From Lama guanicoe (taxonomy: Eukaryota), in contig MU053652.1 of NCBI GenBank assembly GCA_013239625.1, positions 5,447,902 through 5,511,901 on the forward strand: 64,000 nucleotides of DNA, read 5' to 3'. Below are positions 1 to 64,000 of the stretch, piece after piece. Each line of letters begins with the position of its first letter. Position 1 is the stretch's first letter. The position numbers and the translations under genes were made by a program. Below the pieces are notes generated by a model. That model made no database searches and was not told where the DNA came from. It worked only from the letters and a program-made list of their open reading frames with translations.

Positions 1-1222
1 GTCATCACAGTCCATCAGCTAACCACCCTTGTGTATTTGGTCTGCAGTTTCTGCAAAAATGTTGCAAACTTTGTTTTCCAAACAATTTGTTGATTAAAGC
101 GATCAACAACCTGAAGAAAATATCACCACTGGTGATTTTTAATTAACAAAGACTTTTTATCTTAGTGATTTTAGTTTTGTTCCACTTTCTTTGGCAAAGT
201 TTTTGTCTGGATTGTACGATATATAATTTCCTAGTGAGTGTTAGGACCAAAAGACAAATTAATATCAACATATAAATATTTAGGCTACTGAATATTTGTA
301 ATTATTTTTACATCCATTTATTTCTAACTTGTTCTCCAGCACTTAAGTGTTTGAAAGTTTCATTCTTAAATATATAGTACAGGAAAGTTCCAGTTCATTT
401 TCATCCATGAATCATCACATTTTTCATTTGTAAACATCTGAGGTTTTTCTGAAAATTAAACATTCCCCTATTTTTCTTTAAATTTTATACAAAGCACTTT
501 AATGATAGATGCAACTTAATTTTTCAGCTTTTTTTTTTAAAGACCACACACTTACTAAGGTTAATATGAAGGTAGTAAATAGCTTACTGATATTTTATGG
601 ATACAGACAATCCCTGCACAACCACTTATAATACTTTAAATATTGCTAAAAAAGGAAGATGGGGGTGTAAACCCTGATTTTTTTTTTCTCCCAAGTAAAA
701 TCTTAAATGACCACTTTAGATAATATTTGATTCCTACTGTAAAATTTGGAAAATAATGAATTTTTGTCCATTTTTGTAATCAAGATTTTAGGGAAAACAG
801 AAGTACATCTATCTTTAATGAAATATTGGGCAGGTTTTTGTGTATCAATATTTTGTACTTTTTAGGTAGTATTTTATTTTTTAGTAATTTTTTGTCAAAT
901 TATAATTTTAAAAGGTACAGCAGAGAATATACCATGCTTTTTATATAGGTTCACACCTGTACTTAGGAGGGACCCTGTCCATCTATATACTTTTTGTATA
1001 AAATTTTAAAATGTTGAAGATCCACAAGGTCATAATAAAATGCTTCTATAGCTAGAAAAACATTTACTCTTCCCAGTGCTTTGCACTAAAATATACTGTG
1101 AAAGGAAACTAGAAAGACTGTAACTGTTGCTGGAAATGTTCTATATTGAATGTACATGCTCTTGTTGGAAAAATGTACTATATGTGATGGAAATAAACCC
1201 GACTCAAAGTTATTTCAGCTAA
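1..1222 (+). other. Distal part of a 3' UTR of an unidentified gene whose coding exons lie upstream of the window
   Basis: AT/U-rich, repeat-free, no ORF. AATAAA at 1034 and 1192, upstream TGTA motifs, and several 8mer seed matches to conserved miRNA families. Confidence 0.75.
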
Positions 1223-1275
1223 ATGTGCTTCAACAAAGGTGCATTGGTTGAAACTTAAATGTTTTATTATCAAAT
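1147..1275 (+). terminator. Cleavage/polyadenylation signal, predicted cleavage ~1215-1223
   Basis: AATAAA 1192-1197, TGTA (CFIm-type) at 1151 and 1174, and downstream GT/T-rich sequence (tgtgctt...tggttg...tgttttattat). Confidence 0.7.
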
Positions 1276-3199
1276 TTAAATTTATTCAGTGACTATGAGC
1301 AGCTCCACTTGAATTTTATCCTGATAGTTGTATTTTTAAGAATTAGAGTGATAATTTCTCTTTAATTTAAAAACAGATTTATTTTTCCACATATGGAAAA
1401 CTTATACTTAATAGGTCTAACTTTAATGATTAATAGCTTAATATTTTTAGGGAACTAAATGTGTAGGTGTTATTTCATTTATAAACCATCTTCATTAGTT
1501 GCACATTATTAAACCTGTATGTTTGACTCTTGCAAGGTGTTATCTTTTATGCATTCCTTCACGCAAGACATATTCCGAAAATAGTTTCCTTAAGTACCTA
1601 TAACAAGTGGAAAGTTACGAGGATTCCTAAAAAGCTAAGGGTAGTTCCTTGCTGCAGCTTCTCATCTGTTTGTCAGCCTTTTCCTTTTTGCTTTACTTGT
1701 TAAATACTGTAGGGGAGAAAGAGAAATGGCCTGATGTTGGTGGAGGAGAGCCCAGTTGCTGGAATTCTCTCACTCACCTGTGTCCACGGGCACATTCACA
1801 GTTTGTCTCCTCTGTCATAACTTTAGGGCCACAGAGAAGGAATTTAGGAGGTGGAATTGAGGGTTCCAAGCACTGTAAAAGATTAATCAGGGTCATAGAG
1901 AGAGAAACAGCACTATGTCAGGACTTGTCTCAGAAAGGGCCTAGAGGGAATATTTTAATCATAGTAGCCAAATTAATGGATTATGGCAGATGTAAGAGTT
2001 AGAGACTAAACTAGAACCAGTTAAGAAAGGTAGAAGTAACAAGAAGTGATTAGAAACTCTTTGTTCTTCCTATTCTTTTCTGGTCTTCATCCTTACTTTT
2101 TGGTTTTATTTCGACTCTTCAGCTTTGTCATCTCAGAGGTTCACGCTTTGAGGCTCTTGAGAAGAGGCCTAAGAAATGAGTGCCAGAAGCTTTTCTGTAT
2201 GTAGTCTATATAAGCAGATGTTTATAGCACTTTTTTTTGTTGTTGTAGGGCCAGGTAGTTAAGCAGGTAAACAACCATCAAACTGCTTATTTTATATTAA
2301 GACCTATCTCTGGCTACAAATTATATCCACCTTTGCTGCTGTTTGATCAGTTCAGAGTTTTCCTAGAGAATTCGACCCATCTTCCTTCCTGAAGATATCT
2401 TTTACTCCTAAATGTGGTGGAAGAGGAGAAACAGTAAAAGGTATGGCTTGCACTTCAAATTTAGAGGTTTACATAGTGCTAGTGAGAGGTGGATGAGGTA
2501 TGGCTGACACTGCAGGTGTTCATTAGAACATGCAGGTATACCTTGAATGCACAGTAATCATTTTTTGGGTTCATGTCTCTTTTTTTCCCCTTCTTTACTC
2601 CATACTTGAGAAAGAAAACCTTGAAGAGTATATATTCTTGAATATATAAATTACCCATCCTTAATTTTTAGCCTAGTTTTATTTGTGAGCCAAGTTTTCA
2701 GTTAACACAGATTGCTTGTACTGTTGAAAAGTACTTTCACATTTTTTAGGAATATGTATTTGTTACATTGCTTTATTACGGTCATCAGGCTGTTCTGCTG
2801 AGTTTGCTTTAAAGAGCCTATGGATCCTCTCTTATACTCTGTTTCTGCACCCTTTCCTTTTGACCTCTGTTCTGAGCTGCTAGCTCTTTCCTTTTTTTTC
2901 TTCTGTAATTAACAGAGATCATTAGTACCAAGATAGTTAAAAACTTTTTTTTTTGAGAAGGTAAGAGGGTGGAAAGTCAGCTGACTTCTTCCTGAATCAT
3001 TATTGTTCTACACTTGATTTGTCAGGTTTATCATTTATTTTCAAATTTCTTTCTCTACATATATTCACCACTATCACACCATAAGCAGAGGGGAACTTAA
3101 TGAACACCATAGATGCATCTGGTCTGGAAAATGCCTGAAGGTTGGAGGTTTTGCTGTTTGTGTCCACTGAACAGAATTAATTTACTTGATTATGTATTT

Positions 3200-3290
3200 T
3201 TGAAGTCAGGGACTATGTCTTGATCATTTTGTTTAGTGCCTAGCACGTTTTCATGCATACCCAGGCACTTTAAATAAATGATAATGATAT
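3200..3290 (+). mobile_element. L2 3' end fragment
   Basis: gcagggac-like...gtgcctagcac...aataaatg matches the L2 3' terminus. Confidence 0.6.
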
Positions 3291-3464
3291 TAAAGTAAGT
3301 AGTAGCCTTTTCCATCTCAAAATTGTGCTGTCATATACTTTGAGACTTCGGGCCTTAATTTCTTAAACTCTTACTCAATATTGATAGATTTAATTTATTT
3401 TAGGAAGTACCACTAGTACTCAAATGAGAGTGTATGATAATAAAGAGAATTCTTAGTATTAGCT

Positions 3465-3710
3465 GGTAGTTATGAACATTCATGGAGTGCTTACTGTATG
3501 CCAAGCACTTTGCTAGCCTTTACATGCATAACACCCCTAATCCACCAACAACCCTGTGAAGTAAGAACTGTTCCTTCACTATCCCCACTTTACAGAATAG
3601 AAAATTGAAGCATAGAGAAGTTCAGTGATTTACTCAAGTTTGCATAGCTAGTGAATTACAGACTTGAGACCTGAGACTAAGTCGTACTACAAAGCACGTG
3701 CCCTTAATTA
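3465..3710 (-). mobile_element. MIR SINE
   Basis: Antisense MIR: gagtgcttactgtatgccaagcact...ccccactttacaga...gaaaattgaagcatagagaagtt. Confidence 0.85.
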
Positions 3711-3789
3711 GTGCATCTTGTATTTGCAGATTTTATGGTTTGCAGATCACGTTCAGTACGTTACTTTTTGGCAACTTGGTGTAATGATT

Positions 3790-4000
3790 TGGAGCTGGAT
3801 TAGTTGGTGAATTTTTTGGATCCACAGATTATTTCCTATGTGACTTTGTGCAAGTTAAGTTACTTAAACATTCTGCGTCCTAGTTACCTCACTTACAAAA
3901 GGAGGATCATATTTCTTACCTTATAGGTGGTTCTGAGGATAAAATGAAAAGTACACATAAAACAGGATGGGCCTTGTCATGTAACAATAAATGTTTGATA
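3790..4000 (+). mobile_element. MIR SINE
   Basis: tgtgactttgtgcaagtt...cttaccttataggtggttctgaggataaaatga...aataaatgtt. Confidence 0.75.
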
Positions 4001-6204
4001 TGATCACTGTAAGTGATTTTCACAGTATATCCAAGTGTGGAAGTTTTAAGTTTAAATGGAAATGTGTGCATTAGAAGAGAGAACTTTATTGCTACGTTCT
4101 CTGCTGCTTTTGTATTTAATTGGGACAGTGCAGACAACCAACTGTATTATTTGCTACCAGTTTTCTTCTAATCAGATATTACTAGTTTATCATTCCTATT
4201 CATAAATTTTTCATTTGTCTTGAAAAGGATATTAGGTAGTTTTAAGCATGTTCTCTTTAAATTAGGCTTTGTTTTTGTTGTTGCTTCTTAGAATGACCCA
4301 TCTGTCTTAAAATTCTCATTAGTATCTGTTCTGTCACACAATATTTTCGTTTTGGTCGTGTAAAATATTGACATGGAGCAAATATTAATTGAGTCATATA
4401 GCTGAAATATTTCTATGAAACTAAAGTAGGTATGCAGTACTATTTAAAAGCACACATTCAGTTGTGGAAAGAGTAGATTCTTCAGGAGAGCATAGTTTGG
4501 GCTAAGTCAGGAGTTTTTTTGGTGAATGTGTCATGAAGAGATAAGAAGAAACGCTACTTTTCAGAAGTTGCCAATGGTAGTCATCAATGGCAGTGCTCCA
4601 GATTTCAGCTGAGGTGCAAATACTGTTAAATTATCTGTTGAGCAGGTTTCCCTACACACCCGCCTGTTCTTGATCTTGCTTTTTTAACTATAAGATGACG
4701 ATTTAAAAAATTTTTGTGTCGAGGGATAATTTGCAACATCAGAGAACCTTTATCCCTAGGTTTGGAGGAATCTTCATACCCTGAACTGCAGGTCAAGTGC
4801 TGGGGTTCCAGCACCTGGGCTGTGTGGCTTCTTAATGATTCTGATACTCAAATATTTATGTCAGGTAGCTGAGCATATTCCTGGCACACAAAATATTGTA
4901 AAGTTTAAGCAGTAGAGTGTTGTGGTTGAAAAAAAAAAGTAGTCAGATGAAAACAAACCAAAAACCCCACTTTGAACTCTTGAGCAATAGTAACTTGTAA
5001 TCTGTCTGGGTGTCCTGCTCTGTATAACCTGGTAACACTTTCAATACAAGAGCATATAATGATGTTATGTTCAGAGGAGAAATTATTACACCAAAATGAA
5101 CCCTTTGTGTGTAGAACTCTTTATAATTCTTTCAAATATTAGTTATTAATTCCTTCTATCTGTGGGATTACCTTGAAAATAAATTAGCCCTGAGAAATGG
5201 AACTGTGGCTTTTAGTCAGACTTCCTAAGCTGTGCAGAAATACATGTTTTAAAAAGCTGAGACTCCTCTTGGCTAAATCAATGCTTTGAGAGGCCTAAAC
5301 GCCAAAGTACCTAGTTGTGTCTGGTAGTTTTTATTTTGGAAGAAACAGCGAGAAATACTGTTCTTCTAAGGAAAAAAATTGTGAAGCACTAGGAACATTG
5401 TGTGTACACGTGATTGAATTACATGAAAACAATTAACTTTTAGGGAAAGGATTTTTTGGTAGTAGTATTGGATTTTTGACACATAGGTTGTTAGGGTCAT
5501 TTTTATCTAAGCTGTAGGAGAGTGGCCATGCCATTTTCATGCCTTTTGCTCATTAGATACTTACTGCGTTCCTTGGAATCTGACATACTGGGCAGTTGTA
5601 GATGTTTGAGACTTTCTGAGCTTCATTCTCCTTCCCTTTTGAATGGGCAGGCGAGGATGTAAAATAGACTCCCGGGGCTATTATAAAGTTAGACAAGAGA
5701 ACATGCTTAGTGAAATTTGTGAATCATCTTCAATATTTATATCCTCAAGTTAAAAAACTTGCCTCAAAATATTTTCATAATTTTCCAATTTGTCATTTCT
5801 TTGCCTGGGTATCTTGACTAGTCAACTATTGTTTCTTGTGATTGTGAGTGAAAAAAATCGCTTATTTGTCATGAAATTCGGATGCAAACATACACTAATA
5901 AGAGGAGGAAACTTTTAAAGGAGATGGTTTTGTTGCCTACAACTGTCGTGGATCTCTTTTTAATCTCTAAGTGTATAATTCTAGTGATATAAATTGTTAA
6001 TTTTTAAGGTTTAAGATACTTCTTTGAAGGTCATTTCTTTCTAAAACAGTTAACTAGAGTTAAAGAACACAGTGTCTTCAAACCACAGATTCTACAAGAT
6101 GGAAGTAAGACCCTCAGTACTTGGATGACCAGCCACCACTAATTTGCCATGTCATCTAGTTGCTGGTATGTGATCGCATGTGCACCCATACATATGAATA
6201 CAAA

Positions 6205-6870
6205 TACCGTGCTACCCTTTTTGTTGTTGTTAGCACAGAGATTTAGTTGGTTTGTAGCCAGTAAAGAGAGGTTTGTTGGAAGGCATTGTGTGGAGAAATA
6301 AGAGAGAAAGAAGTGGCCAGGCCTTAAGGGAATCTAGGAGTAATTGTACAAACTGGCTTCACTGTGTAGATTTTAACTAGGTATTAAAGTGGAAAAATTA
6401 ATGCAACTCTGGTGACTGGGTGTTGCCCTCTTAGCAGCAGCAGTATTGTTTCTCTGCTGCTGTTGTCCCTTCTGAGACTCTGCTTTTACTTTAAAAAAAA
6501 AAAAGGCCTCATTTGATTTCTTAGTGTGGTTATGTAACTGCCTTATTACTTCCCCTACTTGACTTCTTGTCTTTCAGCTACTTTCCCTCTCCATATAACT
6601 TGAATTCAGACTTCTGTCAGACAAAATCTGATTGGTTCAGTTTGGTATGTTGTCTGTCGGGCAAATCTCCCGTGCTAGGCATCTTTGTAGGTTGCTGGCC
6701 ATAGGTTGCTCCTCAGAGGTTGGCTGTTCTGGGACAAGTGCTCTCTGTTGGTCCTGTTGTTGGTGATCATGGTGGCAGAGTCAGTGGCATAAAACATGGC
6801 CCTGGACCTGGTAAAAAATCTTTTTGTGCCAGTCTTTCAAAGAGGAATCTGGATAGTTCTAGAATGTGAT
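6205..6870 (-). mobile_element. Old MaLR LTR (MLT1 family)
   Basis: aatctgattggttcag...ggcagagtcagtggcataaaacatggc and gtttgttggaaggcattg resemble antisense old MLT1 consensus. Confidence 0.55.
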
Positions 6871-7361
6871 CATCTTTCCAGTGCACGTGATATTCTTCCA
6901 TTTTAAAGGTGATAGAATTAAAGGTAACCTGTGGGCTTGACTATTACGTAAATACAGCACCAACAGTCCTTTCCATACTGAGAATAAGTGGGAAACAGTT
7001 CTCTAATCAGCGCCTGCAGTTCCTTCTCTGAACTGCCTGGTGCTGTGACCATCTTTGGCTTTGCAGATTCAAAGCCATCCTGAAGTTTTCACTCAAAAAG
7101 AGCCATTACCGTTCCAGCATCTTAGGCCATTCTGTCAGTCACTGCTATTTTCTAGACACCCACAATTTTGCTGCACAATTTGAGTTGGTGATATAGTGAA
7201 TCCTTAGAGTATCACTTTTGCTCTTCAACTTGTATTTCCCACATTTGGGCTTACTCTGCAGTAGCTGCTTTATATCCTCTCATTCATTCCTTCGGTGACA
7301 GGCACTACTGAGTGTTCATCATGTGTCTGGCACTATTCCATTTGTCTGGAAAACAGAATCA

Positions 7362-7625
7362 CACGGTAGTTAAAGCATGAATTTTTAAGAGTCATGCATA
7401 CCTGAGTTCCAGTCCTGGCTCCTTTACTTACTAGCTGTGTAGTTTGGGCAGGTTACTTAGTTTTCCTCAGCTTCAGTTTTCTTATCTGTAAAATGATAAT
7501 ATAAGAAACTACTTTATAGGTAGGTTTGCTGTGGGAATTTATAAAAGTTTAATGGTATATTGTATGTAATATACTTAGAACAATGCCTGGCTCAAGAGCT
7601 CAGTAAGTATGTATTAATACTGTTA
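7362..7625 (+). mobile_element. MIR SINE, near full length
   Basis: cctgagttccagtcctggctcctttacttactagctgtgt...cagttttcttatctgtaaaatg...cttagaacaatgcctggc. Confidence 0.9.
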
Positions 7626-8689
7626 CAGTGATCGTTAAAATTGCTATCAGTTTGCTGCCAAAATACTTTCTGGCACTTGCCAAATAGTTTCTGGTTATCT
7701 TGCTTTGCCATTTGATGTCCGTTGCCTTTTTGTTGGTATTAATCCAACCGTTTAAGGAAAAGTCAGACATAACATCTGTGATAAGGCCAAGATAGACAGC
7801 AGTTTATTAAGTTAGAACATACTACTTTATGGGTCTTTAATCTGCTGCCATTTTTGGCAGTACCTTTTGCTGATTGTTCAAGAATATGTTGAACTTTTTG
7901 ATACAATTTTGCTTCTTTGTGATTAATGTTTTAGAACAATGAATAATTTTGAGTAGCAAAACTCAGAACAGCTTTCAGTTTTATTATGACTTTTTGTAAC
8001 ACTAGGCTATGGGTACAAGAATATATTCTGAGTTTATAAGCAAGAATTAGGTCTTCTCTTTGTATCACTAATGTTTCACAGGATGCCTGGCATATAACAG
8101 GTGCTAAGGGACTGATGAAGGAAGGAAGGAAGGAAAGGACGGACATTACATCAGTTATCTTCAGGCTTATCATTAGTACACAATATGTCTTTGCCTTTAA
8201 GCTTTCTCATTACCTCATCTTCTGACCTATATAGCTTCTCTGTCTGTGAGTTCCTCTGTTTCTGTTTCTGCCGGCTTCTGTTTCTTGACTTTTTGTTTGT
8301 GCCGCCTAGCTGCTGCTGTTGTTACTAAGTAGTGGTGACAAATTCAAACTTACGGGAGTGCTGTATTGACTGCATACTCTGATAAATAATCCATAATCAG
8401 TTACACACTATGTGGGTGTACATTTAATGATATTTTGGTAATTCTTTTTTTAAGATTTACCTTTGTTTAATTCATGCCTATTGAATTCTGTGAAATGCAG
8501 CTCACACTTCACTTTGATTCCACTCGCAAGTCATAGGAATTAGAATTAGTTAGTTATTTTATTTACCCATTCTCGGCATTGCTACTTCAGAACTTTTACA
8601 CTGTCCTCAAAGCCTCCAGTCCTGTTTTGTTTCCTTGATAAGAGGCAACCTTGCCTATATCATAGCAAAACGCAGAGGAGATTTCTTTA

Positions 8690-9160
8690 TGCTCCTCTTC
8701 TGCATCACAATTATATTCTCTTCCTTCTTTGGTTCTTTGAATGAAGAAATGTTCTTTTTTTTTTTTCCCCAAGTCCAATACTTCTACCCTTGTTAATCTT
8801 TCTCGGACCTTCCTCCAGCAATCCTCCTTTCCTTCCCTCTCCTCATCTCTGTCTCCCTCTGTACCAACTTCTCACTCTCAACCTACAAACATGCTCAAAT
8901 TCCTTTCAGCCAGAAAGTGAACTTCCCTTCCAGACTACCTTCAGTCTAGTTACTGCCATCTGTTGCGCCTTCCTTTCACTGTCAGACGTCCATGTGCTCT
9001 CATGCTACTCTGGCCTAGCACTGTTTCACTGTACTGTAATTGTCTGTTTCATTGTCTCCCTCCTCGGTTAAGCTCTTAGGAGACCTGTGCCTTGGTCACC
9101 ATTACTTCCCCAGGGCCTAGGATAGTTCCTGGCACACAGTAAGCATTCAGTAACAGAAGT
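8690..9160 (+). mobile_element. L2 fragment(s) including a 3' end
   Basis: Pyrimidine-rich L2 body ending in ccagggcctaggatagttcctggcacacagtaagcattcagtaa. Confidence 0.65.
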
Positions 9161-9299
9161 AGTAAGTGATGCTTTAAGAATGGAGGAATGTGACAGAGTA
9201 TAAAAGAAGAAAAAGTAAGGAAACTCTGATTCACATTTAAAGGCCTAGTAACAAAATAAAAGCCAGTGGCAAGAGAGGAAGGATCAGAGTTCTATTGAA

Positions 9300-10240
9300 A
9301 TTATCTAGTTGTGTCTCTCCCCTAGGCTATAAGCATCTTAGGTGTAGGACTCCTGTCTTTTCTTTATACCCCTAGCACCTAGCACAGTACCTGGAACATG
9401 GTGGATATTGATAAATATTTATCAAACTGATGCTCCTGTGAACTCTGATCCTTCCTCCATCTTCTGTGAAGATGACCCCAGACTTATTTTCTAGCCTGGC
9501 TGTTCTAATTATAAGACCATTTGTTTTCAAAGTTACATGTCAGGTATCTTCACATGGATGTTTCTCCATATCTTAAAGGAACAGAAACTCAGTAAATCAA
9601 ACTTACTGTCTTCCCTTTAAACTTGCTCCTACTTTATGTGTTACCGGTTTCAATGATTCACATTCCTACCTTCCTGGTTACCTGGGCTAATTAGAATCCT
9701 AAGAAATACCCTGACTCTTTCTCTCTCTTAGACTCTTTACCTGGTTAGTGACAGTGCCTGCCCATCCTGCCTTTGAATGTTTTTCACATCTGGCTCTTCT
9801 TTGCCATCTCCACCTTTAGTAGTTTAGTTTGGACTCTTATCTCTTACCTACACTACTGCAGTAGTCTCTAAATTGACCACCTGTCTGATCTGTCTTCCAT
9901 GCTGCTGTCACACTGCTTTCCTAAAATACAGATCTGTTGTTAATGTATGTTCATTGCTTGACTGAGTTACTCATTGTCGGGTCTTAGCTTAAATGTCACT
10001 TCTAAATAGAGACAATCTAAAGTAGTCTCTCTTGTGGTTCTGTTTCATGTTCCTTTCCCTGTTGTCATCCAGTACAGTTTTTAGTTATGTTTATCTTTGT
10101 GCATTGATTTGTTTAATGTCTTTCTTCCCACGGGAGAGGTTTATGTGAGAGACTGGAGAGAGTTATGTAGACTCTGTGCCTAGCACAATGTTTAGGACAT
10201 AGTAATCCTTAAAAAACATTTGTCGAATGAGTGGATGGAT
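9300..10240 (+). mobile_element. L2 fragments with two 3' ends
   Basis: cctagcacctagcacagtacctgg...ataaatattt at ~9370-9420 and gtgcctagcacaatg...tgtcgaatgagtggatgg at ~10175-10240. Confidence 0.75.
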
Positions 10241-10859
10241 TATAGCTAGCTTATTAGTATAGGAAAACAGGAGATAGTAAAAGCAGAAAAGTTACAGGGT
10301 CCTAGAATCTGCCTGCATTTTCATGGACCTTGGTCAGTACTTCTAGCCTTTGTGAAATAGTAATGGGCTTCTCCCTTCTGCCATTTGCATTTATTTCCCT
10401 GAGAATGGGAGTCAACAATTATATTACCCCATACTTAATTAATGCTGATATGACTACAGTTGATTTGGGGGCTGTAGATGGTGGCAGCTAGATTTACCTG
10501 TTATTAATGCATAGGTAGTGTCCTAGGCATGCAGGCAAACAGGTATTTGCTAAGTTGAGTTAACCCAGATTCCTTTTTAGCCTCTTGAGTGATGCAGGCC
10601 TTTATATCGTGCTAATTAAAGTGTTTATTGTTTGTGGGACTAGTTGTGTTTGAAATGAGGTATTTATTTGCCTTTTAAAGATTAAAGATTTTAATTTAGC
10701 AAACTTTTATTGAATGGAAAATGAAAAAAAATTAAATATTATCTAGAGACAGATGAATAATAATAAGCAAATTAAACTTCCCCTCCCCGTGCAGCCTGCT
10801 CAGGTATCAAAAGTCAGAATTTCGTAAGTCTTCTTCAGATTTCATTGTCTTAGGTTGAC

Positions 10860-11750
10860 TTGCTTCATCCATTCTGTAGACATACTGAGCTCCTGCTTTG
10901 TGCGAGGCACCGAGTTAGGTCCTAGGGTTATAGAGATAAGAAATACAGTTTCTTCTCTCAAGTGCTGAGGAAGAAGAATACATTATAAAGATACACTGAA
11001 GTGGAATATTAAGGCACACTTAGTGGTCGGTGAAGGCTTTCCATAATTGATTCATCATTTTAAAGTTAAGTTTTAAGAGTTAGCTAGGTAGAAAAACTTT
11101 CCATGTAGATAGAGAGGACATGAGAACACATGGAGACTAAAGAAAGGAATACGACCAAAGCAAGAAAGATCTTATATACCAAGTGAGTAGTTAGAATCAT
11201 ATTTCCAAAATTAGGGGTAGTTGTGGAAGGATTTTAAGCCAGGGGCATCTGATAGCACTGAGGAGACTGAATTGGAGATGGGATAAGGGTAAGATTTGTG
11301 GTGGAGAAATCAAATAGAAGCCAGTTTCAGAAATTTAAGTAAAAAGTGATCAGGGCCTCAATTTAGATAATGGCACTGAGACTATGGAGATGGATACAGA
11401 TACTATAATTATCTCAGAAGTGGAATTTCCCAGACAGCAGAGATGAAGACAGTCTAGTATGATTCCCAGGTTTGGGCTTTCTGGCTAGGCAGGTGGATGG
11501 TACCATTTTTCAGGATATGGAACACGGGAGGGGGAACACCTTTCCTGGGGGAAGCGTTGGATTAAAGTCTACAAACGTGTTGAGTGTGAGGTGCTTGTGG
11601 GCCATCTAACTGGAGATGCTTAGTGTGAGTAGGAGATACAGACTAGAGGTCAGGAGAGATTGCCCGGGGACTCAAGATTTAGGAGTCATCCATGTACGTG
11701 TGGTTGTTGAAGCCATAGGTTTCAAAGAGGTTACCGGAAAGAATAAATAG
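10860..11750 (-). mobile_element. L2 fragment
   Basis: ttcatccattc...actgagctcctgctttgtgcgaggcac; later gattcccaggtttgg and ttgagtgtgaggtgcttgtgggccatctaactggagatg. Confidence 0.8.
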
Positions 11751-13464
11751 AATCAATATATCATACTAATTCTCACATTCTCTTAGTTTATTGTTTATTG
11801 TATAATTTAGATCAGTGCCTTCCTATTTCAGTTTTTCTTTTGGGAAATGATGTTTGGTTAGCGCACTGGTTCTCTGTCTTTTCCCCACCGCCACCCCTAC
11901 CCCCCCACATATGGCGTCTATACTATAACGTGTATTTGATACCACTCTAACAAGTGCTGGATAATTAAATTATAATAGCATTAGGCAATGTGAACTAATC
12001 TATATATTGTATTTAGAAGGCTTTTTCAAAAATCTGTAAGACCTATTTTTAAAAGATTGTTTCTTTAAAAAGAAACTATCTTATTTTTTAAAATAAGCTA
12101 TTATTAGTGTTCTTGGACTGAACAAAATGTGTTTGTTGAGTCCCATAGCTTGGGTCTGTCTGTCCAGGAGTTGTCACTTAGTCCCTATGCCTCTGACTAA
12201 GGCAGAAACTGTCTCTGAAAACTAAGAGAAAACCATCTGGATAAACTAATAGAATCTGACATAATCCATATGATAAACTTCAGTGATTTAGTATCCATAG
12301 CCAGATTCCAAGGGGAAAAGTATGCCATTAAACATTGAGCAGATGATTGAAATAAATTGTAGTAATTTTACTTTTCTAGGATGCACTCTTTGGACTGGTG
12401 AATATTTAAAATAACCATTAATGAAAACTAGATACTTCACTGTCATGTATGTTCCTGGAGGGCCCTCGAAGGTTTCTCTCTATTTCTTTTTACCTCCTTT
12501 GTGAAGGGAGAACCTGACAATAAATAAAACTTTAGATCTTACCATCTAGATAACCACTAGAGTTTAAGTGGGGATTTTTGTTCCCTCAGAACTGAAATGA
12601 AGCAGCCTATTTACCCTATCTAGGCCAATGAGTACTTTTAGGACAGTATGCAGAATGACTTTTAAGAAATCAGCCCTGCTTGGGATCAAAACCAGTGACT
12701 TAATACTGAAAGCATAGGTCTGTATGCCATTTGAGCTATCCAGCTTTTGATTAACTTTCAAAATCTGCCTTTAAAGGGAAGAATTACCACTGTGTGTTAG
12801 GTTTCAATAGAGCAAATTTTATGGATGAGTCATATGACCTTTAAAACTGAAGTCAATCATAGAAATGCTGACAGACTTGAACTAGAAGAGGATAACTATA
12901 ATAAAACAACATTTTAATATAATTTCAAAATCTATAGTAAAATGAGAAAAAGAAACCTTTAAAATTTGCTGTTCTAATGCTTTGAAAATGGTTTATTTTT
13001 CTTGTTATTCGAACTTTAATCAACCATAGGCATCAGCATAAGCCCGTAGCCATGTCAGGATAACACAAGGCACATTACTATAGCACAGAATTATTTTAGA
13101 TCATAAACTTTTAACTAATACTTGTTTCCAGTCTTCCTTTTTATTTTAAATAAATTTGTTCCTAAACATTGATTTTTTTTCCCTCTAGTAAGCCTCTATA
13201 TACTCATTCTCACCTTAGTAAATTAGTAAGAGATTACTAAAAAAAAGAGTAATATGTGTATTTAGCTGTTTGAAGGATTGTAACAAAAATGAACAATAGA
13301 ATAGAATTTTAGAATTTATATTTTCTACATTAAAAACTTCATTTGTTTAATAACCTTTTTAAAAATATTTGTTGATATTGTTTCTTGTTCTATGCCAGTG
13401 TTTGAGAGAGAAATTTTGTTTAGAAGTTTCTTACGAGATTTATCAGTATTTTGCCAGTAACAAC

Positions 13465-13492
13465 ACCCCCCCCCCACACACACACTCTCTCT
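13465..13492. repeat. C-run/(CA)n/(CT)n simple repeat
   Basis: cccccccccccacacacacactctctct seen directly. Confidence 0.8.
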
Positions 13493-13813
13493 ATAATACC
13501 TTGAATTCATATCGCATATTTTGCCCAAAGTTATTATGTGGTTCTATATTAGCTTTATAAGATTTAGCTTTATAAGATTACTAGATCACTGAGAGAGAAG
13601 ATAGTTTTTGTTTTGTTTTGATATTTTTTCTTGTAGTAAAACGCACAGTACTGTGTTTCATCAACCAGACCCAATTCACAGTCTTAATCAATGGAAAAGT
13701 AAAACCAGCACCTCTTGATTCCCTGGTTTTATGTATTTTGGGTGGAGCTGACTCCCGAGAATGAAGTTTGTGATAGGAAATAATACTAGGCATTTGCAAG
13801 AAAATACTGGAAG

Positions 13814-13974
13814 AGGGTTGCCAAATGTCCTGTATAAGTATGACCAGAGCCCTGCCCTATTGAAAGTTGTATCTAGATGCATATTAATCTTGTATCCTAT
13901 TCAGTCACTTTTGACGTATCTCTAGCCTGTCATCACTCCTGTATAGCATTCTACCAAGAAAATTTGGCAACCCA
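13814..13974. mobile_element. Short hAT-type MITE with terminal inverted repeats
   Basis: GGGTTGCCAAAT (13815-13826) and ATTTGGCAACCC (13962-13973) form a perfect 12-bp inverted pair resembling AGGGTTGCCA-type hAT TIRs. Confidence 0.6.
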
Positions 13975-14029
13975 ATATATGAAAAATAGTTTCTAACATT
14001 TTTTTTGCCAAGTTGCTATTTAAAAGTCA

Positions 14030-14360
14030 AACTATGACTAAAACTAAATTTATCATCCTACTACCAGAACTGACTCCCCTTGCTGACTTTACTTTGTCCT
14101 TGCTACCAACATCATTTTGCTTAACACACAGGTTTAAAGTCCTGTTTCTTCTATGAATCTATTCTTGGGGCCCCAAGCCATGGTGACTTCTTGCTCTGAT
14201 GAATTCATAACATTTGCTGTTTATTTTTCACTTTGATCCTTTGTGTTATTACTGCATTGTTATTTAATTACAGTGTCCCCATGAGTAGACTCTAAGCCCT
14301 CTGAGACTCAAGACTAACAGTTTTGCTCTGCAGCATGTAGGGTTCTGAATGAGTGGATCA
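14030..14360 (+). mobile_element. L2 fragment
   Basis: aaaactaaatttatcatcc...agactctaagccctctgag...gaatgagtggat. Confidence 0.55.
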
Positions 14361-14994
14361 TCAGGCCTGTCCCTATTCTCTTCTTCAGGTGTCAGTCAGT
14401 TTTGGTTAGTTTCTTTTCAGTGTCCTCTTCATGTCCTACTTTTACTGGTCTAAACCTTCTATTGCTCTATTCTTGGCTACCCTGGGTCTGCCAATATCTT
14501 TTATGTTTATGAAGATTATGGATGATTTTTAGGAAATTCTTGGGCTAATTTTATGGGAATATAGTTGTGATTTTTCAGCTTTTTTTCCTGTCTCTGGATC
14601 CATTTTTAAACTCTACCCACCAAATTCTACCTCTTTATAATTACTTTTAATATTTGTTTATTTATCAAAATATGTTTTGAGAGTCTTTATCTTAATAGTT
14701 TGAATATATATAAAAAAGGACTAACCAGATTTTAATTTTTGATATAGAATAAAAAGAAAGAAGAGAAACATAGTCTAGTTCACAAATACAAAATTTCTTC
14801 CCAAACTCTGTTGCTTACTGTGCTGCTTTTATAGCCTGATAGGAATGGGGCAGGCAGAGCTGAAATAATTATCATATCATGTATGTAAGTCACTGCAAAG
14901 TAAGCTTTATAGCCATTTTATTTAGCCACCTGGTATATACATTTTGTATGTACCTCCTTTTGAGCCAAAATTCTGTTGAATTATAGATGGGAAC

Positions 14995-15108
14995 TCTCGA
15001 GATTTAGTAAAACCTCATTTTAAAATGGAGAAAATTGAGGTAAGTGATTGTAGAAGATCACACATGCAGCTAATGAAGAAGTCAGGAATAGAGACCAGCT
15101 ATCTCCTA
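14995..15108 (-). mobile_element. MIR fragment
   Basis: cctcattttaaaatggagaaaattgagg...agatcacac...gctaatg. Confidence 0.6.
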
Positions 15109-15109
15109 A

Positions 15110-15390
15110 AGATTATTTTAGTAGGTAATAACATGTACGTGTTTAAAAAAATTAAACAGTACAAAAAGATGTACTGTGAAAGGTAAGTTTTCTTCCAACC
15201 CCATCTCTCGGTTCTCTTATTCTCTTCCCCAGGGTCAAGAAGTTACCAGTTTCTTGGGCTTTCAAGAGATGTTTTATGTATATATAACCATGTAAATGTA
15301 TATATTCCGCTTCATGCAAATGGTAGCATACTGTGTGCACTTTGCTGTACCTTCGTTGTTTTTTTTTTAATTTTTTAAACAATATGTCTG
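15110..15390 (-). mobile_element. L1ME-type 3' fragment
   Basis: aaattaaacagtacaaaaaga...ccagtttcttgg...caaatggtagcatactgtgtgcacttt. Confidence 0.6.
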
Positions 15391-16995
15391 AAAATTGTGG
15401 AACCCAGATATTTTTATCCCTTGGCCCATGAACTTTCCATTTTTTTAAACTGTATTGGTTATCATTTAGATAACCAGTTTTTGTTAATGTGAACAGACAA
15501 ATTGTTCTTTGTATCTAGCATATTGAGTACCTCGTGCGTAACATAATGTATTTCACATTTCTTTCAAAAAGAGATCATGGTCATTGATTTATTTCATGAT
15601 AAGTGTTGAGGTAAAAAATAATGAGTAAAATATCTATAATTATTATTGCTAGTTATGAAAAATAGCTGATTGGGATATTTTCTATTTGAGAAAGAAATGG
15701 CAGGTGAAATTTTCAAGGACATCATTTACTTTTAAACTTGTATAAAAACCTGTATGGTATGTACAAAACAGTTTAAAATCTCAGTGCTCGTGATAAGCAG
15801 TGATATTATAAATATTAAACCACAGATGTTTATTTTATAAATTTAAAAATCTCCAGCCTCATATGCAAATAACAAATAATTTTTCATCCGTTTCTCAAAA
15901 CAGTCTATGACTGTATATTTTAATCTTCTTGAGTTGACTCATTGTCCTCTGTATAAAAATATACCCTTAATTTTGATCATTTAGGATTTATTTTGGCTAA
16001 CTTACCTGTCAGTGCAATTATTGCTTTATTTTTCAGAGATTAATGGGCCTCTTATAATTGTTGGATTTTAGACCTTTTGGACCAAACTACTGCAAAAGAC
16101 AAATCTATTAAAAAAAAATGTGTCCCATGCCAAATGTCCACGATAGGATTCACTGAGGTCAAGAACTTATGTTTGAATTTTACTTTAGGTAATTAGTCAG
16201 TAATCCTGCATTCTCCCTAAAGATGGCAGTACTTCTCCATGTATTATTTACTGAGTAATTCTGTTTGAAAATAGTATTAATTATAACTCCATTATTGATT
16301 AGAAAAAAGTTAATCAGACTAAAAGTATATTTTAATAATGATATCACAGTAGTTAAAATTTGGTAGTAGAAGAAGTAAGGTTGTATCCTTGAGGTTCACG
16401 GCGTTAGTGCAACTTTTGTGTGTTTCCCTCTGCACTGGTCACAGGGTCCTAATGATTCTTACTGCTTTCTGACTTTGGAATTGTTGATGTGACATTGTGA
16501 ACTAATTGTGATTCATGTTAGGACTTTGCTGTATCTATATAGATCTCTCTCCTATGGAAATGTCATCAGAAAATAAAAACCAACAAACAAAACACTCCAA
16601 ACAGAAACAAAGCCCCTAAGTTAACTGCAAATTGTATGTATTTGTGGACATGACAAATGTTTTGATATTTATTCTTTGATAAAAGTTTATATGTCCAAGT
16701 TCTACTTGAACTTTTTCTTTTTTGCTTAGGTTAAAAATTCTTTTAATGAATGAAACAAATATTTATTGGTGCCATTAAAAAAAAAACGAATTTTCAGCCT
16801 TCTCTGCTGTAAAAACTAAGCTCTAAACGCACAAGGTAGTGCTTTAGAACATGGAGAAACAACACTATTTTGTTCCCCCTTTGTCCGTTATTCCCGTTTC
16901 AAATTAAATGGTTCTTTCTTGCATGCATGTGTTTGAAATTACATAGCTTTGTAGTTTGAAGATGGGGAACAGCAAGACAGGGCGGTTTAGACTCA

Positions 16996-17009
16996 CCGCT
17001 AGGCGTCAC
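16996..17009 (+). promoter_or_regulatory. Candidate CTCF site
   Basis: CCGCTAGGCGTCAC versus CCRSYAGRKGGCRS (2 mismatches), with 4 CpGs retained within ~35 bp in a CpG-poor region. Confidence 0.4.
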
Positions 17010-18479
17010 AAGCGACTTTGACATGTCCACTGCTTTCTAAGGCTGGCCCTGTTGGTTCATCTAGGCCCATTATTAGTTCATCAGCAAGGAGGCTGGGTGC
17101 TTGAGGACTGTATCACTGTAGCCAGCCTCGTAGATACTGATGGACAGATACCACATGCTAGTTTTTCAATGTGTAATGAGATGTTTTGGGCCCATTGGCT
17201 TCTCATGTTTATGATTCAGTGTATTTTCTTCAAGTAGGCAACTCTATATGGAAAACTAAATTCTTCATGAGCATTGAATCAGCTCTTGGTGACTAGTGTC
17301 AGCAAGCTCTGTTAGTATGATACCTTCACCTTTCCCAAAGGAATATACTTGCTGTTCAGACCAGATACTCATCAATTTTCAGAGCATCCTTTGTACTAGA
17401 CCAGAATACAGACAGATGGCCAGCTCTTGCTTTCTTGATTTCTTTTCTTACAGTTACTATATACTGTTTCCTTTAGCACATTTCCCCCCTATTTTAGAGT
17501 ATAACAAAATTGCTCTAATGTAGGTAAAACACTTAGCCCAATGCCTGGCATGTAGTAAATAAATTATAACTATATTAATAAATGTAACGTGTTAAATTTT
17601 GGTCACTTTGTGTCAAAGACCGTCTTTTGGGCCATTTCTTTAGATGGTTGATCAATATAATCTTTTACGTTTTGAGTTATTTCCTTTGTTTAATTCCTTA
17701 TTCTTTTAACTCCTTAGTTGCCTTTATCATTAGGTGTTGAATCCATGAGCCAATTAGGACAATCCCTTTTGGCTCTGCACAGTTTTGCTACCATTTTGTT
17801 GAGATTTTGATACTTTAAAAATTTCAGTTTCTTGTTCCAAACTACCCCATTCTCCACATTTCCCCCATCTATAATGTGAATCTGTTGGAAGAGATAATCT
17901 TCAAGTTACTGCTCAGCTCTAGAATGTAGATGATTTTATATCCTGTTTGAGTAGATGATGTCAGTTGTAGACCTTTCTATCTAATCAGCTTACCTTCATT
18001 TTTATTTTGAAAATGGTTGCAACATCAGAATCCTTAGAATAATAGGATGGCCATGGAATTGGGAGGCAATGATTGAACAATCATTCAATCATGGCGTGGA
18101 GGTATGATGATGGTAAATTCAGCAGTCAACAATGACATTAGTGATCTGGCAGATACACGCTTGACAAGTCAAACTTTGTGTGAAAATGAGTACAGAAAGG
18201 AATAATTGAGATAAGTCAATCTGTCACCCTGGCAACAGTAAGCATTGTTGCCAGCCTTCCCCTCTCCATCTACCTGGGGGTAAGTTATTCTTTTAAGAAT
18301 GGCAAAATAGTTTAGGAAAACGGTGGAGAAATTGCCACAGCTCTTTCTGGTGTTTGTAAAAATACAGATTATGGTGCATTTTTGGAACTGGTGGTCTCAT
18401 AACCACACTTTGAGAACAGTCATAGATAGCATACATTGTGGGAGTTCATAAAAAAAGGATAGATCATTTCAGACTGCAG

Positions 18480-18660
18480 TAATCAGGGAAAGCTCACTAG
18501 AATGGCTTTGGTCTGGGTCTTGAGGGATGGACAGCATTGAAATACATGAGAGGAGGGAGAAAACATTTTTTGATGGGTGGAATACCAAGAACAAAAGCAT
18601 AGAGGTGGGAACCAGTCATGTTTTATTAGGGGAGTTGAGAGTCCAGTTGTTTGGTGCAAA
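18480..18660 (-). mobile_element. L2 fragment, apparently continuing at ~19715-19860
   Basis: aatcagggaaagctc...gggtcttgagggatgg...aacaaaagcatagaggtgggaa, and later tttgagcaaaggaatgacag. Confidence 0.6.
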
Positions 18661-18679
18661 GTTCCTTAATTATGTTCCA

Positions 18680-19560
18680 TGAAAGAGAACTGAGGCAGTG
18701 CTTGGCAAATGGTATCATTCATTCCAGATTTGGGAAAAAATGGGCACTACGCCATATCTGTTCATCATGCAGCTGGATGAAACTATTGATGTCTCTCAGT
18801 GCATCAGGCTTCATGTTTTCTTGTGCTCTCTGATGTCTCCGATGAAGAATTTCATTTTAGGACTCTTTGGAAACTGGAAAGGCTGTCAGCATCTTCAAAG
18901 TAATACCTCTCCCTCTGTCTCTAATAATTATTCAGATGGCAGGGAAAAATGAAAGCATTCTGAGGGCAGATGTACACCTGTGATGTCAGGCACACATCAT
19001 GGTTTTCCTGCTTTTATGAGGAAGGGATAGCCACATGTCATTTTGCCTTGTTACTTTCCGTATCAGCAGCTGTCACCACCTTTCCAAGAGGTATTGCCAA
19101 GAAATAGGGGCAGAATATGATGGTTTTCTCTACTAGACAGAAAGAAATTTGCTGCCTTTCCAGGTCTTAATTGAACTTGAAGGCGGAGGAAATAATGTGA
19201 CTTGACTTTGACTTGAAATTCTTGGAGGAATTTAGTGTTCTAGTACACAGGCTACCTTAACATGACAAAGCATTCTATGGAATACTGCTTTGGTTGTATG
19301 TACCTTTATGAGTCAAGGATTTCAGTACTTGTTGCCATGGAGAAAAAAAGTTACAATTGATAATTAGAGATGATGCATGTGTTGTTATGTCAAAGACCAT
19401 ATTATAATTTCAATTCAAGGCAAATCTCACTGAGATTTACTATTGAGCAGTTAGAATCTTAAAAGTTTCTTTCAGTAAGTCATCATTTTTCTCTCATGAA
19501 AATAATAATGTGAGGGAGGCATAATCCTTTGTAAGTGTTATTATTATATATTGCTTATGT
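18680..19560 (+). mobile_element. Decayed, internally deleted hAT-Charlie (Buster-type) DNA transposon
   Basis: FIMQLDETIDVSQCIRLHVF resembles FSIQLDESTDVSxCAQLLVF. A frameshifted D-TPVMSG...GF...PHVI resembles the TDGAPAMxG...CxxH block. A C-terminal YLYES(x)GFSTL...DD-like dimerisation motif lies at ~19300-19435. Confidence 0.8.
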
Positions 19561-21109
19561 TCAGGAAATCAGCTTCCAGTGCAGTGAGATAAAGTATATG
19601 GTGTATGCACTTCTGTGCATGTTTCTGGAGGACAAAGCCAATATCTTTAATCAGAATCTCAGACTTGACTCCCCTTTAAGGTTAAAAATTAATAATTTAG
19701 CTAGTGTGGAGACAATAGGATGCTCTGGATGAATTTGAGCAAAGGAATGACAGGAAATTAGAAAGCTCATCTGAAGAATATGAGAAGAAAAGTTTTGGCA
19801 GGACTGTGGGAGATTTAGGGATTCAGGTTAGCCCCAGGGTTGGAGTTATCTGAATAATCTGAAGATAATTTTCTAGATAGAGCTTCTCAAAGGAAGGAAT
19901 CGCTTGTTACCTTTTTTTGTTCTTATAGTGTCTGACATAAGAGGCACTCAAAAATATTGAATTAAATTCAAATTGCTGTATGGATGATAAACCAAATGAA
20001 AGTTGGATGATAGCAACAAAAATAAATCCTTTTCTGTCTTATTTGTACTGAATTATGTTAAATCACTTGGTGTAAAATAAGGGTTTTGGAAAGATACTAC
20101 TTTATAAAAAGCTCATACACCCTTCTTCTTCAAACAGTTGGTTAACATGAACTTCTGGTCTCACAGGATTTTTTTTTGTATATTTTATTTCTGATAATTT
20201 TTTACTGAAGGTATGTTCTGAGACATGATAATTTCATCCAGTACCTTCAGAGGGAAGGAAACCTGCAGATTGGTGTGGTTGATTAGGTCATCATCTATTT
20301 AAGCGACATTCCAATAAACATCTTAAACTTGGATTTACTCATCTTTAAGTAAAATCAGTCTGACAACTCTGAGGTCACTTTGGTTAAAATATCATTGAAA
20401 CTTATGTTTTAATGGGTTTTCTATCAGTTTAATATCAAAGCCCTGGAATCCCATCCCTATGTTATATTAGTATAATTTTATTATCATCCTTATACATTTT
20501 TTGGGGATACAGTGTAGCAAAACAGATTCCCTAGGTATTAATAAGAGCTAAAAATTTAAATTTGTTATGATTGGAAGACCAAGATGTAAAGTTTAGAGTC
20601 TAGTTTATTGTAATATTTTAGCTTTACTCCTACCAAGTTCTTTAAAGTTAAAGAGAAAATTATTGAATGCACTGTTAAAACATTGGTATTATCGAAAACA
20701 TTTTTTCCAAAAGTATGATAATTTTTTTTAAAGCAAACTTTGTGTTCCCAAGTCTGTGGAGATTACAAGTTAAGTTTATTAGAATTTGTTAGAAGCCCAG
20801 AAAGCTTTTTTTTTTCTCCCTGAGGTAGAAATGCCTAATAGAGTGAAATAAGGTATAACTTCACAAAAGACAGTGATTTTAATTAACTGCATTATGTTTA
20901 AGGTATAAACTGCTCTGAAATACTGTGATTTACTCAGAATTTTTGAGGAAGATAAACTACTTCTGTGAACCATTCATTCATTCTTAGTATCTTTTGATGT
21001 CCACTGCTTTGCTACGCCATATAAAATGATTGTTTTCGTAAATTTGATTTAGGAAGTTAGAATGGAATGGGTACATAAGGAAGTGCTAAAATTCCTTTTA
21101 TTAAGTTAA

Positions 21110-21839
21110 TTTGTGTTGTTTTTATTATAAAAATATGCTTATTGTATACAGTTTAGGAAATATATAAAGATAACCTGCAGCCTCATCACCTGAAGTTAAC
21201 CACTTAACGTTTTGGAGTGTTTCTCTCCGTTACTTTATACATGCGTGGTGTGTTGTGTGTGTATACACATGTACACACATCAGTTTACACACATCCTCAC
21301 ACACTACAAATGGGGATGAAACTGACTTTTCGTTCTATCTAGTATACCTTTTCATATGATTAGATTAGCATTATTTATTAGCAGGTTAGTATCAACGATA
21401 AGAGAAAGACTAATCTACCGAACACATTGTTGGGTGTAGGATATGCTCAGTTTTTCTGTAATTTTTTTTCATTTTCTTTGCCTGTTATTTCATAGATACT
21501 GCACTGAAGACCCTGTATGGAAATTTTGCATAATTATTCCTTAAGGGAAAATTCTAAAACTAGAATATCTGAGTCAGAGTATTCAAAATGTTAAGGGTTT
21601 TGATACGTTTTACTAAATTACTTAAAAACTGTTTTATGACACTTCGGTTGGGTGTTGCTTTCCTGTGATCAGTCCACGTTTATCCCGTGTCTACGTGACA
21701 CACAGCGTGTTGGGCGGAAATGGCATCGCGCTGCGTCGGGGTTTGCGGCTCCTCGGTTAGCTGGGAGGCGCCGGGGCGTTGGTCCTCTTCTAACCGGCGT
21801 GTCTTTGTCTCTCTCCCTGGGGACCGCTGCCGCCCGTGC
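21110..21839 (-). mobile_element. L1M(E) fragment, left half; last ~150 bp GC-converted
   Basis: Antisense L1M motifs (ctagaatatctgagtcagag, aagggttttgatac), continuing as gggcggaaatggcatcgcgctg ~ ggtgaaaaatggtatctcattg. Confidence 0.7.
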
Positions 21840-22810
21840 GGGCCGAAGCCTCGGGAAGCCGTCGCCCCGCAGCGCCGCTGCCCTGCGCCCGGCCGCCCCG
21901 GGGAGCCGCCGCCCGCCCGCGGGCGCCGCCACCACGCGCCAGGCCGCCGCCAGCTGCCGCGCCAAGCTCCGCGAGCGCCGCCCTGAGCGCCGCGCCGCCC
22001 CGCACGGCCCGAGCACCTCGGGCCTCGCCGCGGCGCGCCTTTCCTCCCCGCCGGAGCGCTCGGGACTGCTCGCGGCCCTCAGCTGTTGGCAGGCCTCGCC
22101 TCACCCCGTGCTCTACCGGAACCCGCTTCCCCCGGACTCTTTCCCACGCAGCCCCTCAGGAGGACCGTGTGCCTTAGGGCCGGCGGGTGGGGAGGATGGC
22201 CTCCTTGCTAGTCGTTGCTGCTCGCAGAGCACTCCTTCCTCGTCCCGCCTGCCAGAATCCCGGCTTCTTTGAGAATCTTGCCGCTGGACAATACCATCCT
22301 CCTTGCCTCCTCCTCGTCATTTATCAAGCTCCTAGTCAGTTTCTTTCATTATTAGTTCTTCAGAGACTCGCTCCCAGTTTAGTCTTCAACTCAAATCCCA
22401 TCATCAACCAGCTGCTGACGTGCTCCACCCCACTCCCCACCCCGCTCCCCACCCCCGCCAGAAGATGGTTTTAATGTGTACAAACCCCAGTGACTATTGG
22501 GTGATCCCACACTATCTGGAGTTGTGTGATGCGTAACTGGTTAAACTTGAACTACAACATCCAGTCCCCTCCTTGTAACTTCATCCCCAGTGACCATTTC
22601 GTTCCTTCGGAATCAGCCTTGCTCCCACGGTTCTAGACTGTTATCCCAGGGGATCCACGGCTGGGTCCGCACTGAGGCGGGTGCTTCTCCCAGTCCTTGC
22701 CTGAGCGCAGTCGGGGTGTTTGCAGGCCACTGGACTCCTCGAATGCGCAGTTGTGGCGCGGGGACTTCTCAGCGGCCTGACTGAAACTTTCTTAGAACCG
22801 CGCCGCATGC
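21645..22810. promoter_or_regulatory. Orphan CpG island (core ~21700-22270)
   Basis: Extremely GC- and CpG-rich core in an AT-rich window, with GC boxes and an ETS/E2F-like GGCGGAAAT. No coding exon attached. Confidence 0.9.
22428..22456 (-). repeat. G-rich tandem repeat / putative G-quadruplex
   Basis: Five C-runs of >=4 on the + strand with 1-3 nt spacers (unit ~ctccccaccccg). Confidence 0.7.
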
Positions 22811-22995
22811 AGGCTAAGGCTCTTCTTGCCCAGACCCCTCCTGCATTAATAGGTGTCAGACTCGCATTTTTGTGTGAAGGCCCCGCCCTGCTCCTGATTC
22901 CTTCCCTTTATCCTCCACGGATGTTCCCTCAATAAAACTCTTGCAAGTTGAGCCCCGTCTTGCTGTCTGTTTCTAGGAGGGCCTGAGCTAATACA
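22670..22995 (+). mobile_element. ERVL-class solo LTR fragment (LTR16-like)
   Basis: ggtgtcagact...ctttatcctccac...caataaaactcttgca...cttgctgtctgtttctaggagggcctgagctaataca is a typical 3' end terminating in CA. Confidence 0.7.
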
Positions 22996-25205
22996 TTATC
23001 AGACATTCCACTCTGGTCGCCATCTTCCGGACCCCTTGTCCACTGAAAGTTAATTCATTAACCTCATTTCCCCCACTATTTTATCACCCTTGTTTTGGAT
23101 TCAGTTCCTTCCTTGTCTATCCTAGAGTCCATGATCCATCACTAAATTCATCCTCCTTGAAATACAGTGCTCTCAGCAGTCTTAAACCTCAGTTTCTTCC
23201 AGTTTACTTTCCTGGTTAAATCCCAGCTCTGGATGAACCTTACCATCTGCCTTTCATTGGCCTGACTGGGACAACTGGGCATTTTCTTTAAGAAAATCAC
23301 GCAACACGGCCAACTAGTTTTGCTTTGAATCCATTATCTCAAACCTCAGATTGGTGCTATTGTTCCTACTGTAGTCTCAATTTCCCACTTCTGAAATTAC
23401 TGTTTATACCTTTTCGTCTCCTCAAAATTTTCTCCTCCCTGTTTACTTTTAATTTCCCTTGGAAAATAGAAGATGTTACATACAAACTTCACCTTCCCAG
23501 CACAAGACTCCTCCGCCAGCAACCCAGCTACCTTGGTAACCATCTTCCTTTTTGTGACTGTGGAGGAAGTTTCAAAGGCCAGCCTCTCCTCTTGTGCTCT
23601 GGATCCTAACCCTTCTTGCCTTTTTCAAGGACTTTTTCTCCTTAGGTTTTCCCTTTGCTTCTGCATTATCAATCTCTGCCTTGAATGGATCACTCTCATC
23701 AGTCTGCAAACACGCTCCAGTGTCCTGCATTCTAACCAAACTTCCCCTTGGGCACATATTTTTCCATCTATTAGCCATTTCTCAGCTCTCCTTCATAACC
23801 AAACTTCTTTATGGAGTTATCCTTATAGAGTGTCTTCATTTTCTAATCTTTTATTCACTTTTCAATTCACAATGTGACTTCCCCATCACCACTCCTGTAA
23901 GTGCCCTTTAAAACTTACCAGTCACTTCCATATTACCTGATCCAAAAGGATACTTCCTTGTCCTCACCTTGACCACTCTCAGCTTCTTTAAATGTTCTCG
24001 CTTCATATTCAAGACACTATTCTGTCCTGGTTTTCTTCTTGCTTCACTGCTCACTCCTAGTGTTACGCTCTTTCTCCTGCATAACTTGGAAAAGGTGAGG
24101 TTCTTCACCTCCATTGGGTCCCTCTTTTCTTTCTATGTTCTTTCGCAGGAGGGTCTTAGTAATTTCCATGGATTTAAGTACTGGCTTTATGCTAATGAGT
24201 TACAAATTTGTCTCCCACTTGACTTTTTCCTCTGAGTTCTAGACTCATGTATCTAATTGCTTGCTTAATATCTTCCTTTGGATAACTCAGCTCTTCCAGA
24301 CTTAACATGTCCAAAATCTAATTCCTCATTCTCACCCTGAACCTGTTTTCCCCATCTTCCCTGTTACAGTAAAGAGCACCACCATCCAACCAGTTGTTCA
24401 AGTCAGAAACCTATGCATCATCCGTGATTGTTTTCATGACCTCTTCCCTCAAATAGACCAGCAAAATCTATCCATTTTATTCCTCAAATATATCTTTAAT
24501 CTGTCTGCTGCTTTCTATTTTCAATGTCATCACTTAATCCTGAACACGGTTTGTTTCTCACCTGATCATTGTGATAGCCAGCCTACCTGTTCTCCTGTTC
24601 TCACTCTTGACCCATGACCCACTTCAATACATTCTTGATAGAGTGGCAACAATGACCTTACTCCTAAATTGAATTGAGTACATAGTAGGATAAAATCGAA
24701 ATCCTTTACCATGACTCATGGAGTCCTCCACTATCTGACCCCTACCTATCTCTCCAACCCTATCTATCTATGCTCCCTCTCTTTATTGCACACTATGATG
24801 CAGACACACTGGTTCCTCCAACATGCCAAGATCTTTTCTGCACCTCAGGGGCTTAAAAATGCTGTTATCTCTGCTTAAGCTGCTCTTCTTGGCTAACCTC
24901 TCCCACACCACAACCCTTTAGATAACTGCTTAAATACAACATCTTAAGAAAGGCCTGCCCAGAGCATGGTTTGCAAATAGTCCTCCCATTTACTATCTCA
25001 CTTCTTTGTTTCTTTGAATTCCTTTTCCCAATGTGTAACGTTATTTATTTACTTTTGTGTGTGTGTGTGTTTCCCATACTGGAATGAATGAAAGAAGAGA
25101 CTGTGTCAGGATGTCTAGATTTTTCAACGTTGTATTCCCAGCCTCTAGCACAGTACCTGGAGCATAGTAGGTGAACAATAAATATTTGTTGAAGAAATAA
25201 ATGAA

Positions 25206-27400
25206 CACATTTGCTAATTTTTCTGTTGAGAGTTCACTTTTTATTGCTATGTAAGATCTCTTTATATATTAAAACCACTAACCATTTGTTTATTCCATAT
25301 GCTGCAGATATTTTGCTCCTTGTCATATATCTACCAATTTAATTCCTGATGCCTTTGACAAACAGAAATATTACATTTTTTATTTAGAGAAATCTTTTCT
25401 TTCATGATTTCTGCTTTTGGTGATGTGTTTGAAAAAGTCTTCTCCATCTCAGTGTTATATAAATATTCGTTTATGTTTCTTCTTTCTCTTAATTTTTTTT
25501 AGATTTAAATCTTTACTCCAAATGGAATTTATTTTTGATATAGATGTGATTAAGTCTCTCAATATTTATTTAGTTGTCCATCATCACTTATTAAAAACTC
25601 CCTTTCCATTGTTTTGAAAATCTTACATTTATCAAAGATTAAATTCTTAACGTATGCTTGGAGTGGTTTCTGAATTTATTATTTTTTTTATTTCTTTGTA
25701 TCCTTCTCTGTTCCTAAACCATGTTGTTTTAATTATTGTCATTTCATAATATTCTTTATTGTGATTAACTTTTTAATGGAGTAAGCATTACTCTTTCTTT
25801 TTCCAAATATTTTCAGCTCTATTTGTGCATTTATTCTTCCAGATAAACCTTAGTTTTATCTTAAACAACTTCCAAAAGACATTCTATTGGCATTTTGTTT
25901 ATAATTGCTTTAACATTAAGATTAATAGGGGGAGAATTTCCATCTTTGTAATATTAATTTTCCCATTCATGAACTTGTCACATGTCAAGGTTATTGAAGG
26001 CTTCCTATATGTTCCTCCATAATTTTGTAGATCCTCAATATTTCTTGTTAATTATATTATTAGGTAATTTATATCTTTGCTGGGATCATTTTCTCATTAT
26101 GTTTTGTAACTGGTTGTTCCTTGTTGGTCAAGCTATTGATTTCTGTATTTGGTCACTTTTCTGAACTCTTTAATTAATTCTTCTAGTTGATTTTCTTCTA
26201 AGTAGACAATCATTGTGAAGTGTAATTAATGGTAATTGTCTCTCTTCCTTTACAATATTAATACCTCATATGTTAAATAAATGATGGTATTAATTTTTCT
26301 CTAATTCCTGCCTTTTTAGGAATACCGTTAACATTTCACCAGCTTTTAATGTTGGCTCTTTGATTGAAATAGAATTCTTTATCAAGCTATGGAAGTAGTT
26401 TCCTTATTCAAGTATACTAAGCATTTTATTGGAAGTTGTTGTTGAATTATATTAAACATATTCTGGGCAACTAGGATGATCATATGGCCTATTGTTATAA
26501 TAAATTATATTAATAGATTTCTCAATTTTACAGTATTTCTGCATGAGGTGCATCCTAGTTCATCATGTGTTGTTTTTATTTTTTCTACTTTCGTATAATA
26601 ATGTTGAATCAGATCCTTACATTTTATTTGGGATAATTGCATTGGTATTCATGAATAAGATTGGACTGTAGTTTTACATTTTTAAAATTCTATCTTATAA
26701 AGTTTCAAAAAATTTCGTTCTATGCTCTAGGAGTATAGGAATTGCCTATTCATTGAAGGTTTGGAGGAAGTCATCTATAGCCCCAACCTTTTTTCAGGGT
26801 AAGTGAGTAGAAGATAATTCTCTGAAAAAAATTAAAATTTTCTTCTATGGTTTTGGCTTAGACAGGTAAAGTACTATTTCTTGAGTATCAATTTTAAAAA
26901 ATAACATTTTTAAAGAAAATTATGTGTTTTCATGGAATTAAAAAATCTGTTAGCAGTCTTTCATATATAATCTTATAATTAAAAATATTTTTCTCTATGT
27001 TTATAGTTGTAGCTCTTTTCTCATTTCTAACCTATTTAGTTGCATTTTTCTTTCTTTTATTAGACTTGCCAGTCTTTTAAAGGAACATTTACCTATTTTT
27101 TCTATTTTCCACATCATTAATGTAACTTTTAGTCTTTTAAAATTCCTTCTTCGTTTTAAATTTATTTTGTTGTTTTCTGAATGTTTCTTTGTAGTTAATA
27201 ACTTAGTTCATTGATTTTTATTTCTTTCTTATTTAATAATAGGACACATAAGGCTATACATTTACCTCTGAGCACAGTTCTGACTGCATCTCAAAAGTTT
27301 TGGTATGTAGTCTCTTAATTGTTGCTATTTAAAAAATAATGGATTATAATTACTGTTTTTATTTCATTTTTGACTGGTGTTATTTAGGATAGTGTTGTAA
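25206..27400 (-). mobile_element. L1M(E) fragment, right half (ORF2 region)
   Basis: tttgctaatttttctgttg...tctctttatatatt, tttagatttaaatcttt, gctattgatttctgtat, ttgttgaattatattaaa are antisense L1M ORF2 motifs. Confidence 0.85.
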
Positions 27401-28036
27401 GGGTTTTGTTACTGTTAATCCTGATTTCTTTTTAATAAAGAGCACATTTGTTAATATTTATGTTGCTATTTTAATAAAGAGGTAGTTTTGTTTGGAAAAA
27501 GTGAAATTACCTGTGAAGCTGTATTATCTGATGTTATTTGCAAGCCTTATCTAGAGTTCCTTGTTACAATGTTCTACCAATAGTGCTGACTAGTGGTGAA
27601 ACTCTACTAATTACTGACAATAGGGATTTGGTATACAATTAATGTCAATAATTTACTAGAATTGAGATTTCTATATAATATCCTAGTTACTCATATAAAA
27701 GGCAAGAAAGAGCTTTAAAAATGTTTATTGGTTCAAAAATTCTCAGGTAATATGGAATGTAAATGATCGTCTAATGATTAGAAAGATTCATTATCAGAGT
27801 TTATGAAATCAGGAAGAATTTGAAAATTGTGGACAGGAAGTTTGCCACAAAATTTTGGCATTAGAATAATTTTTCTTTTAGATTTGGAAAGACTAGTTTT
27901 AAAAATATTTATTTTTATAATTACACATGTAACTCATGTACATAATTAAAATAAAAATTACCTATAGTTCTATTACCCAGTAAAAAAGCACTGTTAACAT
28001 TTTGTTGTATTTCCTTCTTAGGACTGTTTCTGTACA

Positions 28037-28139
28037 TTTCTCTCTTTCTTTCTCACTTTCCTCTTTCTTTCTCACTTTCCTCTTTCTTTCTCACTTTCCT
28101 CTTTCTTTCTCTCTCTCTCTCTCTTTCCTTTCTTTCTTC

Positions 28140-28186
<47 letters not shown>
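28037..28186. repeat. Compound polypyrimidine repeat: 3x19-bp unit, (CT)n, (TTTC)n
   Basis: ctctttctttctcactttc at 28042, 28061 and 28080, followed by (ct)n and (tttc)n. Confidence 0.95.
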
Positions 28187-28904
28187 ATAAACTTGGGCTC
28201 ATGTACTTTTGCATCCTGGTTTTGATTTTTCACTTATTATCTGTGAGCATTTCTCTGTGGTACAAGGAAGTGGAAATTGTTGGGAATTAATTTATTTCAG
28301 TATCAGTAGCATAAGGATTGTTGCTATTACTGCTGCGGTTTCTACTGCCCAGACTACTTGCTTTCCAAGCCTTGTCCTTGAAGACTCCTGTGATAATCTT
28401 CCATTTTAATTCTTTTGTTTCTGTCACTTGCACTCAGGAACTTTGACTGATAATAGTGCCAAGAGATATATTATGCATGTGTGCACAGGTGTGCGTGCAC
28501 ACATGCAGCCACACACACATCCATACAAGTGTGGAAAATATCACCTTACTTTATTTGCCTATTGGAGGTTCACAGACCATATTCTTATATTAAAGGCTTT
28601 GAGAAGTTCTGCATTAAAGAAAAAATTTGCCTAAAAATATGTACTTCAAACATTTCATTACAGAACACTGTACTTTTTTCTAGTAGAGCTGGTATTTTTT
28701 TTTAAATAAAACTTAAGGAAACACTGATTTTGTTTATTTGCTTAGCAACATCTTGATGGCCTTTTCTCTTGGTTTCCACACATCAATATAAGTTGAATTA
28801 ATACTGATAGTATAACTCTTAATTGATTTAGCATATAGAATAAGTTTACTTTCTGGTGCCTCTTCTTGTGTGCTGAGAAATTAATTCCAGCCAGGCCTAA
28901 GGAT

Positions 28905-29520
28905 CTGGTCTCAGGATTGCCCCAGGCCCAGGTAAGAGAGGCCCCTGCTTTGGGCCCCCACACTTTACAGGATCCTGCTTTGGCCCTCTTTCAGTCACTC
29001 CTGAAGAGTCTGCGGATCCAAGGGACTATGCCCACCTGGACCCTGAGCACTCTTCTCTAGACTCCATTCTGGGTGCCTGGGGCCCTAAATTCTCAATCCA
29101 AACAGCCTCACCTTCTGGAACCTCTTCTGGCCCATCCTCTTTTGCCATCAGCTGAGTACCCTTAGGGCCAAAGGACGGCCAAAGGATGGCTATTTGTGAG
29201 GGTGTGACTAAGTTTCATTCTACAGACTGGAGAGTTCACAAGGCCCCTCACAGTGGGGGATACAGCTGGGGGTATGGGGTAAGGACCAATTAAGACTAGG
29301 CCACCACGTTCCAGTATGGGGCACTGAGGAACCCAACGAATCTTAACTTGAACACAGCCTTCCAGGAAATTATGAAAGCATATATGTTAGCATAGAACAA
29401 TAGAGCTCATTTAATAGCTTGTTGGCTTGGTTTGTAACTTTGAAAATATTTGGACATGTGATACATAAGCCTCTACTTGACTCTCGCCTGGTCCCTGCAA
29501 ATATTAGGGGTGATGTTGGT
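28905..29520. mobile_element. hAT non-autonomous element (MER96B-like)
   Basis: ggcccctgctttgggcccccacacttta at the left; ttgaacacagccttccagg...aatatttggacatgtg...ccctgcaaatattagggg at the right. Confidence 0.55.
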
Positions 29521-29929
29521 GCTTGGAGGGCTAGAAGCACTAGCTGCAATCCTGGGGGCAGTGGCATATTGGAAGGTTTTAGAGTCTTCAGAGGAAAGGG
29601 GCTACAGGTTACCACCTGGGTGATAGAACTCTAGGTGCCATGACATTCAGCCTGATGGAGCCCTAAAGCTTGGCATGACGCACTAGAACCTTCTGTCTTT
29701 GAATGAACCACAAACTGGATGATGAGTTTATCAGCAGTGGCCATGGGCCACAGTGGCTTAAAGACTAGAGGCCCTTACTGCAAGTCCTAGGCATTCCAGG
29801 GGCCTCCAGAGTTCTGCACTGAAGCAGCTTTGCCAAAACATGACTGACTTTGATTTTTCTCCCCCTACATTGGTGAGTGGGAAGTACAGAATCAGATGTA
29901 ATTTTACTTAGAAAAAAGTTAAAGTAACA

Positions 29930-30930
29930 GCACATCCCTTATACCTGAGTGTGGGGATATGAGTCACACTAACTCTATTGTAATAAGTGCAAAATGGCGC
30001 AGTAAGTGGCACAGGATGTCTTGGAAGAGTGAAACAGAGGTACCTCCCTTGGTCTGAAAATGCAGATTAAGTTCTTAGAAGAAGTAACATTTAGCTGAGA
30101 GGAGGACAATGAGCAGAGATTTCAGGGACAGCATTCAAGGGAGGAAAAGAGAAAGTGCACAGCAAACAGGAGAGAAGATGAGGTGGAGGGGTTGGAGGTA
30201 GGACAGAACATGATGAATTCAAACTGAATAAAGGCCTGTGTGGTGTGGGAATTGAAAGCAAATGGACAGTGTGGCCAGATAAGACCAGAGAGGAACACAG
30301 AGGCCTGATCACACAGGGCTCTATAAACCATGTCATGAACTTCTTCAGGAAAACAATAGACCTTGGTTTTTATCTTCAGTGAACCCATGGTCTAGTGGAG
30401 AAAAAAAAAATCTAGTAAAACAATCATTAACAGAAAGAGGTAAGTGCTACACTAAAGACATGTTCACTGTTATCTTGGATCCTGGAGAAAGGATCGCTGC
30501 TGAGTGAATCAGAAAAGGATTTTCAAGGACTTGAGTGCTTGAGTTGAAATGGGAAGTTTGAGTGGGAGTTTTCTAGTAAACAAAGGGATGTTGAAAGAGA
30601 GAGAAAGAGAAAGGGAACAGCAAGGGCAGAGACTTGGGGATAGAAATTATTCAGTATGGATGCAATTAGGGAGTACACCTTGTTAAGGATTTGGATGTTT
30701 TCCTCTGGATGATGGCAGTTCTTCAATGACTTATGAGTTGGAACATGGCATGCTTAGAAAGATCATTCCAAGGACAATGTGGAGGATGACTCTGAGGGAC
30801 ATGAAACTGGTGCAGGAGGACATGGTAAAAACGTACTGTCATAATACACGTGAGAAGTGGAGTTCCTGAAAGAGAGAATTGATAGTAGGGGTAGGGTTAA
30901 GATCAAGGGATGTTTTGAAAATGGAAGGAA
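29930..30930 (-). mobile_element. L2 fragments
   Basis: gaagtaacatttagctgaga, aggcctgatcacacagggc, ttagaaagatcattcc...aatgtggaggatg. Confidence 0.75.
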
Positions 30931-31214
30931 CAAACAGGCTTTCCCAGCTCTTTGTGACTTACTCTGACCTTGGCTTCAGACAACCACTATATTATAAATG
31001 GGCCATTCTGTGAAAGGAAGAAATCTGATGACCCAGTAGAGTATCAATGACTGATAACCGCTAGATGTCCTTTCTCAGAGGACTTTGAATTTAAAAGAAT
31101 ATGCCTGGAATGGGCAATGAGTGTAGAATACTGGAATTTAGATGCTTTGGATTTTGGTAGTGAGGTAATTACTGGGTGGGGAAAGGAAAAAGAATTTTAC
31201 TGTTTCTCTTACAT

Positions 31215-31431
31215 CAGTGGTTCTCAACCAGGGCAGTTTTGCCCTCTTAGCAGACTTTTGGCTGTGTCTGGAGATATTTTTGGTTGTCACAACTTGGGGT
31301 GGGAGTTCTAGGGGTTAGAGATGAGGGATGCTGCTAAACATCCTATAATGCACAGGACAGCTCCCCTTGCCCCTCAAACAAAAAAAATTATCCAGCTCAA
31401 TAGGCAATATTGCCAAGGTTGAGAAACCCTG
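31215..31431 (+). mobile_element. MER20 (hAT-Charlie)
   Basis: TIRs cagtggttctcaac...gttgagaaaccctg; internal gtctggagatatttttggttgtcacaact and gggatgctgctaaacatcctataatgcacaggacagc. Confidence 0.92.
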
Positions 31432-32054
31432 CCTTAAACCATTACATGAGTGGCTCTATATTAAGACTTGCGTTATCTCTAAGAGTTATGTAATTATTAG
31501 ATTGAACAATCATGACTTGAGGGATGAAACCATAAAGTGACTTCTATTCTTGTCAACTCTTTCTTTAAAGTGGTTCTGTGGGGCTTGTTCTGGCCTTGGA
31601 CGAAAATTCGGATTGACCTCATGAATTTTCTGATCACTGTTATACAATGAAAAGGTTCTTTATTCATTTTAAACCATGTTGTATGTTCTTAATTCAGTGA
31701 TTAACATGTCTAGTCCCTTGTAATGATAAAAACTTTAAGAGGACGGGGTGTGGCAGGCTTCTTTCCAATTTCCTGAAAGTGGTCCTGCCCTTCTCCTAGC
31801 TTGTCCAGCCTCTGGGGTTGGAGCATGGGATGGGAAAAGGGGAAGGGGTCCGGGACAGTTCGTAATGAATTGATCGTGTCATGAGTTGGTGTGTAACTCC
31901 TTGGAGTGCCTGGCATGTGTTTACAGTGGATTCTAGCTCCTTGGAGATTTCCAGGTGACTTCTCATCTAGCTGAGGGCTGCTTGAAAAACCAGCTATGGT
32001 GAAGAATGAGGTTTTGTGTGTGAAAGAAAAAGAAAGAGAATGGGAACAATAATT

Positions 32055-32315
32055 TCCAGTTATTTCCAATCTGCCTTGGACCAGTAATTTTGAAAATATA
32101 CAATAGAAATGGATTGCAAGCAAAATGAAATAAAAAAAGACATATGAAATATAAACCTGAATTTTAAATAATCACGTTCTACAACCTAAAATCACTCTGT
32201 CAAACTGCTGGAAAACTTTCCAAAAGCTTCCTTTCAATTTCTGTCCGTCCTCAACACTGTAGACTGGTTAACGGTCTGTGCAACAGCACCTGCCCTCAGA
32301 CTGAAGAGCACTGGG
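32055..32315. mobile_element. hAT-Charlie non-autonomous fragment
   Basis: ttcaatttctgt...agactggttaac...gagcactg resembles a Charlie4/MER5-group end. Confidence 0.5.
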
Positions 32316-32582
32316 TCTAGCTCATGGAGCACTGGTCTACCTCATTGCTTGCTCCTTCTCTAATGCCTGGGAGAAGGTGATATTTGGCTTCTTTCTTCTG
32401 AGGCCTGTCTCCCCTTATACTGCCTGAATATCCTTTCTCTCTCACTCATGTTTCCCACATCATCTGGTCAATGGAAAACACTAGGCATCCTTTGCTCCAA
32501 CTTGGTCTTGGAGCACAGATTGCCCAGTGGCGCTGCCTCTTCTGGCTCACCTCCCAGCTGTTAGCCTGCAGGTTCTCCCCAG

Positions 32583-33051
32583 GTAAGGTTGACAGAATTA
32601 TGAGCGCTCCATCTCCAACTGCCTGCAAGATATTCACACCTAACCCCTGGAATTTATGAATATAATGGCTTTATATGGCAAAAAGGACTGAGCAAAAGAG
32701 AAGTGATTAAATTACGGCTCTTAACATGGGGAGAATATCTTGGATTCTCCAGGTGGGTCCAATGTAATCAGAGGGGTCATAATTGGAAGAGGACACAGGA
32801 GAGCCAGAGAAGGTGTGATGACAGAGCCAGAAGCTGGGGTTGATGCACCAAAGGATGTGGGAAGTCTCTAAGCTGGAAAAGGCAAGGAAATTGATTCTCC
32901 TGTAGTCTCCAGAAGGAACACAGCCCTGCTGACACCTTAATTTTAGCCTACTGGGACTTCTTGCCTCCAGAACGGTAAGAAAATTAATTTGTGTTGTTTT
33001 AAGCCACTAAGATTGTGATGATTTGTTACAGCAGCCCTGGAAACTAATATA
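32583..33051 (+). mobile_element. MaLR solo LTR (MLT1C/D-like)
   Basis: atggcaaaaaggact...ccaggtgggtccaatgtaatca...agctggaaaaggcaaggaaa...tgtgttgttttaagccactaag...ggaaactaata. Confidence 0.9.
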
Positions 33052-34883
33052 AGCAAGCGTCAGACCCCAGCCCACCATAGCCTAAAACTAGAAGGGACGG
33101 ACACATAATAAGTGGGTGGTCCCTTTAAAGGCCTTCTACATCGACTTGTAGTAAGTCTGATTTCAGTTTCATTTTTAAACAGCATGGTGCTTAAATGCTT
33201 GGCATAACTCCCTTTAAGCAGGTTTATTGCTTGTCTTTGGGGGGGGGAAAGGATTAAAGCCTCAACTTTAACAGCAGTGCTCAATGACCAGTTTATCAGT
33301 TTTGAGCTGAGTGAAAAACATCCCCCAAATTACAAACATTAAATTTTGCAATTTTACTTCCATGTCATTCTTTAACAGAGTGAATTATTTCTCACTAAAA
33401 GGGATATGCAATTAGCAATTTAATTTATTTGATTACTTTGATAATTCTCTCTGACACTTTTCTTTCATCCAAATACTGTAAAGTGCTTTGTAGAAATTAG
33501 ATTTCACACAAATAGTATAATTAATCCTTCTTTGTAGGCTTTTGCTTGTAGTGTTAACAGAAATCTGAAAATGATATATGCAAACCCAAATTTCTTAGGA
33601 TAAAACAACACTTAAGAGCAATTTGCTATTGTCTTACCTGACTTTTTACTATTCTGTGATATATTATTCTTTATCATTGTGCATCATAAATCAAACACAA
33701 TGGCCTCATGCTAATCTTCTGAAATTAATTCAGATATTGTATAATTCTGTTTTTTTAGTTAGTAGAAGCTCTGTTATTTAATGAAGGTAGATTGAGGTTT
33801 ACAAATTAAAAACAGTGAGAGCAGGACTTAAAGTTCACAGCCCTCAAAAGTGTTTCTGTTCATCCTTCATAAGGTAGATATTTGCTGACCACTTAAAATG
33901 TAAGATGGCACATTAAATTCCATAGAATATCAGAAAATATTTCTCTTGATTAATTGCCCAGGAAATATCTCTAAGTAATTGAGTGATCATTAAGTTGAAT
34001 ATAACTATTCCAGGTAGTTGCCCCCATCAGCACCATGTCATATACATAAAATCAAAGAAACCAAATAAAGGACAAGAGATACGTAACTTGAGAAAATCCA
34101 TGATGAAAGAACTGATTTTCTGGCTGAAGCAAATGGTTTTGAATAGTCAAACTTAAAAAAAAATAGTCACGCTTTCTTTAAAATTTTTTCCTTTAGTCCT
34201 CTGGGTTCTCATGTAAGTTGAAAAGATGATAAAAGAACTAAAAGAAGAGAGATGGTTTGCTTTTGAGCTGTCACTGTTCTGGGGACCCGATCAAAGAAAT
34301 ATTTTGATTGAATAAGTTCATAGGGATGAATGAAAAGAACTGAATTGAAGTACAAAAGGAAAGAGAGGGTGGTTTAACAGGATAAGCAAAAGGTTGGGAC
34401 ATGGATTAGACACCTAATAGTTTTTGGTCACCAACATCAATTTTATCTTTTGATGATGACTTCTTGGTTGTAAATAAAATGGAATACGTGGGACTCATTT
34501 AACTCATTGTTCTTGGAGAACATAAGTTAATAAAAGTGAAACACTCTTGTGACAAGCATAGAAAATTCAACTACAGTAAATATTTTAAAGATGGAAAGAA
34601 GGCTAATGTTGACAACTGGGAAAAACAAAAGGAAACCTTGAGTTTATCAGTTAAGGAGCTGTTTATTACTTCTATTTTCAAGATTAATCTTTCATTTGTT
34701 TTAGGTAAGATTTTCTTTAATTACTTGGAAAGTTGGAGTAATTGGTAACATGTCTAAATATCTACTAATAGATTTGAATTTCACTTATTTCTGTTGCAGA
34801 AATGCATGTCATTAAGACTTTTCTAGGCTGCCACTGGAAACCGTATGTTAAGTAGTCCCTTAAATTAAAAAAAAAAATTCTCA

Positions 34884-35013
34884 GGGGGGAGGGTATAGCT
34901 CAGTGGTAGAGTACGTGCCTAGCACGCACAAGGTCCTGGGTTCAATCCCCCGTACTTCCATTTAAATAAATAAATAAAAACCTAATTACTAATCCTCCTC
35001 CAAAAAAAAAAAA
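34884..35013 (+). mobile_element. tRNA-Ala(AGC)-derived SINE of camelid type
   Basis: A box TAGCTCAGTGG 34896-34906 and B box GGTTCAATCCC 34939-34949. The tail reads aaataaataa-acctaattac-poly(A). Flanked by a duplicated (A)n-TTCT target site. Confidence 0.85.
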
Positions 35014-37414
35014 TTCTATTTCGCCATAGAGGAATAAACATAACTCATAATTTCCAGCAATGTACATTGGTACTAGCCTTTGAGCTTCAACCTACATTAA
35101 ATTTATTTCCACTTCAGCTGTATAACAGGAAAGAGAAAAATTCAAAGATAATTTTCACTTATGTGTATAAATGATCTCTGAAATGGCAGCTGAATCTGCT
35201 CTCTCCAGAGAGTATGTAGACTCAGAGGAGATGAGCCCTCATACTTCTCGAAATCAGGGCTGTTCCTTCCATAGTTCATTTATGTCTAGATGAGCTGTTT
35301 TGTTTTTGTTTGCGTGTTTTGTGTTTTACACCTTGACCTGGGTGGCCATAGGGCTGTAGTGTCACTGGCTTTGCAGCACACACATGATCACTGCTTTTCA
35401 TACGGTCCCCTCGTCAATCAGATGATGTACACTACTGGCACTACATGTTGAGTTTAACTTAAACAAAAGATGGTTAAACTATCTTCAAAAATCTTATCCT
35501 TTGTAGCATCTCAAAGCCTATGGGTCTATATGGAAGGATAGAGTTTGTTAAAGTTATCAAGAGGTACAATGTGAATAGAAGGAATAGGATGCGGAAAGAA
35601 TGATTTCCATGCTTAGGGTGCTTGGTAGACCAGGACAAGAGCAAGCACACCTCACCTGAACGCAGGATGAGAGTTTGTGTTTGCCTCAGAGGCTTACTCG
35701 GCCAGACTGCTCCCAGCTGAATAAAAGAGCGTATCGTGGTGTGTGCAGCTTCCGCTCACAAACTTGCACGCTCTTGGAGGTTGGCTTCCACGCTGCGCCG
35801 CAGCAGAATTCACTGGCACGGCCAAGTTCCATGAAGGCCGAGTGAGGTGCAGGTGACCAGAGAAGAGTAGAATGTGGAAAGCACTGGTGGTCAGCCCGCT
35901 GCCTTCTTTGCGTGCGGTTCAGATGTGGGCCTTGCCAGAATTCTATGGGAGCAAAACTTTTGGGACTCCGAGGGAGCTGAGGATGGGGGGCTGTTCTGTC
36001 CCTCACGGGTACCGAATGATTCCCAGGTTATGATTGAAAAAGCAATACATTCCATGTGGAAGGACATGGTCAACATAGTATGGGTTGAATGCTTATAAGA
36101 AATAATTATTTCAATAAAGAAAAATGTAACCCCAGGCTTGATAGAAGAGGTCTATTGGAACGCTCATGCTGCACATGAAGAGAATCCAGTCTGTACTAAG
36201 AAATTTAACAGAATTTGAAAGAAAAAGTAGGATTGCCCTATAATTTGTCTTGTCTGGTTGTTTAGAAGTCGGCCAGCTTCCTCAGGGCCCAGGAATAGGC
36301 CTAAACTGACCAATACACCCTCAGTCCTCTGTGAAACTTTTCTGGTTAAAACAATACATTTCCTGATCAGGGAAAAAAAAAACTCTTCAAAAATGTTATT
36401 CTGTGATTCAGCATTGAGAAGTTATTATGTTCAAAGAAAGGCTGAGGAACAGAGTACTAGGACAACATTTGATGTTAGTGATCAGGAATTCACTGTTGGA
36501 GGAATAACTAAAATTCTCTACTTTCTTGTAAAGCAAAACCAAGTGCTCCATGGTTCTTAAGGGAGGAAGTCCCATTAGCAGATGAGGCTATGGTATGTTT
36601 CCTCCCCAGACATGTGCAGAAGGGCTCTGTATTGCGGGCCAGGCAAGACCCCTGAAGGCAGAAAAATCACATCCCTTAGACAAGGGATAGAGTTTTAAAG
36701 CAATGAGAGAAGCCAGTAGGGCCAGTGACGCCTAGTACAGGCCTATCATTAAGGCATCAAACATGAATTTCTCAGAAACTTCCTGCTATCTTTGACTAGT
36801 AACTCCTTACCTTCCAGCAACATGTGATTTAGTTGAGGGAGAAAATTAAACTATGAGTTTACTTAAAGTGGCAAGGCTAATAAAACCTGGGCATTCTTTG
36901 ACTGGTCTGGAAATTATATTGCCAATGCAAAGGTTCTATAAACTATCAGATCTGGTGACTATCAGCTCACTTGACACCTTTTTCTAAATATAAAAATAAT
37001 TATTTTAATAAGTATGAAATAAAAAATCCAAATGATAAGAAAGCAGTGTTACTTCTTATTAGTACATAAAACAGTGGAATCCTGGGTTCTGAGAGATGTG
37101 CTCTTTTTTTTTTTCTGGAATCCTGAGTCAGCACAGTGTCAGGCACCCTGAGGGTGGCCAGTAAGAGGCTGTGGGCCGGCTGGAAGGGTGCATGGTGCAG
37201 TGGCCCCGGAGCTCAGTTTCTCACAGGCATGCAGGTGGGTTCCCTGTGGCTCTGTGGATTCCTATTAAGCTTTGAATTTGCTCCAGTTATTTCGCATACT
37301 AACCTGCGAGGACTTGTGGGCCTTATGGGAGGACACTTAGTTATCCAGAAGAAAGGAGAGGCAGTGACTCCAAGTGTGACATCTTTTCTCTTCTAGCACC
37401 AGCCCTGGGAGGTG

Positions 37415-37620
37415 ATACAGCAGGAAGGTTAAAACCATGGATGTCAGAGTCAGGCAAGTACAGGGGGTACCGATGACTTGGTGTGTGGCCTCAATGGAAT
37501 GACTGTCTAAGTCTCAGTAGCATCATCTGTAAAATGGTAATAATAGAGGAGTTCCTGTACAATGGGGTCATGTGCTTAGCACAGCATCATAACAAGTGTC
37601 CAGTGAGTAACGCTATTATG
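37415..37620 (+). mobile_element. MIR SINE
   Basis: gtctcagtagcatcatctgtaaaatggtaataatag...gtgcttagcacag. Confidence 0.75.
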
Positions 37621-37699
37621 AGCATTAAAGATGGAAAGAATGACTTTTTTCCCCCTCAGCATTATAGGAGGGGAAAATGGGTGGAAAATTATGTGAATT

Positions 37700-38850
37700 A
37701 ATTTTAGCCACCAGAATGGCTACATCTGTAAAAACCGGCAATACCTAACACTGGTGAGCGTACAGAACAACCAGAACTCTCTTATGTTCATTGTTGTTTG
37801 GAGTGTAAACTAGTTCAATGACTTTGGGAAAAAAATCTGGCAGTTTCTTATAAAATTAAACATATGTCTACCAAATGACCCAGAAATTTCATTCCTAGGT
37901 ATTTACTTAAGGGAAATTAATTGATATGTCTATCCAAAGATACATAACTTGCACAAGTATGTTAATAACAGCTTTATGAATAATAGCTGAATATGGGAAA
38001 CATCTTAGGTGTTCTTTAAGAGGAGAATGGATAAACTGTGATATGTAAGATGCAATGGAATATTACTCAGCAATATAAAGGAATGAACTTCTGGTACTCA
38101 CAAAAACATGCGTGTATCTCAACAACATTACACTGGATAAAAGAAGATGCCTTACAGGAAAAAATACATAAAGTACATTTCTATTTTATTATTTTTAAAA
38201 TTTTACTTATTTATTTTTTATTGAAGTATAGTCAGTTTACAATGTTGTGTCAATTTCTGATATATAGCATAATGTTTAAGTCATATATATATGTATATAT
38301 ACACACATTTGTTTTCATATTCTTTTCCATTAAGCATTGTTCCATTTAAGAAAAAGTTTTAGAACAGGCAAAACTGATCTATAGTGCAAAAATCAGAACA
38401 ATAGTTGCCTCTAGTGCAGGGGATGGGTTTTGTCTGGAGGGGAGCCTGAGGGAACTTTCTGGGATGATGGTCATGTTCTGTACCTTGATGAGGGTTTGGG
38501 GTAGACAGGTCTTTGTCAACATACAATAAATGGATTAAAATTTGTACATTTCACTGAATGTAAATTTTATATCAAAAAGAGAAAAGAACTATAAATAAGT
38601 ATGGAACTCTTGTTGATGGTATGCATACTGAATGTTTGGGAGCAAAGCATACTGATGTCTGCAGCTTACTTTGAAATGCATCAAAAATAAGACAGATTAG
38701 TGGATGGGTAGAGGGATGGAGAGATGGATCAATGTGTTATAATGCAATGTAGTAAAATGTTAATTGTCAAATTTACAATATACAAGTGTACATTGTACAA
38801 TTATTTAAAATTTTCTGTATGTTTAAAAAGTTTTGTAATGAAACGGCAGG
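37700..38850 (+). mobile_element. L1ME-type 3' end
   Basis: ccagaatggcta...tggcagtttcttataaaattaaacata...gacccagaaatttcattcctaggtattta...tggaatattactcagcaat. Confidence 0.88.
38185..38335 (-). mobile_element. Younger lineage-specific L1 3' end nested in the old L1
   Basis: tttttattgaagtatagtcagtttacaatgttgtgtcaatttctg...ttttcatattctttt. Confidence 0.75.
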
Positions 38851-39574
38851 AAAATATGGCATATTTACACTTGTCCCTCTCCCTGGAGTTGGGAGGTCAG
38901 TCCTCGGGTTGGGCCTGCTACTCTTCAGTTTTCCTTCTTCCCACGGAGGTCTAGTTTACCCAGTCTTTGCTTTGGAGGTTTGATTTCTGGTATTTCCTAT
39001 GCACTCTGCAGCATTTGAATGCTCTGGGTGGTCTGGCCTCTCAGCTTCTCAGGAACTGATGGCAGTTCCTTGGGTCACTTAAATTCCTGTCCTCAGTCGA
39101 TCTCACTTGTGTTTCCTGGAGTCTCCTGAATTTTCCGAGGGCTGCCCTGCATGGCTGGTTCTGCCTTTGCTGCCCACCGACGTCACCTAAGAGGGCTGGT
39201 GGAGGGAAGAACCAGGTACTCCCTGGTTGCTTAGTCTATTCAATGCCCTTCTTAATGAGTGTGTGTAAGTGAGTGCCTGATGGTGTTATACATGGTGGCA
39301 TCTCTTTTTGCTCGAAAAATTGGAATATGATCTCTATCTCACGAGGAGTAGGGGCTGGGCTGTTTTTATTGTTTATATAGTGTGAAGGACACCTATCTGG
39401 AAGGGAGGCAACCTGACTTTTCACCCTGCTTTTTGTTCCACTAATTTTGGCCATATAACCCTTTTTGAATCATTTACCTTCTCAGCTTCAGCCCCTTAAT
39501 CTATGAAATGAGAGACTGGATTAAATATTGTGTAAAGATTGCTTCAGTCCTCAAATTCTGGGTCCATGTGTTTA

Positions 39575-39810
39575 GATCAATGACTGGGTTCAAAATCTGC
39601 CTTTCCACTTATTAATTATGTGACCTTATGCAAATTACTTACACTTTTTGAAACTTGAGTTTCCTTATCTGCAAAATGGGAATAATAATAACAATAAAGA
39701 TTTATCTCTTAGAGACTTCCTTAAGGATTAAAGTAAATAAAGCATATAGAGAGCTTATGCATCTCTAGGCACACAGTAAACAGTCCAGTGTTGGCTGCTA
39801 CCACTGTCAT
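39575..39810 (+). mobile_element. MIR SINE
   Basis: ctgggttcaaaatc...tgtgaccttatgcaaattactta...gtttccttatctgcaaaatgggaataata. Confidence 0.88.
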
Positions 39811-42439
39811 CCTGTTACCACTTCTCTTACTGCTTCTCCTCCCCCTCACCACCAGCGTGAACTGGAAAGCTACCACAAATATGTTTAAAAGTAATATATT
39901 TGGAGCTTCAAATCCTCCAAAGGCTTCATGTTTCTTTTTCTCTCTTGGAGACTGTTTGTTTGTTTTCAGTTTAAACAAAGCTTAAATATTTTCTCTCTGA
40001 TTTTCTAGATATATTTGCATGTAACTTTAGGGGGTGTGCCCTTTTATTTTTTAGTCATATTGATTTTTCAGAAAGGATATGATGTTAAAAATAAGGATCC
40101 CCTGTAATTTCACTTTCTCTTCGTGATCTTTCATCTTCTCAAGGGAAAAATCTTCATATTCTTTCTTCTCCAAGTCATAAGGACTAAACTGAAAAATCAA
40201 TTCTTCCTAAGAAAGGAGAAAAAGAGCTATTACTAAGAAGTAAAGAATAGTCTGAGGATGGCATGATCAATGGGACCATTGGAGATGCGGACAGTTCCTT
40301 ACTGAAAACTCAGCCATCACCTCAGGCTGTTGCTGATGACCATCTATCCCCATTGGAATCAATCCACAAAAATATGGGCAAGTACCCATCAGCCTCGGCT
40401 CTTGGGATCGCTGCCTTTTGCTTTTCACTCTTAAAAAGAGAACGACTAAGAATATTAATCTCGTTAGATAAATGCAATTAAAAAATAATTCTAGCATAAG
40501 GCATAAACTGCTTTTAGCTATCCAATATTCTATACTAATTAGAAACAGGTAACTAGAACTTTTAGAAGCCAGAGAACACAACTTTTAACCTAAAAGATGA
40601 ATTATATTTATAGCAAAAATTATAATAAAATTTCCAAAATGTTAGCAGCCTAGAATAATGAGTGAAAATAAGATAGTCATGTTTAATCAATAGTCTCTGA
40701 TATAATTAATGTTTGTCTTGAAGCAATCTGCCATCTCTTCAAGGAACTTGTGGGAAATAGGGGCACAGAAGAGAGAAGTCTGTAATGTCCATAGTTATAA
40801 CATGGGTGCCAAACCTTCCTGTAAAACCTTAGTGTGCAGGGTTCCTTTGGCTGCCACAAGAGGCAGCTGTGTATCCAGGAGCAAGCAGGCTGACCACCTA
40901 CTCTTTCTCTTAAGCTCATTTCTAAGTCTCAGGCCTCACCACCAATGGCGAGGGAAGGCTGTTAAGAGCAAGCCGGCCCCTGGACCCCTCGCTAGGCCTT
41001 GTCTGGCTGGCACAGAAGTTCCTGGGCTGGGAGGGAGATTGCATTTCAACTTGGGAGATTCCCAGACCCCAAGTTTCCCGCAGTTCACTAGACACAACTG
41101 GAAGTAAAGAAAACATGGGGCGGGGTGAGTGGTGGAGATAAAGGTGGTACCCAAGAGCCACGTAGCTGTGGCTAGGCTGCTGCATCCTGAGACTTAATCC
41201 CATGGCCCAGTCAGGGAGAAGGGTTGCAGCTAATGCTGTTCCTGACACCGCCCTGGGCACTTGCCCAGCTTGCAGGTGAAGCGGCTCGGTGAGTCAACTT
41301 GGGAAGGGGCGACCGAGAAAGTGAAGCACAGGCAATTCCACTCCCACTACCTCTTTGCCTTTTTTTTTTTGTGGCTCCCCCAGGAACTTGAGAGCGATGG
41401 TGGCTGTGTTCTGAAACGGACCCCCAGAAGGGCCTCAGAGAAGAAGCCACAGAACTTCTCTGACAATCAGCCTGGGGAGGCTCTCTCCAGGCAGCGTTGA
41501 GGCTGAAAAGGGCCCCCGGGTTCTGTTACCGCTATCGCTAGGGCATCAGGTTGGGAACACCAGCATCTTTTCTGAGGAGGCTGACAAAGGTGTAACTTAT
41601 ACAGATTTATAAAAGTAACAAATATGAGGGTTTTTTCTTTTATAAAAGATTCAATATAGAGTATCTTTAACAAACAAACTTCCCAAGTACAGTTTAGTCA
41701 GTTTACAACTAGCTTTTCAAGAATAAATGTATATCACATATGGCAAGAATTATTCCTATGAGATACTTGTTTTGAAAGCATACTTTAGGTCTTGGTGGAA
41801 AAAAAAAAACCTACCAATAAATCAAAATGCGGTACCAATGTGTTTCAGAGAAGTCAAATCAAACCTGGTTCTAACCACAGATGTAATATCTAGACCAGTT
41901 TTCCTACGGACATAGTCTACCAGCAATCAGAATGAGGTGAGATTCTTTTGGCAAACCAGTTATATAATAGGAGGGTTTGTGTTAGACCCAGAAAAAGGAC
42001 AGGTGACAGCAGATTTCCGATATTATTCCCTTATTTCTAAAAGCCAAGTCAAGTCAATAATCTTTTTTATAAAGGAATATTGATGTCTTTTATTTTACTT
42101 TTTGAGAGTTATTTTATTGTTCAGCAGCACATTCATGCTGTTTGAGACTTTAATCAGAATGCTTATGTTTCACCATTAAGCAGGATACAAGTTATTGGTT
42201 TTGTTATGTGTGTATTATTAACTTTGTTGAATTTCTAAAACATCAGGATGTTATGCTTTTTTGTTTTTTGGTTTTTTTAGTTAAGAAAATGTTGGGCAGT
42301 TTTAATTAACGTCATTTTGTGTACACCTGTTGAGTCAATACTCTGTTATTTGTTGCCTACCTTCGCCCATTATGCTAGGGAGTAGGGAATAGAAGACAAT
42401 CCCTAATTTCAAAGAGTTCTAAGCTTGTTAAAGGCTGAG

Positions 42440-42645
42440 CTTAAATATGGTTTATAAATGGATTCTAAATTTACTAGCTTGGTGACCTTATGTAATCTAT
42501 GCCTCAGTTGTCCCATCTATAAAAGGGACTAATAATGGTGATTGTCTCATAGGGCTGCAAGAATCAAATGAGCTAATTTATGCAGAGTTATTAGACTAGT
42601 TCCATGATCATAAATAAATGCTCAATAAATATTCATAAGTATTAT
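42440..42645 (+). mobile_element. MIR SINE
   Basis: tactagcttggtgacctt...gcctcagttgtcccatctataaaa...tgctcaataaat. Confidence 0.85.
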
Positions 42646-44414
42646 AAAACAGAACATTAGATTTTGTGAAAGAAGATGACATGAAAGGCTCTTAATTGGG
42701 TTAAAGCCGCTGCCTGGGTATGGAAGGCAGTTAAACTACTCCTTTCAGAAAGAATCTACATTTTGCAGTTGTTAAGATTAAATATAAGTCTGTAAAATGA
42801 AGCATTTCATATTGTGTTCCTTAAGTTAAATAGTATACACCAGAGACCCCAGTCTTTACCCAATCACTCTCACCTTGGGAAAGGACACTCAGTGGAGAAG
42901 AACTTGGTTCAAGCCCCAGGACTGTCGTGATGAAGACGCTGTCCCTGGATCCCTAGTCTGTACCTCACTGTCACACTGGACACGTGACTGGGAATAAGTT
43001 CTCTGTTGTCTACCGCGAATCAGGAACACAAGTTGATTACTAATCCCCTTTATTTCAGTTTCCCAAACAAGCATGTGTGATTAGGTTTTTCTAAAAATTT
43101 TGCTACAAGTATTCTATGAGAACAGACAGGATACAATAAATGGGGAAATTCTACAGTTAAAAAGCAAAAGCCTGAAGTTTTACAAGGTTGAAATGTCCCT
43201 CTTGAGGCTGACTAGGAAATTTGAATCCCCAGCCTGCAGCTGAAAGAGAGGTGAGAAGGAGATATCTGAGAAATACTTAATAAGTGTTTTGTTTGTGACA
43301 GGTATGATATTCACATAGTTACAAAATTCAAGTGGTCAAAAAAAAATAGAGATCTTTAGAACAAAATGAATAGGGAAAAAGTAAACTTGCCAATTCAAAG
43401 GAACTCAATCACTGTTAAATAGAGTCCTCCTTCCACCTCTCCTCCCTTGGCTGTTATCTCCAAGGGGCTTATCCATCATTCTGGCATCTGGGGAGGCTGT
43501 CTGGGCTGTCTCGTTCCTCCATAGACGTCTATGCTTTTGTGGCTTATCATCTGTTCTCATAGGCACAGCCACACATGGCACATGCTCCCCAGAAGCTCAG
43601 CATCTCCCTCACCAGATTTGGTCCCAACCATGGTTCTTGTTGGGACTTGCTATTCTGATAGTCAGTAACATCTTCTAGGTCCCTGCTGGTCCATCTGCAG
43701 CCTCACCTGGGAGTCAGATTGTCTGGGACCACAGTTACCCCTTAGTAGCTTTGCTGGCTTTCAATCCTCAGCTGCCTTTTATGCCTTGCTGGGTTTCTTG
43801 GAGTCTCCAAGAATTGAGATGAGGGAGTGATGTTCATCTCAGACCTAAGAGCCTGGTCCTGCTTCCTTTATCTTTGTTTTCTCGGCTTTGTTCCCACCGA
43901 ACAGCCAATGCGCACAGCTGAGCCACATTTTCTGGCCATACCACCTCCACACCAGCCCGGGAGGGAAGTGAAGTTCGAGAGATTCTTTATTACCTAGAAT
44001 CCCAGAGAACTATAAGACCCCTGCTGCGTGGCCACTAAGGTTTGCTGTATGACCATAACAGCCTTTTTAAGAAGATAAGTTTTAAAAAAAAAATCAAAAC
44101 AGTGGAAAATCTAACTATTGTTTGTTTGTTTGCCACTTTTACTTCTGTAATCTAAGGAAACAAACTTAACCATCTGAATTTAAAGGTATATTTTTTAAAA
44201 GAGGAGCTAGAAGGTCAAGGTTAACCTCCTCTATCTTACTTAGGAACTCTAAGTGTATGATGAATCTTTGCAAGTACTACCTCCATATATTGTGTCCTCT
44301 GAGTTCATGTCAGTAGAGTCCCTTACTGGTGAGATGCCCTCATGTGAGCCCTGTTTTATTATTCTGGGAACTGTAGCTGCTGCCATGGGGAGGAGAGAAG
44401 GGAAGAGACCTGAT

Positions 44415-44640
44415 ATATATTGAGTGCCTAATATGTGTGAGCTGCTTGCCGTGCTTAACATTTGTTACCTCATTTATTATCCCCAACAGCTTTGTAAGGT
44501 CTGTATAATTATGCCATTTTACAGGTGAGGAGAAGGAGGCTCTGGGAACTAATCCGACTGCATCAAAGTAACACAGCCAGTAAGTAGGATTTGAATCCAG
44601 GACTGTCTGATTCCAAAGCCTGTGATCATTTCGTTATGTA
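44415..44640 (-). mobile_element. MIR SINE
   Basis: tattgagtgccta...ccattttacaggtgaggagaaggaggct...ggatttgaatccagg. Confidence 0.88.
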
Positions 44641-46934
44641 CATGGTCTTGAGTGGCCCCAGTGAACCACCTTATTGCAGAGTCCAGTGCATAGTGATATT
44701 TTAGCACAACTTTGGAAAAATATTAGTCTCCCAGTCCTACCTGGAGCACAGAATTCATGTTAGCTCTCTTCTATTCGTGGTATTGCCCACCCATTCTCCT
44801 GGACCTTCTCACCAACTCTTATCTTTTAAATACTAATCTAAGCCTCCATGCACAGCAAACACAGTGTCACATCAAACAGGCTTATCTATAGACATCACCA
44901 AAGAAAGTTAGCAACAGTTCTTTTTAGGCTTGTTTTTAAATTAGGTCACTGATGTTTCTAGGTTAATGGCTAGACTTACTTCAATAACACCTATTACACA
45001 ACAATACCTCTTAAACATATTTAGTTTCTTCAGTGCAGCATTTATACTGATTGTCCCCCCCACAACTACTGACCTCTCAATCCTGTCAAATTTTTATTAC
45101 CAGCAAATGGTTGACTTTGATACATTACATCATAAAGGACACACACACTTATACTGCTCTGAAAACAAATGCTATCTGCATAGATGAACTCTGGTAACAT
45201 CTTTTTAAATAGATTGATAATTATTTGATTATCATTTGATAGTAAAATTAAGTCAAAGAGAAAATTACCTTCAATCATAACCTTTTTAGCATTTATGTGC
45301 TATCCACATAAATGAACTTTGATGTCTTTTATTTTAACATGGATAATGCCACTTGTAGGTGGCAGTGCCTCCAGAGATATTTCTTAAAGCAAATGGTAAA
45401 TTGTGAGTTATTTTTGATGCATGGTCTGTAAAGTTAATTTATGTGTTTATTCCTTGTTTCATTCATTTGGTTAGTTATTTTGTTTTCAAAAGGCAATCAT
45501 GGTCTAGAAATATAGTACAAACTTTAGTCAAACAACCAAGCAAACTATTAGGACTCTTCTAATAAAATGGTTACCATTAAACAGCTAGGTCATTCGATGG
45601 GCTTGGAATGCTTCTTCTAAAATCCTGGACTAAAGTTGTAAGGTGCAAGCATAAAAGAAAACACCACTCAGGCTCTTTGGAAGTTTGTTTCTCCTTAGCT
45701 CAAGATTACCAAGGAAAGGACAAAAAGTGGTGGGACTGGCCCATGGTGAAACACACACCACTGAGCTGTCTGACAAGGAGACACTTCCCAACTGCATTCT
45801 TTAGGCAAAGCAAAGCACTGTTAAACACATCTGTACATAGAAGTACTGCAGGGTGGATCTTCAACCGGGGAGTCAGATGACCATAATCTGGAGAAGCATA
45901 CTTCTTCTCTTCACCACTCAGACTCTTCTTGTGTTGATTTTATATATAGTGTCTAGGTTCCTCATAGAGCTTTTCGGAGGAATGGAGAAAAATATGTAGT
46001 CCGTATTCCTGGAAGCAGCAGTCTTCTAAAAACTTTTTAAAAACAAAAATTATTATCTGTTTCAAGCACTGAGAGACTAACATGCTTCTTAAAGCATATA
46101 TTAGGGAGTGAAAAGTCTTGTTTTCTGGTAAAAGGGCCAGTAGTTACACAGCTTTCCACGGAGCAGTAGGCTATCCATAATAAGCCATTTCATTAAAAAA
46201 TGCTAAATACTTACATTGCCTGTTGCTTAATTTAAATAACAGCATATGGCTATAGTCTGTCTTGAACACACTAATGGTAACTAATTTTAACACGTTATTA
46301 TTCATGTGTTTTCTCTTGTAACAGAAGGAAAGAGCGTCTGCTCTCTCTGTTTCATAAATGTGGAGACCAAGAGCAGGGCCAAGCCTGTTCACATGCTTCC
46401 CTGCGTCTTCCCTGCTCATCCTCCATCCTCTGACTCCTGAATAGCAAAGCCCCCTAACACATAGGGTTCCCGCTGTAGCTGTCCCCACAACAAGAAATAC
46501 AAATTTAAAAAGAGCCCAGGGTTCTTGGCCTTCCTGTCCATCTGATGGTAGCAGAATTATGGAATCAATAGGCCCTGAATTTGCAATATTCTGGACAGAA
46601 AATTCTTCAACCTTCTCATCACTTTCCATTCCTTACAAAAATAAAATGTAGGGGATGTAGTTAAATTTTTCTGAAAACCTCTCAGGAGACAGGATTGAGC
46701 TGAGAATTTTTAAGGGACAATTTAACTTCTTCTTTTTTTTTTTTTTAATGTTTCATTTGAAACAGGGTATTAGCGTGTCTTCTGTTCTTTCCCTCACAGT
46801 AGCAAGTAAATAATTTACTATTTTGGTTTATCAGTGATTATACCCCAAATTATATTTCAATAATAGAGAGTTTATCCAATAGTTTAGTCTTTTGAGATTG
46901 TAAACTATTCAAGTCTTGTAGTTCAAATTAAACC

Positions 46935-47110
46935 TTTAAGCATTCATCTCCTATCTGTAGTGTGCTATAAACTGAGGGAGATAAAAACAAACAGGGTATA
47001 TCCTTGCCTTCCAGGGGTTCATAGTCTGGTAGGAAAGAGAGATGTGCAACTATTGAAATAATTCTGACACCAAGAAAGTTGGTAAATACCGTAAGAGTGG
47101 TGAAAATTAC
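46935..47110 (-). mobile_element. L2 3' fragment
   Basis: tccttgccttccaggggttcatagtctggtagg. Confidence 0.55.
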
Positions 47111-47224
47111 AATAGAGAAAATGATTGTATGATTTACTATAAAAATAAATGCTTCCAATTCACTATGTTACAGTCTCAACACTGTAAAGGTAGAAGGATG
47201 TTTAGAAGCCATCTAGATGACAAA

Positions 47225-48280
47225 TCTCTCATGTACAAGATTAGTCTTGAAAATCTAGTCATGCCAAATAGTAAGACGGCCAGTAAAGACTGCTACAGTA
47301 GTGTCAGAAGGAAGGACTTGAAGAGGAGTGGACTTGAAGAGGACTCCACTGGCCAAAAATGGAACAATGTAAGCTTTATTAGGAAATTCAGTGAACTGAA
47401 ATCCATATAATGTATTTACATTAACGAGTTCATAATGATATAAAATTAGAGGCAGACAGGGAACTCATTCATTATCATAGAATTCCTTTTCTTTTCTTAA
47501 GGGGGAAGAATCAAACATATCCTATACAAACTATGCTAGTGGGTACACTGGTAACTAAATAGTGGATGTGTTAAGCATCTAATTATAAAAATACTCTATC
47601 TAATAAATGAAGATAAAATGCAGAAATAGAGTAACACTGTTTTACTGTTCCCAGTAACTTCATAGGTCTGGCAATGAGCATCAGTGGCTATTAACATCAC
47701 AAAAGGAGAGTCAGCGTGACCACCTATAGACTTACCAGAGGCACTGAACCTGACTCTGATCAAGCCTCCCCAGATCCAGTTGCCAATTTGCAGGGCATAC
47801 AGAGGGCAGAGCAATGTGCTGAACTGCACCACGAGTGAGTGTGCAGCCGGCAACATCCAGACAGCGGGAAACCAGGCCAGATGGTGTGAATTCTCCATCA
47901 GATAAAATGTAAGGAAAAGGAAAAAAAAAAATGGAAGGGAAAAATCTGTAGATTGAAAGAAATTTGAGAGACATTTTAAAGTTTTAAAAATGGGGAAGAC
48001 TAAACTATTGGGTCTAGCGATACACACATGGGCATGGAAAAAAAAAAGAAATCTGAGGTGGTGATAACTATAAAAGGTAAGACAGAATTTACTTTTGGAG
48101 GGAGGGAGGAGGCTGTGATTGGGCAGGGCACATGGATGGGCTTCTGGAGTGGCTGGCAGAGGGCAATTCTTGACCTGGATGTTGGTTACAGGAGTGTTTA
48201 CTTCATTGTCCATTCAGCTATATACTTGTTATGTGTGGTTTTCTGTACCTGTGTTTCATTTTACCATTAAAAGCTAAAAG
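47225..48280 (+). mobile_element. L1MC-type 3' region
   Basis: ccactggccaaaaatggaacaat, gagttcataatgata, ctgaacctgactctgatcaagcctc...cttgacctggatgttggttaca. Confidence 0.75.
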
Positions 48281-48416
48281 GAAATTCTACACGGCCCATG
48301 CTTTCTAAAGCCTAAGCCAGCCCATCAGTCTCAGAGTATTAACTCTTCTCTGCAAATTCCATTCTGTGTCTATTTCTCAATAGCTCAGCTCATGCATAAA
48401 CTGGCCCTAATAAGCA

Positions 48417-48548
48417 GATTGATCACACATTCCAGTTTGCCAGGGACAAGTCCCAGATTTTGTCTGAGGTCCTGGAGTCATTATTAACAGTGTTGCATTT
48501 CTTTCTCAGCAGTGTCTCAGTTTGGACAGTAAAGTATACGGTCACTCT
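48417..48548 (-). mobile_element. MER94-like hAT-Blackjack MITE
   Basis: Reverse complement agagtgaccgtatactttactgtccaaactgagacac...ctgttaataat...gggacttgtccctggcaaactgg. Confidence 0.7.
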
Positions 48549-48884
48549 GCTAGTAAATAACACTTTCTCTTTTCTGTCTAGATTCAGACTTACTGACAGA
48601 TAGTCCAGGAATCAGACTGATAGAGAGCAAAATGTCCGCTTAATAACTGATAAAGCTGTAGGGGAATGTAACTTTCAGTCTTGCTAATTTTTTGGTCCAG
48701 AATTAGTCAGATTAACCCGCCTGCTGCAGGCAGCACTGCACCACCCCCCACTGCTCCCCTCCCCCTCCCCAGAGGGACCTGCCCCATCATGGAACAGCAG
48801 AGGGATGAAGGGGGGGGGCGGTGGTGGTGGAAAGAAAGGCCCAGGAGGATTGCTTTAGTGGTGCTTCCTCCAGTTCTTGGGTCC

Positions 48885-49890
48885 TTTTTCCTTTTGTCTG
48901 TCTTTGACCTGAATGCTTTTGGAGAGCATTGACCTATATTTTGCAGAATGTCTTTTGATTTGCATTTTTAGATGCTTTCTCATGATTTAATTCAGGTTAT
49001 GCGTTTTTGGCAAGAATATTACGAAGTGATATAGTGTCCTTTTCCATGCGTCGTATTGAGAGGCACATGGCATTAATTTACCCCATTACTGGTGATGTTA
49101 ACTTTAATCGCTTGTTGATTAAATGTTTGCCAGTTTTCTCCGAAAAGTTACTCTTTTCTCCATTGTAATTATGGATCTTGTGGAGAGATACTTTTGGGAC
49201 TCTGTACAGTCGTCCCTTGGTATCCAAAGGGGATTAGTTCCAAGATGCCCATGGATATGAAAATCCTAAGATGCTCAAGTTCCTTCTAGGAAATGGTATA
49301 ATATTTGCATATAATCTATGCACATCCTCCCACATACTTTAAATCATCTCTAGATTTCTTATAATATCTAAAACAATGTAAATGCCACGTAAATGGTTGT
49401 GCATACAATGTAAATGCTATGTAAATAGTTGCCAGTGTCCAGCAAATTCAAGTTTTCTTTTTGGAACTTTCTGGAATTTTTTTTGTGAATATTTTTCATC
49501 CATGGTTGGTTGAATCCGCAGATGTAGAACCTAAGGATATGGAGGGTCACCTATAACTATCCTGTCTCTCATCAGATTTTCACCCACAGATTTTAGCATG
49601 TGTTAATGATTCTTGTCTGAAATAATTATTACTGTGGTATCTACCAAATAGGTGTTCTATTTTTATTATTCCTTCATCCAACATTTATTAGTTGGAAATC
49701 TACCGTAATGAAGAATTTTCTCTTCACTCTATTTATTTATATCACTATGAGCTCTTGGATTCTTATTTTAGTCCGTGGGTTATAACCATTACTGTCCATT
49801 TTGGGTGTTTTTGCTCCAATTGTCTCAGATCTGACCATTGGGAACCCCTTCAAGTTGGCTACTGTGTCCTTTTAACATATTTGAAACTGT
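48885..49890 (-). mobile_element. L1MC/MD-type 3' fragment, interrupted by MER2
   Basis: tttggcaagaata, ccccattactggtgatgttaacttt, gatctgaccattgggaaccccttcaagttggct. Confidence 0.8.
49207..49553 (+). mobile_element. MER2-like TcMar-Tigger element
   Basis: TA|cagtcgtcccttggtatcc...ggttggttgaatccgcagatg...ggatatggagggtcaccta|TA with TA target duplication. Confidence 0.9.
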
Positions 49891-51119
49891 TTCTATTTGA
49901 AACAAGGACATGCTAAAAATATTCATTCAAATCCTAAAAAGATACAAATCTGGAGACTCCTGGAGGCTCTTTCCTGTTCCTCTTTTAATAGCTTCAAAAG
50001 AAGCTGGCTTTCTGGATCCAAGACAGCTTCACAGAGGAGTAGGCCATCCCAGAGGCTGACCCCAGGAAGGTCCCCTTTTCTAATAAGGCCATCTTGTCCA
50101 CCATGCAGGTCTCATGGCTTTATAGGTGTCTAGATCTTTCCAGGGCCCTTTCAATGCCTCTATAACTATACAAAGGAGCACAGACACAGGGTCCTCCCTT
50201 TGGTGCACTTTCCATGATGTGTCTGGCTCTGCATGACCCAAGACTGTCTCTTGGCAGGATAGCAAGAGGGCGGAGCACATAACGTCTGCTGCTTCTTTGC
50301 CTGTAAGTTTTCCCTAAAAACCTTATTTTGCACTCACATCCTGTAGTATCCACAACCTGTTTTCATCACAGATCAACCCTATCATTTAGATATATTCATG
50401 TAATAATTTTAAAGAATATTAAAATTTTCCCCATGATGAAATTATTCTAAGTACCTCACTAGACTTAAGCTGTGAAAGTTTTAACAATATTATATGTGAC
50501 ATTCTATACTGATTTACAGCATTTCTACATTTTAATGGCATAAAGATGAACAACTACTCAAGCATAACATTATGAAAGAATGAAAAATGGATGAAAGTGA
50601 CAGTAAGTCAACAGTTAATCTAAGCACAATGTACAATGAAAAATCACCCAGTCCAAATTATGTTTTGAGGAACTTTAGATTATTCCAAGCATGGACTATT
50701 AAGAAGGTAATATCAATACATATTTACCAGTTTTTATGGCAAAAATGTTTTGTTCAACTTAATTGCTTTTAATTTTTCATCATTTATTTATTAGGGCTTC
50801 ACTTTTTTTAAAAAGGATTTTTTAAGAATTGAGGAGGATCACAGTAACAAATTCTTTCTGTACAAGAATATTCATATTTTGGAAAGACTTGCTTTAGCTT
50901 TTCAAGGGCCTTACAGACCCTAATGAGTATGAATAATGGCGTTTAAAGGGGCCAGAGGTTTTGTAAAGTGAAAGGAGGCAAAGAGAGATGCTAAGAGGGA
51001 AAGGAGAAAAAGGAGAGACATTTCAAGGAGGAAAAGCTAACATCTATTCAGGGTCAAAGTCACATTGGCTCTGTCAGGGCTGAAAGTTGCGAAAGCCATC
51101 TTGATTTGGTTAGATTATG

Positions 51120-51360
51120 TAGTGTACGTGGTGATGTGGCCTGGTGGAGTGGGCTGAGGCTCTGAAACCACACAGACCTGAGTTTAGTTCCAGCTCCACA
51201 CTCTTGAGCCACATGACCTTAGACAAGCTCCCGAACCTTCAAGGAGTCTTACGAAAAATGGCAGTGTTTGCAGTACCAAATTGGGTAATATTCCTAAATA
51301 GCTCAGCATGGTGAATAGTCCATAATGAACCTTCTGTAAATGTGAGCTATTCTCATTATC
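51120..51360 (+). mobile_element. MIR SINE
   Basis: ggctctgaaacca...cagacctgagtt...atgaccttagacaag...aaatgtgagctatt. Confidence 0.7.
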
Positions 51361-52479
51361 TGAGACCAGACAATTGGGCAGTCATTTAATTATACATTTA
51401 ATATCAGCCTGAGACTGTTAGAACGGAAGTGATGCCAATGAAAGTGATCAATAGTTTTGTGGTTTTACAGAAACATGGAACAGGCTCCATTTAAATACAC
51501 AAATGAATCCAAGTTCTTAAAACATCCATGCCTGGGGCATTCCCAAGGGTCCTGCTTCTCACGAATCATCATGAACTCAGCTGTAGCTGAATCTTTGGAT
51601 TCATTAGCGCCTGAAAAGCTGATTCATAAAACACGTGCATGAAGACAATCAGGGTGGAAGAATCTTGCATTGAGGTAGAGCAGAACCATTAAGAAAAAGC
51701 TGTTACCTTTTCTCGCACAAAGTTTGACTGCTTGACGTTCAAATGAATGCAGGCTGATTTAAAATGCCTGGTGGTGTCATTTAGCTGTTTCTTAAAAAGC
51801 CTTTTGAAGACTTGACTTTAATCTCTAACTTCAGAGCCTGTGGAGCCAAACGGATGCTTTCTGGGACTCAGGGTGAGTAATGTCCTTCTGTAGCCTGGAT
51901 CATAATTCATCAAATATTGCTCTAGTGGCCTGGAAAAGGCAATATATCTCTGAGTATGCACAGGGGATGTACTTTAATGCCAGAGGATCTGGTTCAGGAA
52001 CCAAAAACATACTTAGAGCTTAAAATGAAAATCCCAATGGGAAATCCATGATTTAAATAAATTTCTAGTGGATCCTCCTCAGATCAGCTAATCATCAACT
52101 CCCAAGGTGCCATTTACGCTCAGAACGAAGCTCTTGTGCAGACAAAATTATTACTAATTTTAATTTTTCAGTAACGGCATTAACATCTTTGCTCTAACAG
52201 TAGCGACAACAGCCCAGTCTTGGTGGTATGAGTTGTTCTTGTGTTGTTGCAGATAGCTGTGGTGGCACCTGTTTTAATGTATTTCTGCATTTTTCCATGA
52301 GTTGCATGGGACAGGCATGGCCAGCCTAGACACCTTGTTATTCTTCTCCCCACAAAATGCTTACACTAGTAGGTCAATTAAGAGGAATGCTAACTTTTCA
52401 ACTCACAATTTTCCATTATATATACCTGATCACAGGGTTCAGGGTTATTGACTTAGGGGAGAGACAAGTACAGAATACA

Positions 52480-53640
52480 GATTCTTGACTTTGGACCTCA
52501 ATAGTTCAATGCTTTCTTGATACTGACAGCAGAGTCAAGGATTTAAATTGAAGAAGTTCAGGTTTTTGAAAGAGAAAAGGTATTTTGAATTCCAGAAGGT
52601 TAAGAGACTGAAAGATTCAGAGTACAAAATTCATACAATAGACAACAGACTTGGAAAGACAATGAGGGTGAGAGCTAGCTCTTCCCCTAAAAGGCTGGGT
52701 GAGAGAGGCTGATATGATTCTGGGAGAAGGGATGCCTCATCCCAGCCTCCATCATGGACTAGTAGCAGTGACACGACCGAACACTCTAGTACCTCCTATG
52801 TGCCAAATATTATTTTAAGTGCATTACATATTTTAATTCATTTACCCTCTCAACAACCTCATGCAATCCCATTTTGCAGAAGAGAAAACAGGCACTAAGG
52901 GGCAAGTGATGGGCCCAAAGTCACACATCCAGTAAATGGCAGAGCCAGTGTTTGCACACAGGCAGTCTGGCTCGAGAGTCCTTGTTTAGCAGTGACCAAG
53001 CCCTGGGTGAGGATGATAGAAAACTCAGCTTGGTCTGGAGGGTTCCAAGAGCAGGGAAGACCTGTGCCTTGCTTCCTAGGTGTAGCCTAAATGTGCATCA
53101 AATTTCATAAACACGTTGGAACAGCAGCAAACCAGAGATAGCAGCTGGGCTAGTCTAGGCAAGAAGGGATCCAGCAGTTTTGAGTCTCCTGCAGCCCAGA
53201 AGAGAGTCCACGGGAATTTTTATTGTCCCTGAGAGGACTGTGGACATAGCCCAGAGAAGTTGTGATGAGGGTTCACTGTCAGCAGAAGTGCCAGAGGCCA
53301 TAGTGGACCCGTGCACAAGGGCAGGGGATGCAGTGGAGATAGACCAGCAGGTAGAGGTGCCCTCATTGGGGGCCAGTGGAGAAGCTGACTCACTCTCCAG
53401 TGCCTGACAATGCAAATCCCTGGAACTTCACTCCCTCTCAAGAGGTTAAAAGGAAAGGGTGAAACCCTGAAATTGTCTGATTTTATCCACAAAATGATTG
53501 AAGAAACACTAATTTGAGTTAAATTAGGGAGATTAATTTTTCTGCTACAGAGAAGACTGAGAGCTTGAGATTGAAGTTAAATTCAAGTTTAGGAAAAGTA
53601 AAGGCTATATTTTTGTACCCTTGTTTATTGTAAAAACTGT
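52480..53640 (+). mobile_element. Possible ancient Gypsy-type LTR (MamGypLTR/LTR85-like), split by a MIR
   Basis: Purine-rich body with a 3' part gaagttaaattc...gtaaaggctatatttttgtacc resembling these LTR ends; from memory only. Confidence 0.4.
52770..52990 (-). mobile_element. MIR SINE
   Basis: ctatgtgcca...ctcaacaacctcatg...cccattttgcaga...cccaaagtcacaca...caggcagtctggct. Confidence 0.88.
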
Positions 53641-54353
53641 ACTCAGTATGTCATTCTACTTAAATCATATACATTCAGCACAGGAAGCCACCTTATGAAC
53701 TTTCCATACTGTTTTCAAATAGAAAGTGCTCAGTCTTGGGCCTGGACTGATGAGATGGACTCTTGATCCCTCGCTCCACATTTTCAGTGCAGACACAGCT
53801 CCTTGAAAAGCAATTTCCACTCAATTGCATTTACTTTTCTGTGGGTTGGAAGCAGTTAAGGGAAATGAAAGATATTTCGGTGCCAGTGTTATATTGGTTA
53901 TGATACCAAATTATTTCTGGATTAGAAACATTGTGGTCCATATTGTGGCAGTAAAAAGTACTTCACACCTAGTCTCTGAATGAGGCTAATGTGTCAGTTT
54001 ATAGACTTGTATCCCCTAGAATGCCTTGTAAATCTGTGAGTTGTTCCCAAGTGCTCGATTTTAAATTTGGATCCCTGAGGGAGCTGGGAAATCAAATGAA
54101 TAAATGCACGCCCATGCAAAAAGGTACCTGGTTAATCATGCGTCACAGGAACTAGAAAAGCTTTGTATTTTTTTCTGTTTCTTTCAGAAGTTTTTTTTTT
54201 TTTTTGGTTGTATTTTTGGCAGAGAAACAAAAGGAACTTGTATTTCTGAATAGAGGTGAACAAAATACCTCAATAAGAGTTGATTGGCCTTGAAAAGTTT
54301 TAAATGGCCAGAGTGGGTTTGAGATGGGCTCCAAGCAAAGAACAATCAGATTC

Positions 54354-54622
54354 TTTTCAATTTTATTTTATTTATTTATTTTTTTATTGACATGTAAAGG
54401 ATTTACAATGTTAGTTTCAGGTGTTCAGCAAAGTGATTCAGTTATACATATATATAATATATATTTTTTCAGATTCTTTTCCATTACATATTATTACAAG
54501 AAATTGAATATAGTTCCCTGGGCTACACAGTAGATCTTTGTTGTTTATCTGTTTTATATATGGTGGTGTGTACTTGTTAATCCCAAACTCCTGTTTTATC
54601 CCTCCCCCACCCTTTTCCCTTT
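54354..54622 (-). mobile_element. 5'-truncated artiodactyl-type L1 3' end with target-site duplication
   Basis: tttcaggtgttcagcaaagtgattcagttatacat...ttgaatatagttccctg. TSD aacaatcagattc (54341-54353) / aacaaccagattc (54623-54635). Confidence 0.88.
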
Positions 54623-54839
54623 AACAACCAGATTCCTATTGCTACTGCGATCATTTGATATTTACTGACACTCATCAATGCAAATAGCTCTGTCTGGGGT
54701 TTACCAGGTAACCACTTCTTGGTTTTGCTGCTAGTAAGTAAGGGCTTTGAAATCTTTTGTGTCAAAATGCTTTTCATGCAACTTACCTGCCTGGTCCTTT
54801 GCTAAATCAATCTGATGCCTGGGGGTGCGGGGAGGGCCC

Positions 54840-54990
54840 AAGTTGTTCTATGATTCCGAGCTTCAGTTTCCTCCTCATTGCTAAAATGGAACTGGTCTCT
54901 GCCACAGACACTCATTGCAGGGATGTTAGGGTCATTTATGAGTTATTATCTGAGAATTACTTTAAGTGTCTTAGGAGAAAAGCATAAAAA
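54840..54990 (+). mobile_element. MIR fragment
   Basis: gagcttcagtttcctcctc...taaaatgga...cagggatgtt. Confidence 0.55.
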
Positions 54991-57839
54991 AATGCAGGCC
55001 AGCATTACTTTCATGCGGCCAGCTAGGAGAGATTTCACCACCTAGCAGGCCTCCCTGGGAACATCCACTCAGGACACGGGGTGGTGATTCACAGGTCTCT
55101 GAACATAGCTCCCAGGTTTCACTGTCTCCTCTTCCTCACTCATGAGGCTGCAGGATCCGCGGGCCCTCAGCCTGTGACATCATCTCAGCGTTTTAGTTCT
55201 CTTGTCTGTCAATTTAGAAAAGGTGATTCACAGGATCGCCATATGGAGTGAGTAACCAGGGTGATCGCAAAGCCCTGTGCAAATACAAAGTGAAGCCCTT
55301 GGCAAATAAAAAGGCACATTTAGGGGAAGACTAAATACTCAAGCACATGCATTTTGAATGTAGAGATATGAGTATTTGTCTGTTCAACCCTTTATTTGCA
55401 GGAAATGAGTGTGTTGGCTGAACGAAAGCCATCTACAGCTCTTAAGATGACAGCTGTGAGGTACTTAAAAACATATGCTGCTCCACATTTTGTCTGCTTG
55501 ACACAGCCAGACTGAAGATTTAAAATGAGTTTCAAAGAATTTCCATGGTATTTCATATTTTGAAGGCTTTCTCATAGAGAACAAAATTATTAACAGTCTA
55601 TTTTACCACCAAGCCAACATGCCTGATGTGGAAGATCCCACCATAAGAGCAGTGTGTCCAGTGGGTGACCAGAGGTCCCCTGGACATGAAAGGACTCCCT
55701 CAATCTACAGCAGCGATGACTGTAGTCCCAGACCAGTAACAGGCCCCCAAAGGGAGCACAAATCTGAACACCGTACGTTTTGTAGACCAAGGCTTGTTCT
55801 CAATCCCGTTTTGGGGCTATAAAATAACGTTTTCTCCATTTTTTTTTTCTTAAGAGTTGGAGGTACACATTGTCTGCACTCCGGGGAGCTAGTGAACACG
55901 TGAATGTTACGGTTACCTAGTAGATCCTGATGGGCAACCCGTTGGTAAACAGGAGGCACAAACAGGTGTTTCCTTCCTTCTACATTTCCAAATTCCCCTC
56001 AAGTAAAGCCTGACGTCACTGAGGAAGATATTTTTATTCCTTAAATAGGAGTATGTCTGACACATCATGGGAGTTTCAGAAATAATTACTTTTTTGTTTA
56101 GTGTTCGATGGAGATTCCCTGACAGCAGACTCTGGGAGGCCAAAGTCCTCCCTGGAAGGTCCAAGCCATTCCTGCCGGGGCTGTCCTTGTTGGAGAGCTC
56201 CAGCCTGGACAGCTAGGAGGCCAGTTACTAATCAGCCTGTCACGGCGACATCAAGCCAGCAATGGATGAAGGAAACAAAATGGAGAGTGAGGAGGCAGAG
56301 GGGCATGGAAACTGGGGAGCTAACTCTGACATCAGGTTGTGATCAAACGTGAAGATGGGGAGAAAGAAGACCCTGGAGGCTGAGTGCCAAGATTGGGAGG
56401 GGGCATGGGTATGGGGTAGGAGTGGTCCAATGAAACAACTGGACATTAGACATATTAGAAATGTGGCCAGATGCAAACAGTAATAGGGAATAGGAACTAA
56501 ATTCAAAAGTAAAATTAAAGAGAGCCCTTTCCTGGAGCCAAGGAAAACAACGTGCCATCAACTATGGAGTATATAATTAACTCAGTCCCCTGCTCTGCAG
56601 TTCAACAAAGAAGACAGACGAAACAGCGTCAAGGATGTGGGATTCCAGCCCCTGAATCCTTAAATATGCAGCTAGGAGTATTCGCATGAATGGGGATTTA
56701 GCATTCTGGAGTCCTCTGATACGTGCCAGAAGGAAGCAAGCTCTCTTGGACTGGGTCTTAGTGCCACTTCTAAGATAAAATGGCTCAAAATAGTCACTTT
56801 CTTTTGTTCCATTAAATAGGCTACACTTAATACCCACCAAAGCATCAGGACACGGCTACTAGTTGCAACTCTGTAATTGAACCAAATAGATCAAGTGTAG
56901 GATTTAGACTAAATGATTGATCAGAGTAACATTTCTATTATTTTTGAGGTTTTAAATACCACCCTTTTTGAAGCTGCCTCAGATTGAGGATTAAAGGTGA
57001 AAACATTAATTAAAATATATATAAACCAGAAAGAGCAACTCTGTTAAAAGGATTTCAAATGGCAGACAAAAGCCCATTAAATAACATATTAATACGAATG
57101 AGCATATTCATCAGAGTTGGAACAGAAATATGGGATTCCATCCTGCTATTTCATTTGAGAGTCTGAATTCTTTTCCTTAATGTTTAGTGTCTTACGACAT
57201 TCTTGGAGGACAACTTTATCCGTCTCCCTTTTTTCTTCCCTTTCACCTCTTTCTGTTGTCACTTAGAACAGTTTCTCCTAGAACAGTTTGAGTCATGAAC
57301 AGAGGTGGATAGGAATCAGAATAAGATAAGAGCCTTTTTTTTTTTTTGCCTAAGTTGACTTTTTTCCCCCCATTTCTTCCCATTTACAATAAATAATAAA
57401 TAAATAAAAGGAAATAGTGAAAATCATTCCAGTGGCATGTGGACAGTATTATCTTCTATTTGAGGGATGGTCTCTCCATTTTCAGTTTTTGTTCCATGAA
57501 AAGTTGACCTTTTAACAGCAAGTGATATTTCCTTCCATTCCCTGCCATACAACCAGAAGAAGGTATCCTTTTGCAAGTAATCTGGTGTCCAAGATTTTGT
57601 GAAAGGATATCGTGTCTAACACAGCTACAAATTTCAGGTTATTTATCCATGCTTTTCAAAATCTGTGAGAAACTAGGGCAGATCTCTACTCGACAGCATT
57701 TTTGTTGGATTACTGCACTGACTTGATGGTAAGAAAACAAAATTTCTAACAGTATCTTTGAATTTTAATTGTCCTTCCCTCAGTAAGAGAAAAATGGTAT
57801 AGCCAGACTCAACGGCTGTATTGCAATGTCTATAGAAAT

Positions 57840-57990
57840 GTGTAGGTGGCAAAGTACTTTCCAATACATCAACTTGTTTAATCTTTGATGATGGGGAACA
57901 GGACTGCCAAAGGCTTTGCCTAGGGTCACACAGCCAGCAGGGAGCAGGTCAGGATCATCAGCTTTCAAATCTTTTATTTCATGGTTCTTT
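57840..57990 (-). mobile_element. MIR fragment
   Basis: gatggggaacagg...tttgcctagggtcacacagccag. Confidence 0.65.
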
Positions 57991-58489
57991 GGTGCATCTT
58001 AAAGTTAGAGTGAACTTGAACATGGTAAACATAAAGTCCTTAGCTCTTCCAGGCTCCTTAGTTGGTCACATCACCATTTGTGGCAGTTTTAGCTCCTTCA
58101 CAGGCCTTTCCTTTTCTTTGGGAAACCCCCCAACATTTTTCTCTCTCATTTTTTCTATTTTTTTTTCCTGTGAGAATTTTGATATTTTTATAATTTTGCT
58201 TTGGTTATTTGGCTATGAATAACTTGTCTAATTTAAAGGTTGGCAGTGATGTCTCAGCAAACACAGTGACTATACTCAGGAATTCCTGCAAGTGAGAAAA
58301 ATCTATCTTATAAGTTGTTTTCTGCTATAATGAAGATTTTAAGTATATTAGATTCAATAACGAATAGAACCATAATGAATGAATGAATGAATAATACTCT
58401 ATATGCTAGATATTTTACAAAGCATTTGCTTTTATTTTGCAGGGTTTTAGTCATATCTTTTTAGGGATGACATATTTTCATAGGTCTTC

Positions 58490-58650
58490 AAAAAGCACAT
58501 TTTCAGTTTTCTCATCCATAAGTTGGGTATAATAATAGCACCTGCCTCATAAGTTTGTTATGAAGGTTAAATAAATTTCAATTAATAAACTTAAATCTCT
58601 CAGAATAATACTTAGCACAGAAAATGGAATAATGATTAGTTAGCATTATT
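58490..58650 (+). mobile_element. MIR fragment
   Basis: cagttttctcatccataa...aataatagcacctgcctcataagtttgttatgaaggttaaat. Confidence 0.8.
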
Positions 58651-58904
58651 TTCCTATTAGACAAAAGAGCTTTCCTTGTGCATCTCATGACAAACAAATT
58701 TGTAGGGAGCCAGTAATTTGGCAACTTGAATCCTTATATAATCCACGACTACTAGTTTATGCTGAATTCCCAAATAATTTTGGAAATTAGCTCTTAAGAA
58801 ATGGTACAGTTTAGGAGAAGAGACTATATAAGGTAACTGCAGTCAAATATAGCAAAAATATTTATGGGAATGTTTTAAAGAAAGGCAAAAATCCACCCTT
58901 TCCA

Positions 58905-59150
58905 GTACAGTAGAATAGAGTAAGACAATTTCAAATCTTGGCTTTGAGTTTCTGCCTTGTGTGATCTTGGATGAGTTATCCGAGTTCTGGTAGCAACCCA
59001 TTCCTTCGTCCATAAGATGGAGATATTAATAGTGTGCACATTATACCATCATCGAGGGTCTGGGGAGGATTAAATGAGTTAGTGCCAAAGTACTTAGCCC
59101 AGGGCCTGGCACAGGGTGGTGGTCAAAATGTTGGCCATTAGCATTACGAC
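58905..59150 (+). mobile_element. MIR SINE
   Basis: tgtgtgatcttggatgagtta...gaggattaaatgagtt...cttagcccagggcctggcaca. Confidence 0.8.
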
Positions 59151-60619
59151 TGTGAGCTCGGGACAGGAGCCCAGAGACTGGTCCCTTCTTTAGCCCATCC
59201 AGCCCTGGTGCTCACTCACCCTCTTTTATCCTGCGTACACCAGTGTTTTGCACCCTTTATAAGTCTTGCCTACAGTTGATTAAAAAATTTGCCCCTTTCT
59301 GTCTCTTTTTTCTGAAGTTCCAACACCTGTCTAGGGGTGACCCTCTATTTGAGGATCACTCTTTATTCTCATATTTCTTCCAGCCAAGGAAATGTTGTCA
59401 AGCATTGGGTTGCTTGCTATAGTTTCTATTATTAAAAACATATACACACATACATCTATACTTGAATGATATATACACAGTTTCTATAATATAAAAATAT
59501 GATATTGAACAAAAATTTAAAAACTCTACAGTTATACTTTCTGATTTTTTTATCCAGTTTGTCTGAAACATAGGCTACCTGAAGTAAGAGACGAAGTACA
59601 AAGGATATTATCCAGTTCAGTTGGTCACAGGTTGGGAAATACCCAAGTTTTCCAAGGCAATTTACTAATTGTCTGACCAAAAAAACCCCACTCATATTTT
59701 ACTGCATAACTAATATTATCATAAGTCACTTGTTTGAACACTTTTGTCAAAAATAATTTATTTTCCTTTTAAGAGAGTTATACCTGCCCTTGATAATTAA
59801 ATTTCTAAGTACTTTTCTTTTTTCTTTGTACGATGATTTTCTATATTAACCCCAACTTCTTTTATTTAAATGTGGAATTTGTGAGTCAAATATGGCAAAC
59901 GGTATAAAATGCAAAATTATCTTTAATTCATTATAGTTTTATTCATTTCTGTAATAGGCTTCATGGTGGGAAAGTATTGACTTTAAGTCAATTAATTTAG
60001 AAATGGTTCCTATTTCCAAGATGCAGCTTTGAGCCTAACCTGGTCTGTGGTTCACCACTTTTAAGCATGGGTGAGCCTCAAATAAAGTTTGTTCAAACTG
60101 AAAGTCTGAAAATGGGGATAAAGAAAGAGGATAGAGATTGATATACCACCGAGAGGAGAACTGGACATGTAAAACAAAGTGTTCTGGGAAGGGGAAAAGG
60201 GAGAGGTCAGGGCTTCCTGTAGCGGTGTGGGTAGAAAATAAAGGAATGTTGGCATTAGAGGCCCAAATAGCATAATTAGATCTGAATCACATAGAACATT
60301 GAGATTTTTAACCCAGTCAAAGGTTAAAAGCAGTTACTTGTTACAAGAAGCCCTCTGTGCTTAAAATTCACTTTCACATTGATGTTAAATATAAAAATAT
60401 CCCTCCGTTCTTCATAGGTGTATTTCTAAGTCTTTCCCTAAAATATCCTAGACCGCACAAATGTCATGGGCTCATAAACTTATCTGCAGATTTTACATTT
60501 ATTTATTCCACAAAGATTTTTCTGAAAAATAAGTTGCAAAATAAATTTTTATAAACAAAAACATTTTTTAAAAAACAGAGGCGCTTTCAATTTAAAAGAA
60601 CCCGAATAATTATTCTTTG

Positions 60620-60960
60620 ATTTGATAATTCTGTAAGTTCATCTATACTCGGTTTTAAAAATAGGCAAAACACAAAGCAAAGTTAGGAGAGCTCTGGAAA
60701 AAGAGAGAGAGAGACAACAGAAGAGTGTTCACAATGGTCACAAATGAGGGTGGGGCGAGCAGACCCCATATGTATACACACACATACTGGTCGGCAAATG
60801 CAAATACCTCTGTAAGACACACAAGAAACTGCTAACATCAGTCGCTTCTGGGAAGGAGAACAGGACAAATGGGGGATAAGGATAAAGATTTTTCACTCTA
60901 AATCCTTTGGTATTGCTTGAATTTTGAATCATATAGGTGTGTTATCTATATCCTTTCCTC
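60620..60960 (+). mobile_element. L1ME-type 3' end fragment
   Basis: acacaagaaactgctaaca...cttctgggaagg...ttttcactcta...ttgaattttgaatcat. Confidence 0.55.
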
Positions 60961-61764
60961 AAAAAAAAAAAAAGATAAAGACTGTCTTTTTGGCTTTGTG
61001 TTTTTCTGGCTAGGCACTGTTTGCCTTTGTGAAGAAACAGACCATTCTTTCATTTCTGTATAACTGTGTTTCAGATGTCTCTCGTGTGCCAGCCATTGGT
61101 CTGGGCATTAGTTTGATCACAGAAGGTCTTTCTGAAGAGGTAAGTTGTGTGCTGGACCAGCCTGTGCCAGACAGAGCAGGGAAGTGCGGCACCTCCAGGA
61201 GGCAAAGGGGATGAAGGACAAACCATCCTGGGTGAGTGACCACCGTGTGTGTATTTCCAGGCACTTGTGTGTATATGGGACCACCCCTCCCACTTTGGTC
61301 CACTTCATCGCTGACCCACACCCCCGGTGATGGTAGGGCCAGCATTTCAGCAGGTGCCAGAGAGCCATGGATCTGTAAAACCATTTCTGGATTCTATCGT
61401 TCACACCCCTGGGGTTTGCTGCTCTTTGTAGCCCCCATGAAGACCACCGCTAGCTCTCAGAAGGAGCATATTAAGTTTCCCCTCACGGCGGCAGGCCTGA
61501 GATATTCTTCCCCAAAATCAGACAGAATGTCACAAGGAGAAGAAACAAGAATTTGGGCCTCATGCTAAGAGTTGCCTGTGTGGATGCTACCTTCGTAGCC
61601 CCCAAGTAGGAGGATTTTGGAGAGATGTAGTGAGACCAGGCGAACTACGTAAGCAGCTGGTAAAATAGTGCTTGAGGAAGTGATTTTCTTGTCTACCCTC
61701 CACCCTTTTTTTCCGTTAGAGTAGGTCATAGAGTCATTTGATTTTTGATAGTTTTTTTTTCTGT

Positions 61765-61980
61765 TTATTTAGCAACTTCTCACGTCAGGTACTGCTCTCA
61801 ATGCTTTATTTGTTAATTCATTTTATCCTCTTAACATCCTTATTGCTAGTCCCACTTCACTGACACTGAAACTGAGTCATAGAGGTAAGATAACTTGCCC
61901 TTGAGCACATAGCTAATGGGCACAGACCTGGGTTCAAACCTAGGCATGTTGCCACCAGAGTCCTGCCCTTACTGACTATA
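61765..61980 (-). mobile_element. MIR SINE
   Basis: gaaactgagtcatagagg...taacttgccc...gggttcaaacctaggca. Confidence 0.85.
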
Positions 61981-63264
61981 TGGGTGAAGCAATACATTTA
62001 AACTTCCTTATTTTCCATCTCAAAGGATCTCCCTTCAGTTTGAATATTGATGCAAACACCCTTAGAAATGTAACTTGACGGTGGTGAGTGCCAGCGTTTA
62101 GATTACATTATAATTAGAAGGGAGGTAGAGAAGGAAGTTTATTAGCTTGTGTGTTCAATCAGAAGATTTGGCCTGACTTCATTCAATTTTCCAGATGAAT
62201 CAAAAAAAAAAGGAAATTATCATAAAGTAATAACTGGTTACTTCATCTCTGATTAGATAAACATGTTAATATACTGCACGCTTGTCCTCTTTGGGTATGA
62301 AATTTTAATAGTAAAGGCACCCATGAAGTTCATTATACAGTTGTCATGGAACAGCAAACAGAAGGTGGTGTGCGCAAGGTCCCCATTCAACAGCCGAGTG
62401 TTTATTCGTTCCGTGGGACACATTTTACCTTATTGCTCTATTACGCTTTATTCAGGCACGATTAGCAAGTACAATGGCCTGTAAAGAAAAATTAACTTTC
62501 AATAAAGATATCAGGAGTGAAGTAAAATATGGGAAGTTCCTACTCTTGCTTCTAGGATCCCTAAAATGTACCACCAAGTTCTAGTAGTAAAATTTCTTCG
62601 AAATACATGATGCTCCATGGCAAGGCTTTCGTGGAAAAATGAAGTGGGAGAGGATACCCTTTCCCCCTTGCTAACTGTTTCCAAATCTGTTGAAGATTTT
62701 ATGGTTCCTCCTCAAACGCCTGCCACTTCCTTCACGCACAGATGGAACACTGGACCATCTCTCCTTTAGCCGTGCAGAGTTGAGAAAACACCTTTCGCTA
62801 GGGTGTCAAGTGGCCTGAGCTGTGTGTATCTACAGCTGAACTTTGCTCTCTTGCATAAGTGTAATGACCCACGACTAGAGGTCTGCAGCTATTGCTCCTT
62901 CCTCAGACCCTGCTCCACATCCAGGGACACATGTTTGCGTCTTAATATCAGAGTAGGGTGGGATTCAGCCTGAGATCCAGGTAGAGGGGGCAGCAGCATT
63001 TAGATGTTAGCATCAGAGTGTGCATGCGCACCCATCCACACTCACATACACATATGCACGCTCTCCAGAGACTTCATGTTTAAAGATGGTTATGCAAATG
63101 TGGGAGAGCGATTTGGCAAATTGAGTCCTGTTTCATAGTTTTGTTGTAAAAGACGAGTCACTGTAACCCCGAGCAGAATCTATTCTTCTTGAAAATGACT
63201 CATCTATTAATGTTTGGACTTAAGGGAACATCTTAGGATGTATAACTGAAGTGCGTCATCACCT

Positions 63265-63720
63265 ATAATAGGCAATGCCACCCCTCTATTCAAAACCCTG
63301 CAACGACCCTCCAGAGTCCTCAGGGAAGCTCACAAAGCACCCCACCTGCCTGTCTTAAGGCCTTTGCTCCAGCTGCTCCCGCCTGGAATGTTCTTCCTCT
63401 GGCTCCCTCCCTCCCCTCCATCAAGTCAGCTTAAATCTCATTTTCTGAAAGAGGCCTGCCATGACTCACTTCCCCACTTCTGCTATCCTGACCCCCCTTA
63501 CACTGCCCTTACTTTTTCTTTTCTTTTCCATTTATATTTGGAACTTCTACCCTAGGGTATAATTCACTTATTTATTTATTGTTTACCATTTTGTTCCTCT
63601 TTCTAAAATTGCCACCTCTATGAGGACAGGGATCTTTCCTTTCTCTTGTCCTGAGGGACTAGAGAGAGAGCTAGGCATACAGTCGGTGCTCAGTGAATGT
63701 TGAATGCATGATTGATAAAT
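63265..63720 (+). mobile_element. L2 3' fragment
   Basis: ggcctttgc...gcctggaatgttcttcct...tgaggacagggatctt...gtgctcagtgaatgttgaatg. Confidence 0.85.
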
Positions 63721-63724
63721 ACAG

Positions 63725-63890
63725 AAATTATCTTTAGTCCTTTTAACAATCTCAAACACTATGATTCCTGCTTTCTAAATAAGGAAAATGGAGCTCAGAC
63801 AGATTAAGTATCCTGTCCAAATAAAAGGCCAAGAGCCAGTGACAGGATGTGTGATGGGTCTGCCTGCCACCAAAGCCAGTCTGCTTCATT
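63725..63890 (-). mobile_element. MIR fragment
   Basis: ataaggaaaatggagctcagacagattaagta. Confidence 0.7.
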
Positions 63891-64000
63891 CAGCCCCAGC
63901 GTCACATCCTCTGAAATGGGATTATAGTGGCTAAAACCCGACTGAATTATGGTTTGTCATGATACGAAGGAGGCAAACCCACACAAACCAAGAGAAGTTG

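Follow-up and report, generated by a model that had tools for sequence, protein, structure and literature searches.

A CpG island downstream of ZNF800 in the Lama guanicoe genome is best explained as holding an alternative last coding exon of this gene that is conserved among mammals, with a halo of converted transposon DNA around it. Judging from sequence comparison, we assign this reading a probability of about 0.65. In the flanks of the island, directional rewriting of transposons from A/T to G/C is supported by substitution counts, and conversion of this sort is already known in kind. The new point of the locus is its core, which is constrained and probably coding.

All coordinates refer to the window, i.e. 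the whole stretch of 64,000 nt that was analysed. The island (21645-22810) bears out a GC/CpG peak of ~1.1 kb described in an earlier note on this DNA. GC content of 21501-22000 is 0.61, with 54 CpGs and CpG o/e of 1.16. Further right, CpG counts are 35 (o/e 0.80) at 22001-22500 and 21 (o/e 0.58) at 22501-23000, compared with o/e of 0.24 for the whole window. The 200-bp GC peak of the island (0.83) is located at 21801-22100. Three CpG islands were detected within 264 kb, namely the ZNF800 promoter, the GRM8 promoter and the island discussed here; the first coding exon of GRM8 lies downstream, at ~87.6 kb.

The upstream neighbour is a zinc-finger gene on the + strand. The gene name was taken from ESM Atlas clusters called ZNF800, to which its long exon corresponds. 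This long coding exon ends with TG|gt at L003:8551 (window -1449), upstream of the window, and the canonical acceptor at L003:9767 supplies an A, resulting in a TG|A stop codon. The terminal part of the canonical last exon, 3' UTR on the + strand, occupies 1-1200, with AATAAA at 1034 and 1192. Near human ZNF800, there are presumably lncRNAs named AC000123.x. Coordinates for them are absent from the accessible part of PMC6210054, so they play no part in our reading.

To the left, the island is embedded in an old LINE-1. A LINE-1 profile, built from copies in the same genome with the island locus masked, matches 21514-21622 (columns 52-157) and 25208-25547 (columns 399-764, 102 bits), with 0/100 shuffles in each case. 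Since the two halves are colinear and the gap of 241 columns approximately equals the 223 bases of 21623-21845, they represent one LINE-1 interrupted near 21845. Its AT-rich antisense part at 21100-21699 (- strand, left extent set by eye), where GC content is 0.32 and rises to 0.44, serves as internal control. The same antisense LINE-1 resumes at the next profile column at 25206-27400 (- strand, GC 0.27).

Between the two halves, no local nhmmer match to the profile was found. When 21690-21845 was forced into alignment with columns 240-398, 7 of 1000 shuffles aligned as well. The flank score summed over 24 copies was reached by 0/400 shuffles and 0/264 GC-matched island windows. For three single old copies aligned across the junction, the respective numbers of shuffles were 17, 199 and 830 per 1000, two of the three being not significant. 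LINE-1 homology was detected in 21700-21788 (z=2.8, 4/400 shuffles); 21789-21845 alone (z=1.3, 44/400) and 21623-21700 (613/1000) gave no significant match to LINE-1. Among 22 sites where the window differs from LINE-1 and another mammal differs from the window, the LINE-1 base was found in 10. The left flank can be assigned, with modest significance, to the 3' end of ORF2 of an antisense LINE-1 of old type, as had been proposed before. Of the string comparisons quoted in support of that proposal, the three window strings are present at their places.

The LINE-1-derived flank at 21700-21788 (- strand) is rewritten from A/T to G/C (W>S), as apparent from homology and from substitutions among orthologues. 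In comparison with the profile, W>S changes occur at 46/85 sites of the LINE-1 flank and S>W changes at 9/51. Outside the island, the same LINE-1 displays W>S 12/71 and S>W 14/30 on the left, and W>S 38/232 and S>W 46/91 on the right. For old LINE-1 copies elsewhere in the genome, W>S is 0.10-0.22. The claim that almost every difference is W>S is thus right as to the excess but overstated in extent (46/60 differences). The excess persists after masking of CpG sites: W>S is 30/69 in the LINE-1 flank versus 48/301 outside the island, approximately a 2.7-fold difference (p=2e-6).

Orthologous sequences were recovered as spurious open frames at the same locus, using read-through frames as queries in protein searches. 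Three retrievals yielded 12, 8 and 17 proteins, 3 of the 17 being already present in earlier sets. Altogether 35 proteins were aligned by a frameshift-aware script, and single-base differences were derived from these alignments. The named orthologue is a sea lion (Zalophus californianus) model, XP_027430582.1, and a chromosome-scale assembly is among the members of one cluster. These orthologues are related to each other and were retrieved by similarity that includes the core. Polarity of W>S changes among them was set by majority rule.

In the flanks (21700-21789 and 22130-22270), orthologue comparison revealed W>S changes at 25/42 sites versus S>W at 12/101 (p=1e-8). The left part (21700-21788) contributes W>S 9/13 and S>W 4/34, and the right part (22130-22270) W>S 16/29 and S>W 8/67. 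The bias fades with distance, as W>S is 6/23 and S>W 2/21 at 22270-22480, and is absent from the distal repeat at 22990-24350 (W>S 41/184, S>W 32/131, p=0.69). It is limited to ~1-2 kb, with none found at 21514-21622, 22990-24350 and 25208-25547. Non-CpG sites display it as well, with W>S 10/19 versus S>W 3/50 in the right flank and 13/25 versus 5/72 in both flanks together. At 26 of the 37 readable W>S sites, every other mammal read has S. Most of the rewriting is therefore old, and the bias went on after the lineages had split.

It is established, and stated in PMC4350167, that lack of methylation slows the disappearance of CpGs without increasing W>S. Since the W>S excess includes non-CpG sites, protection from methylation alone is insufficient to account for it, and the key inference of the earlier note, that a GC bias is needed, stands. 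CpG-prone S sites were lost in 7/29 cases in the flanks, 9/59 in the core and 3/4 in the distal repeat, these small numbers being an indirect proxy of germline hypomethylation. Conversion at a long-lived hotspot is very probably the cause of the halo.

To the right of the core, three elements are found on the + strand. The W>S-biased right flank (21996-22474) is putatively the 5' (endonuclease) part of L2. It is followed by a solo-LTR-like insertion (22475-22995) with TG...CA ends, CpG o/e of 0.46-0.58 and AATAAA at 22931-22936. Next comes a C-rich repeat (22996-25205, GC 0.41, o/e 0.18), represented by its body and 3' end, both of which match other dispersed copies in the genome. These values, together with LINE-1 GC of 0.27-0.32, agree with the composition controls put forward previously. 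The right flank and the 22996-25205 repeat are putatively L2, and the LTR is a candidate LTR16 (ERVL solo LTR). Three proteins (P0001, P0007 and P0013) extend across the boundary between right flank and LTR, indicating that the nested structure is old.

The proposed L2 endonuclease identity of 22090-22350 was not confirmed. Neither a second copy of this segment was retrieved from the genome by searches with DNA, protein or PF14529, nor did Pfam return anything significant for 15 read-through frames of LINE pieces and 12 orthologous proteins. Of 150 matches to PF14529 in the genome, 20 were inspected and all 20 proved to be LINE-1. An intact L2-type protein was found in 0 of 371 candidates, and no second copy of the LTR was found in the genome. 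The L032 island, situated upstream of another repeat copy, did not align (z 0.1 and -0.8). We slightly favour derivation of the core from L2.

We examined conservation of the core (21789-21975) and its surroundings. With the two nearest proteins excluded, residue identity is 365/407 for 21789-21848 and 759/856 from 21849 on (0.89-0.90); in six neighbouring zones it is 0.58, 0.57, 0.43, 0.65, 0.61 and 0.56 (23 proteins). For XP_027430582.1, identity is 56/62 in the core and 20/30, 8/24 and 35/45 outside. By estimate, the core evolves ~4-5x slower than the flanks. The conserved block opens with CTAAC and closes just past a mostly conserved stop codon.

The core differs from the flanks also in its response to the bias. 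W sites changed in 4/33 cases in the core versus 25/42 in the flanks (p=3e-5), and S>W in the core is 17/136. The W>S excess predicted for the region is hence present in the flanks but does not peak near 21.9 kb, where GC content does. A neutral hotspot would convert A/T first, so that retention of A/T together with slow change argues for selection on the core. Because the GC peak itself is constrained, the island is built around a selected element and is not purely a function-free product made de novo. Of the earlier proposal that transposon DNA was turned into an island de novo, rewriting of the flanks thus survives, but a freely rewritten, function-free core does not, as the core is conserved and keeps its A/T.

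No stable RNA fold of the core was detected, folding being weaker than that of shuffles on both strands (z +1.85, +2.53). No second copy of the core was found in the genome; the single match is another CpG island, alike by composition. A search of the genome for a homologue of 21849-22040 likewise retrieved none. A 21-base core motif was found at 2 loci in JGI metagenomes, and both were discarded as chance matches.

Several features suggest that the core is coding in one particular frame, with codons from 21850. When 16 proteins read in the neighbouring frame were compared, third- and first-position changes amounted to 28:7 (p=5e-4), with 6 unclassified changes (3 ambiguous, 3 multi-step) left out. 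Counted in the equivalent way, the distal repeat gives 73:89, which differs from 28:7 with p=2e-4. A/T bases occur 9, 6 and 1 times at codon positions 1, 2 and 3, respectively, i.e. third positions hold 1/16 (p=0.014), and this pattern was matched by 0/1220 overlapping GC-matched promoter windows. Frameshifting indels (21811, 21814-28, 21834 and 21838) are all located 5' of an AG dinucleotide at 21847-21848. Indels within the putative exon are 3-nt only (at 21876 and 21915), with the exception of a 2-nt shift at 21934 in the poorly aligned P0021; since orthologues were selected as unbroken frames, frameshifts inside the exon are under-sampled. Five of the 8 in-frame proteins end at TGA after 61 residues, the other three reading through. 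In 36/36 off-frame proteins, residues are compatible with this TGA, and conservation falls immediately 3' of it.

Other counts are less typical of a coding sequence. Over the first two-thirds of its length, the exon has second-position changes (8/262 codons) that are not rarer than third-position ones (12/539), and third positions of the putative exon change less than neutral DNA would. Rough dN/dS of the frame is ~0.35. Within the putative intron, 60 nt match the exon in their degree of conservation, and non-coding constraint may therefore overlap. Pooled over 21789-21975, changes at the three positions are flat (10/12/11), visibility of the positions being unequal. The interpretation of this flat count as a sign of a non-coding core was dropped once changes were counted by frame. 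Coding frames on the reverse strand were rejected as well: one has A/T at third positions, one contains an internal stop in most orthologues, and in the third the variable position would have to be the second of the codon. No usable match of the tail peptide was found in ESM Atlas. On balance, the core is likely to be coding, and the statement that the island contains no coding exon is probably wrong in view of this conserved, codon-patterned frame.

The frame can be connected with ZNF800. A putative 3' splice region at 21789-21848 (+ strand), which by position stands in LINE-1 register, contains a branch-point-like CTAAC at 21790-21794, a pyrimidine tract at 21800-21818 and the first AG downstream at 21847-21848. 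As an acceptor it is atypical, because AG lies 55 nt from the branch A and a GC-rich spacer follows the pyrimidine tract. Residues compatible with AG are conserved in 15/15 and 8/8 proteins. This AG is situated 23.3 kb past the ZNF800 donor. Splicing between them would give TG|C, i.e. Cys followed by the frame from 21850, and the donor TG|gt is on the same strand with a phase that matches the constrained frame. The putative alternative last coding exon would then start at 21849, its part present in this assembly being 21849-21973 (+ strand). The first AATAAA downstream is the one in the LTR (22931-22936). The tail peptide of an orthologue (P0022, residues 53-113) has 61 aa, among them 13 K+R, 1 D+E and 17 Ala. 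Splicing of the core to ZNF800 is, on these signals, probable.

Among the ESM Atlas clusters named ZNF800, one has 661 aa and another 727 aa; this is a lead only, as the longer one may be non-mammalian. No paper on a distal last exon of ZNF800 was listed in the open literature covered. A predicted ZNF800 isoform with this tail may already be present in RefSeq or GENCODE.

In the assembly used here, the frame is interrupted. A stretch of ~54 nt, present in P0014 and P0032 (the nearest proteins) and in other mammals, is missing at 21974-21995 (+ strand). As a consequence, the frame passes by TGA at 21984-21986 and continues to 22270-22272. Moreover, two T-to-C differences of this assembly (21910 and 21929) occur in no orthologue read. 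The gap is possibly an assembly error in very GC-rich DNA, or else a mark of a decaying allele.

We propose the following course of events. The ZNF800 TG|gt donor, joined to the usual last exon, yields TG|A stop, and joined to AG in the island it would yield TG|C and an open frame. The protein would then gain a basic tail of Cys and 61 Ala/Arg/Pro/Gly-rich residues before reaching TGA. The transcript is predicted to end at AATAAA in the LTR, both splicing and poly(A) use being deduced from the signals. The site would have been GC-rich for a long time and probably under-methylated in many lineages. Recombination-linked GC-biased gene conversion (gBGC) would have driven changes from A/T to G/C to fixation, both in the LINE flanks and at third positions of the exon, and selection would have held A/T at first and second codon positions. 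Judging from nesting, LINE-1 would have been inserted first, followed by an L2-type insertion with the core at its 5' end and finally by the LTR; all three insertions would predate the camelid-carnivore split. In its furthest form, the tail would have arisen out of non-coding transposon DNA and persisted in many mammals for tens of Myr. Its branch point and pyrimidine tract would come from LINE-1, its frame from L2, its poly(A) signal from the LTR and its switch from a split stop, with the sequence written by gBGC and afterwards fixed by selection. This would make it an undescribed second isoform, whose exon is still a recombination-prone island. Such complete scenario is tentative, and we put its chance below even.

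Some of these observations could also be explained if the core were a conserved non-coding element that keeps the island unmethylated and draws recombination, with the codon pattern being chance or a relic. It might be a promoter of an antisense transcript or lncRNA, an enhancer, or a minus-strand first exon ending with GTTAG, the reverse of CTAAC. Conservation of the 60 nt before AG and of all positions in general, second-position changes that are not rare, loss of the stop in 3/8 proteins and the frame broken in this assembly all fit such an element. According to the part of PMC11170920 consulted, an enhancer role is frequent among orphan islands. We nevertheless consider this explanation rather unlikely, since the 28:7 ratio, near absence of A/T from third positions, the indels, the edge at TGA and the donor phase all favour one frame, and no stable RNA fold is found on either strand. 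Coding and non-coding roles of the core may also exist together. Strong W>S bias of both flanks, non-CpG sites included, might by itself suggest that a long-lived hotspot has created a function-free island de novo, whose GC-saturated core is held in place by conversion. In accessible parts of the respective papers, S>W rates are lowered by gBGC (PMC11161765) and new non-genic islands in dog are reportedly made by it (PMC4350167). Under such conditions, however, A/T of the core should go first, yet 4/33 versus 25/42 sites changed (p=3e-5), and conversion gives neither codon periodicity nor sharp edges. The function-free reading of the core is thus largely refuted, and we regard it as very improbable.

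Alternatively, the frame might encode a stand-alone microprotein, starting from CTG at 21817, whose transcript originates within the island and is not spliced to ZNF800. The 21817 codon is in the same frame and four orthologues (P0024-P0027) imply ATG there. On the other hand, frameshifting indels between 21817 and AG are present in P0019, P0035 and P0037, and the third-position excess is absent 5' of AG, which makes this alternative highly doubtful. It was further considered that GC richness simply came with the insertion, be it the natively CpG-rich 5' end of an L2 or a fragment captured from another gene, and has been preserved unmethylated, without conversion. The segment 21849-22040 has no second copy beyond the compositional match to another island, and in the part of PMC11170920 consulted, CpG-rich promoters borne by transposons are a proposed source of orphan islands. 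This does not account for non-CpG W>S changes in the LINE-1 flank and the continuing bias among orthologues, and there is hardly any chance that it holds for the island as a whole; inserted GC richness may have served as its seed.

Exonization of transposons can give rise to alternative last exons and new C-termini. The predicted exon resembles such cases in having splice signals in antisense LINE-1 register, a poly(A) signal in an LTR and an altered C-terminus, all of them predicted. Unlike usual exonization, it appears ancient and subject to purifying selection across many mammals, employs an intron-split stop as a switch and has GC-biased residue content; any transposon origin of its coding part is putative.

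Related islands of gBGC type comprise those of dog (PMC4350167), the BGC class of Cohen et al. (via PMC4121359) and orphan islands overlapping phastBias tracts (PMC11170920). As described in the consulted parts of these papers, they are similarly non-promoter and display a local non-CpG W>S excess over ~1 kb. The present island differs in occurring also in sea lion and in mammals further removed, in having a substrate traced to a LINE-1 copy and in having a constrained element that resists the bias at its centre. Since several orders have it and the bias spares its peak, it is not a new island of the dog type. Hotspots independent of PRDM9, located at hypomethylated promoter-like sites of placental mammals, are offered in the part of PMC11161765 consulted as an explanation for GC-rich islands. 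They are stable and GC-biased in many lineages, as is the site described here; unlike them, this site is apparently a 3' exon rather than a promoter. Camel and alpaca are not mentioned in the consulted text of that paper.

According to the accessible part of bioRxiv 10.1101/2023.03.17.531557, ZNF800 is a widely expressed transcription factor, connected with beta-cell development, cardio-metabolic traits and bone density. An isoform reported there, PB.9463.1, is linked to rs62621812, which shows that ZNF800 has unannotated isoforms with relevance to a trait. PB.9463.1 differs from the isoform predicted here: it goes with a rare missense variant and is set against a long DNA-binding isoform, and no distal last exon is mentioned in that part. 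If our reading is true, a conserved second C-terminus of ZNF800, ~62 aa longer, represents a missed isoform, and it is the exon rather than the conversion that lifts the value of the finding. As neutral and selected sites are adjacent under one GC bias, with the interrupted LINE-1 as a dated ancestral reference, both the building of an island by conversion and its shaping of coding sequence become measurable at this locus.

Two minor observations concern RNA. RNA runs contain up to 0.41 of words from 20500-24500; since the runs may be DNA and the figure covers the span as a whole, it is no evidence for transcription of the core. In searches with Rfam and ARAGORN, the sole match was a tRNA-Ala-like SINE head at 34889-34960, which we take to belong to an element like the camelid SINE.

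The last intron of ZNF800 splits the stop codon (TG|A; donor at L003:8551 and acceptor at L003:9767 of the sequence holding the upstream exons). Since the stop is divided in this way, the protein can be extended by any other last exon.

The putative alternative last coding exon (21849..21973, +) begins with a 13-base motif (21849-21861) that in orthologues recurs near the exon end, and LGKP is found at both ends of the orthologous exon peptide. Occurrence of the motif at both exon ends suggests an ancient duplication within the exon, whose second copy falls in the exon part missing from the window. Compared with the nearest orthologous proteins, approximately 54 nt are missing from the assembly at 21974-21995, and two T-to-C differences are present at 21910 and 21929. 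Both the gap and these differences are possibly assembly errors in GC-rich DNA. Among the DNA runs listed, the share of words of 20500-24500 held by any run was at most 0.93.

The sea lion gene model named "translation initiation factor IF-2-like" (P0020, XP_027430582.1) is an off-frame reading of the CpG island and no relative of IF-2.

A different copy of the C-rich repeat has a CpG island (L032:200-650) lying 600-1000 bases upstream of it; this island and that of the window do not align. At 35640-35960, GC and CpG rise slightly without reaching island thresholds (o/e 0.50, with 16 CpG in 500 bp). This stretch between ZNF800 and GRM8 may represent a conserved element.

A single tRNA-Ala-headed SINE with A-rich tail is present at 34886-35010 (tRNA-Ala called by ARAGORN and Rfam), which we take to resemble the camelid SINE; no other young SINE was noticed in the 64 kb. 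Decayed sequence at 18650-19440 resembles, by eye, a fragment of hAT (Charlie-type) transposase.
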